Below, piece by piece: positions 1 through 64,000 of a stretch of 64,000 bases of DNA (within the stretch, counting starts at the first letter, position 1; each line of letters opens with the position of its first letter). The position numbers were made by a program, and so were the translations under genes. This DNA is from Alphaproteobacteria bacterium (GTDB taxonomy: Bacteria > Pseudomonadota > Alphaproteobacteria > UBA828): positions 352,001 through 416,000 of the forward strand of contig CBDCQT010000013.1 in the NCBI GenBank assembly GCA_965220745.1, given 5' to 3'. Under the pieces are notes generated by a model that did not search any database, had not been told where the DNA came from, and saw only the letters and a program-made list of their open reading frames with translations.

Positions 1-472
1 CGTAGCGGCGGCCGCCCACCTCGGTATAGGCATCGTACAGCGCGCCTAGGAAGTCGGCGGGGTCGATGTCGGCCTCTTCCGCCGCGATGCGGTCGGTGAT
101 GTCGGCGAGCACGCCGTCCCGCACCAGCGCTTCCTTGTCGACGTACCAATACTGGAAGACGTCGATCTCGTTGGTGCCGGACATCACGTCGAGCGTCGAC
201 TGCGCCGTGATCTGGTCGTAGGGCACCTTCACCGCTTCGACATTGGCGCCGGTGAGCTCGGTGAAGCCCTCGGAGAGCGGCTTGATAGAGCCGGCATGCG
301 GGTTGATGATCATGAAGCGCAGGGTCTCGCCGGACCAGTCCGACGCCTGTGCGCGCCCTGCAAACGCGCCTGAGCCTGCAGCGGTCAGCGCAGCAGCGCC
401 TGCCGCCGTACCTTTAAGGAAAGACCGCCGCGAGAGCGGTGCTCTCGACCAGCTTGTTCTGTGGTCATCCAT
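1..472 (-). CDS. Sugar-type ABC transporter substrate-binding protein with Tat signal (3' end runs off the window)
   Basis: Not in the ORF track. Read manually from ATG 472, which has a GGAGG RBS upstream: MDDHRTSWSRAPLSRRSFLKGTAAGAAAL...GETLRFMIINPHAGSIKPLSEGFTELTGANVEAVKVPYDQI. Twin-arginine SRRSFLK motif and a typical family-1 SBP N-terminus. Confidence 0.8.
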   Translation of the reverse strand, partial: MDDHRTSWSRAPLSRRSFLKGTAAGAAALTAAGSGAFAGRAQASDWSGETLRFMIINPHAGSIKPLSEGFTELTGANVEAVKVPYDQITAQSTLDVMSGTNEIDVFQYWYVDKEALVRDGVLADITDRIAAEEADIDPADFLGALYDAYTEVGGRRY

Positions 473-711
473 CGATTGAATCCTCCTCGTGAGCCGTGTT
501 CGGTTGTGCTGCGATAACGCCTCGCCTTGCTTCCCAATAGGGGATGCACGCGCGCCCATCAACTCAAAACGGGATACAATGCGTTCTCGGAGGCGTCTGA
601 ACCGATGAGTTGGTCAGTCTGCCTTGACGTTTCCGCGAAAGTTTCGTGAATATCCGTTCCGGCCGCGCAGAAGAACGCGGCGCCAGCAGCCAGCGCCGAG
701 AGCGAAATTCG

Positions 712-2325
712 ATGGGCAAGGGAGACGGCGGCGAGGGAGCGGCCGCCGGGGATGGCGGTCCTGCACTTGAGGTCGAGCTGACGCTCGGCGGCGATCCCGC
801 CGCCCTCGATCGCGGTTGGCGCGCGGCGGTTCCCGCGGATGGCGGCGGAACCGCCCAGCGGCTGCGGAGCACCTATTTCGACACTGGCGACTTCCGCCTG
901 CGTCGGCGAGGCTTCACGCTGCGCATTCGTGAGGATGGGGAACGGCTGGTCCAGACCCTGAAGTCCGACGGGCCGTCGTCAGCCGCTGCCGTGCTTAAGC
1001 GCAACGAGTGGACTCGCATGGTCGAGAAGCCAGTGCCGAGCCTCCCCGTCGCGCCTGATCCAGCGGTGCGCAATGCGGTGGGGCCGCTCAAATCCGCCGA
1101 ACTGGCGCCGACGTTCTCCACCGACGTGATGCGCCGCACCGCCGTGGTCGAGGTTGCCGCGCCGGATCACAGCACCGCCCTTGTCGAGCTCGCGCTCGAC
1201 AGCGGAGAGATCAAGGCGCGTGACCGGCGCGACACCGTCTCCGAGCTGGAGCTGGAACTGATCAAGGGGCCGGCAAGCGCACTCTACGAGCTCGCCATAA
1301 CGCTGCAGGCCTCTGCGCCGCTCCGCATACAGACGGCGAGCAAAGCCAAGCGCGGCTACGTCCTTGCTGGCGGGGAGGGCTACGCCGGCTACAAGGCGCC
1401 GGCGCTCGCGCTTGCGCGGGGCATCTCCGTAAACGAGGCCCTGGGCAAGATTTTTCGCGTGTGTGCCAATCAGTGTGCGGCGAATCACGATGCAGTGCTG
1501 GACCGCAGTGATCCGGAAGGCGTGCACCAGTTTCGTGTCGCGTTGCGCCGGATGCGCTCGGCTCTCGTGGTCTTCAAGACGGTTCTTCCGCCAGAACACA
1601 CTGCCTGGCTGAACAGGGAAGCCAGCCGTCTCATCGACGTGCTCGGCCCGGCACGCGATTGGGACGTGTTCATCACCGAGACGCTTGCGACCGTCCGGGC
1701 CGCCCGGCCGGACGACGAGACACTGGAGCGCCTCGCCGAAGCGGCCGAGACGGAGCGTGCCCGTGCCTACGGGCAGGCAGAGGCGCTGCGCGCGCCCGAC
1801 TACACGGAATTCCTGCTTCGCTTCGGCCGGTGGATCGAGACGGCGGGTTGGCGGGACGGGGCGAACCCTGCCGTGATCGATCAGCCGCTCGCACGCCTTG
1901 GAGGGCGCTTGCTCGACAAGCGCCACAAGCGCGTGTTGAAGCGCGGGCGCGACTTCGAGCAACTGTCGGACGCCGACCTGCACCGGCTCAGGATCTCGCT
2001 CAAGAAGCTGCGCTATGCAGGTGAGTTCTTCGCGACCCAGTTCCCAGACGGCAAGCCACGTCCCTACATCAGGACGTTGCGTCGGCTGCAAGACGATCTC
2101 GGCCAGCTCAACGACGCATCGGTTGCGGAACGCTGTCTGAAAGTTCTCCTCGATGCCCAGCGCGAAAGCGACCATCTCGCCGCGCTCGGAGTGGGTGCCG
2201 GGCAGGTGATCGGATGGCACGCTCGCGCCCGTGAGGAGACCCGGAGCCAAATGACCGAAGATTGGCACGCTTTCGCTGCCACCGAGCCCTATTGGCGCAC
2301 CACCGCGGCGGAATCAGGCGGCTGA
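712..2325 (+). CDS. CYTH + CHAD domain protein (inorganic triphosphatase / polyphosphate-binding)
   Basis: N-terminal EVEL, YFDT..LRRRGFTLRIR and ELELEL motifs (CYTH); C-terminal HQFRVALRRMRS, LHRLRISLKKLRY and LQDDLGQLND (CHAD). Start 712 or 646. Confidence 0.88.
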   Translation: MGKGDGGEGAAAGDGGPALEVELTLGGDPAALDRGWRAAVPADGGGTAQRLRSTYFDTGDFRLRRRGFTLRIREDGERLVQTLKSDGPSSAAAVLKRNEWTRMVEKPVPSLPVAPDPAVRNAVGPLKSAELAPTFSTDVMRRTAVVEVAAPDHSTALVELALDSGEIKARDRRDTVSELELELIKGPASALYELAITLQASAPLRIQTASKAKRGYVLAGGEGYAGYKAPALALARGISVNEALGKIFRVCANQCAANHDAVLDRSDPEGVHQFRVALRRMRSALVVFKTVLPPEHTAWLNREASRLIDVLGPARDWDVFITETLATVRAARPDDETLERLAEAAETERARAYGQAEALRAPDYTEFLLRFGRWIETAGWRDGANPAVIDQPLARLGGRLLDKRHKRVLKRGRDFEQLSDADLHRLRISLKKLRYAGEFFATQFPDGKPRPYIRTLRRLQDDLGQLNDASVAERCLKVLLDAQRESDHLAALGVGAGQVIGWHARAREETRSQMTEDWHAFAATEPYWRTTAAESGG

Positions 2326-2467
2326 TCCTGTCGGAATCCGAAGCATCCGCGTCGCATCGAAGCCGATAGTCGCCAACTCCCCCATGATATGAGGAGGAGG
2401 GGAGGTGGTGCGGCCCGTCACTTCAGGGTACGCGCGCTGACTCTCGAGAAACCGAGAGAGTTCCGCC

Positions 2468-4954
2468 ATGCCCGAGATCATGAGGGACGACGGCGGCGTG
2501 GGCGCCGGCAAGCCGCTCCCGAGTCACGCCAGGGTCGTCGTCATCGGCGGCGGCGTGGTGGGTTGTTCGATCCTCTTCCACCTAGCCAAGTTCGGCTGGA
2601 AGGACGTGATCCTGCTGGAGCGGGAAGAGCTCACCGCCGGATCGTCCTGGCACGCGGCCGGGATGATCCATACGCTGTCGTCGGATCCCAACATCTCCCG
2701 CCTGCAGGGCTACACGATCAATCTCTACAAGGAGATCGAGGAGACCTCGGGCCAGTCCGTCGGTCTGCACAACACCGGCGGCTTCTACCTCGCCTCCACC
2801 AGGGATTGGTACGACTACCTGAAGCGCGAGCGCTCCAAGGCACGCTACATGGGGCTCGACCAGGAATTCATCTCGCCGAAGGAGGTCGCGGAGCGCCATC
2901 CCCTGATCGATCCGAAGCACTACTACGCGGCACTCTGGGACGAGCTCGACGGCGACGTCGACCCCTCCGGAGCGACCTACGCCTTCGCCAAGTCCGCGCG
3001 CGTCCACGGTGCGCAGTATTTCACGCGGACTCCGGTGGTGGAGACCAACCAACGGCCGGACGGCTCGTGGGACGTGGTCACGCCGCGCGGCACGGTAAAC
3101 GCCGAGCACATCGTGAACTGCGGCGGGCTCTGGGCGCGCGAGGTGGGCCAATTGGCGGGCGTCGCGCTCCCGGTCCAGCCGATGGAGCATCACTACCTCA
3201 TTACCGACACGATCCCCGTGATCGCGGAGAGGATGGGGGAAGGCGGCGCTGGCCACTTGCCGGGGGGTATCGACTACGAGGCCAACATCTATTTCCGGCA
3301 GGAGCGGCACGGCGTCCTGCTCGGCACATACGAGCCCAAGTCCACGCCGTGGAACGTCTCCGGCACGCCGCTCGACTTCGGCCAGGAGCTGCTGCCGCAT
3401 GACCTCGACCGCATCGCCGACCGGCTAGAAATGTCGTTCGAACGCATCCCGGCGCTCGGCGAGGCGGGGATCAAGGATGTCATCTGTGGACCCTTTACCT
3501 TCGGCCCCGACGGCAACCCCATGATCGGCCCGGTGCCGGGAGTACGGAACTACTGGGTCGCCGTGGGCGTCATGGCCGGCTTCTGCCAGGGCGGCGGGGT
3601 CGGTCGCAGCATGGCCGAGTGGATGATCGACGGCGAGCCTTCGATCGACGTGTGGGCGATGGATATCGCCCGCTTCGGCGAGTTCGCGACACCCGAGTGG
3701 GGCACGGTCAAGTCGGCGGAGAATTACGAGCGCCGCTTCGTGATGACCTTTCCCAACGAGACCCTGCCGAAGGGCCGCCGCCAAAAGACCACCGCGCTAC
3801 ACGACCGGCTGGTCGCCAAGGGCGCGGTGATGGACCAGGGTTTCGGGCTGGAGCACGCGCTCTGGTTCGCCGATGGGCCGGAGGATGCCCACGAAGACCC
3901 ATCCTTCCGTCGCTCCCGCGCCCACGATTACGTCGCGCTCGAAGTGAAGGCGGTTCGCGAGGCGGTGGGCTGCATCGAGATCGCCAACTATTCCAAGCAC
4001 GGCTTCGAAGGCCCCGGTGCCCGCGGCTTCCTGGATCGTGTGCTGGCCGGCCGCGTGCCTAGACCCGGCCGCATCGCGCTGACGCCAATGCTTACCGAGC
4101 AGGGCAAACTCTACGGCGATCTTACGGTCGCTTGCCTGGCGGAAGATCGCTTCATGTTGGTTGGCTCCGGCGTCATGCAGGAGGCGCATCGGCGTTGGTT
4201 CGAGCAACGCCTCGGCACCGGCGTCGAGTACCGGAACCTCTCGGACGCGTTGCACGGTATCGCGCTCTCGGGCCCGAACTCGCGCGATCTGCTCGCCCGC
4301 ATCACCCGCGACGATGTGTCAGCGGAAAGTTTCCGGTTCCGCGACATCCGCGAGAGTTTTGTCGGCGGCGTCCCGGCGATCGTGTCGCGGCTCAGCTTCT
4401 CGGGCGAGCTCGGCTACGAGATCTATGTCGCGCCGCAGTACCAGATCGCGTTGGCGGAGGCGATCGAGGAGGCCGGCGCCGATCTTGGGCTGCGCTGGTA
4501 CGGGGCGCGGACGCTGATGTCGCTTCGGTTGGAGAAGGCCTGGGGCGTCTGGACGCTCGACTATCGCCCCGACTTCACCGCGGCCGAGAGTGGGCTCGAC
4601 GCCTTCATCCAGTGGGACAAGGAGTTCGTCGGCAAGGCTGCGGCCGCGGCCGAGCGGCGCGCGGGGCCTGCTAGGCGCCTGGTGCCCTTGGTGATCGACT
4701 CCCCGTCAATCGACGGCGAACCCATCGACGTTTCCAACGACGAGGCAATTCTGCGAGACGGCACAGCGGTCGGATACGTAAGTTCCGGCGGCTACGCGCA
4801 CCATGTCGGGCAGTCTATGGCGATGGGTTATGTGCCGACGGAGATGGCGGCGACCGACGAACGCTTCGACGTCGAGATATTGGGAGAGATGTTCCCGGCG
4901 CGCGTTCAGACTACGCCGCTCTACGACCCCAACGGCGGGAGAATGCGGAGCTGA
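2468..4954 (+). CDS. GcvT-family FAD-dependent oxidoreductase (dimethylglycine/sarcosine dehydrogenase-like)
   Basis: GGGVVG FAD motif, LTAGSSWHAAG, FTFGPDGNPMIGP, and a C-terminal aminomethyltransferase domain (SFSGELGYEI, SLRLEK); 828 aa. Confidence 0.9.
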   Translation: MPEIMRDDGGVGAGKPLPSHARVVVIGGGVVGCSILFHLAKFGWKDVILLEREELTAGSSWHAAGMIHTLSSDPNISRLQGYTINLYKEIEETSGQSVGLHNTGGFYLASTRDWYDYLKRERSKARYMGLDQEFISPKEVAERHPLIDPKHYYAALWDELDGDVDPSGATYAFAKSARVHGAQYFTRTPVVETNQRPDGSWDVVTPRGTVNAEHIVNCGGLWAREVGQLAGVALPVQPMEHHYLITDTIPVIAERMGEGGAGHLPGGIDYEANIYFRQERHGVLLGTYEPKSTPWNVSGTPLDFGQELLPHDLDRIADRLEMSFERIPALGEAGIKDVICGPFTFGPDGNPMIGPVPGVRNYWVAVGVMAGFCQGGGVGRSMAEWMIDGEPSIDVWAMDIARFGEFATPEWGTVKSAENYERRFVMTFPNETLPKGRRQKTTALHDRLVAKGAVMDQGFGLEHALWFADGPEDAHEDPSFRRSRAHDYVALEVKAVREAVGCIEIANYSKHGFEGPGARGFLDRVLAGRVPRPGRIALTPMLTEQGKLYGDLTVACLAEDRFMLVGSGVMQEAHRRWFEQRLGTGVEYRNLSDALHGIALSGPNSRDLLARITRDDVSAESFRFRDIRESFVGGVPAIVSRLSFSGELGYEIYVAPQYQIALAEAIEEAGADLGLRWYGARTLMSLRLEKAWGVWTLDYRPDFTAAESGLDAFIQWDKEFVGKAAAAAERRAGPARRLVPLVIDSPSIDGEPIDVSNDEAILRDGTAVGYVSSGGYAHHVGQSMAMGYVPTEMAATDERFDVEILGEMFPARVQTTPLYDPNGGRMRS

Positions 4955-5164
4955 ATTGGCACCATGATCGTCGTCGACTACCGCTTACTGAGTTCCTGGT
5001 GCGACGACGCGCGCTTTCCCGACGGAGCCAAGGGCGACAGGGCATCAGCAATGGGCTAGGTTTGGTCGGCCAGTTCGTTTGGGGCGGGGAGAATGGGGCC
5101 GCGTATCTCTTTCCAAGAGCGGTGCAGCGGTGCCGGCATAGAGCGACACTCGGAGGAAAAGCGG

Positions 5165-6889
5165 ATGAAAGACAGAAAAGTTCTAAGCCGTGATCCACGG
5201 CGCTATACGCTGCCGTCGGAGCGCGCATTGGGCGCCGAGACGCATTCCTATATGCCCGAGCTTTGCGACCAGGTTCGGACGGGCAAGATCAGCCGGCGCG
5301 ACTTCCTGCGTCAGGCGGCGTTGCTCGGCATGGCGACCGGCACGGTCTATGCCATGGCCGACAAGCTGGCCGGAGGCGGTGACGTGATCGGCTCTGCGAT
5401 AGCCGACGAAATGCCAAAGGCGGGCGGCACGCTCAGGGTCTCCATGCGTGTGCAGGAGATGAGCGATCCTGCGTCCTTCGACTGGGGCGAGAAGGCGAAC
5501 GTCGCGCGCTTCATCGTCGAGTATCTGACCCGGACCAAGTCGGATAACGTCACGGTTCCCTACCTCGCCAAGAGTTGGGAGGCCTCCGACGACCTCAAGA
5601 CCTGGGTCTTCCATTTGAACGAGGGCATAACCTGGTCCAACGGCGACGCCTTCACCTCAGCTGACGTGGCCCACACGGTCAACCGCTGGCTCGACCCCGC
5701 GACCGGATCGTCCAACCTCGGGCTCTTCGGCGCCATGGTCGAGGAAGTCGACGGCGTCAAGCGGGGCATCCCCGGTGCGGTCGAGGTGATCGACGACCAC
5801 ACCATCCAATTCAACCTGAAACAGGCCGCTCTGGCCATGCCGGAGAACTTCTACAACTACCCGACCGCCATCGTGCATCGGGGCTTCGGTACGGACTACG
5901 AGGCAAATCTCTCGACGAATCCCATCGGCACTGGCCCGTTCGAGTTGGCCAACTTTGCAGTCGGCGAGGTGGCAATCCTGAAGAGGGCGCGAGACTGGTG
6001 GGCCGGGCCGTTCTACCTCGATGAAATCCACTACTTCGACCACGGCGAGGACACCAACGCCTGGGTCGCAGCGCTGGCGTCGCAGCAGGTAGACACGCTT
6101 TACCGATTGCCCAACAGCGCAATCGAGACGGTACAGGCTCTGCCATTCATGGAGATCCACAAGGCGACAACGGCGCAGACCGCGGTCATGCGCTTCCGCG
6201 TTACCGAGAAGCCCTTCGACAATCTCAAGCTCCGCCAGGCGGTGGCGGCCTGCATGGACCATCAAGAGATCCTGGACAAGGCGTTCAAGGGTTACGGCCA
6301 GATCGCCGAGAATCATCATGTTTGTCAGATCCATCCCGAGTATGCGGCGCTGCCGCCGCTCAAGCGGGATATAGAGAAGGCGAAGGCGCTCTTGGCCGAG
6401 GCCGGCTATGCCGATGGGATCACGCTCGAGATCGCCAACGGCGACACTGAGGGCCCCTGGCAGACGGACGCCTGTGCGATATTCAAGAACCAGGCTGCGC
6501 CGGCGGGCATCAATATCGAGATCAACAAGATGCCGGCCAGCCAGTACTGGGAGGTCTGGGACAAGGCTCCGTGGGGCTACACCGCCTGGACGCATCGTGC
6601 GCTAGGCACCATGGTGCTGGGGCTTGCCTACCGGGCCGGCGTGCCGTGGAACGAATGCGCCTACGACAACCCGGCGTTCGATGCAGCGCTCGACGATGCA
6701 GAGGGTACGCTCGACGTGAACGAGCGCAAGAAGAAGATGGCTGTCTGCCAGAAGATCCTGCAGGACGATGCGATCATCCCGCAGCCCTTCTGGCGCTCTG
6801 TGTTCAAGGCATCGAATAAGCGGGTGAAGGGTCTGATGACCCACCCCACGCTTTACCACCAGTTCCACGAGGTTTGGCTGGACGGTTGA
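5165..6889 (+). CDS. Dpp/Opp-family (family 5) ABC substrate-binding protein with Tat signal
   Basis: ISRRDFLRQAALLG Tat motif; PYLAKSWEASDDLKTWVFHLNEGITWSNGDAFTSADV; PIGTGPF; GGAGG RBS before ATG 5165. Confidence 0.9.
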   Translation: MKDRKVLSRDPRRYTLPSERALGAETHSYMPELCDQVRTGKISRRDFLRQAALLGMATGTVYAMADKLAGGGDVIGSAIADEMPKAGGTLRVSMRVQEMSDPASFDWGEKANVARFIVEYLTRTKSDNVTVPYLAKSWEASDDLKTWVFHLNEGITWSNGDAFTSADVAHTVNRWLDPATGSSNLGLFGAMVEEVDGVKRGIPGAVEVIDDHTIQFNLKQAALAMPENFYNYPTAIVHRGFGTDYEANLSTNPIGTGPFELANFAVGEVAILKRARDWWAGPFYLDEIHYFDHGEDTNAWVAALASQQVDTLYRLPNSAIETVQALPFMEIHKATTAQTAVMRFRVTEKPFDNLKLRQAVAACMDHQEILDKAFKGYGQIAENHHVCQIHPEYAALPPLKRDIEKAKALLAEAGYADGITLEIANGDTEGPWQTDACAIFKNQAAPAGINIEINKMPASQYWEVWDKAPWGYTAWTHRALGTMVLGLAYRAGVPWNECAYDNPAFDAALDDAEGTLDVNERKKKMAVCQKILQDDAIIPQPFWRSVFKASNKRVKGLMTHPTLYHQFHEVWLDG

Positions 6890-6896
6890 GCAGAGA

Positions 6897-6928
6897 GCGG
6901 CGCGGGAGGCACAAGTCTCCCGCGCCGC
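6897..6928 (+). terminator. GC-rich stem-loop after the SBP gene (terminator or mRNA-stabilising hairpin)
   Basis: gcggcgcgggag / ctcccgcgccgc 12-bp perfect stem, 8 nt after the stop codon; only a short T tract follows. Confidence 0.6.
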
Positions 6929-6968
6929 GATTTCCACTTGGGCAAGTGCCCTTGGTGCGGGGCGTCTA

Positions 6969-7239
6969 CTAGCCTGGATTTCTCACCAATGTCACAGCCT
7001 GCGTCGCGCCCAGACGTTCGATCCGCCAGGAGCGGGCCGAAAAGCGTATCAGGGAATACGGTTGAGGTTCGCGACGCCGCGGGCGAGCGCCGGGGCGCGA
7101 CCCGAAGGGCGGTGCTTTCAGGCCGACAGAGTGCGTCAAGCCGTTTGCCCGATGCCCCACATCGCGCTGCACGGCTTTCCTGCTCTGTCGGCCTGAAAGC
7201 ACCGCGCAGACCATGACATTGGTGAGAAAGCCGGGCTAG
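6969..7239 (+). mobile_element. MITE-like structured repeat, copy 1 (271 bp, CTAG at both ends, 26-bp TIRs)
   Basis: Left end ctagcctggatttctcaccaatgtca, right end tgacattggtgagaaagccgggctag; perfect internal 23-bp stem (7109-7131/7183-7205); second copy at 17699-17970. Confidence 0.85.
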
Positions 7240-7254
7240 ACACCGGCGTTCGGC

Positions 7255-8187
7255 ATGGTCCAGCTGATCATCCGGCGCATCGGCATGATGATCCTCATCA
7301 TGCTCGTGGTCGCTCTGTTGCTTTTCCTTATTAACGAGGGCGACCCCCGCCTCATCGCCCGCAGCGTTCTCGGCCCCTACGCGCAAGACCAGCAGCTCGA
7401 CACCTGGGTCATCGAGAACGGCTACGACCGTTCCGTCATTGTCCGCTATTTCGAATGGATCGGCCGAATATTCTCCGGCGATCTCGGAGACTCGGTCATC
7501 TACAAGAGGCCGGTCAGCGAGATCTTCTGGGACCGCCTGGGCAATACGGGCATCCTGGCGGGCGTCACCTTCGTCATCATGGTGCTGATCGCACTCACCC
7601 TCGGCGTGCTGGCGGGGATGAAGGAAGGCTCCCTGCAGGACCGGGCGATCTCGGTCTTCTCGATCATCACCACCTCGATCCCCGAATATGCGAGCGCCGT
7701 CTTCCTGGTCGGGATCTTCGTCTTCTGGCTCGGCTGGTTGCCCGGCACCTCGTCGATGACGTCCGGGTTCGACCCGGTTCAGATGATCCTGCCTGTACTT
7801 GTGCTGACCTTATATGGCTTCGGCTACATCGCGCGCATGACGCGCGCGTCGATGGCCGAGGTGATGACCACGCCTTACATACGAACGGCGGTGCTCAAGG
7901 GCCTGCCCTACCGGCACATCATCCTCAAGCACGCCTTGAGAAACGCGCTGATCGCGCCCTTCACCGTGATCATGCTGCAGATCAACTGGCTGCTGTCCGG
8001 CGTGGTCGTGACCGAGTTTGCCTTCGGCTACAAGGGGTTCGGCGCGCTGCTTCTGGAGGCGGCGCTCCGGCGCGACATCTTCGTCATCGAGGCCTGCGGC
8101 GTCGCGGCGGTCTTCGTCGCGGTCTTCACCCAGACCGTAGGCGATCTTGGCTACACCTATCTGAATCCGAGGATCAGGTTCAAGTGA
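7255..8187 (+). CDS. ABC transporter permease (DppB-like)
   Basis: GDLGDS and RMTRASMAEVMTTPYIRTAVLKGL...HALRNAL (EAA-like loop); hydrophobic. Confidence 0.9.
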   Translation: MVQLIIRRIGMMILIMLVVALLLFLINEGDPRLIARSVLGPYAQDQQLDTWVIENGYDRSVIVRYFEWIGRIFSGDLGDSVIYKRPVSEIFWDRLGNTGILAGVTFVIMVLIALTLGVLAGMKEGSLQDRAISVFSIITTSIPEYASAVFLVGIFVFWLGWLPGTSSMTSGFDPVQMILPVLVLTLYGFGYIARMTRASMAEVMTTPYIRTAVLKGLPYRHIILKHALRNALIAPFTVIMLQINWLLSGVVVTEFAFGYKGFGALLLEAALRRDIFVIEACGVAAVFVAVFTQTVGDLGYTYLNPRIRFK

Positions 8188-9089
8188 GCGACGTGCCTCG
8201 CACGAACGACGTCAGCACGCCGCTCGCCAGGCTCGGCGCGAGCTTCGCGGCGTCGCTCAGGCCTGTCTTTCTGCTAAGGGAGAGCCCGGTCGGCATGATC
8301 GGGGCCGGAATCGTCCTCGGTTTTGTGATTCTGGCGATATTCGCGGAATTCATCGCGCCCTTCGATCCCAATGCGACGATGGTGCCTTTCGCCTACCCCG
8401 GTGCGGAGGCGCCGGAAGGGGGCATCTTCCTGCTCGGCACCGACCATCTTGGGCGCGACATTCTGTCGAGGATCATCTTCGGCGGTCAGCGGGTGCTCTT
8501 CTACGCCACGGCGGCTACGGTCGCGGCCTATGTCGTGGGCATCCTCATGGGCCTCGCCGCGGGGTACTTCCGGGGCTATCTCGACGAAATTCTGTCGTTT
8601 GTTGCCAACGTCATCCTCTCCTTCCCCATCATGGTTCTCTACGTGCTGATCATCGCCAAGGTCGGCGCGTCCGGGATCAACATCATCTTCGCGGTCGTGT
8701 TCGCATCGTCGCCCGGCATCATGCGCATCGTGCGCGGCGTGACCATGGACATCGCGACGCGTGATTACATCGCCGCAGCCCAGACCCGGGGCGAAGGCCC
8801 CTGGTACATCATGCTGATGGAGATCCTGCCCAATGCGCGTGGGCCGCTGATTGTCGATTTTTGCCTGCGCATGGGCTACACGACAATCACCATCGGTGCG
8901 CTCGGATTCCTCGGCCTCGGTCTGCCGCCGCCGGACCCCGACTGGGGCGGCATGATTACCGAGACCCGCGCCTTCGTCTCCGGCGGCTTCCCGCACATGG
9001 CGATCTTGCCGGCCTGCGCCGTCTCCCTGCTGGTGCTCGGCTTTAATCTGCTGGCGGACGGCCTGCGCGAAGTGTCGCTCAAGGACTAG
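8184..9089 (+). CDS. ABC transporter permease (DppC-like)
   Basis: LLGTDHLGRDILSRIIFG, DYIAAAQTRGE, LGFLGLGLPPPDPDWG; GTG 8184 overlaps the upstream TGA. Confidence 0.9.
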   Translation: MSDVPRTNDVSTPLARLGASFAASLRPVFLLRESPVGMIGAGIVLGFVILAIFAEFIAPFDPNATMVPFAYPGAEAPEGGIFLLGTDHLGRDILSRIIFGGQRVLFYATAATVAAYVVGILMGLAAGYFRGYLDEILSFVANVILSFPIMVLYVLIIAKVGASGINIIFAVVFASSPGIMRIVRGVTMDIATRDYIAAAQTRGEGPWYIMLMEILPNARGPLIVDFCLRMGYTTITIGALGFLGLGLPPPDPDWGGMITETRAFVSGGFPHMAILPACAVSLLVLGFNLLADGLREVSLKD

Positions 9090-9099
9090 GAGAGGCAGA

Positions 9100-11211
9100 A
9101 TGTCGGATCACGCTTCCGAGCCGCCAGTCCTCGAGATCACCGGCCTCTGCCTCAGCTACTACACGCGGGCCGGCGAGGTTCCCGCCGTCTACGACTTCGA
9201 TCTTACCGTGGCCAGGGGCGAATCGGTCGGCCTCGTCGGCGAGTCCGGCTGCGGCAAGTCCACCGTGGCCAACGGCGTCATGCGCTATATGGGGCACAAC
9301 GGCGACATCGTCGGCGGTACCATCAAATTCAAGGGCCGCGACATGGCCGAGATGTCCGCGGAAGAAATCCGCCGGGTGCGCGGCAAGGACATCGCCATGA
9401 TCTACCAGGAGCCGATGGCCTCGCTCAATCCGAGCCTGACCATCGGCCAGCAGCTCATGGAAGTGCCGATAATCCACGAGGGCGTGAGCAAAGCTGAAGC
9501 CTTCCAGCGCGCCTACGACATGCTGTCGGCGGTACATATTCCGGACCCAAAGCGGCTCATGATCTCCTATCCCCACCAGGTCTCCGGCGGTCAGCAGCAG
9601 CGCGTGGTGATTGCCATGGCGCTGCTCTCACGGCCCGCGCTGCTGTTGCTGGACGAGCCGACGACGGCACTCGACGTGACGGTGGAGGCGGGCATCGTCG
9701 AGTTGATCGCCGAGCTCAGCCGCGAGACCGGCTCGTCGCTGCTCTACATCTCCCACAATCTCGGCCTGATGCTGGAGGTCTGCGACCGCATCTGCGTGAT
9801 GTACTCGGGCGAGGTGGTGGAGGAGGGGACGATCGATTCGATATTCTCCTGGCCCAAGCACCCCTATACCCAGGGCCTCTTCGGTTGCATTCCGTTGCCG
9901 CACGCAGACAAGAACGCGCGCCCGCTGGTCTCGATCAAGGGCCAGCTTCCGCTCCCGCACGAGCGGCCCGAGGGCTGCAATTTTGGGCCGCGTTGCGGGT
10001 TCTTCGAGCAGGGGCGGTGTGACAAGGGCCTGATCCCGATGGATGAGGTGCACACCGACGACGACCCGGCGCATCGGGTGCGATGTAGGCGCTGGGAGGG
10101 GATCGACGTCACCGAGGCGGTGCGTGTCGATGACGTCCGTGAGCCGATCGAGGTTGGCGAGACGGTCCTCGAGGTCGCCGACATGCGCAAGTACTACAAG
10201 GTGCGTGATCGCTCGCTTGCGGCTTTGGTTTCCGGCGGCGCCGTCCGCGAAGTCAAGGCGAACGAGAGCATCAGCTTCCGCGCGGGCGAGGGCGAGACGG
10301 TCGCCATCGTGGGTGAATCAGGTTGCGGCAAGTCCACCTTCGCCAAGGTGTTGATGGGGCTGGAGACTGCGACCGACGGCGAGGTGACGCTGGATGGGAC
10401 CGACCTTGGCGGCATTCCGGTCAACAAGCGCACGGCGGCGCAGCTCTCCTCGCTCCAGATGGTGTTCCAGAACCCGAACGATACGCTCAACCCGTCCCAC
10501 TCGGTGGGCTACCAGATCGGCCGCGTCATCAAGCGCTTCGGCATCGAGCGCGATTCCGTCAAGCGGAGGGAGCTGGTGTTCGAGCTGCTCGACACGGTGA
10601 AGCTGCCGCGCGCCTTCATGTCCCGGAAGCCGCGCCAGCTCTCAGGCGGCCAGAAGCAGCGGGTAGGTATCGCGCGCGCCTTCGCCGGCAACCCCAAGAC
10701 GGTGATCGCGGACGAGCCGATCTCGGCGCTCGACGTCTCGGTGGCCGCGGCGGTGACCGAGCTGCTGATGGACATTCAGCGCGAGCACCGCACCACGCTG
10801 CTCTTCATCAGCCACGACCTCTCGGCGGTGCGCTACCTCTCCGACCGCGTGGTGGTGATGTATCTCGGCCAGATCATGGAGCGCGGCTCAACGGAGCAAA
10901 TTTTTGCGCCCCCCTACCATCCCTACACCGAGGCGCTGCTCTCTGCAGTGCCGATCGCCGACCCCGAGGTGGAGAGGCGCCGCATCGTGCTGGAAGGCAG
11001 CCTGCCAAGCCCGCTCGATCCGCCCAAGGGGTGTCCTTTCTCGACCCGTTGTCCGCGCAAGCTCGGCGAGATTTGCGATAACGAGGCGCCGCCACTTCAG
11101 ACCAACGCCAACCGCCACGTCATCGCCTGCCACATTCCGCTCGAAGAGCTGCGCGACGTTGAGCCGGTGATTTCCATTCCCGACCGCGACGAGCTCCACG
11201 CTGCACAGTAA
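9100..11211 (+). CDS. ABC transporter ATP-binding protein, fused DppD-DppF
   Basis: Two GESGCGKS Walker A motifs, two SGGQ signatures, and two oligo_HPY C-terminal motifs (HPYT...GC.F..RC). Confidence 0.92.
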   Translation: MSDHASEPPVLEITGLCLSYYTRAGEVPAVYDFDLTVARGESVGLVGESGCGKSTVANGVMRYMGHNGDIVGGTIKFKGRDMAEMSAEEIRRVRGKDIAMIYQEPMASLNPSLTIGQQLMEVPIIHEGVSKAEAFQRAYDMLSAVHIPDPKRLMISYPHQVSGGQQQRVVIAMALLSRPALLLLDEPTTALDVTVEAGIVELIAELSRETGSSLLYISHNLGLMLEVCDRICVMYSGEVVEEGTIDSIFSWPKHPYTQGLFGCIPLPHADKNARPLVSIKGQLPLPHERPEGCNFGPRCGFFEQGRCDKGLIPMDEVHTDDDPAHRVRCRRWEGIDVTEAVRVDDVREPIEVGETVLEVADMRKYYKVRDRSLAALVSGGAVREVKANESISFRAGEGETVAIVGESGCGKSTFAKVLMGLETATDGEVTLDGTDLGGIPVNKRTAAQLSSLQMVFQNPNDTLNPSHSVGYQIGRVIKRFGIERDSVKRRELVFELLDTVKLPRAFMSRKPRQLSGGQKQRVGIARAFAGNPKTVIADEPISALDVSVAAAVTELLMDIQREHRTTLLFISHDLSAVRYLSDRVVVMYLGQIMERGSTEQIFAPPYHPYTEALLSAVPIADPEVERRRIVLEGSLPSPLDPPKGCPFSTRCPRKLGEICDNEAPPLQTNANRHVIACHIPLEELRDVEPVISIPDRDELHAAQ

Positions 11212-11224
11212 TCCCACGAACAAC

Positions 11225-12424
11225 GTGCCGCCGCCGCCGGACGAGACGGCGCTTCGGCTGGGACGGCTCAAGCGGCTCCGCGCCGAGATGACGCGGTTCG
11301 ATTGTGCTGCGCTCGTGCTGACCGATCCGCACAATGTGCGCTACGCCACCGGCGCCCGGAACATGATACCCTTCCTTCTTCGCAACCCGGCGCGCTACGT
11401 GTTCGTGCCCCTGGAAGGCCCGGTCGTGTTGTTCGAGTTCGCGGGTTGCGAGCACATGGAACGCGACAATCCGGTGATCGACGAGATCCGCGTTTCCACG
11501 ACGGTCTCTTACGTGGCGCGCGGGCCCTTGCTGGACGAGACGGCAAGGCTCTGGGCCGAGGAGATTGCCGCGCTGATGCGCCAGCATTGCCCGGGCGAGA
11601 CGCGGATCGGCTTGGAACGCATCGATGCACGGGCCGTCGGCTATCTGGCGGATCGGGGGTTCACGATCCTCGATGCGCAGGCCCCGACAGAGAGAGCGCG
11701 TGCGATCAAGACGCCGGAGGAAATCGTCTGCTCGAAGCGCTCCATGGCGTGCGTCATGGCGGCGGAAAAGACTCTCGAAGACTCGATCCGGCCGGGAATC
11801 ACCGAGAACGCGCTGTGGGCGGAGTTCCACCGCCATGTGATTGCCAATGACGGTGACTACGTGGAGACCAGGCTGCTCAGCTCGGGCGAGAAAACCAACC
11901 CCTGGTTTCAGGAAACCGGCGACCGTGTGATCCGCGCCGGCGACCTGGTGGCGCACGATACCGATGTCGTCGGACCACACGGCTATTACGCCGATTTTTC
12001 ACGCACTTTTCTATGCGGCGACGGCCGGCCGACCCCGGAACAGCGAACGCTCTATCGCCTCGCCCATGAGCAGATCCAGCGCAATATGGCGCTGATCGCA
12101 CCGGGACGGACGTTCCGGGAAATCACGGAGGCAGCCTGGAAAATTCCGGCTCCATACTACGTCCGGCGGTACTACCTGATGATTCACGGTATCGGGGCGA
12201 CCGGCGAATACCCTTATATCGTGTACGAAGCCGACTACGATGGCGGGCGGGACTACGACGGTGTCATTGAACCCAACATGACGCTCTGCGTGGAAAGCTT
12301 CATCGGTCACGAGGAAGGGAGCGAAGGGGTAAAGCTGGAGCAACAGGTTCTGGTTACCGAGTCCGGCGTTGAGTTGATGAGTACGTTCCCCTTCGACGAA
12401 AGGTTGCTCGGCCGCGAGCTGTGA
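11225..12424 (+). CDS. M24B metallopeptidase-fold protein, DddP-related paralog 1
   Basis: DPHNVRYATG, ETRLLSSGEKTNPWFQE, DTDVVGPHGYYADFSRT, HGIG, CVES, KLEQQVLVT (binuclear metal ligands present). Confidence 0.8.
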   Translation: MPPPPDETALRLGRLKRLRAEMTRFDCAALVLTDPHNVRYATGARNMIPFLLRNPARYVFVPLEGPVVLFEFAGCEHMERDNPVIDEIRVSTTVSYVARGPLLDETARLWAEEIAALMRQHCPGETRIGLERIDARAVGYLADRGFTILDAQAPTERARAIKTPEEIVCSKRSMACVMAAEKTLEDSIRPGITENALWAEFHRHVIANDGDYVETRLLSSGEKTNPWFQETGDRVIRAGDLVAHDTDVVGPHGYYADFSRTFLCGDGRPTPEQRTLYRLAHEQIQRNMALIAPGRTFREITEAAWKIPAPYYVRRYYLMIHGIGATGEYPYIVYEADYDGGRDYDGVIEPNMTLCVESFIGHEEGSEGVKLEQQVLVTESGVELMSTFPFDERLLGREL

Positions 12425-12426
12425 CG

Positions 12427-13047
12427 ATGGGGACGCTCTTTCCGCCGCTACCCTCCGGTCCATTCGACATCATCTATGCCGATCCGCCCTGGGACTACAA
12501 AGGGCAGCTTCAGCACGCCGGCGAGGGCAGCCAGGATACGGGAGGCGCGGTCAGGCACTATCCGACCGTGACCCTGGATGACCTCAAGACGTTGAATGTT
12601 CCTACTATTTGTGCGCAAGATTGCCTCCTGTTCATGTGGGCGACCAATCCACATCTGGACCAGGCCATTGACTTGGGAAAGGCGTGGGGCTTTGCGTGGG
12701 CAACCGTGGCCTTCGTGTGGGATAAGGTAAGGGTAAATCCCGGCTTTTATACCATGAGCCAATGCGAGTTATGCCTCGTGTTCAAGAGGGGAAAGATCCC
12801 GTCTCCGCGCGGTGCCAGAAACGTGCGCCAGCTCGTCACCGCCAAGCGGGAGGCTCACTCGCAAAAGCCGGACGAAGTGCGGCTGCGCATCGAAGAGATG
12901 TTTCCGCTTCTCCGCAAGATCGAACTGTTCGCGCGCGAGAGGGATGAGCAGTGCCTCACCGATGATCGTTGGACGAAATGGGGATTCGAAGCGCATGGCG
13001 CGGAAACATCTGGAGTGGCGGGAGAACTGGCAGGCCGAGGCTACTGA
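12427..13047 (+). CDS. MT-A70-family N6-adenine DNA methyltransferase (M.MunI-like)
   Basis: IIYADPPW catalytic motif, LFMWAT, FVWDK, HSQKP, KIELFARE; abuts a MunI-like endonuclease relic. Start 12427 or GTG 12421. Confidence 0.88.
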   Translation: MGTLFPPLPSGPFDIIYADPPWDYKGQLQHAGEGSQDTGGAVRHYPTVTLDDLKTLNVPTICAQDCLLFMWATNPHLDQAIDLGKAWGFAWATVAFVWDKVRVNPGFYTMSQCELCLVFKRGKIPSPRGARNVRQLVTAKREAHSQKPDEVRLRIEEMFPLLRKIELFARERDEQCLTDDRWTKWGFEAHGAETSGVAGELAGRGY

Positions 13048-13514
13048 GAGAGGAGTAAAACCAGAGAAAGCATTCGACCTGATTATGCATCACTACTTAA
13101 TTGACTCACCAATCGCAGGCATAGAGAACCCGAAAGAGCTCAGAGCGATTTATGGAGACGAGCACAGTCGGCACGATATCGCTTCCAATTATATGTTTCG
13201 ACGTCGAGATACCAACAGGTCCAATTCGTCGAAATCAAGCGGTAATGTGCAAAGGGAAACACCCACGAGCGGGCTTGAAAATTCATGATTCCTAGAATTC
13301 TAAACTCGATAAAGTGGATTGGTAATCGGCATCAGGGTGTAATTCCGGTTTGGTGGATTTTTGCGGACGAGATTGCTTCCGATTCTCGCTATAGGCAAGA
13401 GATACTGCATTGGCTTCAGGGGATCGAGGTCCATGTCCTGTTATGGGAGAGAATCACAGATTACAAACCCGTGTCGATCATTTCGAGGAGCACATACAGC
13501 CGCTTCTTTCGTAA
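12995..13514 (+). pseudogene. MunI-like type II restriction endonuclease pseudogene
   Basis: Joined frames read MARKHLEWRENWQA..PKELRAIY..[frameshift ~13222]FVEIKR*CAKGNTHERA*KFMIPRIL..IPVWWIF..D.RYRQEILHW..[frameshift ~13472]DHFEEHIQPLLS*. These match R.MunI blocks as I recall them (NWQA, FGEIKRQ, GNAHERSCK, PFWVVF, HFNEK). Stops at 13243 and 13276. Confidence 0.8.
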
Positions 13515-13821
13515 ATCGAAAAAGCGGCTAACAACGCATTGCCAGACGGGAGAAATGGGACCAATCTTGCATCAAGTGCGTGTTCTCGCGCCCAAGCTCA
13601 ACGGCGTGACATCGTGTCAGCGATGCGATCTGCATGGAGGATGTAACGCGCTGCGAGGAGGCGTCGGCCCGTCCTGTCGGAACCCTGGCAAGGATACCGT
13701 TCTCAGTTCGAGGCGTGGTTGAAATCAGTGGGAAGGAAACGTCTATGGATAGAAGCGGCCAAGTTGTGACTGCGTCGATCGGCGATCGGGGGCGTCGGCT
13801 CTCTCGGAACGGAGGCGCTAT

Positions 13822-15063
13822 ATGACACAGGCATCCGGCGGCACCGCCAACACACTGCGCCAGCATGGTGCGATGGAGCACAGCAATCCGCCCTGCGATC
13901 TCGACGAGATGCGCCGTTACCGGCTCGGGCGCGTGCGCGAGGCGCTGGCTGCGCGCGACCTCGCCGGCATCATCCTCTACGACCCGCTGAACATCCGCTA
14001 CGCCACCGATGCGTCAAACATGCAGGTGTGGTGCGCCCACAACGAGGCCCGCTACCTCTACGTGCCGGCGGAAGGGCCGGTTCGGCTGTTCGAGTTCGGC
14101 GGTGGTAGCGACCTGCTCACCGCCGGGCTCCCCACCATCGACGAGGTCCGCGGCGCGACCTATGTGCTCTATTTCATTGCCGGCGGCCGTCAGGCTGACA
14201 ACGCGCGGGCCTGGGCGGCTGAGCTGGACTCGGTGATCCGTGAGCACGCCGGCGGCAACCGGCGCATCGCCATCGACCGGGTCGGACCGGTGGGCATGAT
14301 CGAAATGCAGCGCCTCGGCTACGAAATCGTCGACGGCTTCGAGGTGATGGAGAACGCCCGGTCGATCAAGTCGGCCGGCGAGATCACCCTGATGCGCCAC
14401 TCGATTGCGGTGTGCGAGCAGGCCATCGCGCAGATGCGCGAGGCGCTCACGCCCGGCATCACCGAGAACGCGCTCTGGGCCGAGCTCCATCGCGGCAACA
14501 TCGCCGGCGGCGGCGAGTGGATCGAGTGTCGACTACTCGCATCCGGGCCACGCACGAACCCATGGTTCCGAGAATCCTCGATGCGCGTCATCGAGCGCGG
14601 CGACATCGTGGCCTTCGACACGGACCTTGTGGGACCCTACGGCTATTGCTGCGACATCTCGCGCACCTGGGTGTGCGACGCGCGCCCGAGCGATGAGCAG
14701 CGGCGCATCTACGCCGAGGCCTACGCGCAGGTGCAGGAGAACAAGGCGTTGTTGAAGCCCGGCGCGACATTCCGTGAGCTCACCGAGTTCTCGCGCCCCT
14801 TCAGCGACGAGTTCGTCGAGGGCCGCTATTCGGTGTCGATGCACGGGGTGGGGCTCTGCGACGAATACCCAGCTATCCTCTACCCGCAAGACTATGAGCC
14901 CGGAGACGACGGCGTGCTGGAGGAGGGGATGGTGATTTGCGTTGAAGGCCTCGCCGCTCCCGCCGGCGGCCGTGAGGCGGTCAAACTCGAAGAGCAGGTG
15001 CTGATCACCGCAAACGGCCATGAGCAGCTCTCGTCGTATCCGTTGGAGGAGGACTGGCTGTAG
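13822..15063 (+). CDS. dddP: DddP-like DMSP lyase / M24B family protein, paralog 2
   Basis: DPLNIRYATDASNMQVW, GGEWIECRLLASGPRTNPWF, FDTDLVGPYGYCCDISRT, MHGVGLCDEYP and KLEEQVLIT closely follow Roseobacter DddP motifs. Activity is not established. Confidence 0.65.
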   Translation: MTQASGGTANTLRQHGAMEHSNPPCDLDEMRRYRLGRVREALAARDLAGIILYDPLNIRYATDASNMQVWCAHNEARYLYVPAEGPVRLFEFGGGSDLLTAGLPTIDEVRGATYVLYFIAGGRQADNARAWAAELDSVIREHAGGNRRIAIDRVGPVGMIEMQRLGYEIVDGFEVMENARSIKSAGEITLMRHSIAVCEQAIAQMREALTPGITENALWAELHRGNIAGGGEWIECRLLASGPRTNPWFRESSMRVIERGDIVAFDTDLVGPYGYCCDISRTWVCDARPSDEQRRIYAEAYAQVQENKALLKPGATFRELTEFSRPFSDEFVEGRYSVSMHGVGLCDEYPAILYPQDYEPGDDGVLEEGMVICVEGLAAPAGGREAVKLEEQVLITANGHEQLSSYPLEEDWL

Positions 15064-15104
15064 CAGGGGAGGGGGCGAGCGAATTCGCGCAAGCTCGTGC
15101 GTCC

Positions 15105-15911
15105 ATGAAGCATGTTCTCGACCTCGATCGCTGGCCCATGGACGCGCTGAATGGTGTGCCGGGACGGGCGCTGGTCGCCCGTTGCCGCGATGAGCTGCGG
15201 GACACAGGCATGTTCAGCCTGCCGGGGCTCATCCGACGGGAGGCGCTTCGGACGTGTGTCACGGAGGTGGCGCACCTGTTCGATACCGCCGCCTTCATCC
15301 ACGCCCGCGATCACAACATCTACTTCGACGACGAGATCGAGGGGCTGGAAGCCGGCCACCCGGCGCTCCGCCGCTTCACCACCGTCAACCGCACGATTTG
15401 CGGCGACCAGATCCCGGCCAGCACCATCGAGCGAGTCTACGAGTGGCAGCCGCTCATCGATTTTCTGGCGGCGGCGATGGACAAGCCCCAGCTATACCCG
15501 ATGGCCGATCCCCTCGGCCGGCTCAACGTCATGGCCTACCGGGAAGGGGAGCGGCTCAACTGGCACTTCGACCGGGCGGAGTTCACCATCACCGTGCTCC
15601 TGCAGGCGCCGCTCGGAGGCGGAGATTTTCAGTACCGCAGCGGGCTGCGGAGCGATACCGACCCGAACTACGACGGCATCGCCCGCTTGCTTGCCGGCGA
15701 CGACGAACGGGTGCGGACGCTGCCGCTCGCACCGGGCACGCTCAACGTCTTCAAGGGCAAGAACACGGCGCACCGGGTGACGCCGGTCGAAGGCGACCGC
15801 GCCAGGATCATCGCGGTGTTCTCGTACTACGAGACGCCGCACGTCACATTCAGCGATACTGAGCGCCTGGGCTTCTACGGCCGGACGACCCCCGCGAGGG
15901 CGGAAGCGTAG
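15105..15911 (+). CDS. 2-oxoglutarate/Fe(II)-dependent oxygenase (BesD/HalD-like fold, HxD hydroxylase type)
   Basis: LNWHFD (HxD), GGDF, distal HRVTPV and the 2OG-binding Arg in RIIAVFSY. Confidence 0.8.
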   Translation: MKHVLDLDRWPMDALNGVPGRALVARCRDELRDTGMFSLPGLIRREALRTCVTEVAHLFDTAAFIHARDHNIYFDDEIEGLEAGHPALRRFTTVNRTICGDQIPASTIERVYEWQPLIDFLAAAMDKPQLYPMADPLGRLNVMAYREGERLNWHFDRAEFTITVLLQAPLGGGDFQYRSGLRSDTDPNYDGIARLLAGDDERVRTLPLAPGTLNVFKGKNTAHRVTPVEGDRARIIAVFSYYETPHVTFSDTERLGFYGRTTPARAEA

Positions 15912-15949
15912 AACCGGACCCGCACACCGAGCCAAGCACCGGCAAACAG

Positions 15950-16264
15950 ATGACCGTCGCTCTCTTCTACAACCCGCATTGCCCCGACTGCGTGCGTCAG
16001 GCGGCGCTCGCGGCGCGCATGGACTGGCTGGGCCGGGTCGAGCTGCGGACGGACGACTCGCCCCTGGGCGAAGTCCCCGTCGGCGAGATCGTCGTGGTGG
16101 ACAAGCAACGCAGCAAGGTCTTCACGGGCGTCTACGCCACGCGCCAGGTGTGCCTGCAGGTTCCGCTGCTATTCCTCTATGGGCTTGCGCTCTACCTGCC
16201 GCCGTTCCGCCTCCTCTTTGGGCGAGAGAAGCAGGGCTGCAACGGCGACGCCTGCGAATTCTGA
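15950..16264 (+). CDS. Small DCC/DUF393-like thiol-disulfide oxidoreductase
   Basis: LFYNPHCPDC CxxC near the N-terminus; C-terminal GCNGDAC. Confidence 0.65.
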   Translation: MTVALFYNPHCPDCVRQAALAARMDWLGRVELRTDDSPLGEVPVGEIVVVDKQRSKVFTGVYATRQVCLQVPLLFLYGLALYLPPFRLLFGREKQGCNGDACEF

Positions 16265-16280
16265 TGGGCCACGCTGCCGC

Positions 16281-17498
16281 TCAGGCAGCGCCGTTGGCTT
16301 CCGCCGCCTCCGTCATCTTCCGTGCCACCCAGCGATAGAAGCAGTGGGTGGTGCGCTCCAGGGCGGGGGAGAGCACGCCGCCCTTGTAGGCCGGTGAGGC
16401 GCGGCCGCGCTGCATGCCTTCCACGACAAAGCGGTCTTCTAGGAAAATGCCGCGCCACAGGTCCTTGTTGGCCGCTCGCAGCTCGGCGCAGCCCTCGCCC
16501 ATGGCCTCGTCGGAAAAGTAATAGAGGTCGACGTGCTCGATGGTGCGCCCGGTGCCCGCCGGCATCAGCGTGCCGACGAAGCAGTGGTCGGCATGGACGC
16601 CGAACACCGCAGTCGGAAACAGCGCGACGTATTCGGCCGTCCCGTGCCAGCGCTCCGGTAATCCCGGCATGGTCGGCAAGCCGTTTCCGTTTTCCACGAG
16701 CTGCGGCTGGTAGGCGGTGCTGCCCTGCCCGGCGTAGCCGTCCTCCTCCTCAGTAATCTGGTAGTGATCTTCGAGTCGTGAATAGCTGTTGAGGCTCGGG
16801 TGGATCCACGGCAGGTGGTAGGCCTCGCAGAAGTTCTCCACCGCGAGCTTCCAGTTGCAGGCGACGTCCAGGGTGAAGGAGGAATCGCGCGCTTCGTGGT
16901 GCAGATCGGCGTCGTCGAAGTCTTTCCAGCGCTCGGCCACCGGCGCGATGAAGCTCTCGAACGGCGGCGCATCGCCACTCAGGTTGACGAAAATGGCGTC
17001 GAACCACGTGGCCGTCCGCACCGGCTTGAGCCCGTGCTTGGCCCACTCGAAGCCCTCGCAGGTGTTCTTGTCGGTACCGCCGATCATCGGCGTGGAGCGA
17101 AGCGAGCCGTCCAGATCGTAGGTCCAGGAATGGTAGGGACAGCGGATCGCGCTGCGCCTCCGCGCGGGCTCTTCCAGCAGCACCATGCCCCGGTGACTGC
17201 ACACGTTGTGGAAGACGCGAACTTCGTTGTCGCGCCCGCGCACCATGATGAGAGGCAGGCCGGCAAATTCGAGTGGCACCGCATCGCCTGCGTCGGGCGC
17301 GCGCCTGCCAGTGCCGATGCAGGCCCACGTGCGGGCCAGCAGCACGTCCTGCTCCCAATCGGCGAACTCGTCCGAGACGTAGGCCTCGTTCGGCAGTCCG
17401 CTCGCCCACTCCTCGATGGGTCGCACCACGTTCGCGAGAGTGGTGCTCACGCCCGTGCTGCTTTCCCACCAATGGTTTGTCATCGCCGCGTTCTCCAC
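16281..17498 (-). CDS. Rieske non-heme iron oxygenase alpha subunit (choline monooxygenase / betaine demethylase-like)
   Basis: CSHRG...CPYHSWTY Rieske motif; NWKLAVENFCEAYHLPWIHP mononuclear Fe motif; ED..VVEGMQRG. Confidence 0.9.
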   Translation of the reverse strand: MENAAMTNHWWESSTGVSTTLANVVRPIEEWASGLPNEAYVSDEFADWEQDVLLARTWACIGTGRRAPDAGDAVPLEFAGLPLIMVRGRDNEVRVFHNVCSHRGMVLLEEPARRRSAIRCPYHSWTYDLDGSLRSTPMIGGTDKNTCEGFEWAKHGLKPVRTATWFDAIFVNLSGDAPPFESFIAPVAERWKDFDDADLHHEARDSSFTLDVACNWKLAVENFCEAYHLPWIHPSLNSYSRLEDHYQITEEEDGYAGQGSTAYQPQLVENGNGLPTMPGLPERWHGTAEYVALFPTAVFGVHADHCFVGTLMPAGTGRTIEHVDLYYFSDEAMGEGCAELRAANKDLWRGIFLEDRFVVEGMQRGRASPAYKGGVLSPALERTTHCFYRWVARKMTEAAEANGAA

Positions 17499-17698
17499 GT
17501 GTGCCGGGGGCCGCGTCCACCCTGCAACTCAAGCTATCGCGGCGCGGGCCATCACGACTACTGCGAATCCGCATCAATTTGTCGCGATTGCGACGCTGGC
17601 GGGCGCCCTCTAACTGGGCAATGCAAGCGCTGAATGCGGTCCACCGACTGGCAATCGAGGAGCGACCTGCCGCGACACGCAGTTCGGCCTCGAATGCG

Positions 17699-17970
17699 CT
17701 AGCCCGCATTTCTCATCAGGGTCACGGCCTGCGTCGCGCCTAGGCGTTCGATCCGCCAGGAGCGGACCGAAAAGCGTATCAGGGAATACGGTTGAGGCCC
17801 GCGACGACGCGGGCGGGCGCCCGGGCACGACCCGAAGGGCGGCGCTGTCCGGCCGGCAGGGTGCGTCACGGCCCTTGCCCGATGTCCCCGCATCGCGCTG
17901 CGCGCCGTTCCTACCCTGTCGGCCGGACAGCGCCGCGCAGACCATGACCGTGGTGAGAAATGCGGGCTAG
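17699..17970 (+). mobile_element. MITE-like structured repeat, copy 2 (272 bp, CTAG at both ends, 26-bp TIRs)
   Basis: Left end ctagcccgcatttctcatcagggtca, right end tgaccgtggtgagaaatgcgggctag; collinear with 6969-7239; internal stem 17839-17862/17913-17936. Confidence 0.85.
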
Positions 17971-18046
17971 AGACAGGCCCGAGCATCAATTAGCATTTGA
18001 GGCTAACTACGCTGCGTGAAACAGAATGGCAAACTGGGAGGAAGAC

Positions 18047-19339
18047 ATGAACAGCGGAAACATCTTCAGGAACTTCAGTTCTTCGCGCCGGCAGTTCCTC
18101 AAGCAGTCGGCGGCGCTGGCTGCGGCGGTCGGCGTGGCGCCGGCGGCGCTTAGCGCAGGAGGGGGCAGCGCAAATGCCGCATCGACCGGCGCTGACTATG
18201 CCAACGAGCTTTGGGAAAAGACCAAGGCCGATCTCGCCGGCATGAGCGATATCCGCATGGACCTCAACCTGCACTCGTGGGAGGGTTACACCGAAGAGCC
18301 GGTGCTCGACCCCTTCAGCCGCCAGACCGGAGCGAACGTAAACCCGCAGATGCTGATCTCGGACCCCGCAGCCGTGAACAACCTGCGCGGCGGCGGCACC
18401 TCGACCTGGGACGTGATCAACCTCAACAACTCCTGGCAGCGCAATCAGCTGTTCCCCGAGGGTCTGATCACGCCGCTCGACAAGGACAAGTTCGCGCCGC
18501 TCTATGACATGAACGTGACGGGTTTCGAGTGGCCCTATCATTGGGCGCTCGACGACAGCGGCGAGCACCTGCTCGGCATGCTCCAGCGCTATGGCCCCGC
18601 GGGCCTGGCGGTCAGTACCGACGCCGTCGATCCGCAGACGATGGAGAGCGGCGGTTACATGGAGATGATCGAGGGCGCCAAGGGCCAGTACGGTATCCTC
18701 GACTACGAGAACTGGGTGATCATGCACACCTGCATCGCGTCGGGTTTCATCCCCTTCCGCGAGCACACCGCCGACGAAATGGCCGCCTTCGAGGAGAACA
18801 TCTTCAAGCTCTTCGAGAACGCCAAGAAGGTCTCGGACGACCAGGCGGCGCTGGCCCGCGACATGATCACCGGCGAGATCATCGGGACCTACCCCGGCTC
18901 GGTCTACACCGTCTCGGCCGCCAGGCTCGAGGGCGAGACTCAGCTCGTGAACGTCGTGCCCGCGGAAGGTCCAGAGGAAACCAAGACCGCCGAACGGCCA
19001 AACGGCCAGGGCGGCATCGTCTGGATCGAGATCACCTCGCTCGTCAACAACCCCAACCCGACGCCGCTGGCCGAAGCGTTCCTGATTTACTGTCATACGC
19101 CCGAGGCCGCCTACAAGGTGGCCGCCAAGGCGCCAGGTACGCTGAATCCGGTGGTGCAAATGGGTGCGCCAGAGGTGTTGAGCCAGTTCTCTCAGGACGA
19201 GCTAGAGGCCGTGCATTGGGGCGAGGAGGGCAGCTGGCTGGCCTCGCTGGTCGATCGCTGCATCGACTTCGACATCAACCCCGACTACGACGCAATGCAC
19301 GACCTCTACACCCAGGCGAAACGCGCGCGCGGCGCCTGA
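18047..19339 (+). CDS. PotD/PotF-family ABC substrate-binding protein with Tat signal
   Basis: SSRRQFLKQSAALAAAVG; LHSWEGYTEEPVLDPF; WDVINLNN; GGAGG RBS. Confidence 0.85.
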   Translation: MNSGNIFRNFSSSRRQFLKQSAALAAAVGVAPAALSAGGGSANAASTGADYANELWEKTKADLAGMSDIRMDLNLHSWEGYTEEPVLDPFSRQTGANVNPQMLISDPAAVNNLRGGGTSTWDVINLNNSWQRNQLFPEGLITPLDKDKFAPLYDMNVTGFEWPYHWALDDSGEHLLGMLQRYGPAGLAVSTDAVDPQTMESGGYMEMIEGAKGQYGILDYENWVIMHTCIASGFIPFREHTADEMAAFEENIFKLFENAKKVSDDQAALARDMITGEIIGTYPGSVYTVSAARLEGETQLVNVVPAEGPEETKTAERPNGQGGIVWIEITSLVNNPNPTPLAEAFLIYCHTPEAAYKVAAKAPGTLNPVVQMGAPEVLSQFSQDELEAVHWGEEGSWLASLVDRCIDFDINPDYDAMHDLYTQAKRARGA

Positions 19340-19409
19340 TCGCTACCTGTCGGTACGGGCGGTCCGCCGCCCGCACCGGCACCCGTGCATACCTGGAGCC
19401 CAGTGCGCG

Positions 19410-20486
19410 ATGGCCGCAGCCCCGCCCATCTTGCAACTCAGGAACATCGTCAAGAGCTTCGGCAGCCTGAATGCGGTCGATGGCGTGAGCCTCGACATCG
19501 TGGAGGGCGAGCTCTTCACCATCGTCGGCCCCTCGGGTTCCGGCAAGACGACGCTCATCCGCATGTTGGTGGGCATGGACAAGCCGACCGCCGGCGACAT
19601 TCTGCTCAGGGGCAAGCGGATCAACGACGTGCCCGCCAACAAGCGCCCGACCTGCATGGTATTCCAGTCGCTGGCGCTGTTCCCGCACATGAGCGTCGGC
19701 GAGAACGTCGAGTATTCGGCCAAGTGCAAGGGCATCGGGAGGAAGGAGCGGCGGGAGCGTGCCGCCGAGTGCCTGAAGCTCTCCCACCTGCCACAGAGCT
19801 ACTACGACAAGCCGGTCACGCAGTGCTCGGGCGGCGAGCGACAGCGGGTCGCGTTGGCCCGCGCGCTGGCCTTCAATCCCGAGATCCTGTTCTTCGACGA
19901 GCCGCTGTCCGCAATCGATTACCGCCTCCGCAAGACGCTGGAGAAGGAGCTCAAGGACATCCAGCGCGAGACGGGAAAGACCTTCGTCTACATCACCCAC
20001 AGCCTGGAGGAGGCGATGGTGATGTCCGACCGCATCGGCGTCATGCGCGAAGGCAAGCTCTCCCAGGTCGGCAGCCCGGCGACGATCTACACCCAGCCGG
20101 AGAACCGCTTCGTCACCGAGTTCATGGGCGAGGTGAACTCGCTCCCCGTGCAGCTTGCCGATGACGGGAGGCTCCACTGCGAGGCGCTCGACGCCAGCTT
20201 CGAGCCGCCCGCCGGAATGCCGCCGGGCTTCAGCCGCGGCGTGCTGATCGTACGGCCGGAGAACGTCGCGATCTCGGACGACCCTGAGCCGGCGGCGGGT
20301 GGGAACCTGATTCGGGGCGAGCTCTTCAACGAGTATCTGCTTGGCTCCCGCATCCAGTACCAGGTGAGAAGCGGCGCGATGGTCTTCCTCATCGAGGAAC
20401 TGCGCGCCGATGCCGTCGCTCGCATTCCGGGTGCCGAGGTGACGCTTTCGTGGCAGCCGGGCGATTCGATGGTCTTCCCGGAATGA
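19410..20486 (+). CDS. PotA-like ABC ATP-binding protein
   Basis: GPSGSGKT, VFQSLALFPHMSV, SGGERQRVALARAL, C-terminal TOBE domain. Confidence 0.9.
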   Translation: MAAAPPILQLRNIVKSFGSLNAVDGVSLDIVEGELFTIVGPSGSGKTTLIRMLVGMDKPTAGDILLRGKRINDVPANKRPTCMVFQSLALFPHMSVGENVEYSAKCKGIGRKERRERAAECLKLSHLPQSYYDKPVTQCSGGERQRVALARALAFNPEILFFDEPLSAIDYRLRKTLEKELKDIQRETGKTFVYITHSLEEAMVMSDRIGVMREGKLSQVGSPATIYTQPENRFVTEFMGEVNSLPVQLADDGRLHCEALDASFEPPAGMPPGFSRGVLIVRPENVAISDDPEPAAGGNLIRGELFNEYLLGSRIQYQVRSGAMVFLIEELRADAVARIPGAEVTLSWQPGDSMVFPE

Positions 20487-21391
20487 CCGAGGCGGCGATC
20501 GAGACCCTGGCGGAAGACCCGGAGCGCCCGCGGCGAAAGCTGCTGCCGTGGAAGGTGTCCGAAGGCTTCGTCGCGGCGCTGCCGATCATCATCCTCCTGT
20601 TCATCGGCTTCATCGGCCCGATGGCGCTGGTGCTGATCTACAGCTTCATGCCGCGCGGCAGCTTCTCCATCCCGGGTTCGCCGTCGCTGGAAAACTACGT
20701 CGATATCGTCGAGCAGGACTTCTATATCTCCTTCGCTTGGTCGCTCTTCCTCGCCTTCATCAGCGTCGTGATCTTGCTCATCGTCTGCTATCCGCTGGCG
20801 GTGGCGCTCAGACGGATCAAAGGGCGCCGGGCCCACCTGCTGACTTTGCTGATCGTGGCGCCGCTCTTCGTCGCCGAGAACATCCGGCTGCAAGGCTGGG
20901 TGCTCTTCTTCGACAAGGGCGGCTTCCTCGACGGTGCGCTGAAGGTGGTGACCGGGCTGGAGACCGGGAGCCTGGTCAACAACGTGCCGGCCATCGTCTT
21001 TGGCATTTGCTACATCTACCTGCCGTTCATGCTATTCCCGATCCTGCTGGGGCTCGGCAACGTGCCCAGGGAGGCGCGCGAAGCGGCCTACGACCTGGGC
21101 GGCTCGCGCTGGCGGGTTTTTCGGGACATCGAGCTGCCGCTTGCGATGCCGGGAATCCTGATTGGCTCGCTGCTCTGCTTCGTGATCTCGCTCGGCGCCT
21201 TCAACGAGGCCAAGTTCCTCGGCAAGGGCGTGATCGTCACCGTCGCGCAGGACATCGAGTCCGCCTTCACCTTTGGGCAGAACTGGCCGCGCGGCTCCGC
21301 GCTCTCGGTGCTGATGATCGTGCTGGCGGGGTCCGCCGTGTGGCTCGCGATGCGACGGGTGAACCTCGATCGAATGCTGGGAAGACGCTAG
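20483..21391 (+). CDS. PotB-like ABC permease
   Basis: YLPFMLFPI, EAAYDLGGSRWRVF, NWPRGSALS; ATG overlaps the upstream stop. Confidence 0.88.
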   Translation: MTEAAIETLAEDPERPRRKLLPWKVSEGFVAALPIIILLFIGFIGPMALVLIYSFMPRGSFSIPGSPSLENYVDIVEQDFYISFAWSLFLAFISVVILLIVCYPLAVALRRIKGRRAHLLTLLIVAPLFVAENIRLQGWVLFFDKGGFLDGALKVVTGLETGSLVNNVPAIVFGICYIYLPFMLFPILLGLGNVPREAREAAYDLGGSRWRVFRDIELPLAMPGILIGSLLCFVISLGAFNEAKFLGKGVIVTVAQDIESAFTFGQNWPRGSALSVLMIVLAGSAVWLAMRRVNLDRMLGRR

Positions 21392-21394
21392 GCC

Positions 21395-22192
21395 GTGGGC
21401 ACCATCGACAGGCTGCTCACCCGCCGACTGCTGGCCGCTTACATCGCCGTCATCCTGGTGATCATGTACATCCCGATGGTGATCGTCGGGCTGGCGTCGA
21501 TCTCCAAGTCGCGCTTCTTCCTGTTCCCGATGAAGCGAACCTCGTCGAAATGGTACGAGATGACGTGGGACTCGCTGCAGGTGCACGAGAGCTTCCTCAC
21601 GTCGCTGACGATCGCCGTCTGTGTGGCACTGATCTCGGTGATCCTGGCCTTCTTCGGCGCGCTTGCCTATGCCCGCTACGACTGGCGCGGGCGCAAACTC
21701 TTCCAGCAAGTGCTGCTGATCCCGATCTTCTTCCCCCAGGCGGTACTGGGGCTTGCGCTGCAGCTCTGGTTCAATTCCATCGGCATCCAGATGTCCTGGC
21801 AGTCGACGGTGTTTGCCCAGCTCGTCTGGATCGTGCCGATTGTGACGCTGGTGATCGCGATTCAGGCCTACGGCTACGATTCGGCGGTGGAGGAGGCGGC
21901 CTACGACCTCGGCGCCTCCCGCTGGCAGATTTTCCGAACCATCACGTTGCCCTTGCTCGGACCCGGCATCTTCGCCGGGTTCTTGTTCGCGGTGCTGCTC
22001 TCGTGGGGTAACTTCCCGCTCGCCTATTTCACCAGCGGGGCCGATGTCACTGTGCCCGAATGGCTCTACGGCAAGATGATCGGCGGCTATACGCCCATGG
22101 TGCCGGCGGTCGGGCTGATCACGGTGGTGCTGGGCGGAATCATTCTCGCGGTCGGGCTCACCATCAACGGGATGCTTCAGCGGCGCGACTGA
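21395..22192 (+). CDS. PotC-like ABC permease
   Basis: EEAAYDLGASRWQIFRTITLPLLGPGI EAA motif; hydrophobic. Confidence 0.88.
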   Translation: MGTIDRLLTRRLLAAYIAVILVIMYIPMVIVGLASISKSRFFLFPMKRTSSKWYEMTWDSLQVHESFLTSLTIAVCVALISVILAFFGALAYARYDWRGRKLFQQVLLIPIFFPQAVLGLALQLWFNSIGIQMSWQSTVFAQLVWIVPIVTLVIAIQAYGYDSAVEEAAYDLGASRWQIFRTITLPLLGPGIFAGFLFAVLLSWGNFPLAYFTSGADVTVPEWLYGKMIGGYTPMVPAVGLITVVLGGIILAVGLTINGMLQRRD

Positions 22193-23321
22193 CCGCGAAT
22201 TCCGCGACTGCATCGGGATTCAACGTCACGCCGAGGCCGGGGCCGGTCGGGACCGGGATCATTCCGTCGGCGTCGATCGGCGCGAGACCCCGCACCAGGT
22301 CCTGCCGCAGGCGCGACGGGCTCGTCGAATACTCGACAAGTTCGGGCTCCGACTGCGCGGCCAGGAATTGCAGATTGGCCGCGATGGTGATGTCGGTGTT
22401 GTAGGCGTGGGGCACGATGCGCCGGCCGGTGCCGTCCAGCATCTGCGCGAGCCGCAGCGCCTCGGTGAAGCCGCCGAAGTTAGTGAGATCCGGCTGCGCG
22501 ATGTCGAAAGCGCCGGCCGCGAGGAAGGGCTTGAACTCCCTGCAAGTGGTGAGGCCCAGGTCGCCGACACCGATGGGGATGTGCGTGGCGGCGCGGAGCT
22601 GCGCGTGGTCCTCTACATTGTCGAGGGGGAAGGGCGCCTCGATCCAGGCGAAGTCCAGCGCGGCCAGCAGGTCGAGGAAGGGTTCAAGCTGCTCGAATCG
22701 GGTGTACTCCTGTGCGACATCGAGCATCAGACCGCGCTGCGGTCCCGCCAGGTCGCGCAGGTGAGTCAGGTTTCGCCGCACCCGGTCCGGCTCGTTCCAC
22801 CATGGCTCGACGCAGATCTTGAGGTGGCGGAAGCCCCGTTCCAGCAGCGGCACGACTTGCGCATCGATGCGCGCGGGCGTGTCTTCGAGGGGATAGATGG
22901 TCGCGTAGGCGGGGAGGCGGTCGTGACGAGAGCCGCCCAGCGCCTCGGAGACGGGGACATCTTTCGATTGTGCGGAGAGGTCCCAGATGGCGATATCGAG
23001 CGCGCTGATCGCATGCATCGCCGCGCCGCGCCGGCCGTGCCACTGCGTGCGCGCGTACATTTCGTCCCAGAGGCGGCTTGGGTCGTTCACCCACTGCCCG
23101 GTGACGATGTCGGCCAGCCCCTCGGACCGCTGGTTGTAGGACGGCATCTCGATCAGGGCCTTCACGAGTTCGGGCGGCGCGTCGCTCTCGCCGATGCCTA
23201 CGAGCCCGTTATCGCCATGAACGAGGACGACGACGTTCCGATAGCTGCCCTCGAAGCGGTAGTAGTCGGCTTGCGGGTCCTGCAGGCAGAGGACCTCCAC
23301 CCGTTCGATCGTCACGGTCAT
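22164..23321 (-). CDS. Mandelate racemase/muconate lactonizing enzyme (enolase superfamily) protein
   Basis: ISALDIAIWDL, LMLDV, WIEAPF, QPDL..GGFTE, VPH, PTGPGLG. Confidence 0.88.
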   Translation of the reverse strand: MTVTIERVEVLCLQDPQADYYRFEGSYRNVVVLVHGDNGLVGIGESDAPPELVKALIEMPSYNQRSEGLADIVTGQWVNDPSRLWDEMYARTQWHGRRGAAMHAISALDIAIWDLSAQSKDVPVSEALGGSRHDRLPAYATIYPLEDTPARIDAQVVPLLERGFRHLKICVEPWWNEPDRVRRNLTHLRDLAGPQRGLMLDVAQEYTRFEQLEPFLDLLAALDFAWIEAPFPLDNVEDHAQLRAATHIPIGVGDLGLTTCREFKPFLAAGAFDIAQPDLTNFGGFTEALRLAQMLDGTGRRIVPHAYNTDITIAANLQFLAAQSEPELVEYSTSPSRLRQDLVRGLAPIDADGMIPVPTGPGLGVTLNPDAVAEFAVSRAAEASR

Positions 23322-24442
23322 GTCGAGAACACGCGCCGGGCGTAGACGAAGGGCTCGATCCGGCCCCAGTCCATCTCAATACCCAGCCCCGGCAGATCGC
23401 TTGGGTGGACGAAGCCGTTCGCGTCCGGGCGGATAACCTGTCGCGCGCCGAACTCGTACTTCTCGAACGGCGCCGCCTGTTCGAAATGGGTGCAGTGCGG
23501 ATGAGCAAGCATGAAGTGCAGGTTCGCCGCTTGCGTGAGCGTGTACCCCCAGCTTTGCACTTCGCACGCCTTGCCGTGAGCGCGCGTGACCTCTGCCACC
23601 TCGCCGGCGCCGGTGAACCCGCCGATACCGGTCACGTCGAAGCGGCTGCGATCCCAGGCACCCATCTCCAACGCGTACCCGATGAGTTGTGGGTGGGGAA
23701 GACTGTTACCGCCGCAGATCACGTCCAATTCGAGCGTATCCGCAAGCTTCCTGTAGCTGCTTAAGTCCGCATCAGGTAGCGGCGCTTCGAAGAACTTCCA
23801 GCCCGACGTGTCCAAGAAACGACCCATACGAAGTGCCTGGTCGAGCGAATACATCCCGTCCACGTCCAGGCTCCAGTCAACCTTCCGCCCCGCGAATTCC
23901 TCGACGAGTGTACTGACCAAACGGATGTCGTCGTCGAACACGCAAAAAGGATGAATCTTAATGGCCCGATAACCGAGCTCCAACATGTCACAGCAATAGT
24001 CTACATAATCTCGATCTGTCGGCAGTAACGGGCTCGACGCGTAGGCGCGAGTATCCTGTCGGGCGGCGCCGAGCATTCGGTATAGCGGCAGATCTTTCGA
24101 TTTGGCCTTGCCGTCATGCAGCGCGATGTCGAAGAGCGATGTCGCCGTATGCCCGAGAGGGACGTAACGCTTTCTCATATCCGCGTAGGCGGCCCTAATG
24201 TCGAACGCATCGCGTCCCAGCACGAACGGCGCCATCAGGGCCGTCGCGTGAAACGTCGCCCTGTCGAACTCGTGCTCGGTATAGGTCGTGGTTCCGGCAA
24301 TGGCCTCCACGCCGTTGGAGAGGAGCAGCCGAGCGACGATTAGCGCTTCGTACATGGGTCCGAGGTGCGATGACCACGTCACCCTTTCGCCATCGGGCCC
24401 GATCGCCAGCAACTCGATCCGTTCGACGATTACAGAGGGCAT
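23318..24442 (-). CDS. Enolase superfamily (mandelate racemase-like) protein
   Basis: FDIALHD, YRAIKIH (KxH), SLDVD, FFEAPL, PGLGIE; coupled to the downstream paralog. Confidence 0.85.
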   Translation of the reverse strand: MPSVIVERIELLAIGPDGERVTWSSHLGPMYEALIVARLLLSNGVEAIAGTTTYTEHEFDRATFHATALMAPFVLGRDAFDIRAAYADMRKRYVPLGHTATSLFDIALHDGKAKSKDLPLYRMLGAARQDTRAYASSPLLPTDRDYVDYCCDMLELGYRAIKIHPFCVFDDDIRLVSTLVEEFAGRKVDWSLDVDGMYSLDQALRMGRFLDTSGWKFFEAPLPDADLSSYRKLADTLELDVICGGNSLPHPQLIGYALEMGAWDRSRFDVTGIGGFTGAGEVAEVTRAHGKACEVQSWGYTLTQAANLHFMLAHPHCTHFEQAAPFEKYEFGARQVIRPDANGFVHPSDLPGLGIEMDWGRIEPFVYARRVFST

Positions 24443-24506
24443 TTCTGCTGTCTCATCAGATGAAAAAATATGTGTAAACTAGTTCATATAAATCATATTC
24501 TGTCAC

Positions 24507-25847
24507 TTATGCGAACGTTCCGGCCTTCATCCTCTCGGAGACCGCGACACCATCGATCTCCTGGAACGTCAGGTCGTCCCGGATGGACATGTCGGCGGCG
24601 ACTGCGGCTGCGCGGCCGTACTCGAAGCACTGTGCCGTGACTCGACAGCTCGCCAGCGCCTCATGCTCGGCGCTGAGGCAACGGCCGGCGACGATGACGT
24701 TACGGCCTTCCTTGGGCACCAGGATGCCGAACGGCACCTCGTAGTAGTCGTCGACCAGCCATTCCGTCTTCGGCTTGGCGCCGTAGTGAAGCTCGATGGG
24801 CCAGCTCGAGCGAGCGATGGCGTCGGCCCTCTTGCTCGTGCCCACCACATCGCTGTTCATGAGGCGCGCCATGCCGTCGATGGAGCGGGTCTGACGCACG
24901 CCGACTTCCGCACCGTAATCGATGAAATAGGCGTCTTCGCAGCCGGGAACGTGCTCTTTGAGAAAATCGAAAAAGGCTCGTGCTTGATAGATGGAGAACT
25001 GCTCCGCCTCGGTATGATCCACCGGATCGGTAACATCGAGCGCGCGCCCATCGAAGCCGGTAATCTTGGTCGCGTTGACCAGAACTTCGCGCGGATTGAC
25101 GGTGGGAAACAACCAAACTTTCTTGCGCACGAGTTCGTCGCGCGCTTCCAGCATCGAAATGACCTTGGGCGGCGAAATAGTATCCTCACCCCAATAATCG
25201 AGATAACGCTCGACATCGACGTTGCCGATCTTGAACATCATCGTTGGATTTTGGATGACGCCGTTGTTGCCCTTGGTCGTGTGCAAACCCATCTTGAAGA
25301 CGGCATCGGCATCGCCGCTGGCGTCGATGACCCGCTCGGCGCTCACTCTGGTGTAACCGGACTTGGTGTGGAGGACGAGGCCGGCGAGGGCGTCGTCCTC
25401 GACGATCACGTCGATCATCTGAGTGTGGTAGAGGGCATCCACGCCGGCGCCGCGCACAAGATCGGTGGCCACGCGCTTGTAAGTGGCGCAGTCGTGCGTG
25501 ACGACCCAGGTCTTGCCGTAGATCTGCGGCCGGGTGACGCCGCCCTCGGCCTCGAGCGCCGCGCGAAAACGCTCGGCGAAGCCGAAGATGACCTGCTGGG
25601 GCTGCGCCGTGCGCGGCTCGTCCACCGTCATGTAGAGTCCGCAAACGGTGCCCGACATGCCGGAGACCGCCGCGCCGCCGCAATAGCCCAGGCGCTCGAT
25701 CAGGAGCGTCTTGTGGCCCAGCTCGGCAGCGGTGGTGGACGCGGCGATCCCGGCCGGCCCGCCGCCGACGACCACCACGTCGTAGTGCCCGAAGTGCGGC
25801 ACGTCCTCGAAGGCGGCGGCGCCCAGGCGCCCGAGATACCGTTCCAT
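24507..25847 (-). CDS. FAD-dependent oxidoreductase (FAD_oxidored family)
   Basis: VVGGGPAG, IDASGDAD, GVRQTR, YEVPFGILVP, VAGRCLSAEHEALASCRV. Confidence 0.85.
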   Translation of the reverse strand: MERYLGRLGAAAFEDVPHFGHYDVVVVGGGPAGIAASTTAAELGHKTLLIERLGYCGGAAVSGMSGTVCGLYMTVDEPRTAQPQQVIFGFAERFRAALEAEGGVTRPQIYGKTWVVTHDCATYKRVATDLVRGAGVDALYHTQMIDVIVEDDALAGLVLHTKSGYTRVSAERVIDASGDADAVFKMGLHTTKGNNGVIQNPTMMFKIGNVDVERYLDYWGEDTISPPKVISMLEARDELVRKKVWLFPTVNPREVLVNATKITGFDGRALDVTDPVDHTEAEQFSIYQARAFFDFLKEHVPGCEDAYFIDYGAEVGVRQTRSIDGMARLMNSDVVGTSKRADAIARSSWPIELHYGAKPKTEWLVDDYYEVPFGILVPKEGRNVIVAGRCLSAEHEALASCRVTAQCFEYGRAAAVAADMSIRDDLTFQEIDGVAVSERMKAGTFA

Positions 25848-26005
25848 GCGTCAGGCTCAGGAGAGGAGGCGGCGCATTTGGCGCACGGTTATCGAAAGTG
25901 CGCAACTGGATTCCAGGGCTCCACTGTCGCTGCCGGAACCCGGCGCGGCTATCCTGCACGCGCCGATAGACGACAGACGCGCGCCTTGTAGTGGAGAGCA
26001 GGAAC

Positions 26006-28054
26006 ATGACCGAAACGGCGCCGGTTTCCCACGACGCCACGGGCGATCCGCTGCTGCAGCCCTTCAGACTGAAGCACCTCACTCTCAAGAACCGCATCAT
26101 GAGCACCAGCCACGCGTGCGGGCTGGTCGAGGATGGCATTCCGAGCGAGCGCTACCAGCGCTACCACGAGGCCAAGGCGAGAGGCGGGCTGGCGCTCACC
26201 ATGTTCGGTGGCTCATCCAACGTCTCGCCGGAGTCTGCGTGGAGCCTGCCGCAGATCAACCTGTACGACGAGCGCGTCGTCGAGCATTTCCAGCGGTTCT
26301 CGCGGCGCATCCACGCCCACGGCGCCGCCTTGATGTGCCAGGTGAGCCACGTCGGCGGGCGGAGCGAGCCCTATGCTGGGGCGGCGCTTGCGCCCATTGG
26401 CCCGTCGCCCGTGCGCGAGACCCTGCACCGGGCCTTCGCCAGGGAGATGGACGAGCACGACATCGCGCGCGTCGTGGCCGACTTCGCCGAGGCGGCGGCG
26501 CGGTGCAAGGAGGGCGGGCTCGACGGCATCGAGACATTCGCCGGCGCGCACCTGATCGGCCAGTTCCTCTCGCCCGCGACCAATCGGCGCACCGACCGCT
26601 ACGGCGGTTCGGTCGAGAACCGCTGCCGCTTCGGGCTGATGGTGCACGAGGCGATCCGCGAACGCGTCGGCGACGATTTCATCGTCGGCATCCGCTTCGT
26701 GATCGACGAGGCGGGACCGCACCACCTCACGTTCGATGACGGACTGAAGATCGCCGCCATCTTCGAGGCATCCGGCACCATCGACTTCTTCAACGCGATC
26801 TACGGCCGCATCGACACGGAGTTCAAGCTCGCGGCGGACTGCATGCCGGGCATGGCCTCGCCCGAGGCGCCGTTCCTGGCCCGCGCCGGCGCCTTCAAGC
26901 AGGCGGTGGGGCTTCCGGTCTTCCACGCGACGCGCATCACCTCGCTGGAGACAGCGCGGTACGCGATCCGCGACGGGTTGCTCGACATGGTGGCGATGAC
27001 CCGCGCGCACATTGCGGACCCCGAGCTGGTGGCGAAGCTCGCGCGCGGCGAAGGGGAGCGCGTGCGGCCCTGCGTCGGCGCGACCCATTGCATGAGCCCG
27101 CTGCGCCCGACCTGCATTCACAATCCCTCCACCGGCCACGAGGCGGCATTGCCGCACGTGATCGAGCGAGCGGCGACGAAGCGGCGGGTGCTGGTCGCGG
27201 GCGGCGGGCCGGCCGGGCTGGAGGCCGCGCGAGTCTGTGCCGAGCGCGGTCACGACGTGCGGCTTTGCGAGGCAACAGGGCGGCTCGGCGGGCAGGTGGT
27301 GCTGGCGGCGAAGGCAAGCTGGCGCGGCGAACTCGCGGGGATTGTCGAGTGGCGGGTCCGCGAACTGGAACGGCTCGACATCGTGGTGCGCCTCAACTGT
27401 CCCGTCGAGCCGAGCACGATTTCCCTGGACGATGCCGACGTTGTCATTGTCGCGACGGGTGGCGTTCCCGACCTCAACTGGATCGAGGGCGCGGAGCACT
27501 GCACCAGCGTCTGGGACATCCTCTCGGGTGCGGCGAGCGTCGGCGAGGACTCGATCGTCTATGACGGAACCGGACGCCACGCGGCGCTCACGGCGGCGGA
27601 GGCGATTCGGCAAGCCGGCGGTGAGGTCGCGTTCTTCGGCCTCGATGGCCATCTCGCGATGGAGATGTCCTACGCGGAGCAGGTCATCTGGCGGCGGCGT
27701 ACTTACGAGATTGGCATCAAGCCCAGGCTTGATCGGCGCCTGGAACGCGTCGAACGCGAGGGCAACCGGTTGCGCGTGACGTTCCGCAACGAGCTTACGG
27801 ACAAGGCGGAGGAACACGAGACCGGGCGCATCGTGGTCGAGCACGGGACGCGTCCCGCCAACGCCCTCTTTCACGGCCTGACGGATCGCTCCTCCAACCG
27901 CGGCGTAGTCGATCAGAAAGTGCTGCTATCAGGGGCGCCGCAGCCGGAGGCGGCGGACGGTGGCTTCCGACTCTTCCGTATCGGTGACGCGGTCTCCAGC
28001 CGCAACATCTACGCCGCCGTGCTCGACGCCTTCCGCCTCTGCCGGACGTTGTAG
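26006..28054 (+). CDS. Old-yellow-enzyme family NADH:flavin oxidoreductase (N-methylproline demethylase HpbA/StcD or DgcA-like)
   Basis: DPLLQPFRLKHLTLKNRIMSTSH, KARGGLALTM, QFLSPATNRRTDRYGGS, RPCVGATHC...CIHNPSTG (4Fe-4S), GGGPAGLEAA, RIGDAVSSRNI. Confidence 0.82.
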   Translation: MTETAPVSHDATGDPLLQPFRLKHLTLKNRIMSTSHACGLVEDGIPSERYQRYHEAKARGGLALTMFGGSSNVSPESAWSLPQINLYDERVVEHFQRFSRRIHAHGAALMCQVSHVGGRSEPYAGAALAPIGPSPVRETLHRAFAREMDEHDIARVVADFAEAAARCKEGGLDGIETFAGAHLIGQFLSPATNRRTDRYGGSVENRCRFGLMVHEAIRERVGDDFIVGIRFVIDEAGPHHLTFDDGLKIAAIFEASGTIDFFNAIYGRIDTEFKLAADCMPGMASPEAPFLARAGAFKQAVGLPVFHATRITSLETARYAIRDGLLDMVAMTRAHIADPELVAKLARGEGERVRPCVGATHCMSPLRPTCIHNPSTGHEAALPHVIERAATKRRVLVAGGGPAGLEAARVCAERGHDVRLCEATGRLGGQVVLAAKASWRGELAGIVEWRVRELERLDIVVRLNCPVEPSTISLDDADVVIVATGGVPDLNWIEGAEHCTSVWDILSGAASVGEDSIVYDGTGRHAALTAAEAIRQAGGEVAFFGLDGHLAMEMSYAEQVIWRRRTYEIGIKPRLDRRLERVEREGNRLRVTFRNELTDKAEEHETGRIVVEHGTRPANALFHGLTDRSSNRGVVDQKVLLSGAPQPEAADGGFRLFRIGDAVSSRNIYAAVLDAFRLCRTL

Positions 28055-28094
28055 AGGGTGGGGTAGGGCGCAGCCGTGCGGACCGCGCCCATTA

Positions 28095-30470
28095 CTATGA
28101 CGCGCGGGCGGCACGCCTCCCACGCACGAGTTGCGACAGGAAAACCAGGCCGAGCAACGCGAGGCCGGCGGGATAGATCAGTTCCTTGGGCGGCAGGTCG
28201 GTCTGCTCCACGTCCACGCCCGTGACGTAATCGCCCCAGTCGATACCGGCCTGCTCCGCCATCCCGCTCCAGGCGAGGTCGACCACGGCGTAGCGGCCGT
28301 CCTCCTCACGCTCCAGCCCGACGCCGAAGGTCTCCGCCGGCGTCGTTGCCTGCTCCACCGGAGTCTCCAGCACGAACAGCTTGTAACGCTCGCCGTAGTC
28401 GGTCTCCCGCGTCACGTGCAGGCGGACCTGGCGGCCTGGCTCCGGCGTGAATGTGCTGGAGACGAAGGACTGGAATGCGACCGGCTCGAAGGGTGGCGCG
28501 ATATGGTCCATGAAGAAGCCGGGACGGAACAGCATGAAACAGGCCGCGGCGAGCAGAATCGCCTCGTACCATCGCACCTTGACGAACATCCAGCCTTGGG
28601 TGAGCGAGCTGAAGGCAAGGATCGCGAGCAGCGACATGACCGCGACCAGTGCCCCGTGCCAGATGCTCTCGACACCGATCAGCAGCAGCTCCGTGTTGAA
28701 CAGGAAGACCAGCGGCAGGATGGCCGTGCGGATGTCGTACATGAAAGACTGCACGCCGGTCCTCAGCGGATCCGCCCTCGATATGGCCGAGGCCGCGAAG
28801 GCGGCAAGGCAGACGGGTGGCGTCGAATCCGCCAGCAAGCCGTAATAAAAGACATAGAGGTGGATGGCGATCAGCGGCAAAACAAGACCCGCTGCATTGC
28901 CCAGCTCCACCAGCACGCCGGCCAGCAGCGAGGCGACCACGAGGTAGTTGGCGGTGGTCGGCAGGCCCATGCCGAGAATGATGCAGAGGATCGCGGTGAG
29001 TCCGAGCAGGATGTATACGTTGCCGCCGGCGATCGCTTCGACGACGCCCACCATGGCGTTGTTGAGACCGGTCGAGGAAACCGCGCCGACGATGATGCCG
29101 GCGGCGGCGACGGCAACCGCGATGCCCACCATGTTGCGCGCGCCCGCGACCATGCCGATGTAGATTTCGGTGAAGCCGTCGCGCACTGCTTCGCCCATCG
29201 GCTGGCCGCCACCACGGGCCGAGGCGATGATCCGTCTGACGACGATAATCACCATCACCGAGAGGATCGAATAGAAGACCGCGCTGTGCGCGCTCCAGCG
29301 CTCGACCATCAGCAGATAGACCAGAATGAAGATCGGTATCAGGTGGTGGGCGCCGCTGAGAAAGGTCTTCCGAAACGGCGGAATCTCGACCCGCGGTAGG
29401 CCCTTGAGTCCGAGTTTCTTGGCCTCCAGGTGGGAGATGTAGAGCAGCGCGAGATAACTGAGCACCGCGGGGATCGCTGCCGCCGCGACCACGTCGAAAT
29501 ACGATATGCCAATAAATTCGGCGATGATGAAGGCGGCCGCTCCCATGATTGGTGGCATGAGCTGACCGTTTGTCGACGCTGCGACCTCGATGGCGCCGGC
29601 CTTGACCGCGGGCATGCCGATCCGCCGCATGACGGGGATGGTGAAGGTCCCCGTCGTGACGACATTGGCGATCGACGAGCCGGAGACCATGCCGGTCATG
29701 CCCGACGCGAGAATTGCTGCCTTGGCCGGCCCGCCGGTAAAGCGTCCCACCATGGCGAAGGAAAGCGCGAGGAAGTACTGCCCGGCGCCTGCCTTGTCGA
29801 GCAGTGCGCCGAACAGCACGAACAGGAAAACGAAGCCGACCGAGACGCTGAGCGGAATGCCGAAGATCGCCTCGCCCGTGAGCCACTGATAGCCGATCAG
29901 CCGGTTCAGGCTGAGCCCCTTGTGCGAGATGACGTCCGGCATCGACTGGCCGAAGATCGAGTAGACGAGGAAGACCGCGCAAACGATGACCAGCGGTATC
30001 CCAATGGCGCGCCGCGTCGCGTCCAACAGCAACAGGATGCCGACGCCGCCCAGGATGGCTTCGACCGGAATGCCGTTCCAGACGTAGAGGAGACCGTGGC
30101 GGGAGACGAGGCCGTCCCAACCGAAGAACAGGTAGAGGGCCGCAACGCACCCGGCCAGCGCGCAGAGGATGTCCCAGGGCGGCAGTCCGCGCTCGCTCCA
30201 GCGGCGCGTCAGCGGGTACATCAGGAAGCAGAGCAGCAGCGCGAACGACAGGTGAATGCCGCGTGCCGGCACGTCACCGATAATGGCGAAATTGAACATG
30301 AAGGGCAGAGGCGAGGCGATCCACAGCTGGTAGACCGACCACAGGAAGCAAAGCAAACTTATGAGCAGTGCCAGGCGCGGCCCCTGCCGGCGCCCCTGGT
30401 ACTCGACCTTCTCCAGGGTTTTCTGAACATCGGCGGGCGTGGCCGCCGCGCTCGGCTCACTATCTGTCAC
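28095..30470 (-). CDS. TRAP transporter fused 4TM/12TM permease (TAXI type)
   Basis: GGPAKAA, SGSSIANVVTTG, GQLMPPIMGAAAF, LGMGLPTTANY, TPPVCLAAFAA; DUF3394-like C-terminus. Confidence 0.92.
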   Translation of the reverse strand: MTDSEPSAAATPADVQKTLEKVEYQGRRQGPRLALLISLLCFLWSVYQLWIASPLPFMFNFAIIGDVPARGIHLSFALLLCFLMYPLTRRWSERGLPPWDILCALAGCVAALYLFFGWDGLVSRHGLLYVWNGIPVEAILGGVGILLLLDATRRAIGIPLVIVCAVFLVYSIFGQSMPDVISHKGLSLNRLIGYQWLTGEAIFGIPLSVSVGFVFLFVLFGALLDKAGAGQYFLALSFAMVGRFTGGPAKAAILASGMTGMVSGSSIANVVTTGTFTIPVMRRIGMPAVKAGAIEVAASTNGQLMPPIMGAAAFIIAEFIGISYFDVVAAAAIPAVLSYLALLYISHLEAKKLGLKGLPRVEIPPFRKTFLSGAHHLIPIFILVYLLMVERWSAHSAVFYSILSVMVIIVVRRIIASARGGGQPMGEAVRDGFTEIYIGMVAGARNMVGIAVAVAAAGIIVGAVSSTGLNNAMVGVVEAIAGGNVYILLGLTAILCIILGMGLPTTANYLVVASLLAGVLVELGNAAGLVLPLIAIHLYVFYYGLLADSTPPVCLAAFAASAISRADPLRTGVQSFMYDIRTAILPLVFLFNTELLLIGVESIWHGALVAVMSLLAILAFSSLTQGWMFVKVRWYEAILLAAACFMLFRPGFFMDHIAPPFEPVAFQSFVSSTFTPEPGRQVRLHVTRETDYGERYKLFVLETPVEQATTPAETFGVGLEREEDGRYAVVDLAWSGMAEQAGIDWGDYVTGVDVEQTDLPPKELIYPAGLALLGLVFLSQLVRGRRAARAS

Positions 30471-30533
30471 GGGCGCCCCTGTCCGGCGCGTGCGCCCCTT
30501 AGCGTTGTACGCCTCGGGACAATCCGAAAGCGA

Positions 30534-30565
30534 ACGGCCGGCACCCGTTCAGGGGTGCCGGCCGT
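30534..30565 (-). terminator. Intercistronic stem-loop between the TAXI SBP and permease genes
   Basis: acggccggcaccc / gggtgccggccgt 13-bp perfect stem. Confidence 0.6.
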
Positions 30566-30582
30566 CATGATCGCGGGGGCTG

Positions 30583-31581
30583 CTACCAGCCCTGTTCCGC
30601 GTAGTACTTGGCAGCACCCGCATGAAGCGGTGCGGACAGACCATTCTTGATCATGTTCGCGGGATTGAGGTTGGCGAAGGCGGGATGCAGCGACCTGAAG
30701 TCGTCCAGGTTCTCCATTACCGCGCGGGTGACCTCGTAGACGACATCTTCGGGCACGTTCTCGTGGCTGACGAAGGTCGCCATCACGCCAAAGGTCGTCA
30801 CATCGGCGGCCGTGGTCTTGTAGGTGCCGGCCGGGATGGTCGTGAAGGCGTAGTAGGGATTGTCCGCCACCAGCTTTTGCTCGACCTCGCCGTTGAGGTT
30901 GGCGATATAGGCACCGCAGCCGTCAGTCGCCACAGACACGCCGGCATTGGGCACGCCGACCGTGTAGCCGTAGGCGTCGATCTTGCCGTCGCAGAGTGCC
31001 TGCGACTGCTCGGTCGAGGTTAGCTCGGTCGCCGCCGCGAAGTCGTCGGTGGTCATGCCGTAGCCTTCCATCAACACCTCGGTCGTGCCGCGCTGGCCCG
31101 AGCCGGGGTTGCCGATGTTCATCCTCTTGCCCTTGGTATCGGTGAAGGAGCCGATGCCTGAACCTTCGGCGGCGATCAGGTGGAAGGGCTCGCCGTGCAC
31201 GGAGAAGACCGCGCGCAGACCGGGGCAGTTCGTGACCTTTTCGGAACTGCCGTTGACCGCATGGAACTGCCAGTCAGATTGGGCGACGCCAAAGTCGAGT
31301 TCGCCCTGGCAGATCTGGCCGATGTTGTAGGTGGAGCCGCCGGTCGACGGTGCCGCGCAGCGGATGCCGTGCTTGCGGCCCGACTTGCGGCCCTCGGCGG
31401 CCTCCTTGTGGACCATGCGACAGACCGAGTTGCCGACCACGAAATAAACGCCGGTCGGGCCACCGGTCCCGATGGAAATGAACTTCTTCTCCTGCGCGCT
31501 CGCCTCGTCGGCAGCGCTGAAGGTCGCGCCCATGAGGGCGACGGCGGCCAGCGCGCATGTGGTGAGTCTGAGTATCTTCAT
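30583..31581 (-). CDS. TAXI-family TRAP solute-binding protein
   Basis: Signal peptide; ISIGTGGPTGVYF, STGGSTYNI, NIGNPGSGQRGT, PLHAGAAKYY; GGAGG RBS before ATG 31581. Confidence 0.92.
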   Translation of the reverse strand: MKILRLTTCALAAVALMGATFSAADEASAQEKKFISIGTGGPTGVYFVVGNSVCRMVHKEAAEGRKSGRKHGIRCAAPSTGGSTYNIGQICQGELDFGVAQSDWQFHAVNGSSEKVTNCPGLRAVFSVHGEPFHLIAAEGSGIGSFTDTKGKRMNIGNPGSGQRGTTEVLMEGYGMTTDDFAAATELTSTEQSQALCDGKIDAYGYTVGVPNAGVSVATDGCGAYIANLNGEVEQKLVADNPYYAFTTIPAGTYKTTAADVTTFGVMATFVSHENVPEDVVYEVTRAVMENLDDFRSLHPAFANLNPANMIKNGLSAPLHAGAAKYYAEQGW

Positions 31582-31673
31582 GATCTGTCCTCCCAGTGAG
31601 TTCGATGTCCTTACATTATACGTCAAAGTTGACCAGGTACATGATGGTGGTTCGCGGGTCGAACCGATTCGGC

Positions 31674-32813
31674 TCATCCTGCTATGAAGGCGCGGAAGCG
31701 CCGCGCCACGTCGCGGGGCGATATCGTGGGCCGGCCCAGTTCGGCGAGGGAGCCGGGCGCGATTTTCGCATGGACCAGCACCGGCCTTAGGTCGTCGGCG
31801 ATAGCAGCCGACAGAGCTTGGGCGAAGCCCGCTTCGGTGTCGCAGCGGTAGGCCCTGGGATAGCTGCAGGCTTGGGCGATGGCGGCGAAATCGACGTTGG
31901 GGGCGACGGTGGCCTGCCCACCCGTCGAATCGTGCACGCCGTTGTCGAGCAGGACATGGATCAGATTAGCGGGGGCGTGGGTGCCGATGGTCGCCATCGT
32001 TCCGAGCTTCATCAGCGCCGCGCCGTCGCCGTCCAGCACTAGTACCGGCCGCGTCGAGTTGAGCGCGACGCCGAGGCCCATTGCCGAGGCGCAGCCCATC
32101 GAGCCCACCTGGTAGAGCTGCTGCGGACGATCTTCGAGAGTGAACAACTCTCGTCCGGTCTTGCCGGTGGTCGCGACCACCGCAGCTTCCGCCGGCACGA
32201 GTGTCTGAACGCAGCGCAGGAGATCGATCCGCGTCGGACGCTCGCCGCCCTCGCGCAGGTCTTCGATCCGGCCGCGCGGGCGGATGGGCTGGTCCGGCTG
32301 ATCGAGGCCGTCATCACGCACGCTGCCCTTCTCCATGATCAGCGCGAAGGGAAGCTCATCGCTTGCCATGGCCTGCTCGGCCCGGTCGAGCGTCGTCGTT
32401 ACGTCGTCGGCCTTCCTGGGGAAGCCGGCATGGCCTATGGCGATGGTATCCAGGAGCGATCCCATCACCTCGCCCATGAGCTCATGCTGCGGTTCATCAC
32501 TCAGCCCCGGCTGCCCCCGCCAGGTGACGATCAAGAGCGTCGGAATGCGGAAGGGATGGTTGAGCGAGGTCAGAGGGTTGACGGTGTTTCCGAGACCGGA
32601 ATTCTGGCACATCACGACTGTTCGTTTGCCCGCGAGCCAGGCGCCTGCCGCCACCGCCACGGCCTCGCCCTCGCTCGTCGCGCCCACGTAGTTGAGTGCC
32701 GGGTCGGAAATCACCCGGTTGATCAACGGGGTGAGGAATGAGCAAGGAACGCCGGTATAGAACGAAAACCCGCGTTCCTGCGCGGGCTCGAGAAAGGCGT
32801 CGGCCGCGATCAT
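31674..32813 (-). CDS. aepY: Phosphonopyruvate decarboxylase-like ThDP enzyme (fused alpha/beta; sulfopyruvate decarboxylase not excluded)
   Basis: GVPCSFL, SEGEAVAVAAGAWLAG, QNSGLGNTVNPLTSL, WRGQPG.DEPQH, GSMGCA, DGDGAALM, HDSTGGQ. Confidence 0.75.
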   Translation of the reverse strand: MIAADAFLEPAQERGFSFYTGVPCSFLTPLINRVISDPALNYVGATSEGEAVAVAAGAWLAGKRTVVMCQNSGLGNTVNPLTSLNHPFRIPTLLIVTWRGQPGLSDEPQHELMGEVMGSLLDTIAIGHAGFPRKADDVTTTLDRAEQAMASDELPFALIMEKGSVRDDGLDQPDQPIRPRGRIEDLREGGERPTRIDLLRCVQTLVPAEAAVVATTGKTGRELFTLEDRPQQLYQVGSMGCASAMGLGVALNSTRPVLVLDGDGAALMKLGTMATIGTHAPANLIHVLLDNGVHDSTGGQATVAPNVDFAAIAQACSYPRAYRCDTEAGFAQALSAAIADDLRPVLVHAKIAPGSLAELGRPTISPRDVARRFRAFIAG

Positions 32814-32844
32814 TCGGGTGTCTCCGGTCTCGAGCGATTGGGGG

Positions 32845-32913
32845 ATGATAGACTCTCACGCTGCTCAGAGGCACAGGTTGGCGGCCTTTGGCGATTACGT
32901 CGAATATCACTGA
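32845..32913 (+). pseudogene. higB: Internally deleted higB toxin remnant (22-codon mini-ORF)
   Basis: MIDSHAAQRHRLAAFGDYVEYH*: HigB-like MIxS start and DYxxYH-stop end, with the stop directly before the higA RBS (tgaggag). Confidence 0.55.
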
Positions 32914-32924
32914 GGAGACGGGGC

Positions 32925-33212
32925 ATGGCGATGCACAATCCGCCGCATCCGGGAGGGATCGTGAAGCGGCAATGTCTGGAGCCACTGGGGCTAAGCGTGA
33001 CACGGGCTGCTCAGGGACTTGGGGTCACACGCCAAGCACTGTCCGAACTGATTAACGAGCGCACGGGCGTTTCAGTCGATATGGCAATACGGCTGTCGAA
33101 GGCGTTCGGCTCCACACCCGAGACCTGGCTTGGGATGCAAATGGCTTATGATCTTTGGCAGGCCCGCGACCGCGCTCAGCGAATTAATGTAGAGCGCTTT
33201 GCAGCGACCTGA
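32925..33212 (+). CDS. higA: HigA-family addiction module antitoxin (XRE HTH)
   Basis: MHNPPHPG, LGLSVTRAAQGLGVTRQALSELIN, MAIRLSKAFGSTPETWLGMQMAYDLWQA. Confidence 0.92.
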   Translation: MAMHNPPHPGGIVKRQCLEPLGLSVTRAAQGLGVTRQALSELINERTGVSVDMAIRLSKAFGSTPETWLGMQMAYDLWQARDRAQRINVERFAAT

Positions 33213-33298
33213 TGGCCCGGCATCCTCCTTTAGCATCGTCTGTAGGACAGGGACGCCACCATTGACAGGCGCCTACGTTCGATAGACGGTCGGGAGCG

Positions 33299-33949
33299 TT
33301 GGTCTGGGCGCGTTGCGCCCGCGCGGGCCGCCGCCACGACCCAGGAGTCGACCGGTTGCGCCGCTATCTGCTCCTCTACCGATTCCTGATCGTCAACATC
33401 GTGGGCGCGGCGCTGCTCGGGCTCGCGGGCGCCCAAGGCTGGATCGCGCGCATTGCCGAGGCAGACCCCACCGGCCTCGTCTTTGTGATCTTCGGCGTCT
33501 TCGCGGTCGGCCTCGCGCTCTGTGGTTACCGTCTGTTCAAGACAAGCGCAGTCCTCAACAGGCTGGAAGAAGGCGAAACGGTCGACCTTCCCGCCGACTG
33601 GACCAGTCCGTCCGTCCGCCCGGAGCTGATGGCCGAGGCGCTCAAGGCGCGGCTCTTCAGCCGTATCGCGGTGGTGCGGCAGATCGCGGCCGCGCTGGTG
33701 GTGCTCGGGCTGATCGGCACGGTGGCGGGCTTCATCATCGCGCTCTCCGGTGTCTCGGCGGAGGAAGCCGGCACCCTCGCCGCCGTGCAGCCGATGATCT
33801 CGACCCTCATCAGCGGCATGTCGGTCGCGCTCTACACGACCCTCGAAGGCGCCGTTCTGGGCCTCTGGCTCACCGTCAACTACCGTATGCTGGCAACCGG
33901 CACCTCCACCCTCTACAGCGAGCTCCTTGCGGCCAATGGACGAGTTTGA
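33299..33949 (+). CDS. MotA/TolQ/ExbB proton-channel family protein
   Basis: LGLIGTVAGFIIAL...SGMSVALYTTLEGAVLG channel helices; start uncertain. Confidence 0.85.
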   Translation: MVWARCARAGRRHDPGVDRLRRYLLLYRFLIVNIVGAALLGLAGAQGWIARIAEADPTGLVFVIFGVFAVGLALCGYRLFKTSAVLNRLEEGETVDLPADWTSPSVRPELMAEALKARLFSRIAVVRQIAAALVVLGLIGTVAGFIIALSGVSAEEAGTLAAVQPMISTLISGMSVALYTTLEGAVLGLWLTVNYRMLATGTSTLYSELLAANGRV

Positions 33950-34580
33950 CGACGACAGCGGCACGATCTTTCGCGACGTCACGCTGCTCGCGCTCGCCGC
34001 TTTCGTTGCGATGGTGCTCATGCTGTTGCCGTTCCTCAACACAGGTGCGGAGGTCGAGAGCGAGACCGATGGGATCAGCGATCCGGGCAACGTAATCATC
34101 GAGCTCCTGTGGGCGTCGGACCGAGACGCCGACATCGATCTTTGGGTCAAGGCGCCGGAGCGGGCGCCGGTGGGCTTCCCCAACAAGGGCAACGAGGTGG
34201 TCAACCTATTGCGCGACGATCTCGGCCTGTTTCAAGACCTTACCGACATCAATTACGAGATTGTCTACAGTCGCGGCATCGTGGCAGGCGAATGGATCGT
34301 CAACGTTCAGGCCTACCGGCTTGAGGACCCGATCCAGCCGACGCCGGTCGCAGTTCAGGTGGTCGTTAGCGTCAAGCGCGAGGGTGAGGACAGGCCGACT
34401 CCGATCTTGAAGAAGGAGGTCGAGCTGCGCTTCCTCCGCCACGAGCTGACCGTGTTCCGCTTCGCACTGACCGGCAAGGGTGCGCTCGTGCACGGCAGCG
34501 TCAACGACGTCAAACACTCCCTCATTATGGAGTACGCTCGGGCCCACAACCGTCTGCTCGAGGGGCGGCCGGGTGGATAG
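33936..34580 (+). CDS. Single-TM ExbD/MotB-like partner with a YfaP/DUF2135-like periplasmic domain
   Basis: FRDVTLLALAAFVAMVLMLL (Asp at the start of the TM helix); IELLW..DADIDLWV, LLRDDLG, NYE, GEWIVNVQAY; overlaps the motA-like stop. Confidence 0.7.
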   Translation: MDEFDDDSGTIFRDVTLLALAAFVAMVLMLLPFLNTGAEVESETDGISDPGNVIIELLWASDRDADIDLWVKAPERAPVGFPNKGNEVVNLLRDDLGLFQDLTDINYEIVYSRGIVAGEWIVNVQAYRLEDPIQPTPVAVQVVVSVKREGEDRPTPILKKEVELRFLRHELTVFRFALTGKGALVHGSVNDVKHSLIMEYARAHNRLLEGRPGG

Positions 34581-35085
34581 TTTCGCCTATCTCTATGTCG
34601 CCCTTGCGCTGGTGGGAGCCGCGCTCGCCAGCATCGCGGTCTGGTCCAGGCGCAGGGCGCAGTGGAAGGCCGTTGCCGTCGGCCTGCTCGCCGCCCTCGT
34701 CGTGATCGGTTATTTCAGCTATTCCATGCTGCTCTCACGGCCGAAGCCGCTTTCTCTGGACATGATGGACGTGTCCGGAGCGCATGTGCTTTCGGCCGCA
34801 CTGCGCGAGGACGAGGCGATCTATCTCTGGCTTTCCGTCGAGGGGACGCCCCGCTTCTATGCGTTGCCGTGGGACCAGGCGGCGGCCCAGCGGCTCCAGT
34901 CGGTCATGCGCGAGACGCGGCGCTCTGGTCACGATGTGGTAATCCAGAGGGCGGAAGAGGGCAGCGACGTGGACGCACCGGAGGAGGAAGCGACGGGGGC
35001 CAACAACTTCTACGCGGTGCCCCCGCCACTCCTGCTGCCGACGAAGCGGCTCCACGCCATCCGCGGTCCTGCGGGCGAGATGTGA
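34573..35085 (+). CDS. Hypothetical membrane protein (2 N-terminal TM helices)
   Basis: GTG 34573 overlaps the upstream gene; two hydrophobic segments, then LSRPKP, AIYLWL, PRFYALPW. Confidence 0.65.
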   Translation: MDSFAYLYVALALVGAALASIAVWSRRRAQWKAVAVGLLAALVVIGYFSYSMLLSRPKPLSLDMMDVSGAHVLSAALREDEAIYLWLSVEGTPRFYALPWDQAAAQRLQSVMRETRRSGHDVVIQRAEEGSDVDAPEEEATGANNFYAVPPPLLLPTKRLHAIRGPAGEM

Positions 35086-36278
35086 ACGTGAGCACCAGCA
35101 ACGCTACTGCGCCGGCCATGCCCCGCGCAGCCGCGCCCTACGCCTCGTTTCCCCAGAGGAGCCGCGGGCGTCTCTACCCAGAACCGGAAAGCCGCACGCG
35201 GACGGCCTTCCAACGCGACCGCGACCGCATCATCCATTGCGCGGCCTTCCGCCGGCTTCAGCACAAGACGCAAGTCTTCGTCTATCACGAGGGAGATCAC
35301 TACCGCACGCGCCTCACCCACAGCCTGGAGGTGGCGCAGATCGCGCGCTCGATCAGCCGTGTTCTCAGGGTGGACGAGGATCTCGCCGAGGTGCTGGCGC
35401 TTGCGCACGATCTCGGGCACCCGCCCTTCGGCCATGCGGGCGAGAGCGCGCTCGACCAGGCGATGAAACCCTACGGCGGTTTCGATCACAACGCGCAGAC
35501 CATGCGCATCCTTACCGCGCTGGAGCAGCGCTATAACGACTTCGACGGTCTGAACCTCACCTGGGAGACCCTGGAAGGGGTGGCGAAGCACAATGGTCCG
35601 CGCCTGGAGGAAGCGACCCCCGGTGCCATCGAGGCCTATTCGGCCCGGCACGACCTTGAGCTTCGCACCCACGCCGGCCTGGAGGCTCAGATCGCGGCGC
35701 TGGCAGACGACATCGCCTACAACAATCACGACGTGGACGACGGGCTGCGCGCGGGCCTCTTCACCGTCGAGGATCTGAAGGACGTCCCCCTGGTCGGCGA
35801 AATACTGGATGAGGTCGCCACCGATCACCCGTGCGGCGAGGAGAGCCGCCGGATTCACGAGACGGTTCGGCGCATGATCGGCGCCATGGTCGAAGACGTG
35901 ATTGATGCCAGCCGGCAACGCCTGGAGGAGGTCGGGCCGGCCAATGTCGAGGCCGTGCGCAGCCACGGTGCCCCGCTGATCGCTTTTTCCGACACCATGC
36001 AAGCCCACGGCGAGGGGTTGAAGGCGTTCCTGCGCGAGCGCATGTATCGACATCACAGGGTCAACCGGATGGCCAGCAAGGCACGCAGGACGGTGGGCGA
36101 GCTGTTCGAGCTCTTCATCGACGAGCCGCAATGCCTGCCTGAGGAGTGGCGGGCCCGCTGCGACGGACCGCGAACGCTGAGCACGGCGCGCGTGGTTGCC
36201 GACTACGTCGCGGGGATGACGGATCGCTTCGCCATTCAGGAACATCGCAATCTCTTCGATACGGTGCTGTGGAGATGA
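35082..36278 (+). CDS. dgt: Deoxyguanosinetriphosphate triphosphohydrolase
   Basis: [65 protein letters not shown]. Start 35082, 35088 or 35118. Confidence 0.93.
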
Positions 36279-38029
36279 ATGTTTTCAGTCACTTGTCAGA
36301 GATGATTCATAAAGAAATAGAGGAGTTGTGCGATGCCGGCGCGTTGCCCGCCGGGATCGATCTCTCGGCAGTCCAGGTGGAGCCGCCGCGCGAGGCGGAG
36401 CACGGCGACGCGGCCTGCAACGCGGCGCTGGTGCTGGCCAAGCAGGCGCGACGAAAGCCGCGCGAGATCGCAGAGCATCTGGCGGAGCGGTTGCAAGAGC
36501 ACGTGGAAGTTCGCTCGGTCGAGATTGCCGGTCCCGGCTTCGTCAATCTGCGGCTGACGGACGATTTCTGGTGGGCGCGGTTGGCCGAGCTTCTCGCCAC
36601 TGGGCCTGGGTACGGCGCCAATGACCTGGGTCAAGGGCAGCGCATCAACGTGGAATATGTTTCCGCCAACCCCACCGGGCCGCTCCACGTCGGCCATGCC
36701 AGAGGGGCGGTGGTGGGCGACGCGCTTGCCAATCTGCTCGCCCATATGGGCTTTTCCGTGACGCGGGAATACTACGTGAACGATGCCGGTGCGCAGGTAG
36801 ACACCCTCGCTCGCTCCGTCCATGCCCGCTACCGCGAGGCATGCGGGGAGGCAATCGGGAAAATCCCCGAAGGGCTCTATCCGGGGGACTATCTGGTGCC
36901 TGTGGGCGAGACGCTTGCGGCCCGCGACGGCCGGCGTTGGCTGGCGGAGCCGGAGGCGGTCTGGCTGCCGGAGGTTCGCAGCTTCGCCATCAAGGCTATG
37001 ATGGACCTCGTGCGCGAAGACCTCGACGCACTCGGGGTGCGGCATGATCTCTTCCGCTCGGAGCGCGCGCTGGTCGGTGAGGGTCGGGTCGACGACTCGT
37101 ACGCGGCACTGGAGGGCGCCGGGCTCATTTACAGTGGCGTGCTGGAGCCGCCCAAGGGCAAACGTGACGAGGATTGGGAGCCGCGCGAGCAGAGCCTTTT
37201 CCGTGCTACCAAATTCGGCGATGACACGGACCGGCCGCTCAAGAAATCGGACGGCACCTGGACCTATTTCGCCACCGATATCGCCTATCACCGCGACAAG
37301 ATCGAGCGGGGCTTCGCCGACCTGATCGACGTGTGGGGGGCCGACCACGGCGGCTACGTCAAGCGGATGAAGGCCGCCGTTGCGGCGATTTCCGACGATT
37401 CGGCGACTCTCGACGTCAAGATCTGCCAGATGGTGAAGCTGCTCGACGACGGTGAGCCCGTGGCGATGTCGAAGCGCGCCGGGCGCTTCGTGACGCTGCG
37501 CGATGTCGTCGACGAGGTCGGTCGCGATGTCGTTCGCTTCATCATGCTCACCCGCCGCAACGACGCCCCGCTTGAGTTCGACCTTCGCAAGGTCCTGGAG
37601 CAGTCGCGCGACAACCCGGTTTTCTACGTCCAGTACGCCCACGCCAGGGCGTGTTCGGCATTGCGACGCGGGGCCGAGGTCGTGCCGGAGAACGAGCTCA
37701 CGCCTGCCGCGCTCGCTTCCGCCGATCTTACGTGCCTGGACGACCCGGCCGAGCTTGATCTGATCCGGCGGCTCTGCCAGTGGCCTCGGGTGTTGGCGAG
37801 CGCCGCTATAGCGCATGAACCGCACCGGATCGCCTATCATCTGCAAGAGCTTGCGGGCGCCTTCCATCTGCTCTGGACCAGAGGGAAGGACGACGCGCGG
37901 CTGCGCTTCGTCGATGCGGAGCGACCGTCGGAGACGCGCGCGCGCCTTGCGTTGATCAGCGGCGTCAGGATCGTTATTGCGGAGGGGCTGGCGCTGTTCG
38001 GAGTCGAGCCGGTACAGGAGATGCGATGA
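36275..38029 (+). CDS. argS: Arginine--tRNA ligase
   Basis: [26 protein letters not shown] (HIGH), [22 protein letters not shown]. Confidence 0.96.
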
Positions 38030-39297
38030 GCGGCGGCGAAGACGGCTCGGAGACCCCGCCGGCGTCCGAGACTCCGCCCGCGCCCGAGTCGCCGGAAGCG
38101 GAGACGCCGGCGGCACCTCAGGAGCCAGCCGAGCAAGCCGACGAGGGGCGGGCGGAAAGTCGGCGCCCGCGGCTGCTTCCGGTGTGGATACTCTTGGGCG
38201 CTGCCGCGCTTGCAGGCGGCGCCTGGGCGGTGACCGAGCGTATGGGGGGCGGTGGAGGGCCGCCTCCTGACGAGGCTTCGGTGCCGCTCATCACCGCCTC
38301 AGCGGAGCCCTGGAAGGTGCGTCCCGACGATCCGGGCGGATTGAAAATCCCGAACCAGGGCACGCTGATCTACGAGACGCTGACGACTGACGAGCCCGAG
38401 GAAGCGCCCGAGCGAGTTCTGCCGCCGCCGGAGGCGCCGCTGGCTCCGCCAAAGCCGGAGCCCGATAGCGCCGAAGCGCTCGCGGTAGCAGGGTCCGGCG
38501 CAGATACCGCGGTGGCAGCGCTAGAGCCAGATACAGGCGGCGTCGAAGAACCTGCGCTCTCCCCAACGACTGGAGAGGCGACATCCCCAGAACTCGAGGC
38601 ACCGGCGGAGCCCGTCTCGCTCGAAGAGGCACCCCCGCTTGAGCCTGACGGACCTCCGGAGTTCGCGGCGGTCGAGGAAGCGCGCCCCCTCGAACCCAAG
38701 ATTTCGGAAATCGACGGAGTTCTGCTGCCGCCGCCGCCCAAGCCCGGAACACTTGCGGCCATACTGGCCGAGGAGGCACGACTGTCCGAGCTCGATGAGC
38801 CGGCCACGGTCGAAGTCCCCACGCGGGAAACCGCGCCACCGTCAGCAGTCGAGAATTTGCCAGAGCTGGAGGCTGATACGCTGGCTCTGGTCGAAGAAGT
38901 GCTGCAGCGAGACTCTGGGACGCCTCCCGCGTCCCCCCAGGCTGAAGAGGCAGACCCGGTGCCTCTGCCCCCTTACAAACCGCGCCGCCTGGTGCGGGCC
39001 GAGCCGGCTCGCGAAGCGCCCGCTTCATCGGCAACGGATCAACCCCGCGCTTGGCGTTACGTTCAGCTCGGCACCGCGAACGCCAGAGGCCCATTGGAGA
39101 CGCTCTGGGAGACGCTCCGCCGCCGCAACGACGATGCGCTCACCGGCCTCAGCCCGTTGATCATGCCGGTCGATCGCGGCGACAACGGCATCTTCTATCG
39201 GCTGCGCGCCGGTCCTCTGACGGACGTGGCTGCCGCGCAGAGGGTCTGCGAGCGGCTGAAGGCGCGCGGGCGCGAGTGCTTCGTGGCGCGAGACTGA
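38026..39297 (+). CDS. SPOR-domain cell division protein
   Basis: One TM helix, [15 protein letters not shown] motif, Pro/Glu-rich linker, C-terminal VQLG...FYRLRAGP...C..LK..G.ECFV SPOR domain; syntenic after argS. Confidence 0.88.
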
Positions 39298-39304
39298 GGA
39301 CGGC

Positions 39305-40339
39305 GTGACGCAGCACGCAGCGCCGCAGGCGGTGATTCTCGGCTGCGCGGGCCCGGTTCTTGACGCGGACGAGCGCCGCTTCATCGCCGATGCCGTTCCG
39401 GCAGGCTTCATCCTGTTCAAGCGCAACTGCGAGACTCCGGAACAATTACGGGCGCTAATCACGGTACTGCGCGAGGCTATCGCTCGACCCGATGCGCCGG
39501 TGTTGATCGACCAGGAGGGCGGTCGCGTGGCCCGTCTCGGCTCGCCGCATTGGCGCGTGCCGCCGGCGCCGGCGCTGCTCGGCGCCTTGACCAAGATCGA
39601 TGAAACCGACGGCGCGCGCGCGGCCTGGCTCAATGCCCGCCTGGTGGCGGCCGACCTGCATCCGCTCGGAATTACGGTCAACTGCGCGCCGGTACTGGAC
39701 CTCCACTTCGGCCATGCCGGTAACGCCATCGGCGACCGCTCGCTCGGCGCCGATCCAAATCTGGTGGCGCGTTTGGGCCGGGCAGTCTGTGACGGCCTCG
39801 CCGCGGGCGGCATCGTGCCAGCAATCAAGCACTTGCCTGGGCACGGACGCGCGGCTGCCGACAGCCACGCGGTGTTGCCGCGTGTCGACGCCTCTCTCGA
39901 CGCACTGCAGGACCGCGATTTTGTGCCTTTTCGCGCGCTTCGCGACGTGCCGGCGGGACTGACGGCCCATGTATGCTATGAGGCGCTCGATCCCGAGCGG
40001 CCCGGTACACTGTCCAGGACCGTGATCGAGGAGGCTGTGCGGGGCGCAATTGGCTTCGACGGCCTGTTGGTAAGCGACGATCTCTCCATGGGCGCCCTGA
40101 CCGGGCCGATCGGCGAACGAGCCCGTGCCGCGCTCACGGCCGGCTGCGATGTGGCCCTTCACTGCAACGGAAACCGCGACGAAATGGAGGATGTCGCTGC
40201 GGCTGTGCCCCGGCTCGACGGCCGCGCGCGGGAGAGATTCGAGCTCATGCTGGCGTCGCGGCGCAAACCCGACCCCTTCGATCAAGCCGCCGGCCGACGT
40301 GAACTGGACGCCCTGCTGGCTCGAGTGACTCCCCCGTGA
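39305..40339 (+). CDS. nagZ: Beta-N-acetylhexosaminidase (GH3)
   Basis: GFILFKRN, IDQEGGRVARL, APVLD, KHLPGHGRA..DSH, SDDLSM. Confidence 0.93.
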   Translation: MTQHAAPQAVILGCAGPVLDADERRFIADAVPAGFILFKRNCETPEQLRALITVLREAIARPDAPVLIDQEGGRVARLGSPHWRVPPAPALLGALTKIDETDGARAAWLNARLVAADLHPLGITVNCAPVLDLHFGHAGNAIGDRSLGADPNLVARLGRAVCDGLAAGGIVPAIKHLPGHGRAAADSHAVLPRVDASLDALQDRDFVPFRALRDVPAGLTAHVCYEALDPERPGTLSRTVIEEAVRGAIGFDGLLVSDDLSMGALTGPIGERARAALTAGCDVALHCNGNRDEMEDVAAAVPRLDGRARERFELMLASRRKPDPFDQAAGRRELDALLARVTPP

Positions 40340-41040
40340 TCGAGGCGTGGCTCCTCGCCGCATCGGTCTGGGTGATACCGGTGCTGTTCGCCATCACCCT
40401 GCACGAGGCTGCGCACGGCTGGGCGGCGCTCAAGCTCGGCGACGACACGGCGAAGAGGCTCGGCCGCGTCACAATCAATCCGATCAAGCACGTTCATCCG
40501 GTGGGCACGATCCTGTTGCCGGGCGCGCTCATCGCCGTCGGCGCGCCCTTCGTCTTCGGCTTCGCGAAACCGGTGCCGGTCAACCCGGCGCGGCTGCGCA
40601 ACCCCAGGGGCGGCATGGTCCTGGTGGCGCTCGCGGGGCCGGGGATGAACATCCTGCTGGCCTGCGTCTCGGCGTTGCTGCTCCACGTGGCGACGGCCCT
40701 CCCGGCATCGCTGGCGGAGTGGTGGCAGGCGACGTTCACCCTCGGCATCGTCATCAATCTGGTGCTGGCCATCTTCAACATGCTGCCGGTGCCGCCGCTC
40801 GACGGCGGCCGCGTGGTGCACGGCCTGCTGCCGCCGCGCCATGCCGAGCGTTTCGCGCGACTCGAGCGCTTCGGTATAATTGCCGTGCTGGTCGCGTTCT
40901 TTCTCGTGCCGCTGGCCGCGGCCGAGTTCGGCAGCGCGTTCAACCCGCTGGCGGCGATCATCCTGCCGCCGACGGCAGCGGCCTTCGAGTTGATCGTCGG
41001 CCTGTTCGGGGTGGAGGCACTGGTGTCATGGCTGATCTGA
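40336..41040 (+). CDS. Site-2 protease family (M50) membrane metalloprotease
   Basis: HEAAH zinc motif, FAKPVPVNP, AGPGMN, FNMLPVPPLDGG. Confidence 0.92.
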   Translation: MIEAWLLAASVWVIPVLFAITLHEAAHGWAALKLGDDTAKRLGRVTINPIKHVHPVGTILLPGALIAVGAPFVFGFAKPVPVNPARLRNPRGGMVLVALAGPGMNILLACVSALLLHVATALPASLAEWWQATFTLGIVINLVLAIFNMLPVPPLDGGRVVHGLLPPRHAERFARLERFGIIAVLVAFFLVPLAAAEFGSAFNPLAAIILPPTAAAFELIVGLFGVEALVSWLI

Positions 41041-41849
41041 CACCGTTTGAAGATGACGCGAGCGCGGAGGGTTCGCCCGCGCGCGACCCATGCGCGGCCG
41101 GCGACGAGCCTACGCTGATCGTCAATCTCGACGGGTTCGAGGGGCCGCTCGACCTGTTGCTCACGCTGGCCCGCAACCAGAAGGTCGACCTCGCCCGCAT
41201 CTCGATACTGGCGCTGGCCGAGCAGTATCTGGACTACGTCGCCCAGGCGCGCCGGCTTCGCTTGGAGCTTGCGGCCAACTATCTGGTCATGGCGGCGTGG
41301 CTCGCCTACCTCAAGTCGCGCCTGCTTCTGCCCGACGAGGGGGAGGACGCCGAGGAGCCGAGCGGCCCCGAGATGGCCGCCGCGCTCGCCCTCAGGCTGC
41401 GGCGCCTGGCCGCGATGCGCGACGCCGCTGCGATCCTGATGGACCGACCGCAGCTCGGGCGGGACGTCTTCGCCGCCGGCGCTGCCGAGGGCCTGCCCGT
41501 GCATGAGGAAGCGCTGCACGAGGGCACGCTCGTCGAGCTGTTGCGGGCCTACGCCGCCCACCGCATCCGCCGCAAGCCTCGCGGCCTGCTGATCGAGCTC
41601 AGCGCCTATCACTCGATGGAAGACGCCTACAAGCGGTTGACCCAGTTGCTGGGCAGCACGCCGGACTGGGAAATCCTGGAGCGCTTCCTGCCGAGCGGCC
41701 CTGGCCCCGAGAGCGATGCAGCCGCGCGCTCGGGCGTGGCGAGCACATTGGCTGCGTCGCTGGAGCTTGCGCGCGAGGGCCAGTTGCAGCTTCGCCAGTT
41801 GGAACCGTTCGGCCCGATCTACCTCCGCCGGAGGCGGAAAGAGACATGA
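41028..41849 (+). CDS. scpA: Segregation and condensation protein A
   Basis: FEGPLDLLLTLAR, ANYLVMAAWLAYLKSRLLLP, LELAREG..LRQ..PFGPIY. Confidence 0.94.
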   Translation: MADLTPFEDDASAEGSPARDPCAAGDEPTLIVNLDGFEGPLDLLLTLARNQKVDLARISILALAEQYLDYVAQARRLRLELAANYLVMAAWLAYLKSRLLLPDEGEDAEEPSGPEMAAALALRLRRLAAMRDAAAILMDRPQLGRDVFAAGAAEGLPVHEEALHEGTLVELLRAYAAHRIRRKPRGLLIELSAYHSMEDAYKRLTQLLGSTPDWEILERFLPSGPGPESDAAARSGVASTLAASLELAREGQLQLRQLEPFGPIYLRRRRKET

Positions 41850-42583
41850 CTGATTCGCCCGAGTTGTCACTGTCCGCAGAGCCCACCGAAGACGAGGAGC
41901 GTGCGGCCCGTGCGCGCCGCATCATGGAGGCCATGATTTTCGCGGCCGGCCGGCCGGTCGATGCCGCGACGCTCGCGGCGCAAGTGCCGGAGGGCATCGA
42001 TGTCGAGGGGGAGCTCGCCGCACTCGCCGCATTCTACGACCACCGCGGCATCCATCTCGTGAAGGTCGCCGGCGGCTGGACCTTCCGCACCGCCCAGGAT
42101 TTGGCCGATCACTTGGCCGTACACCGGGTCGTCCGCCGGCGTTTGTCGCGCGCGGCCCTGGAGACGCTTGCGATCATCGCCTACCACCAGCCGGTGACGC
42201 GGGCGGAGGTGGAGGAGATTCGCGGCGTCCACCTGGGGCGGGGCACCCTCGATATCCTGCTGGAAGCCGGCTGGATCGCGCCGAAAGGCCGCCGGCGCAC
42301 ACCGGGCCGCCCTGTGACCTGGGTGACCACGCCGGCATTCATGGAGCATTTCGGGCTGGAAAGCCTCGACGACCTTCCCGGCGTCGACGAGCTGGAGGCT
42401 GCGGGCCTGCTCGACACCCCCGATCCGGCGGCGGAAGGACAAGACGAGGCGCCCGCGCAGATGTCGTCGGAGGAGGAGAGCGGGTGTGCGCCCGATGACG
42501 CCGACGATGCCGAAGAGGATGATCCCGCCGAGGCGGTCTCCACGACGGTCGTGCCTCTCTCCGGCCGGGGCGGGTCGCCGTAA
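41846..42583 (+). CDS. scpB: Segregation and condensation protein B
   Basis: EAMIFA, LSRAALETLAIIAYHQPVTRAEVEEIRGV, PGRPVTWVTT..F..HFGLESLDDLP. Confidence 0.95.
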   Translation: MTDSPELSLSAEPTEDEERAARARRIMEAMIFAAGRPVDAATLAAQVPEGIDVEGELAALAAFYDHRGIHLVKVAGGWTFRTAQDLADHLAVHRVVRRRLSRAALETLAIIAYHQPVTRAEVEEIRGVHLGRGTLDILLEAGWIAPKGRRRTPGRPVTWVTTPAFMEHFGLESLDDLPGVDELEAAGLLDTPDPAAEGQDEAPAQMSSEEESGCAPDDADDAEEDDPAEAVSTTVVPLSGRGGSP

Positions 42584-42770
42584 GCGCGCCGGAAAGCGCA
42601 GAACCGCCACTACCCCCGACCCAAAGTTCCACCGCGAACGCGGCCTGCTCCGCGCGCTTATGCACCTGCAAGGCGTAAGTTGCGCGACGCAACTTGCCTG
42701 TTCCGGCTCATCCCCGTGACCCGTCCTCGTGAAGGGATGAATCTGGGATATGTTCAAAGACTAATTTATT

Positions 42771-42895
42771 GCGGCCTATTCCGGCCTACGCCGGCCCAAA
42801 GTGGCTCAAAGTGACCCAAGGTGGTCCAGGGCGGCCTCTCTCGAAGCGGCTCATTCCGGCCCAAAGTGGCCCAAGGTGGCTCAAGACGGCGTCTC
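42771..42895. repeat. Degenerate tandem array with 10-bp period (12 units in two blocks)
   Basis: Units gcggcctatt, ccggcctacg, ccggcccaaa, gtggctcaaa, gtgacccaag, gtggtccagg, gcggcctctc; 5-nt spacer; then gcggctcatt, ccggcccaaa, gtggcccaag, gtggctcaag, acggcgtctc. Confidence 0.8.
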
Positions 42896-43130
42896 TCGAT
42901 CCAGAGCCGCGCCCGACGCCCATAACGGTGGCGACTGTCCCGCACGCATGAAGGGTCGTGCGCGTAGAGATCAGTCTCGTGGCCCAGCCCGCCGTGCCTG
43001 CCGCGACCTGTTTGCTCTCGCTCAGCATGGCGCGATCTTGACGCAGCCGCCGCGCGCCGTGCACCGCACGATAGTGCGGGGCGTTAAATCGGTCGGGTTG
43101 GCGGTGGAGCGAAAAAGCGCTCTGTAAGCG

Positions 43131-45887
43131 CTACTCGGCCGCTTCGGCCGGGGCTTCCACCGGAGTGACACGGGCGGCGCAGTACTTGAACTCCGGAATC
43201 TTGCCGAAGGGGTCGAGGGCCGGATTGGTCAGCATGTTGCTGGCGGCTTCGGCAAAGCAGAACGGGACGAAGACCACGCCGGCGGGAACACCTGCATCGG
43301 CGCGGGCGCGAAGGCCGATGGCGCCGCGCCGGGTCTCCACAGTGATCGGCGCACCCGGCGCGATGTCCATGCGCTCGAGCTCGGCCGGTGCGAGGTGGGC
43401 GACCGCTTCGGGCTCGAGGTGGTCGAGCACCGTGGCGCGCCGGGTCATGGCGCCCGTGTGCCAATGCTCCAGCATGCGGCCCGTGGTCAGCACCATGGGA
43501 AACTCGTCGTCGGGCGACTCGTCAGGCGGCACGATGCCGGCGGGCACGAGCTTGCCGCGCTTGCTCGGAGTCGGATAGCCGTCCTCGAAGATCACGTCGC
43601 GGCCGGGCTCTTCCTCGCCCTCGCATGGGTAGGTCACGCCGCCCTCGCGGCGGAGCCGCTCCCACGTGATGTTGTCGAGCGAGGGCATGCAGCCCTTCAT
43701 CTCGGCGAAGACATCGGCCGGCCCGCCATAATTCCAGTCGAGCCCGATACGGCGGGCGATTTCCTGGATGATCCACCAGTCCTGCTTCACGCCGTCGGGC
43801 GCGGTGAGCGCGACGCGCCCCATCTGAACCTGGCGGTTGGTGTTGGTGACCGTGCCGTCCTTCTCCGGCCATGCGGAGGCCGGCAGCACCACGTCGGCGT
43901 GCCAGGCGGTCTCGGTGAGGAAAAGCTCCTGGACGACGAAATGATCGAGAGAGGCGAGCGCTTCGCGCACATGGTGCAGGTTGGGGTCCGACATCGCCGG
44001 GTTCTCGCCCATGATGTACATGCCCCTGACCTGGCCTTCGTGGGCGGCGTTCATCACCTCGACCACGGTGAGGCCGGCGTTGGGGTCGAGCTCGGTGCCC
44101 CAGAACTCCGTGAATTTCGCCTGCGGCTCAGGGTCCGACACCCGCTGGTAATCCGGGTACATCATCGGGATGAGCCCGGCGTCGGAGGCCCCCTGCACGT
44201 TGTTCTGGCCGCGCAGCGGGTGCAAGCCGGTACCGGGGCGGCCAACCTGACCCGCGATCAGCGCCAGCGAGATCAGGCAGCGCGCATTGTCGGTGCCGTG
44301 GATGTGCTGAGAGATCCCCATGCCCCAGAAGATGATCGCCGCCTCGGCACGCCCGTAGAGGCGCGCGACCTCGCGCAGCACGTCGGGCTCGATGCCGCAG
44401 ACCGGCCCCATCTCCTCCGGTGCGTAGTCCTTGAGATGGTTGCGGAGCTGCTCGAACCCTTCCGTGTGGGCCGAGACGTACTGACGGTCGTAAAGCTCTT
44501 CCTCGACGATGACGTGCATCAGCGCGTTGAGTAGCGCCACGTCCGTGCCGGGCTTGAATTGCATGAAGTGGCTTGCGTGGCGGGAGAGCGCCGAGCCGCG
44601 CGGGTCGATCACGATCAGCTTCGCCCCGCGTTTCGCCGCGTTCTTGAAGAAGGTCGCGGCCACCGGATGGTTCGCGGTGGGCTGGGCGCCGATCACGATG
44701 ATGACGTCGGAATGCTCGACCTGGTTGAAGCTCGCGGTGACCGCGCCGGAGCCGATGCATTCCAGCAGCGCCGCCACCGACGAGGCATGGCAGAGCCGGG
44801 TGCAGTGATCGACGTTGTTGGTGCCGAAGCCTGCGCGGACGAGCTTCTGGAAAAGATAGGCTTCCTCGTTCGATCCCTTGGCGGAGCCGAAGCCGGCGAG
44901 CGCGCCGGGGCCGTGCTCATCCCGAATTCGCTTGAGGCCCGCCGCCGCCACGTCGAGCGCTTCGTCCCAGGTGGCCTCCCGGAAGTGGGTGAAGGGGTTT
45001 GCCGGGTCGATATCGATATCGGCCGATTTCGGCGCGTCCTCCCGGCGGATCAGCGGCGTCGTCAGCCGGTGCCGGTGATTCACGTAGTCGAAGCCGAAGC
45101 GCCCCTTGACGCAGAGCCTGCCGTGGTTCGCCGGGCCGTCCCTGCCGTCCACCCACAGGATCTTGTTGTCCTTGACGTTGAAGGTGAGCTGGCAGCCGAC
45201 ACCGCAATAGGGGCAGACGCTGTCGACCTGCTTGGCCGGTATCTCCTTGCCGACCTCCTTGGCCGGCATCAGCGCGCCGGTGGGGCAGGCCTGCACGCAT
45301 TCGCCGCAGGCGACGCAGGTGCTCTCGCCCATCGGGTCGTCGAAGTCGAAGACGATCTTGTTGCGCGCGCCACGGCCCGCCATGCCGATCACGTCGTTGA
45401 CCTGCACCTCGCGGCAGGCACGCACGCAGCGCGTGCAATGGATGCAGGCGTCCAGGTTGACAGCCATCGCCGTGTGAGTGAGGTCGGGGGCAGGCGACTG
45501 CCGCGGTTCGAAACGGCTGGCGGAGAGACCCATAGTCCCCGCCCAGTCCCAGAGCTCGCAGGACGGATCGTGGCTGGACTCGGGCGGGGGCTGATCGGCG
45601 AGCAGCAGCTCCATCACCATGTCGCGGGAGCGCACCGCGCGCTCCGCATCGACGCGCACCACCATACCGTCGGCCGGCTTGCGGATGCAGGAAGCCGCGA
45701 GCACCCGCTCGCCCTCGATCTCCACCATGCAGACCCGGCAGTTGCCGTCCGGCCGGTAGCCGGGCTCAGGCGAATAGCAGAGGTGGGGAATGTCGGTCCC
45801 GGTCCGCTTGGCGACCTGCCAGATGGTCTCGTCCGGCTGCGCGGTGACGGCGCGGCCGTCGAGGGTGAAGCGGATGACGTCGCTCAT
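43131..45887 (-). CDS. fdhF: Formate dehydrogenase alpha subunit (Mo/W-bisPGD, NuoG-like N-terminal Fe-S domains)
   Basis: CRVCMVE, CIHCTRCVRAC, CVACGECVQACP, CPYCGVGC, active-site HCTRLCHASS (Cys, not Sec), LRGQNNVQG. Confidence 0.93.
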   Translation of the reverse strand: MSDVIRFTLDGRAVTAQPDETIWQVAKRTGTDIPHLCYSPEPGYRPDGNCRVCMVEIEGERVLAASCIRKPADGMVVRVDAERAVRSRDMVMELLLADQPPPESSHDPSCELWDWAGTMGLSASRFEPRQSPAPDLTHTAMAVNLDACIHCTRCVRACREVQVNDVIGMAGRGARNKIVFDFDDPMGESTCVACGECVQACPTGALMPAKEVGKEIPAKQVDSVCPYCGVGCQLTFNVKDNKILWVDGRDGPANHGRLCVKGRFGFDYVNHRHRLTTPLIRREDAPKSADIDIDPANPFTHFREATWDEALDVAAAGLKRIRDEHGPGALAGFGSAKGSNEEAYLFQKLVRAGFGTNNVDHCTRLCHASSVAALLECIGSGAVTASFNQVEHSDVIIVIGAQPTANHPVAATFFKNAAKRGAKLIVIDPRGSALSRHASHFMQFKPGTDVALLNALMHVIVEEELYDRQYVSAHTEGFEQLRNHLKDYAPEEMGPVCGIEPDVLREVARLYGRAEAAIIFWGMGISQHIHGTDNARCLISLALIAGQVGRPGTGLHPLRGQNNVQGASDAGLIPMMYPDYQRVSDPEPQAKFTEFWGTELDPNAGLTVVEVMNAAHEGQVRGMYIMGENPAMSDPNLHHVREALASLDHFVVQELFLTETAWHADVVLPASAWPEKDGTVTNTNRQVQMGRVALTAPDGVKQDWWIIQEIARRIGLDWNYGGPADVFAEMKGCMPSLDNITWERLRREGGVTYPCEGEEEPGRDVIFEDGYPTPSKRGKLVPAGIVPPDESPDDEFPMVLTTGRMLEHWHTGAMTRRATVLDHLEPEAVAHLAPAELERMDIAPGAPITVETRRGAIGLRARADAGVPAGVVFVPFCFAEAASNMLTNPALDPFGKIPEFKYCAARVTPVEAPAEAAE

Positions 45888-47584
45888 GCGAGCTCCTCCG
45901 GGAAGTAGCGCAAGATGGAGAGCAGCGGGTTCGGCGCGGCCTGTCCGAGCCCGCAGATCGAGGCGTCGGCCATCGCAGCACTTAGCTCGCGCAAGAGCGG
46001 CGCGTCCCAGTGGCCGTTACTCATCATGACGGCCGCCTTCTCGCAGCCGACCCGGCAAGGCGTGCATTGCCCGCAGCTCTCGTCTTCAAAGAACCGCATC
46101 AGGTTGAGGGCCGCGCCCTTCAAGTCGTCCTGGTCGGAAAGCACCATGACCGCAGCCGAGCCAATGAAGCAGCCGTGCTCCTCGAGGGTGCCGAAATCGA
46201 GCGGGAGGTCGGCCATTGAGGCTGGCAGGATGCCGCCCGACGCGCCGCCGGGCAGGTAGGCGCGGAAGGTGTGGCCGTCCGCCATGCCGCCGCAATACTC
46301 GGCCAGCAGCTCGTTCATGGTGATGCCTGCGGGCGCCAGCTTGACGCCAGGCTCCTTTACCCGGCCCGACACCGAGAAGCTGTGGAAGCCGGAGCGCCCG
46401 TTGCGCCCTTCGTCGGCGAACCAGCTCGGCCCGCGCTCCAGGATGTCGCGCACCCAGTGCAGCGTCTCGACATTGTTAATGAGCGTGGGTTGTCCCCAGA
46501 GACCGACCTGGGACGGGAAGGGGGGCTTGTGCCGGGGCTCGCCCCGCTTGCCCTCGATGCTCTCCAGCATCGCCGACTCTTCACCGCAGATATAGGCACC
46601 CGCGCCCCGGCGGAGGATGAGCTTGGTCTGGGCCGTAAGGCCCGCGGCGTCGAGCTTCGCGATCTCCTCCAGCAGCACCTCACGGATGCCCGGATACTCG
46701 TCGCGCAGGTAGATGTAACACTCGGCGGCTTCCACAGCCCAACCAGCGATCAGCGAGCCTTCGAGGAAGCGATGCGGATCCTGCTCCATGTAGACCCGGT
46801 CCTTGATCGTGCCGGGTTCGCCCTCGTCCGCGTTTACCGCCATCAGCCGGGGGCCGGTCTCGGCGCGGACGAAGCGCCATTTGCGACCGGTGGGGAAGCC
46901 CGCGCCGCCCTTGCCCTTGAGGCCACTCTCCTCCAGCGCCGTAATTACGTCGCCGACGGACCGCGCGCCCGAGAGGCATTCCTTGAGCACGGTGTAGCCG
47001 CCAGCAGCGACATAGGCGTCGAAATCAACGTAAGGCGGATTGACCGGAGAATGGTCCGCCCCCTCGACGCACGCGAGGATCGAATCGACCGTCGCCTCGG
47101 TCACGTGGCGATGGCCCACCTCGGCCACCGGCGCTTCCTCGCAGCGCCCCATGCAGGGCGCTCGCACGACTCGCACGTTGTCGCCCACCGCCTCGGGTAG
47201 AGCCTTCAATAGCGTGGGCGCGCCGAGACATTCGCAGGTGAGGCTATCGCAAACCCGGACAGTCAGCGGCGGCGGCGGGCTCTCGCCCTCTATCACCACG
47301 TCGAAGTGCGCGTAGAAGGTCGCGACCTCGTAGACCTCAGCCATGGCGAGGCGCATCTCGGCCGCGAGCGCCGCAAGGTGCCTCGCGGAAAGGCAGCCGT
47401 AATGGTCCTGGATCTTGTGGAGGTGCTCGATCAGCAGGTCTTGGCGTCTGGGCTCGTCTCCCAGCAGCGCGCGGATCTCGGCCTGCGCCGCAGGTTCGAC
47501 CTGCCGGCCCTTCTCGGTGTAGCGCGCCCTGCGCCTCCCGCTTCCGGGGTGTCTGGGCGCCTGATTTCCGGCCGATAGGGCCAC
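45884..47584 (-). CDS. NAD-dependent formate dehydrogenase beta subunit (NuoE-NuoF fusion)
   Basis: VYEVATFY, CDSLTC, CMGRC (NuoE-like); GKGGAGFPTG, NADEGEPG, GAYICGEE, ESCGQCTPCRVG (NuoF-like); GTG 47584 with a GGAGA RBS. Confidence 0.9.
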   Translation of the reverse strand: MALSAGNQAPRHPGSGRRRARYTEKGRQVEPAAQAEIRALLGDEPRRQDLLIEHLHKIQDHYGCLSARHLAALAAEMRLAMAEVYEVATFYAHFDVVIEGESPPPPLTVRVCDSLTCECLGAPTLLKALPEAVGDNVRVVRAPCMGRCEEAPVAEVGHRHVTEATVDSILACVEGADHSPVNPPYVDFDAYVAAGGYTVLKECLSGARSVGDVITALEESGLKGKGGAGFPTGRKWRFVRAETGPRLMAVNADEGEPGTIKDRVYMEQDPHRFLEGSLIAGWAVEAAECYIYLRDEYPGIREVLLEEIAKLDAAGLTAQTKLILRRGAGAYICGEESAMLESIEGKRGEPRHKPPFPSQVGLWGQPTLINNVETLHWVRDILERGPSWFADEGRNGRSGFHSFSVSGRVKEPGVKLAPAGITMNELLAEYCGGMADGHTFRAYLPGGASGGILPASMADLPLDFGTLEEHGCFIGSAAVMVLSDQDDLKGAALNLMRFFEDESCGQCTPCRVGCEKAAVMMSNGHWDAPLLRELSAAMADASICGLGQAAPNPLLSILRYFPEELA

Positions 47585-47732
47585 TCGCGGTCTCCGACGA
47601 TTGTTGTTCCACCGAGTTCGGCGGGCGGTATGACAAACTGCCCCGATGCCTAACACCTAGCCGGTCGACGGTCGAGAATTAGTTTGAATGTCGGTCCAGG
47701 TGCACCGCGTCGCGAGGCAGTGATCGGGCTAC

Positions 47733-47930
47733 TCAAAACGGGTCCTCGTCGAGCGGCGCGGGCGAATCGACCTTCGTGAGGCTGACCACGGCGGCGTTGA
47801 TCAGACGTTTGCCCGCATTTTCGAAATTCGCCGTCACCCGCTCGCCGATCACAGACTGCACCTGCCCGAGGCCCCATTCCGGTGCGTGCGGGTTCGTGAC
47901 CCAGTCGCCTGGCGCGAGGCCCTCGACCAT
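47733..47930 (-). CDS. Small conserved protein (DUF3553-like)
   Basis: LAPGDWVTNPHAPEWGLGQVQSVIGERVTANFENAGKRLIN. Confidence 0.8.
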   Translation of the reverse strand: MVEGLAPGDWVTNPHAPEWGLGQVQSVIGERVTANFENAGKRLINAAVVSLTKVDSPAPLDEDPF

Positions 47931-48129
47931 CTCTTTCCTCTCTCAAACCGGCAGGCTGCGAGGTCCTGCTCGCCCCCGGCCATGATAGCCGTGCGATGCT
48001 CCGTCGGCCATTTCCGGGCGTCCCGATACTCCTCACGATCTCAAGAGTTTCAGGCAATTCGTTGAATTGTAACGAAATACTCGCTAAGACGAATTCTCTA
48101 ACACGAGCGGGGAAGGGCGTCGGAATGGC

Positions 48130-48158
48130 TTGCCGAGGCGCCGGTGCATTCTTATACT
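48130..48158 (+). promoter_or_regulatory. Sigma70-type promoter of dksA
   Basis: TTGCCG (48130-35), 17-nt spacer, TATACT (48153-58), then a GC-rich discriminator ccgcgcc. Confidence 0.6.
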
Positions 48159-48191
48159 CCGCGCCCATTTCAAGGGGGACGCGGCAAGACA

Positions 48192-48617
48192 GTGGCGCAG
48201 AAGCAAATTAAGCTCCCGAACAAGTACCGGCCAACGAGCCGGGAGGAGTTTATGTCGCCGCGGATGCGGGAGTATTTCCGGCGCAAGCTGGAAATGTGGC
48301 GGCAGGATATCCTCGACGAAACCGACGCAACCCTCGAGAAGCTCAGGCTCGATACCGCGCAGGAGCCCGATCTGGCGGATCGCGCCGCCGTCGAATCGGA
48401 ACGCTCGGTCCAGCTTCGCACTCGGGACCGGGCCCGCAAGCTCGTTTCGAAGATCGAAGCTGCGCTGCAGCGGATCGACGACGGCTCCTACGGCTATTGC
48501 GAGGAGACCGCCGAGCCCATCAGCATCCGCCGCCTAGAGGCTCGCCCCATCGCGACCCTCAGTGTCGAGGCGCAGGAGCGTCACGAGCGCCACGAGCGCA
48601 CCCACCGCGACGGCTGA
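48192..48617 (+). CDS. dksA: RNA polymerase-binding transcription factor DksA (alphaproteobacterial single-Cys type)
   Basis: EEFMSPRMREYFR, PDLADRA, LRTRDRARKL, GSYGYCEETAEPISIRRLEARPIATLSVEAQERHE. Confidence 0.95.
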   Translation: MAQKQIKLPNKYRPTSREEFMSPRMREYFRRKLEMWRQDILDETDATLEKLRLDTAQEPDLADRAAVESERSVQLRTRDRARKLVSKIEAALQRIDDGSYGYCEETAEPISIRRLEARPIATLSVEAQERHERHERTHRDG

Positions 48618-48760
48618 CCCGGTAGCACAGAGTTGGCGAGCGGGCTCGCGCGGCCCGCTCCAGCCATTTGACGGCCTCCGTATGGTCGTGAACCATTCCG
48701 ACACCCTCGGGGTGCATGAGCCCCCAGCGGGTATCGGGGCGACGCGTGAAGGGGCCCACC

Positions 48761-50485
48761 ATGAGTGAGCGGCCGACCGAGGATGTCGTGGCGATGAGCA
48801 TCCTCGAGGGCACGATGCTCTCCATCTGTCGGGAAATGGGCATCACCCTGATGAAGACGTCGTACTCGACGATCTTCAACGAGGCCCTCGACTTCACTTG
48901 TGTCCTCGCTGATGCGAAGGGCGACATGATCGCGGCGGCGGATTTCTGCCCGGCTCATATCGGCGGCATGCCAGTCGTCATCAAGAGCTGTGTGCGCGAG
49001 ATGGCGCGCGAGGGGCTCGCCGAGGGCGATGTCATCATGCACAACGACCCCTACCGGGGCGGCCTGCACACGCCTGACCACACCTTCTTCATGCCGTTCT
49101 TCGTGGACGGCGAGTTGATGGGCTACGCCGTCTCCATCGGTCATGTGGCAGAGATCGGCGGCATGGTGCCCGGCAGCTTTGCCAGCGAAGGCACGGAAAT
49201 CTTTCACGAAGGCATGCGTGTGCCGCCGGTCCACATCAAGCGGCGCGGCGAGGATGTCGAGGAAGTCTGGAAGCTCGTCCTCGCGAATGTGCGCACGCCG
49301 CGTCACAACTACGGCGACTACCGCGCAATGATCAGCGCCTGCGAGATCGGCGCAAGCCGCATGAGCGCGCTGATCGAGAAATACGGCAAGGCGCGCTTCT
49401 CCGCGCTGACCGACGCGCTCATCCGCTATTCCGAAGGCCGCATGCGCGCGGAGATCGCGGCTATCCCGGACGGGCGCTACAGCTTCGAGGACCACATGGA
49501 GGACGACGGCATCGAGGACCGGCCGCGCAGGGTCGCGGTCGATGTCTTCGTGCAGGGAGACGAGCTGGTCGCCGATTTCGCACGCAGCGACCCGCAAGCG
49601 CGCGGTGCGATCAACGCCACCCTCGGAGTCACCTGGTCGGCCACCTTCAACGCCATGCTCCACGTCACCGACCCGTCGATCCCGCGCAATGCCGGGTGCT
49701 ATCGCCCCATCCGCGTTCTCGCGCGCCCCGGCAGCGTCGCCAATGTGGACTATCCCGCGCCAGAGGTCGGCGGCAACACCGAGACCCATCTCAGGCTCTG
49801 CTACGCCGTCATCGCCGCGCTATCGGAGCGCGTGCCAGAGCGGACGTTTGCCCCCGACGCGGGCACCCATTGCAATTTCCTGTTCGGCGGTCAGCACCCT
49901 GCGACCAGCGAATACTACGTATGCTACGACTTCATGATCGGCGGCTGGGGCGGGCGCCCGTTCGCCGACGGCCACGACACCTGCAATTGCATCAACGGCA
50001 ACTGCCGCACCGTACCCGTCGAGGTCTACGAGACGCGCTTTCCGTGGCTGGTGGAGACCCTTTCCCTGGTTGAAGATTCCGGCGGTCCCGGCCGTTACAG
50101 AGGCGGCCTCGGCAGCACCAAGACCCTCGTCTGCCAGGCCGACGAGATCACGATCAGCCACATGGGGGACCGCCATCGGACCGGGCCGTGGGGGCTGCTG
50201 GGCGGAGGAGAGGGAGGAGCCGCCTCGCTCCTCGTCCGGCGAGCGAATTCAGAGAGCTGGCAGGACGCGTGCGCGGCCTGGGGCAAAGTCTCGCCGTCGA
50301 AGTTCGCCAATGTGGCGATCCGGCGCGGCGACCGGGTGCGACTCACGACCTGCGGCGGCGGCGGGTACGGCAAGCCGGGTACGAGAGCGCCCGAAATGGT
50401 CGCGGAGGATCTCCGTGAGGGCTATGTCTCCGCTGCAGCTGCGGCGCGCTACGACTACGACCCAGAGAAGAGCGGGGCAGAGTAG
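48761..50485 (+). CDS. Hydantoinase B / oxoprolinase family protein
   Basis: EMGITLMKTSYSTIFNEALDF, NDPYRGGLHTPD, H..EIGG, PVEVYE, DSGGPGRYRGG, GGGGYG. Confidence 0.92.
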   Translation: MSERPTEDVVAMSILEGTMLSICREMGITLMKTSYSTIFNEALDFTCVLADAKGDMIAAADFCPAHIGGMPVVIKSCVREMAREGLAEGDVIMHNDPYRGGLHTPDHTFFMPFFVDGELMGYAVSIGHVAEIGGMVPGSFASEGTEIFHEGMRVPPVHIKRRGEDVEEVWKLVLANVRTPRHNYGDYRAMISACEIGASRMSALIEKYGKARFSALTDALIRYSEGRMRAEIAAIPDGRYSFEDHMEDDGIEDRPRRVAVDVFVQGDELVADFARSDPQARGAINATLGVTWSATFNAMLHVTDPSIPRNAGCYRPIRVLARPGSVANVDYPAPEVGGNTETHLRLCYAVIAALSERVPERTFAPDAGTHCNFLFGGQHPATSEYYVCYDFMIGGWGGRPFADGHDTCNCINGNCRTVPVEVYETRFPWLVETLSLVEDSGGPGRYRGGLGSTKTLVCQADEITISHMGDRHRTGPWGLLGGGEGGAASLLVRRANSESWQDACAAWGKVSPSKFANVAIRRGDRVRLTTCGGGGYGKPGTRAPEMVAEDLREGYVSAAAAARYDYDPEKSGAE

Positions 50486-51183
50486 GGGGGAGGGCCGCCC
50501 TCGTCCGCCGCGCGCTCCAGGCACCGGCGGTCTCGGATGATGACGCCGGCGAAGGGGCGCACGATCTCGATGGTGCCATCCCGCACCAGCTCGGCGAGAG
50601 TCCGGCTCACCGTCTCGGAGGCGAGACCCAGATAATCGCCGATCTCGAGCTGGCTCATCGGCAGCGGAACGATCCGCCGCCCGTCCTTGTCGTGCAGCCC
50701 GACGCGGCCGTCGCATTCCAGGAGGAAGCCAGCGAGTCGCTCTCGCGCCGTCTTGCGCCCGAGCCACAAGAGCCGCTCCTGTGCGGCCGAGAGTTCCCGG
50801 TGCAAGGCGTCGAGCAGGCTCTCGCGCAGAGCCGGCGCCGATGCCGCGAGCTCTCTCAGCCGGGCTTGCGGGACGGAACGGACGCTGGCCCGATCGATCG
50901 CCTCGGCGCTGTAGGCATAACGTTCGCCCACCGTGAGCCCCACCAGATCACCGGGGAAGAAGAACGTGATGATCTGCCGTCTCCCGTCCGCCGTCGCCTT
51001 GTAGCCGGCGATGGTGCCTCTCAGCACCCGATGGAAGCGATCGGCGGAATCGCCTTCGAGCGCCAGCGATTCATGCGGCACCAGATGCTTGATGACGCCA
51101 ATTCCATCGAGCCGGTCGAACCCGGCGGGCGGCTCCCCGGCAGCGGCCGGATGCACCGCCCGATTCCTAGCGGCAACGCTCAT
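50455..51183 (-). CDS. fixK: Crp/Fnr-family regulator, FixK-like
   Basis: ADGRRQIITFFFPGD, LGRKTARERLAGFLL, IGDYLGLASETVSR recognition helix; no N-terminal Cys cluster; next to fixLJ. Confidence 0.8.
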   Translation of the reverse strand: MSVAARNRAVHPAAAGEPPAGFDRLDGIGVIKHLVPHESLALEGDSADRFHRVLRGTIAGYKATADGRRQIITFFFPGDLVGLTVGERYAYSAEAIDRASVRSVPQARLRELAASAPALRESLLDALHRELSAAQERLLWLGRKTARERLAGFLLECDGRVGLHDKDGRRIVPLPMSQLEIGDYLGLASETVSRTLAELVRDGTIEIVRPFAGVIIRDRRCLERAADEGGPPPYSAPLFSGS

Positions 51184-51347
51184 GGTGATCTTCCCTTCCC
51201 GCAGCAGTTGCGGGCTTCCCGGATGGGTATTTCGTGGTTTTCGCGTGTCCACGCAATTGGGGTGGTTGCGTAAGGAATTCTCCCTACGGGGCAGCACGAA
51301 TGGCATCCGGTGGCGGCGGGCGGCGCGCCGTTATGCGCCGCGGGCGA

Positions 51348-51974
51348 TCAGATGTCGCCCATATCCACCTGCGCGATCATGGCCATACGGACCAGGTGCG
51401 AGAGGCTCGGCGCCTGCAATTTCTCCATGACCCGCGCGCGATGCACCTCGACGGTGCGCGGACTGATGCCGAGTTCGCGAGCGATGACCTTGTTGGCGCT
51501 GCCTCGGGCGAGCCGCTCGAAGACCTCACGCTCCCGCGCGGTGAGCCGATCCAGCCGCCGGTCCACGTCGAGGCGTCGCGCCTCGCGGCTCAGCGTCTCC
51601 TCCCGCAATGCCAGAGCCTGCGCGATGCCGTCGAGGATGGTGCGGTCCGTAAACGGCTTTTCGACGAAATCGACGGCACCCGCCTTGATCGTTTTCACTG
51701 CCATCGCGATGTCGCCGTGGCCGGTGATGATGATGACTGGTAGCGCCGGCGCGACGTCCGTCAGACGCTGCTGCAGCTCCAGCCCGTCCATTTCCGGCAT
51801 CCGCACGTCGACGAGAGCGCAGGCAGGCAAGGCCTGGGGCAGGGCGTTCAGGAAAGCCCGCCCCGAGTCATAGGTGTCGACGTCGTAGCCGGCGGCCTCC
51901 AGCAGCGCACTCAGGGAATCGCGCACCGCATCGTCGTCGTCGATGACGGCGACGGCCTCGGCCCGGTCATTCAT
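51348..51974 (-). CDS. fixJ: Response regulator FixJ
   Basis: IDDDDAVRDSL, DVRMPEMDG, ITGHGDIAMAVKTIKAGAVDFVEKPF, LuxR HTH NKVIARELGISPRTVEVHRARVMEK. Confidence 0.92.
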   Translation of the reverse strand: MNDRAEAVAVIDDDDAVRDSLSALLEAAGYDVDTYDSGRAFLNALPQALPACALVDVRMPEMDGLELQQRLTDVAPALPVIIITGHGDIAMAVKTIKAGAVDFVEKPFTDRTILDGIAQALALREETLSREARRLDVDRRLDRLTAREREVFERLARGSANKVIARELGISPRTVEVHRARVMEKLQAPSLSHLVRMAMIAQVDMGDI

Positions 51975-53115
51975 TGGCCCCGTCCCCGACCGGCAGCAGG
52001 AAGTGGAAGGCGGCGCCGCCCTCCGGCGCGTTCTCGGCCCAGAGCCGCCCGCCGTGGGCATCGATGATCGTGCGGCTGATGGCGAGGCCGATCCCCAGGC
52101 CATCCGCCTTGGTGGTCTGGAAGGGGCGGAACGGATTGTCCTCGACGCCCGGCGCAAGGCCAGGGCCGTTGTCCTTGATATCGACTTGGATTTGCCGGGG
52201 GCTGGCTGCCCAGGTCGCGATGCGAATCTTTCGCTCCCCCGGCCCCTCGAACGCCTCGATCGCGTTGCGCAGGATGTTGAGCACGACCTGCTGAACTTCG
52301 ATGCGGTCGATCAGGACGGACGGCAGCGTATCATCCAAGGAGAAGATCAACTCGATGTCGCGGTCGCTCGCGCCGATCAGGGCCAGCGCCGCCGCCTCCT
52401 CGACGATCGCATTGATCGGCTCCAGGCGGCGCACGCTCTCATCCTTCTTGATGAAGCCTCGCAGCCGCTTGATGATCTCTGCAGCTCGCTCGGCCTGCTG
52501 CCCGGCCTTGTCCACGAGATCGGCGATGGGCGTGGGATCCACTTCATCGCGATCAAGTCGCCTTCGCGCCGCCCGTGTGTAGTTCATGACAGCCGTGAGC
52601 GGCTGGTTCAGCTCATGCGCGATGCCCGACGCCATTTCCCCCATGGCGGAAAGCCGCGAGGCATGCATGAGTTCCTGCTGGAGGATGCCGGCGCGGCGCT
52701 GAATGTTCTCCCGCTCGGTGACGTCGTGGAGAAACCCGGTGAAGAGCCGCCCCTGATCGAGCTCGATTTCGCCGATCGCGAGGCGCGCCGGGAACGTGGT
52801 ACCGTCCTTGCGCCTGCCGACCACGACGCGACCAATGCCGATCACGCGCTTCTCGCTGGTCTCGCGGTAGCGCGCCAGGTGGGAGTCGTGGGCTTCCCGA
52901 TGAGGCGAGGGCATCAGCATCTTGACGTTCTGGCCGACGAGCTCGGCGCTGGAATAACCGAAGAGGCGTTCCGCCGCCGGGTTGACCGTATCGATGACGC
53001 CGCTCTCGTCGATGATGACAATGGCGTCCGGGGCGGTCCGGGTGATCGAGCGCAGGCGTTCTTCGCGTTCCCGCGCTGCGGCGATAGCGGAGGCGCTGCT
53101 CCCCGAATCCGCCAT
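51967..53115 (-). CDS. fixL: Heme-PAS sensor histidine kinase FixL (soluble)
   Basis: NVKMLMPSPHREAHDSHLARYRETSEKRVIGIGRVVVGRRKDGTTFP heme-PAS; GEMASGIAHELNQPL H-box; DNGPG, GLGIGLAI. Confidence 0.9.
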   Translation of the reverse strand: MADSGSSASAIAAAREREERLRSITRTAPDAIVIIDESGVIDTVNPAAERLFGYSSAELVGQNVKMLMPSPHREAHDSHLARYRETSEKRVIGIGRVVVGRRKDGTTFPARLAIGEIELDQGRLFTGFLHDVTERENIQRRAGILQQELMHASRLSAMGEMASGIAHELNQPLTAVMNYTRAARRRLDRDEVDPTPIADLVDKAGQQAERAAEIIKRLRGFIKKDESVRRLEPINAIVEEAAALALIGASDRDIELIFSLDDTLPSVLIDRIEVQQVVLNILRNAIEAFEGPGERKIRIATWAASPRQIQVDIKDNGPGLAPGVEDNPFRPFQTTKADGLGIGLAISRTIIDAHGGRLWAENAPEGGAAFHFLLPVGDGANE

Positions 53116-53137
53116 TCGCCCGCCTGGTCCCGCCCGC

Positions 53138-53704
53138 TCAATCCAGGTGCTTGCGGATGATCTCCGCCATCTTTTCCGGCCCCTGGCCGAAAACGAAGTG
53201 GGTCAGATAGTCGCCGTCGGGGTCCATGAAATAGATGTAGGACGTGTGATCGACCAGATAGGCGCCGTCTTCGTCCGGCTCGTTGAGCCGATAGAAGACG
53301 CGGTAGGCCTTGGCCGCGGCGTGGATTTGCTCGTCGCTGCCCGTCAACCCGACCATGCGCGGGTGGAACGAGGGCACGTAGTCGGCCAGGTATTCGACCG
53401 TATCGCGCGCCGGATCGACCGTGACGAAGAGTGGCTGGACCTCGTCGCCGAGTTCGCCGAGCTCGTCCACGGCCTGGCCCATGATGAGCAGCTCCGTCGG
53501 GCAGATGTCCGGGCAGTAGGCGTAGCCGAAATAGACCAGCAGGTAGCGGTCGTCGAAGCTCTCTTCGGTGACCGTCTGCCCAGTGTGGTCGACGAGCTCG
53601 AAGGGACCCCCGATGGAGGCGGCTTGCGCGGCCGGCACTCCGATCCACAAGGTTGCGCCGATGACGGCAGTAGCGGCGACAATCGTGCGGAACATGCGGT
53701 GCAT
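53138..53704 (-). CDS. SCO1/SenC copper chaperone
   Basis: GGPFELVD, YFGYAYCPDICP (CxxxC), TVDPARD, YLVDHTS. Confidence 0.92.
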   Translation of the reverse strand: MHRMFRTIVAATAVIGATLWIGVPAAQAASIGGPFELVDHTGQTVTEESFDDRYLLVYFGYAYCPDICPTELLIMGQAVDELGELGDEVQPLFVTVDPARDTVEYLADYVPSFHPRMVGLTGSDEQIHAAAKAYRVFYRLNEPDEDGAYLVDHTSYIYFMDPDGDYLTHFVFGQGPEKMAEIIRKHLD

Positions 53705-53822
53705 GGGCGTGCCCCTCTCGCTTCACTCGCCGTCCCCGTAATGTAGTGCGCCGCACCGCTTCGGTCGATGGCCGGGACGGAATACGGCTACACTCGCGAG
53801 AGGCAGTTATTGGGAGAGCCGG

Positions 53823-54698
53823 ATGAGCGGGGAGGCGATCTATCGAGGCTACGATCGGGCGGCGCTGGACGCGCAGTACAACAACCGCGCGCGCATCCCC
53901 GAGTACGTCGACTACTTCGACCGCTGGCTGGCGTGGAGCGCGGAGACCCGCGCGGCGCTGCCAGGCGGGCGGGACATCGCTTACGGCGATCTTCCGGTCG
54001 AGACCCTCGATATCTTTCCGGCGGAGCGGCATGACGCTCCGATCCTCATCATGATCCACGGCGGCTACTGGTATTCGCTCGACAAGCATCACGACAGCTT
54101 CGTGGCCGAGGGGTGCCGGCCCCACGGCGTGGCCACCGTCGTCATCAACTACGGCCTCGCCCCCGACTACCGCATGGACGAAATCGTGCGGCAGAACCGC
54201 GCCGCAGCCGCCTGGGTATGGCGCAATGCCGCGTCGATCGGGGGCGATCCGAGGCGCATCCACGCGCTCGGCCAGTCGGCAGGGGGACACCTCGCCGCCA
54301 TGCTGCTGGCGACAGACTGGCCTGCCTTCGGCGCCGGCCTGCCGGCCGATCTCGTCAAGAGCGCGGTCTCGATCTCGGGCATCTATGACCTGGAGCCCAT
54401 CCGCCTCTGCTACCTCAATGACAAGGTCGGCATGGACGACGCCGAGGCGCGGCGCAACAGCCCGGTGGCGCAGCGCTATCCGGTGGCGGCGCCGCTGATG
54501 CTGGTCTCGGGCGACATCGAATCGAAGGAATACGAGCGCCAGGCCGCCGATATGGCAACGGTGTGGGAGAAGAACGGCTACCCGCTGAGCCGGCTGGAGC
54601 TACCCGGCTACAACCACTTCACCATGGCCGACCAGCTTCGAGAGCCCGACAGCGATCTGACGCGGGCGACGATGGCGCAGATGGGCGTGCCCTCCTGA
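53823..54698 (+). CDS. Alpha/beta hydrolase (kynurenine formamidase-like)
   Basis: LDAQYNNR, IHGGYW, GQSAGGHL nucleophile elbow, SGIYDLEP, NHF. Confidence 0.85.
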   Translation: MSGEAIYRGYDRAALDAQYNNRARIPEYVDYFDRWLAWSAETRAALPGGRDIAYGDLPVETLDIFPAERHDAPILIMIHGGYWYSLDKHHDSFVAEGCRPHGVATVVINYGLAPDYRMDEIVRQNRAAAAWVWRNAASIGGDPRRIHALGQSAGGHLAAMLLATDWPAFGAGLPADLVKSAVSISGIYDLEPIRLCYLNDKVGMDDAEARRNSPVAQRYPVAAPLMLVSGDIESKEYERQAADMATVWEKNGYPLSRLELPGYNHFTMADQLREPDSDLTRATMAQMGVPS

Positions 54699-54701
54699 AC
54701 C

Positions 54702-55688
54702 TCAGTCCATCGTGAGCACGGCGGCGCCCTGAAGCTGGCCCGCGCGCAGGCGATCCAGGGCGGTGTTGGCCTCGGCAAGCGGCATGGGCTCGATGTGCAT
54801 CTCGATCGCTGTCTTCGCGGCGAGCGTCAAAAAATCCTCGCCGTCGCGTCGCGTGAGGTTGGCGACCGAGACGATGCGCCGTTCCCGCCACAGAAGCTCG
54901 TAGGGGAACGAGGGAATGTCGCTCATGTGGATGCCGGCGCTCACCACGGTGCCGCCTGGCGCGATGGCGCGGAGCGCAGCCGGCACCAGGGCGCCCACGG
55001 GTGCGAAGAGCAGTGCGGCGTCCAACTCCTCCGGCGGTGCCTCGTCCGATGCACCGGCCCATTCGGCGCCGAGGCCGCGGGCGAAGTCGATTGCCGCCCG
55101 ATCGCCCGGCCGGACGAAGGCGAACACGCGGCGGCCCTGAGACCTTGCCACCTGGGCGATGATGTGCGCCGCCGCGCCGAAGCCGTAGAGGCCGAGGCGC
55201 TCGGCATCGCCTGCCATCGCGAGCGCGCGGTAGCCGATCAGTCCGGCGCAGAGCAGCGGCGCCGAGTGCGCGTCGTCGCGCTCGCTCGGCAGGGGGAAGC
55301 AGTAGCGCTCGTCGGCGATGCAGTAGTCGCCGTAGCCGCCGTCCAGGGTGTAGCCGGTGAAGCGCGCGTCCGGGCACAGGTTCTCCCGGCGGCTCCGGCA
55401 ATAGCGACAGGTGCCGCAGGTCCAGCCGAGCCACGGGATGCCGACGCGCTCCCCCTCGGCGAAGCGATCGACGCCCGCGCCGAGCGCCGCGATCCGGCCC
55501 ACGATTTCATGCCCCGGCACGACCGGCAGGCGGGGCTCGGTCAGGTCGCCGTCCACCACGTGGAGATCGGTGCGGCAGACCCCGCAGGCCGAAACCCGGA
55601 CCAAAACCTCGCCCGCGCCGGGCTCGGGCACTGGCCGCTCTTCCAGGCTGAGCGCGGGGCTATTGCCGTGATAAACCATGGCGCGCAT
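54702..55688 (-). CDS. Zinc-dependent alcohol dehydrogenase (AdhP-like)
   Basis: [44 protein letters not shown]. Confidence 0.92.
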
Positions 55689-55713
55689 GGCAGCAGCCCC
55701 GGTCACCGCCGGT

Positions 55714-57753
55714 TCATGCCTCGGTGATTCTGAGGAAGCCCAGATCGTCCACCCGGACGCGCTGGCCGGGACAGACCAGGGTCGTCGACGACGGCTCTTC
55801 GACGATGACCGGGCCATCCGCCTCGAAGCCCGGCGGCAGCAGGTCGCGGTCGTAGACGCGGGTCTCGTGCCGGCCGTCCTCACCGAAATCGACCGTGCGC
55901 CCAATCCGCGCCCCCGCGTCCGCCGAGCGACCCTCCGCAGTCCAGGGTGTGAGCTCGGGCCGGGCGACATCGGCCGTTGCGGTGAGACGGAACGTGACCA
56001 GCTCGACCGGCGTCTCCGCGAGGCGGAAGGTGTAGGCGCGCTCGTGTGCGGCGTGGAACGCGTCGAGGATCGATTCGCGGCCCGCCCCATCGAGGTCGAT
56101 CGGGATTGTCACCGCGTGCTCCTGCCCGAAATAGCGCATGTCGAGATGGCAGGCGGTGGTGAACGTACCGCGCCCGCCTTCTGACCTGAAATAGCGCTCC
56201 GCTTCCTCGTGCAGCTCTGCAAAGAGCGCGCGCACATCCGCGATCTCGAGCGTATCCACACGCTGGAGCGCGGTGCGCAAGAAATCCCGGCGGGGCGCCG
56301 TCGCCAGCATGCCCCAGGCCGAGAAGAGGCCGGGATAGCGCGGTACCACGATCTCATTCACGCCGAGTTCGCGGCCGAGGCTCGCGCCGTGCATGGCGCC
56401 GCCGCCGCCACCCACCATCAGCGCGAAATCGTTGGGATCGTGGCCGCGCTGGATCGAGACCAGCTTGAGCGCGTTGATCATGTTGGCATCGACCAGGCGA
56501 ATCACGGCGACCGCCGCCTCGTCGACGCTGCAGCCCAGCCCGTCGGCGATCTTGCCCATGGCAGTCCGCGCCAGCCCAACATCGAGGGAGAATTGCCCGC
56601 CGGCGAAGTTTGCCGGGTTGAGCACGCCGGTGATGAGCTTGGCGTCGGTCACGGTGGGCTCGGTTCCGCCGCGACCGTAGCAGGCGGGCCCCGGATCGGC
56701 GCCGGCGCTGCGGGGGCCCACGCAGAGCGTGCCGCCTTCGTCGAACCAGGCGATGGAGCCGCCGCCCGCGCCGATCTCCACGATGTCGATCACCGGCACC
56801 CGCACCGGATAGCCGTAGCGGATGCGCGTCGCCTCCAGCCGGTAGTCGGTGGTGACCTTGGGCTCGCCGCCCTCGATGGTGGAGCACTTGGCGGTGGTGC
56901 CGCCGATGTCGAGATAGATCACGTCGGGCTCGTCGCAGAGCCGGCCGATCAGCGCGGCGCCGTTGACGCCCGCCGCCGGCCCGGATTCGAGCAGCGTGAT
57001 CGGGTGCTCCCTAGCCCAGCCGAAGCTCGTGGTCCCGCCGTTCGACTGCATCGCCATCATCGGGCAGTCGAGCCCGAGCCTGTCGATGCCGGCCTCCAGG
57101 GTGTCGAAGTAGCGCTGCACGATCGGCTGCACGTAGGCGTTGAGCACGGCTGTGTTGGCGCGTTCGTACTCGCGCCACTCCCGCGTGATCTCGTGGGAGG
57201 CGGTGATCGCGACACCGTTGAGACGCTCGCGCAAGTAGGCCGCCGTTTCCTCCTCGTGCGCGGGCGCGGCGTAGGAGTGGAGGAACTGGATGGCGATGGC
57301 CTCCACGCCCTGGGACCGGCACACCTCGACCACGCGGTCCAGGTCTTCGACATGCAGCGGCACGCGGACCCGCCCCTTGGCGTCGACCCGCTCGCGCACT
57401 TCGAAGCGCAGCCGGCGCGGCACGAAGGGGACCTCCTTGCGGTAGCGCAGGTTGTAGAGGTCGGGCCGGTTGCCGCGCGCGATCTCCAGCACGTCGCGAA
57501 AGCCCTCGGTGGTGACCAGCGCGGTCTTGGCGCCGGTCCGCTCGGTGATGGCGTTGATGACGGTCGTCCCGCCGTGAACGAAATAGTCCACAGCGTCGGC
57601 GTCGAGCTGCGCCTGGTCGATGGTGTCGAGCACGCCTCGCGTCAGGTCGTCCGGCGTGCTGAGCGACTTGGCGACGCTGAGCGCGCCGGTCTCCTCGTCG
57701 AAGTAGACGAGATCGGTGAAGGTCCCGCCGATGTCGGTCGCCAGTCGGCCCAC
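55714..57753 (-). CDS. Hydantoinase A / oxoprolinase family protein
   Basis: DIGGTFTD, HGGTTVINA, EYERANTAVLNAY, ESGPAAG, DIGGTT, IGAGGGSIA, SAGADPGPACYGRGG. Confidence 0.93.
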   Translation of the reverse strand: MGRLATDIGGTFTDLVYFDEETGALSVAKSLSTPDDLTRGVLDTIDQAQLDADAVDYFVHGGTTVINAITERTGAKTALVTTEGFRDVLEIARGNRPDLYNLRYRKEVPFVPRRLRFEVRERVDAKGRVRVPLHVEDLDRVVEVCRSQGVEAIAIQFLHSYAAPAHEEETAAYLRERLNGVAITASHEITREWREYERANTAVLNAYVQPIVQRYFDTLEAGIDRLGLDCPMMAMQSNGGTTSFGWAREHPITLLESGPAAGVNGAALIGRLCDEPDVIYLDIGGTTAKCSTIEGGEPKVTTDYRLEATRIRYGYPVRVPVIDIVEIGAGGGSIAWFDEGGTLCVGPRSAGADPGPACYGRGGTEPTVTDAKLITGVLNPANFAGGQFSLDVGLARTAMGKIADGLGCSVDEAAVAVIRLVDANMINALKLVSIQRGHDPNDFALMVGGGGGAMHGASLGRELGVNEIVVPRYPGLFSAWGMLATAPRRDFLRTALQRVDTLEIADVRALFAELHEEAERYFRSEGGRGTFTTACHLDMRYFGQEHAVTIPIDLDGAGRESILDAFHAAHERAYTFRLAETPVELVTFRLTATADVARPELTPWTAEGRSADAGARIGRTVDFGEDGRHETRVYDRDLLPPGFEADGPVIVEEPSSTTLVCPGQRVRVDDLGFLRITEA

Positions 57754-58200
57754 TGCGTTCTCCCTGCCTCGCGTCGGCGCCGATTATTCACCGCCGCAGG
57801 CGGGGGTCAAACGGGGCGACCCGCGGCGCCGGAACACCGTCTGTCATGCAACTGCAACACAGATGTCACAATTGACTCTCGGCGTTTCGGGAAGAATCGA
57901 CGTGTGAGTATGGCCGATGACCGGGAACCAGCTTGCGCGTGTCTCGACGCAATTCGATGCCAAACCGGCGGCTGCGGGAGATTGGGTTCGTTCTGTCGTT
58001 TCGCAAATCCATCATCTCGCCTTTCCGTCCTGATCCGATCGACAGGGTTCGCAGGTGTCTAACCCGGATTGCCCACGCTGTGCTCCGGTCCATGGTGCGG
58101 TCGCCGGATCTGCCGGGGGCAGGCCGGAATGTGCCGTGCAGGCCATGACATCGGGGAAGGTTCCGGGTTAAGCGCTGAACGAACGAGTCCGGGGGAGGGG

Positions 58201-58896
58201 ATGGAACGGTTCGATCTTGGGCGGCGGCTCTTCGCGGAGTGGCTGGGGACGCTGCTGCTGCTCGCCGTGGTCGTCGGCTCCGGCATCATGGGCGAGACGC
58301 TCTCGGGCGGAAACGTCGCGCTCGCGTTGCTCGGCAACACGATCCCCACCGGCGCCATCCTGGTGGTGCTCATCGTGATCTTCGGCCCCATCTCCGGCGC
58401 GCACTTCAACCCCGCCGTCACGCTCAGCTTCCTGATACGCCGCGAGATCGGCCTGCGCGACGCCGGGCTCTACCTGCTGGCGCAGATCGCAGGCGGCATC
58501 TGCGGCGCGATGCTGGCGCACGGCATGTTCGAGGAGCCAATCGTCGCCGCGTCCCTGAAGGAGCGCACCGGCTTCTCCCAATGGCTCGGCGAGTTCACCG
58601 CGACCTTCGGGCTGGTGGCGACGATCCTGGGTTGCCTGCGTTTCAGGCCCGAGCTGGTGCCCTATGGCGTCGGCCTCTTCATTACCGCCGGCTACTGGTT
58701 CACGTCGTCCACGTCGTTCGCGAACCCGGCGGTGACCATCGCCCGCTCGCTCACTGACACGTTCTCCGGGATCATGCCTCTGCACATGCCGGCCTTCATC
58801 GTCGCCCAGCTGATCGGCGCCGTGGTGGCGACGTTGCTGCTCGGCTGGCTGGTCAAGGCCCGCCGGCCGGCGGCAGCCGAGCCTGACCCGAGCTAG
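58201..58896 (+). CDS. MIP/aquaporin family channel (AqpS/arsenite-channel-like clade)
   Basis: ISGAHFNPAVT and YWFTSSTSFANPAVTIARS (two NPA motifs); VVGSGIMGE.L. Confidence 0.9.
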   Translation: MERFDLGRRLFAEWLGTLLLLAVVVGSGIMGETLSGGNVALALLGNTIPTGAILVVLIVIFGPISGAHFNPAVTLSFLIRREIGLRDAGLYLLAQIAGGICGAMLAHGMFEEPIVAASLKERTGFSQWLGEFTATFGLVATILGCLRFRPELVPYGVGLFITAGYWFTSSTSFANPAVTIARSLTDTFSGIMPLHMPAFIVAQLIGAVVATLLLGWLVKARRPAAAEPDPS

Positions 58897-59684
58897 AACG
58901 AGGCCAGCGCCACCTCGACCGCGCCGAGCGCCCCGAAATCCGCGCGCACGTGCTTCTTGTGCGCGATCGGCGCCGGCACGATGCAGGTGCCGGTGATGAC
59001 CACGTCGCCGGCCGCGAGCGGTACGCCGTGGCGGACCCGGTCGTTCGCCAGCCAGGTGAGCGCGATGCGCGGGTCGCCCAGCGCGTTCGCGCCCTTGCCT
59101 GTCGCCGCCTCTTCGTCATCGATGGAGACGACGACCGGATGGGCGGCGAGATCGACCTCGCGCCAGCCTTCCGGCGCCTCTGGCCCCAGCACGCAGTACT
59201 CTGTGCAGCCGTTGTCGGCGATGAGCTGGGCGGCGCCCACGACGGTGAAGTCCCTGAAGCGCGAATCCGGAATCTCGATCGCCGGGTGCAGCGCCGCCAC
59301 CGCGTCCATCACTGCGTCCACCGTGTAGTCGCCGTCCCCGCCGGGCAGGTCCGCACCTAAGCGGAACGCGAACTCCGCCTCGACCACCGCCATGTGCAGG
59401 TGGCCGGCCGGCAGCTTGGTGCCGCTCTGGTGGAGCTTGCTCTCCCACAGGCGCCCGGCGAGGGGGCCGTCCACGCCGATGTGCTTCTGGCCGGCCTCGC
59501 TGGTGGCCGCGATCTTCCAGCCCACGGGCGTGGCGCCGGCGAGGCGTGCGAGCGCGGCCTGCACCGCGTAGCCCTCGGCGGTCGTGCTCGGGCGGCACTC
59601 TTCGGGCAGGCCGTCGATCAGGTGATGGCCGCTCCAGGCCGTCCAGATGGCCTGCGCCGCCGCGTCGCTCTTCGTGTCAGTCAT
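58893..59684 (-). CDS. 2-keto-4-pentenoate hydratase / FAH-family protein
   Basis: GYAVQ, GWKIAATS, EAEFAF, PAIEIPDSRF, IADN, GANALGDP, GDVVITGT. Confidence 0.88.
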   Translation of the reverse strand: MTDTKSDAAAQAIWTAWSGHHLIDGLPEECRPSTTAEGYAVQAALARLAGATPVGWKIAATSEAGQKHIGVDGPLAGRLWESKLHQSGTKLPAGHLHMAVVEAEFAFRLGADLPGGDGDYTVDAVMDAVAALHPAIEIPDSRFRDFTVVGAAQLIADNGCTEYCVLGPEAPEGWREVDLAAHPVVVSIDDEEAATGKGANALGDPRIALTWLANDRVRHGVPLAAGDVVITGTCIVPAPIAHKKHVRADFGALGAVEVALASF

Positions 59685-59730
59685 GGGCTCAATCTAGCGA
59701 GTGGGAGCATGAAGCAACAAGCGCCCCCGG

Positions 59731-60336
59731 TCAGCCATTGGCAGGGGCGGCCAGGGGGACGTGGGGCGCGGTATCCATCGGCAGCAGGCCGATGAGGCGG
59801 GGATCATCGACGATATCGACCTCGCTGTGGGTGATGGCGAAACCATGCTTCTGGTAGAAGGCGAGAGCGCCGGGGTGGTCCAGGGTGCAGGTATTGAGGA
59901 TCATGCGGCGGGGTCGGTGACGCCCGACGGCGGCGAGCGCATGGGCGAGCAGCCAGCCGCCAAGCCCCTTGCCGATCCACGTCGGAATCAGGCCGAAATA
60001 ACGCAGCTCGATATCCGGCGCCGGCCGCAGGTTCAGCTCGATCAGGCCGATCTCTGCGCCGGCGACCGCCGCCACATAGACCTCGGTCTCCTCCTCCGCG
60101 AGATGGGCCGCGAGCCTCGCCTCGTCCCACGTCAGCCGGCTCCACCAGAGCCAGTCGTCGCCGATGGCGTGATAGAGGCGCAGGTAATCGGCGACCGGCA
60201 TGGCCTGCCGCTGCTCGAGGGTAACGCCGGGCGCGGGCGCCGGCGGCGGCGCCTCTGGCGGCGCTTCCATCGCGAGGTGGGTAATCACCGTGTAGAGCTT
60301 GCCGGCCGGAACGGCCTCCGCCGCAGTCGCGCTCAT
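59731..60336 (-). CDS. GNAT-family acetyltransferase
   Basis: YFGLIPTWIGKGLGGWLL acetyl-CoA loop; TCTLDHPGALAFYQKHGF. Confidence 0.88.
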   Translation of the reverse strand: MSATAAEAVPAGKLYTVITHLAMEAPPEAPPPAPAPGVTLEQRQAMPVADYLRLYHAIGDDWLWWSRLTWDEARLAAHLAEEETEVYVAAVAGAEIGLIELNLRPAPDIELRYFGLIPTWIGKGLGGWLLAHALAAVGRHRPRRMILNTCTLDHPGALAFYQKHGFAITHSEVDIVDDPRLIGLLPMDTAPHVPLAAPANG

Positions 60337-60346
60337 GCCCCGGCGC

Positions 60347-61114
60347 TCACAGGCCGCAAGAGATGCCCTCGTCCAGTAGCATGAGCGAGCCGTGGGCGGC
60401 GCGCCCGTCCTCGGAGCAGAGGAAGAGCGCGGCGGACGCCATGTCGTCGGCCTCGGAATAGGTGCGGTTGCTCGGCGTCACCGCGGTCATGCCCTCCAGC
60501 ATCTCCTTGAACTGCGGCTCGGTGCGGATCTTCACGTTCATCGGCGTCGCCGTGTTGCCGGGCAGGATCGCGTTCACCGCGATGTTGTGCGGGCTCAGCT
60601 CCAGCGCCAGCGCGCGGGTGAGGTAGTTGACCGCCGCCTTCGACGCGCAATAGACCGAGAAGCTCTTGAACCCCATCACCCCCGTCACCGACGAGAGGTT
60701 GACGATCTTGCCGCCGCCCTGCGCGATCATCACCGGCGCCACCTCGTTGATCGCGAAGAAAGTGCCTTTCACGTTGATGTCCATGGTCGCGTCGTACTCG
60801 GCCTCGCTGGTCTCGCCGATGGGCGTCGGCTCGAAGATGCCGGCCGAGTTGACCAGGATGTCGATGCGCCCGAAGGCATCCTTCACGGCGCCGACCAGCG
60901 CCTTGACCGCATCCACGTCGCGCACGTCGGCGACGAAGGCCTGGGCCGCGCCGCCCGCCGCCTCGATTCTCTCCACGACCTGCTGCGCCTTGGCCAGATC
61001 GGAGGAGCCGACGACAGCGACGCGCGCGCCCTCGGCCGCGAACCTGACCGCGATCGCCTCGCCGATGCCCGAGGACCCTCCGGTGACCAGCGCCGTCTTT
61101 CCCTCCAGTTTCAC
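60347..61114 (-). CDS. Short-chain dehydrogenase/reductase
   Basis: TGGSSGIG, NSAG, YCASK catalytic motif, PG..TPMN; GTG 61114 with a GAGGAG RBS. Confidence 0.92.
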   Translation of the reverse strand: MKLEGKTALVTGGSSGIGEAIAVRFAAEGARVAVVGSSDLAKAQQVVERIEAAGGAAQAFVADVRDVDAVKALVGAVKDAFGRIDILVNSAGIFEPTPIGETSEAEYDATMDINVKGTFFAINEVAPVMIAQGGGKIVNLSSVTGVMGFKSFSVYCASKAAVNYLTRALALELSPHNIAVNAILPGNTATPMNVKIRTEPQFKEMLEGMTAVTPSNRTYSEADDMASAALFLCSEDGRAAHGSLMLLDEGISCGL

Positions 61115-61280
61115 GATCCTCTCCTCCCCGGTCTCTCGTTGCGCAGTGTGAACACGTGCCGCTCCCTGCAAGGGCGGCGAGAATATCAGCGACGCACGGG
61201 AAAGTCTTTCGACCGGCGGGGCGGCAGCCGATAATGGCGCGGGGCGCGCGGCCCCGGCCGACCGAACGAGGGGAGGAGCC

Positions 61281-62909
61281 ATGCACGGCCTGATGCAGGA
61301 GATTCCGCTGATGATCTCGTCGTTGATTCGTTACGCAGCCGAGTATCACGGTGACCGCCAGGTGGTTTCGCGCACCGTCGAAGGCCCGATCCACCGCTAC
61401 GGCTACGCCGAGTGCGAGCGCCGCGCGCGGCGCGTCGCCAACCTCATGGCCCGGCTCGGCATCAAGCACGGCGACCGGGTCGGCACGCTGGCCTGGAACG
61501 GCTACCGCCATCAGGAGCTCTTCTACGGCGTCTCCGGCATGGGCGCCGTGCTGCACACGGTGAACCCGCGCCTCTTTACCGAGCAGATCGTCTACATCAT
61601 CAACCACGCCGAGGACCGGGTGCTGTTCGTGGACCTCACCTTCGTCGAGCTGGTGGAGCGGATCGTGGACCAGCTCACCACGGTCGAGCAGGTCGTGGTG
61701 ATGACCGACGAAGAGCACATGCCGGAGACCGCGCTTCCCAACGTCCTCTGCTACGAGACCCTGCTCGCGGGCGAGAGCGAGGACTACGACTGGCCGATCT
61801 TCGACGAGCGCGCTGCGTCCTCGCTCTGCTACACCTCGGGCACGACCGGTAACCCCAAGGGCGTGCTCTACAGCCACCGCTCAACCCTGCTGCACGCCAT
61901 GGCCGCCTGCCAGAACAGCGCCATGGGCATCTCCGCCCACGACGTGCTGATGCCGATCGCGCCGATGTACCACGGCAACGCCTGGTCGCTGCCCTATCTC
62001 GGCTGCCTCTCCGGCGCGGGCCTGGTGCTGCCCGGCACCAAGATGGACGGCCAGAGCCTGCAGGAGCTGATCGAAGGGGAGGGGGTGACCTTCGCCTTGG
62101 GCGTGCCCACGGTCTTCACCATGCTGATCGACCATCTCGACGAGAGCGGCAAGACGGTCGAAAGCCTGGAGCGCGTCGCCATCGGCGGCTCGGCGGTGCC
62201 GCGCGCGATGATCGAGCGGCTGGCCGACCCCTACGGCGTGACCGTGCACCAGCTCTGGGGCATGACCGAGACCTCGCCGCTCGGCACCATGGCGACGGCG
62301 ACTCCTGCGATCGACGCGCTCGCTGCCGAGGAGCGCCAGGCGGTGCTGAGCCAGCAGGGCCGCGTACAGTTCGGCCTGGAGCTCCAGATCACCGATGCCG
62401 ACGGCGCGCCGGTGCCCCGCGACGGCAAGACTTTTGGCGACATGTGGGTGCGCGGCAATTGGGCCGCCAGCGGCTACTTTAAGGGCGAGGGCGGGGACAA
62501 GCTCGACGACGACGGCTGGTTCCCCACCGGCGACGTCGCCACCCTCGACGAGCACGGCTTCATGCGCATCACCGACCGCACCAAGGACGTGATCAAGTCG
62601 GGCGGCGAGTGGATCAGCTCCATCGACCTGGAGAATGCGGCGGTGGGTCATCCCGACGTGAAGCAGGCCGCCGTCATCGGCGTCTTCCATCCCAAGTGGG
62701 AGGAACGGCCGCTCATGGTGGTGGTGCCGCGGGACGGCTGCGCGCCCGACAAGGACACCATCAACGCCTACCTCGCCGCCAGGGTCGCGAAGTGGTGGCT
62801 GCCCGACGACGTGGTGCTGGTCGACGAGCTGCCGCTGACCGCCACCGGCAAGATCCAGAAGTCGCGCCTGCGCGAGATGTTTCAAGATTACCGTCTGCCG
62901 GACGCCTGA
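61281..62909 (+). CDS. Acyl-CoA ligase, DmdB (3-methylmercaptopropionyl-CoA ligase)/AlkK-like
   Basis: [15 protein letters not shown]-terminus, [47 protein letters not shown]. Confidence 0.85.
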
Positions 62910-62941
62910 ACGGCTTTTCCCGCCACACTCCCGCCTGCGCC

Positions 62942-63706
62942 TCACTCCGGCCCGAGGGACAGGATCGATGTGGGGCTGGTGCGATACACGCGCGGAGCGA
63001 TTTCCGTCCAGGATTCATAGCGATTATCCGGGCTCAAGTGGGATTCGTCGGGATTAGCCGGGATTGAGTGAGATTCGCCGGGATTGACCGGGACTGCGGG
63101 GAACTCTGCGGGGTTCCACGGGTCCACCGGCACCGATGTGACGGTGCGGGGAGCAGGCGGGGGCCTGCCCTCCACCTCCGCGCGGATGATGGCGACGGCC
63201 TCCGGCGAGAGCCCGCCCTGGCCCTTGGCCTGGCCGGCGCCCTGCGCCGCCTTCTTCGCCGCCTGCTCCCGGTCTTTGCGCAGCTTGTCGGTGCCTTCGA
63301 TGCGCTTGAGGGTGAGGGCGAGGCGGGCGAGCTCCTCCGTCGACACGGGCTCTTCCCGCGCGCTGAGACGAGCCATGGTGGCGAGCGCCATGGTCCGCAG
63401 GGTCTCGATCAGGATGAGCCCCGCCTGGCCCTCCGGGCGCTCGCCCAGCGCGTCCACCCACGCCTTGATGGTGCGGTCGGTCTCCTGCTGCTGGCGGATC
63501 AGGTCGCGCATGTTCTTGGCGTAGCGGCCGACGGCCGAGCGCGAGCATGTCTCGCCCTCGGCCCGGATGCGGGCGGTGATCTCGTCAATGGTGGCGCCGT
63601 CCGCGATGGCCGCGTCCACGGCCTCGCGCAGCTTGGCCGGCAGGCGGTCGACAGAGGAGCGCCCGAACGTCCCGGCCGTTGTGCTCTTGGGGGGTTCGTT
63701 TTGCAT
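62942..63706 (-). CDS. Phage Mu gp27-like (DUF3486) protein with a low-complexity C-terminal tail
   Basis: [16 protein letters not shown]...TIDEI......SRSAVGRY and [14 protein letters not shown] motifs; start 63706 or 63742. Confidence 0.72.
63011..63120. repeat. Degenerate 10-bp-period array (consensus GGATTNNNNG) in the 3' end of the DUF3486 gene
   Basis: Successive decamers ggattcatag, cgattatccg, ggctcaagtg, ggattcgtcg, ggattagccg, ggattgagtg, agattcgccg, ggattgaccg, ggactgcggg, gaactctgcg, gggttccacg. Confidence 0.8.
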
Positions 63707-64000
63707 GGCGTGGCTGTGCCCGCGGGATGTTTCCTGGCTCATCCCGCGATGCTGCCCCACGCCGCCCCTCCCTGTGCACCGCACCATGGTCCGGTTTCTC
63801 CCCCCGGCAGCCAACGAGGCGTTTGCCATCGATGCGAACCGGGCCGCAGGCCCGGACGGCGCGACAGCGCCGCGCGCGAAGCGCGGAGCCAAGCGAACGG
63901 AGTTCGCGCCCGGCGATTGAGGGAAATGAAAGAGTCAGGAGGGGACAGAGGGAGGTGGGGTCGCGAAGGCCCCGCCTAATGCGCCGACATCGTCTCGATG

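Follow-up and report, generated by a model that had tools for sequence, protein, structure and literature searches.

A MITE with IS1380-type ends and a Y-shaped fold at YTAR sites in an uncultured genus of Rhodospirillales

CTAG and TA targets are typical of the IS5 and IS630 families, and the IS1380 family is described in ISfinder as having CC... ends and a duplication of 4-5 bp. REP and BIME sequences are known from ABC-transporter operons, for example malE-malF of E. coli; REPs, which are about 35 nt long, have neither inverted ends nor duplications and are associated with RAYT transposases. According to an excerpt of PMC3184786, MITEs typically fold as long, very stable stem-loops, and bcr1 shows compensatory changes. 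An excerpt of PMC11578231 ties MITEPye1 to IS1182. IS1380 is placed as the prokaryotic outgroup of piggyBac in an excerpt of PMC10813416, which gives piggyBac CCC-type ends and a 4-bp duplication of TTAA type with TTAG and CTAA variants. In the literature on IS1380 and MITE, no IS1380-derived MITE appeared by title or abstract among the matches listed, and a search for literature on the IS1380 family with a 4 bp target site duplication found none.

In this study, we analysed a 271-base repeat in a 64,000-nucleotide stretch of alphaproteobacterial DNA (the window, C13:352001-416000). The genome, G000, comprises 4.82 Mb in 13 contigs and is 99.96% complete. The features in and around the repeat are listed below.

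5228..6889, + strand: family-5 solute-binding protein gene (SBP_bac_5), upstream of copy 1 (gene call; PF00496, 256.7 bits)
6969..6972, + strand: left target-site duplication of copy 1, CTAG (single CTAG in the element-free genomes G006 and G015; RNA-library contigs)
6973..7235, + strand: MITE proper, copy 1, 263 bp, no ORF of note (13 full-length genome copies)
6973..7002, + strand: left terminal inverted repeat and extension (copy alignment; ISx ends CCCGGATTTCTCACGAG / CTCGTGAGAAATCCGGG)
7003..7101, + strand: hairpin A (fold; helices 2-4 are 97.9-99.4% paired)
7102..7108, + strand: two-pair mini-hairpin or junction (CCCGAAGGG), almost invariant (helix 5 never varies; minor-base fraction 0.006)
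7109..7205, + strand: hairpin B, long and variable, where most compensated changes lie (helix 6)
7206..7235, + strand: right terminal inverted repeat and extension (inverted-repeat search, fold, copy alignment)
7236..7239, + strand: right target-site duplication of copy 1, CTAG (empty sites; RNA-library contigs)
7255..8187, + strand: ABC-transporter permease gene (BPD_transp_1), downstream of copy 1 (gene call; PF00528, 102.6 bits)
17699..17970, + strand: copy 2, 264 bp with CTAG on each side, of another subfamily than copy 1 (alignment, fold)

The repeat family and its target sites

A preliminary description of this DNA had placed a second copy at 17699-17970 in the orientation of copy 1 (6969-7239), with CTAG starting and closing both copies and inverted repeats at their ends, and we located all of these as claimed. 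The two copies are 86% identical over 271 nt, with two ungapped blocks of 87% and 84%. The inverted ends of copy 2 have 41-nt arms that are 85% complementary, and a closing end stem of about 34 pairs is present in the folds of both copies. The compensated differences that it listed are correct as well; those of the long stem comprise four pairs with both-sided change and one A-U pair that turns into G-U. No match to PF01609, PF13701 or PF13358 was found within C13:352001-416000, in agreement with the reported absence of a transposase from the window. Copy 2 has a divergent Rieske oxygenase gene on one side and a plus-strand gene on the other.

The genome was searched for further copies, as had been proposed, and a repeat family emerged. 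G000 holds 13 full-length copies with 79-100% identity to copy 1, together with about 15 fragments. The element was found in 18 of the 20 other species-genomes of the genus, and a weaker match was found in one of four genomes of the family's other genera. The MITE proper of 263 bp reads CCCG(C/G)ATTTCTCACCA...TGGTGAGAAA(T/G)(G/C)CGGG, and the copy alignment gives its ends as CCCG(G/C)ATTTCTCAC. Perfect 4-bp direct repeats flank 10 of the 13 own copies (8 CTAG, 2 TTAA). The left and right flanks of these 13 copies are as follows.

CTAG...CTAG: 8 copies
TTAA...TTAA: 2 copies
TTAG...CTAG: 1 copy
CCAG...CTAG: 1 copy
CTAG...CTAA: 1 copy

Across the genus, identical 4-mers stand on both sides of 33 of 103 distinct copies (25 CTAG, 4 TTAA and 4 CTAA); the unlike 4-mers flanking the remaining copies fit old insertions.

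Empty CTAG sites at orthologous loci, which the preliminary description had recommended looking for, were found for both window copies, each with a single CTAG. At the copy 1 locus, G006 and G015 read ...GGGGCGTCTA CTAG ACACCGGCG... and the element is absent. At the copy 2 locus, G006 has the empty site, and the flanks overlap by 4 bases. An element-free junction was also observed in RNA-library contigs (three runs, two studies), where position 6968 is joined to 7236, with 267 bases skipped and 4 letters shared; since these contigs are about 90% like the window, they come from relatives. The single CTAG at the empty sites indicates that the 4-mer is the duplicated YTAR target, and both window copies were inserted after the split from a sister species. 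The repeat is thus a dispersed sequence of less than about 500 bp without a transposase gene, which has terminal inverted repeats and a target-site duplication, is present or absent between relatives, and shares its ends with an IS. By all of these marks the repeat is a MITE, made up of 263 bp and a 4-bp YTAR target duplication.

The target words are scarce in this genome of 67% G+C, as shown by the observed counts and those expected from base composition.

CTAG: 1935 observed, 14,727 expected
TTAG: 1383 observed, 7,297 expected
CTAA: 1406 observed, 7,197 expected
TTAA: 757 observed, 3,566 expected

YTAR words in G000 stand at 0.13-0.21 of expectation. Genes were called by codon usage, with a script for which 445 long ORFs of G000 served as the training set. 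At 42 of the 103 copies, the stop codon of a neighbouring gene lies inside the duplicated YTAR (28 at the left end, 14 at the right end), and at 57 of the 103 an element end has a gene 3' end no more than 30 nt away. Because YTAR is scarce and contains the stop codons TAG and TAA, many copies coincide exactly with the stop codon of a gene. The placement of the repeats on stop codons is explained by a target five to eight times rarer than expected. For annotation, the family accounts for about 30 intergenic repeats per genome across this Rhodospirillales genus, which is uncultured and in part sponge-associated.

Copy 1 is identical at 263 of 263 positions in G000 and its sister species G011, and the flanks are 89.4% identical over 595 nt upstream and 94.8% over 600 nt downstream. 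G006, which is about as close in the copy 1 region, has the empty site. The identity could stem from a currently active subfamily that recently inserted twice, independently, at the same scarce CTAG, from a short recombination patch, or from strong constraint. Independent insertion fits the intact ISx of G011 (see below) and a second copy in G000 with 3 differences (C10:794977).

The element also serves as a landing pad for an IS110-family element, which is inserted at the apex of hairpin B in two other copies. In a sister species, the element was likely the substrate for an inversion.

Ends shared with an IS1380-family element

G000 carries six same-class copies of a 464-aa IS1380-family gene (PF13701, E 6e-165). 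Aligned with their flanks, these copies have the ends CCCGGATTATTCGTGG... and ...CCATGAATARGTCGGG (CCCGG.../...CGGG), and their flanking words match on both sides: CTAG, TTAA, TTAG, CTAG, TTAG and CTAA. The non-palindromic TTAG...TTAG and CTAA...CTAA indicate that 4 bases are duplicated, not 2. The genome also contains a second IS1380-family element, ISx, which is truncated at C12:427006-428000 and stands behind CTAG followed by CCCGTATTTCTCACGAG. This sole copy is cut after about residue 300, and no intact ISx was found in G000.

The preliminary description had advised a search for longer, transposase-encoding elements with the ends of the repeat, and such an element, reached by way of PF13701 matches, was found in G011, where intact ISx occurs in five places with 96% protein identity. 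ISx of G011 is 1646 bp long; at locus L080 it reads CCCGGATTTCTCACGAG...CTCGTGAGAAATCCGGG between two CTAG words, and at the second copy examined (L090) CTAG stands at the left only. Its 456-aa protein scores 404.6 bits against NF033539 (IS1380 family; cut-off 180) and 499.9 bits against PF13701. The ISx and IS1380 copies have the CC... ends and 4-bp duplication of the family.

All 14 terminal bases are common to the MITE family and the inverted repeat of ISx, which identifies the element as the non-autonomous partner of an IS1380-family element. The left end of copy 1 itself has one mismatch to these 14 nt (CCTGG for CCCGG). Between the interiors of the MITE and ISx, only words of at most 14 nt matched, with E of 0.08 or more, so the interiors are unrelated. 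An ISx-like protein of at least 88% identity occurs in 3 of the 20 other genus genomes, compared with 18 for the MITE, and 10 of the 20 have any IS1380 match at E<=1e-30. When pairs of end motifs 0.5-6 kb apart were sought in G000 with at most 2 mismatches per end, one was obtained beyond the MITE copies and an IS110-interrupted copy (C13:311126 to 314922, 3797 bp). The earlier reading of a TIR-bounded, CTAG-targeting, non-autonomous element therefore stands, but its attribution to IS5 or IS630 does not, since the ends and the 4-bp YTAR duplication match IS1380.

An IS5- or IS630-derived MITE would be in keeping with the IS5-type (PF01609) and IS630-type (PF13358) transposase genes of G000, and with a related element in G021 whose GAG... 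ends and TTA flanks we take to be IS5-like. We consider this origin very unlikely, because the terminal 14 bases are those of the IS1380-family element, the IS1380 copies of G000 make the same YTAR duplications of 4 bases and not 2, and no match to the end motif abuts a PF01609 or PF13358 gene. IS630 would leave a 2-bp TA duplication, whereas TTAA...TTAA around the MITE and TTAG...TTAG around the IS copies amount to 4 bases. Even less credible is a REP/REPIN-like or IS200/IS605-like element moved as ssDNA by a Y1 (RAYT/TnpA) transposase that recognises hairpins. The repeat is indeed strongly palindromic and intergenic, with compensated stems, and is targeted by an IS110-family element as REPs are. 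However, G000 gave 0 matches to PF01797 (Y1_Tnp) at its near-full completeness while control genomes were positive, and the repeat shows two features that Y1 elements lack, terminal inverted repeats and a clean target duplication of 4 bp.

We also considered tRNA-derived ends, as the 16-nt end resembles a T-stem and acceptor with CCA. This candidate was rejected: ARAGORN found no tRNA at any copy or solo end, and the preceding bases are YTAR rather than a T-loop.

Fold, covariation and the plus-strand RNA question

The plus strand of copy 1 folds at -177.9 kcal/mol (z -13.3) and that of copy 2 at -191.3 kcal/mol (z -12.7), with 0 of 200 shuffles as stable in either case. The minus strand of copy 1 is nearly as stable as the plus strand (-175.8 kcal/mol, z -11.7). 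The fold is a three-armed Y composed of the end stem (6969-7002 with 7206-7239), hairpin A, the two-pair junction hairpin (7102-7108) and hairpin B. Hairpin A is the most conserved part, with a mean minor-base fraction of 0.043, and its apex stem alternates between CGTAT/ATACG and CGTAG/CTACG among copies. In helix 6 of hairpin B, 18 of 33 pairs show both-sided change and 92.3% of cells are paired.

We assessed covariation in an alignment (A2) of 100 of the 103 genus copies. The copies L013 and L063, which carry 30-50-nt insertions, were dropped, as was L033, which matches copy 1 at every position of the element and differs in its flanks alone. Standard pairs make up 95.6% of 10,799 cells, compared with 92.1% in shuffles. 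The covariation first seen between two copies persisted in this larger alignment: 38 of 108 pairs changed on both sides, against 21.7 +/- 2.3 in shuffles, none of 500 of which reached 38. Slid partners gave 10-14 such pairs; since the structure tested was the minimum-energy fold of copy 1 itself, it has an advantage over this control. Both-sided changes affected 367 cells, versus 126.6 in shuffles. Often broken pairs are columns 150/233 (41 copies), 163/220 (56), 174/210 (35) and 21/255 (36). These results demonstrate that pairing of the element stems is maintained and that the covariation is real.

In the end stem, element position 5 switches from C-G to G-C (66 versus 22 copies), which divides the ISx-like subfamily (CCCGG, including copy 1) from the majority (CCCGC). 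Covariation within the terminal repeats is expected, because one transposase must recognise both ends. We compared 13 orthologous pairs, which show 0 to 40 differences (the largest counts include a 30-nt insertion) between flanks that are 87-99% identical. In the strongly differing orthologues the differences are clustered, and states known from other copies replace either the hairpin A tip or, on both arms, all of the hairpin B tip. Judged from the sequences, these clustered block swaps represent gene conversion. As gene conversion moves both arms together, complementarity would be kept without selection at the locus, and the compensated differences would be old differences between source subfamilies that gene conversion has reshuffled. 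For RNA discovery this calls for caution, since covariation in palindromic mobile repeats can arise without RNA function, from subfamily differences, co-evolving ends and conversion that swaps both arms.

We used the G·U pairs as a strand test, because a plus-strand G·U pair corresponds to A·C on the minus strand. On the plus strand, four G·U pairs are fixed (columns 50/120, 51/119, 55/116 and 166/217), three of them inside hairpin A, and no A·C pair is fixed. The cells at non-fixed pairs are distributed as follows.

Hairpin A: 96 G·U cells, 30 A·C cells
Hairpin B: 79 G·U cells (47 at one pair), 71 A·C cells
End stem: 77 G·U cells, 60 A·C cells

Private variants, those seen in one copy, were taken as a proxy for change after insertion. 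They comprise 18 G·U, 24 A·C, 44 other mismatches and 13 double compensations; the last exceed the expectation from independent mutation and may be imports from unsampled copies. Counted per column, rare variants (in 1-2 copies) are evenly spread, at 0.62 for the duplication, 0.78 for the ends and 0.79 for the stem extension, and at 0.67 for hairpin A, 0.57 for the junction and 0.66 for hairpin B. The copies thus show no strand bias and no constraint on particular regions after insertion.

Orientation was examined by grouping the copies by their flanks into 85 loci. Between co-directional genes, 29 loci are sense and 18 antisense (p=0.14); the others are 16 convergent, 13 divergent and 9 undetermined. 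A stop codon abuts only the left end in 21 loci and only the right end in 11 (p=0.11). The preference for the sense orientation is at most mild. Rfam gave no element match at the gathering threshold (best sub-threshold 29 bits, with 168 needed), and a sequence scan of 6800-7400 found 0 promoter-like and 0 terminator-like sites. In contigs of four metatranscriptome runs, which carry no strand or end information, the element is thinly covered at the copy 1 locus, by sequence from other copies or relatives.

A profile built from the 100 copies detected a diverged relative in G021, of another genus in the same family (locus L051, E 2.3e-12, model positions 56-214). Here the 24-mer GCGTATCAGGGAATACGGTCGAGG is kept and the surrounding stem is changed on both sides. 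The G021 element is 307 nt long and has the same Y-shaped fold (-196.9 kcal/mol). Its termini, GAGCCTGTTTGGGAATTC... (GAGCCTGTT...) with TTA on each side, differ from the MITE ends of the genus of G000; five end-motif matches were found in the search for its parent, with no pair enclosing a gene. A Rhizomicrobium MAG has the same core within yet another outer stem, in an element cut by the contig end. In G030, of another family, a 274-nt element (locus L052) has 25-nt GAGCATGTTT... ends, the tip of hairpin B (E 2e-6) and a Y fold. Of 401 genomes sampled across the class, two (G000 and G021) have the 24-mer core with at most 1 mismatch, and viral contigs gave 0 matches to it. The 16-18-nt core, sought in the literature in four versions, returned no paper. 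The T-loop-like GTTCGATCC was dropped as a meaningful feature, as it is not kept in the Rhizomicrobium relative.

The interior has thus travelled between MITE types. This travel reflects chimera formation among mobile repeats or, with low probability, hints at a function of the interior's own; recurrence under other termini is not expected of mere filler. It is likewise improbable that the Y-shaped interior is a functional structured RNA or ssDNA carried on at least two MITE chassis with different transposase partners. If true, the fixed plus-strand G·U pairs and the stems compensated across genera would reflect selection on the molecule and not transposition. The chassis concerned have IS1380-type ends in the genus of G000 and GAG...-type ends with TTA flanks in the neighbouring genus.

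The preliminary description had proposed that the internal fold is selected as plus-strand RNA or ssDNA. In its fullest form, the interior, chiefly hairpin A, would be a functional RNA (a mobile ncRNA gene, a cis-acting mRNA element or a transposase-guiding RNA) that the MITE ends spread. The fixed G·U pairs without fixed A·C counterparts, the 96 to 30 excess in hairpin A, and covariation beyond both the shuffle and slid-partner controls speak for it. So does the homologous interior under the other termini of G021 and the Rhizomicrobium MAG, where the stem GCGGGCC/GGCCCGC is compensated to GAAGCCC/GGGCTTC around an unchanged 24-mer, and so do the weak sense excess, the 21 to 11 ratio of stop codons in the duplication, and pieces of other copies in RNA-library contigs at depth 2-3, where DNA carry-over is possible. 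However, private variants are strand-neutral (18 G·U versus 24 A·C) and equally dense in stems, loops and duplication, hairpin B and the end stem have no strand bias, and the minus strand folds as well. The orientation bias is non-significant (p 0.11-0.14), no Rfam family, promoter-like or terminator-like site was found, the apical loop of hairpin A is unconserved within the genus, and the core is confined to two of the 401 class genomes, G000 included. Gene conversion of both arms also bears on the compensated stems, and we know of no guide-RNA use by IS1380 enzymes. An RNA role is thus unsupported for this element, and we regard it as unlikely.

We favour, with a probability of roughly 0.8, a MITE at YTAR sites that an IS1380 transposase would mobilise in trans, with a self-complementary DNA fold and with subfamily differences and gene conversion behind the covariation. 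The element inserts at YTAR tetranucleotides, mostly CTAG, and duplicates them. An IS1380-family DDE transposase probably moves it in trans, as its outermost 14 bases equal those of ISx. The Y-shaped fold (end stem, hairpin A and hairpin B) would be kept as a self-complementary DNA design, while gene conversion between copies would reshuffle subfamily differences by swapping both arms of the hairpin tips. What maintains the pairing in propagating lineages is probably selection acting on the element or hairpin-templated mismatch correction, a mutational bias that long near-palindromes may have, rather than a function for the host of plus-strand RNA from each locus. A copy inside an operon, such as copy 1 between the binding-protein and permease genes, would be co-transcribed, and by analogy with other intergenic palindromic repeats its stable fold could alter mRNA decay or downstream expression.

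Comparison with described systems

The element resembles the bacterial MITEs Correia/nemis, ERIC, Chunjie, bcr1 and MITEPye1 in its size, non-coding sequence, inverted ends, duplication, intergenic copies and stable stem-loop. Unlike them, it has IS1380-type ends and folds as a three-armed Y of about -178 kcal/mol instead of one hairpin, and parts of its interior recur under other termini in other genera. Like REP and BIME sequences, it is a stable palindromic repeat between binding-protein and permease genes; however, no RAYT was found in G000, and the element is 263 bp long with inverted ends and a duplication.

With IS1380-family IS, the element has in common the 4-bp YTAR duplications, the CC(C)G ends and, in the case of ISx, the same 14 terminal bases. 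Unlike them it lacks a transposase gene; its similarity stops at the ends, and its inverted repeat extends to about 34 bp. The likeness to piggyBac consists in the YTAR target, including TTAA, and the CCCG... ends, whereas piggyBac elements are autonomous and belong to eukaryotes. Target and ends alike fit the kinship of IS1380 and piggyBac. The family is a case in which a MITE has an IS1380-family element as its partner, and the target and ends of this bacterial relative are piggyBac-like.

Elements sharing the MITE terminus

We searched the source genome for the end motif CCCGCATTTCTCACCA, allowing 2 mismatches or fewer, and found about 40 sites with solo or paired motifs, with none in the window. 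Nearly all of these motifs were preceded by YTAR, and the sites included mini-elements of 45, 65 and 122 bp as well as other interiors bounded by the same ends, indicating from sequence that this terminus is used by several MITE families in the genome. Across the whole genome, the words CTAG, TTAG, CTAA and TTAA were rarer than expected, at 0.13-0.21 of the base-composition expectation.

Two sites consisted of an end motif with an immediately adjoining inverted copy:
source genome, C12:101377
source genome, C13:28450
At both, a P4-like integrase gene starts about 115 nt downstream of the inverted pair. The two sites are identical over the first 864 bp, beyond which one of the two integrase genes is broken, and an IS1380-like gene lies past the break.

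An IS110-family element in hairpin B

Two MITE copies in the source genome are interrupted by an IS110-family element:
C10:219400-221800 (L031)
C13:12100-14500 (L032)
Both breaks fall within the hairpin B tip, around positions 175-179 of the MITE. Judged from these junctions, an RNA-guided IS110-type element uses the MITE as a landing site. The interrupting element is 1505 bp long, is flanked by CT on each side at both junctions, and encodes a protein of 383 aa that matches NF033542 with a score of 254.5 bits. A third copy (C13:160117-161265) is 99.9% identical and is not within any MITE; its insertion site has CT-CGC in common with the MITE sites.

The tip of hairpin B also carries a 30-nt G+C-rich insertion in one MITE subfamily, represented in the source genome at C11:663633-663933, and variants of this subfamily, about 295-300 nt long, were found in four other genomes of the genus (G004, G012, G013 and G018).

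The two copies in the sister species

Copy 1 (window 6973-7235) is 100% identical to its counterpart in the sister species G011 (within locus L033, C3:1366105-1369375), while the flanks are 89.4% and 94.8% identical. The copy 2 locus is in two pieces in that genome:
C3:1380050-1380521 (1.38 Mb), left flank and first 23 nt of the element
C3:2060949-2064687 (2.06 Mb; L224), opposite strand, remainder of the element and right flank
This arrangement looks like an inversion through recombination between MITE copies.

Related elements and an Rfam match

Related Y-shaped elements were found in three other genomes:
L051 1444-1748, another genus of the same family (G021)
L052 about 1455-1715, minus strand, another family (G030)
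L197, MAG labelled Rhizomicrobium
These elements retain parts of the MITE interior, their terminal repeats differ (GAGCCTGTT... and GAGCATGTTT...), and their flanks are of the TTA/CTA type.

The sole Rfam match reaching the gathering threshold in the window was Cis52_sRNA of Ruegeria (7767-7942, minus strand; 60.9 bits against a threshold of 56), which lies antisense within the permease gene directly downstream of copy 1.
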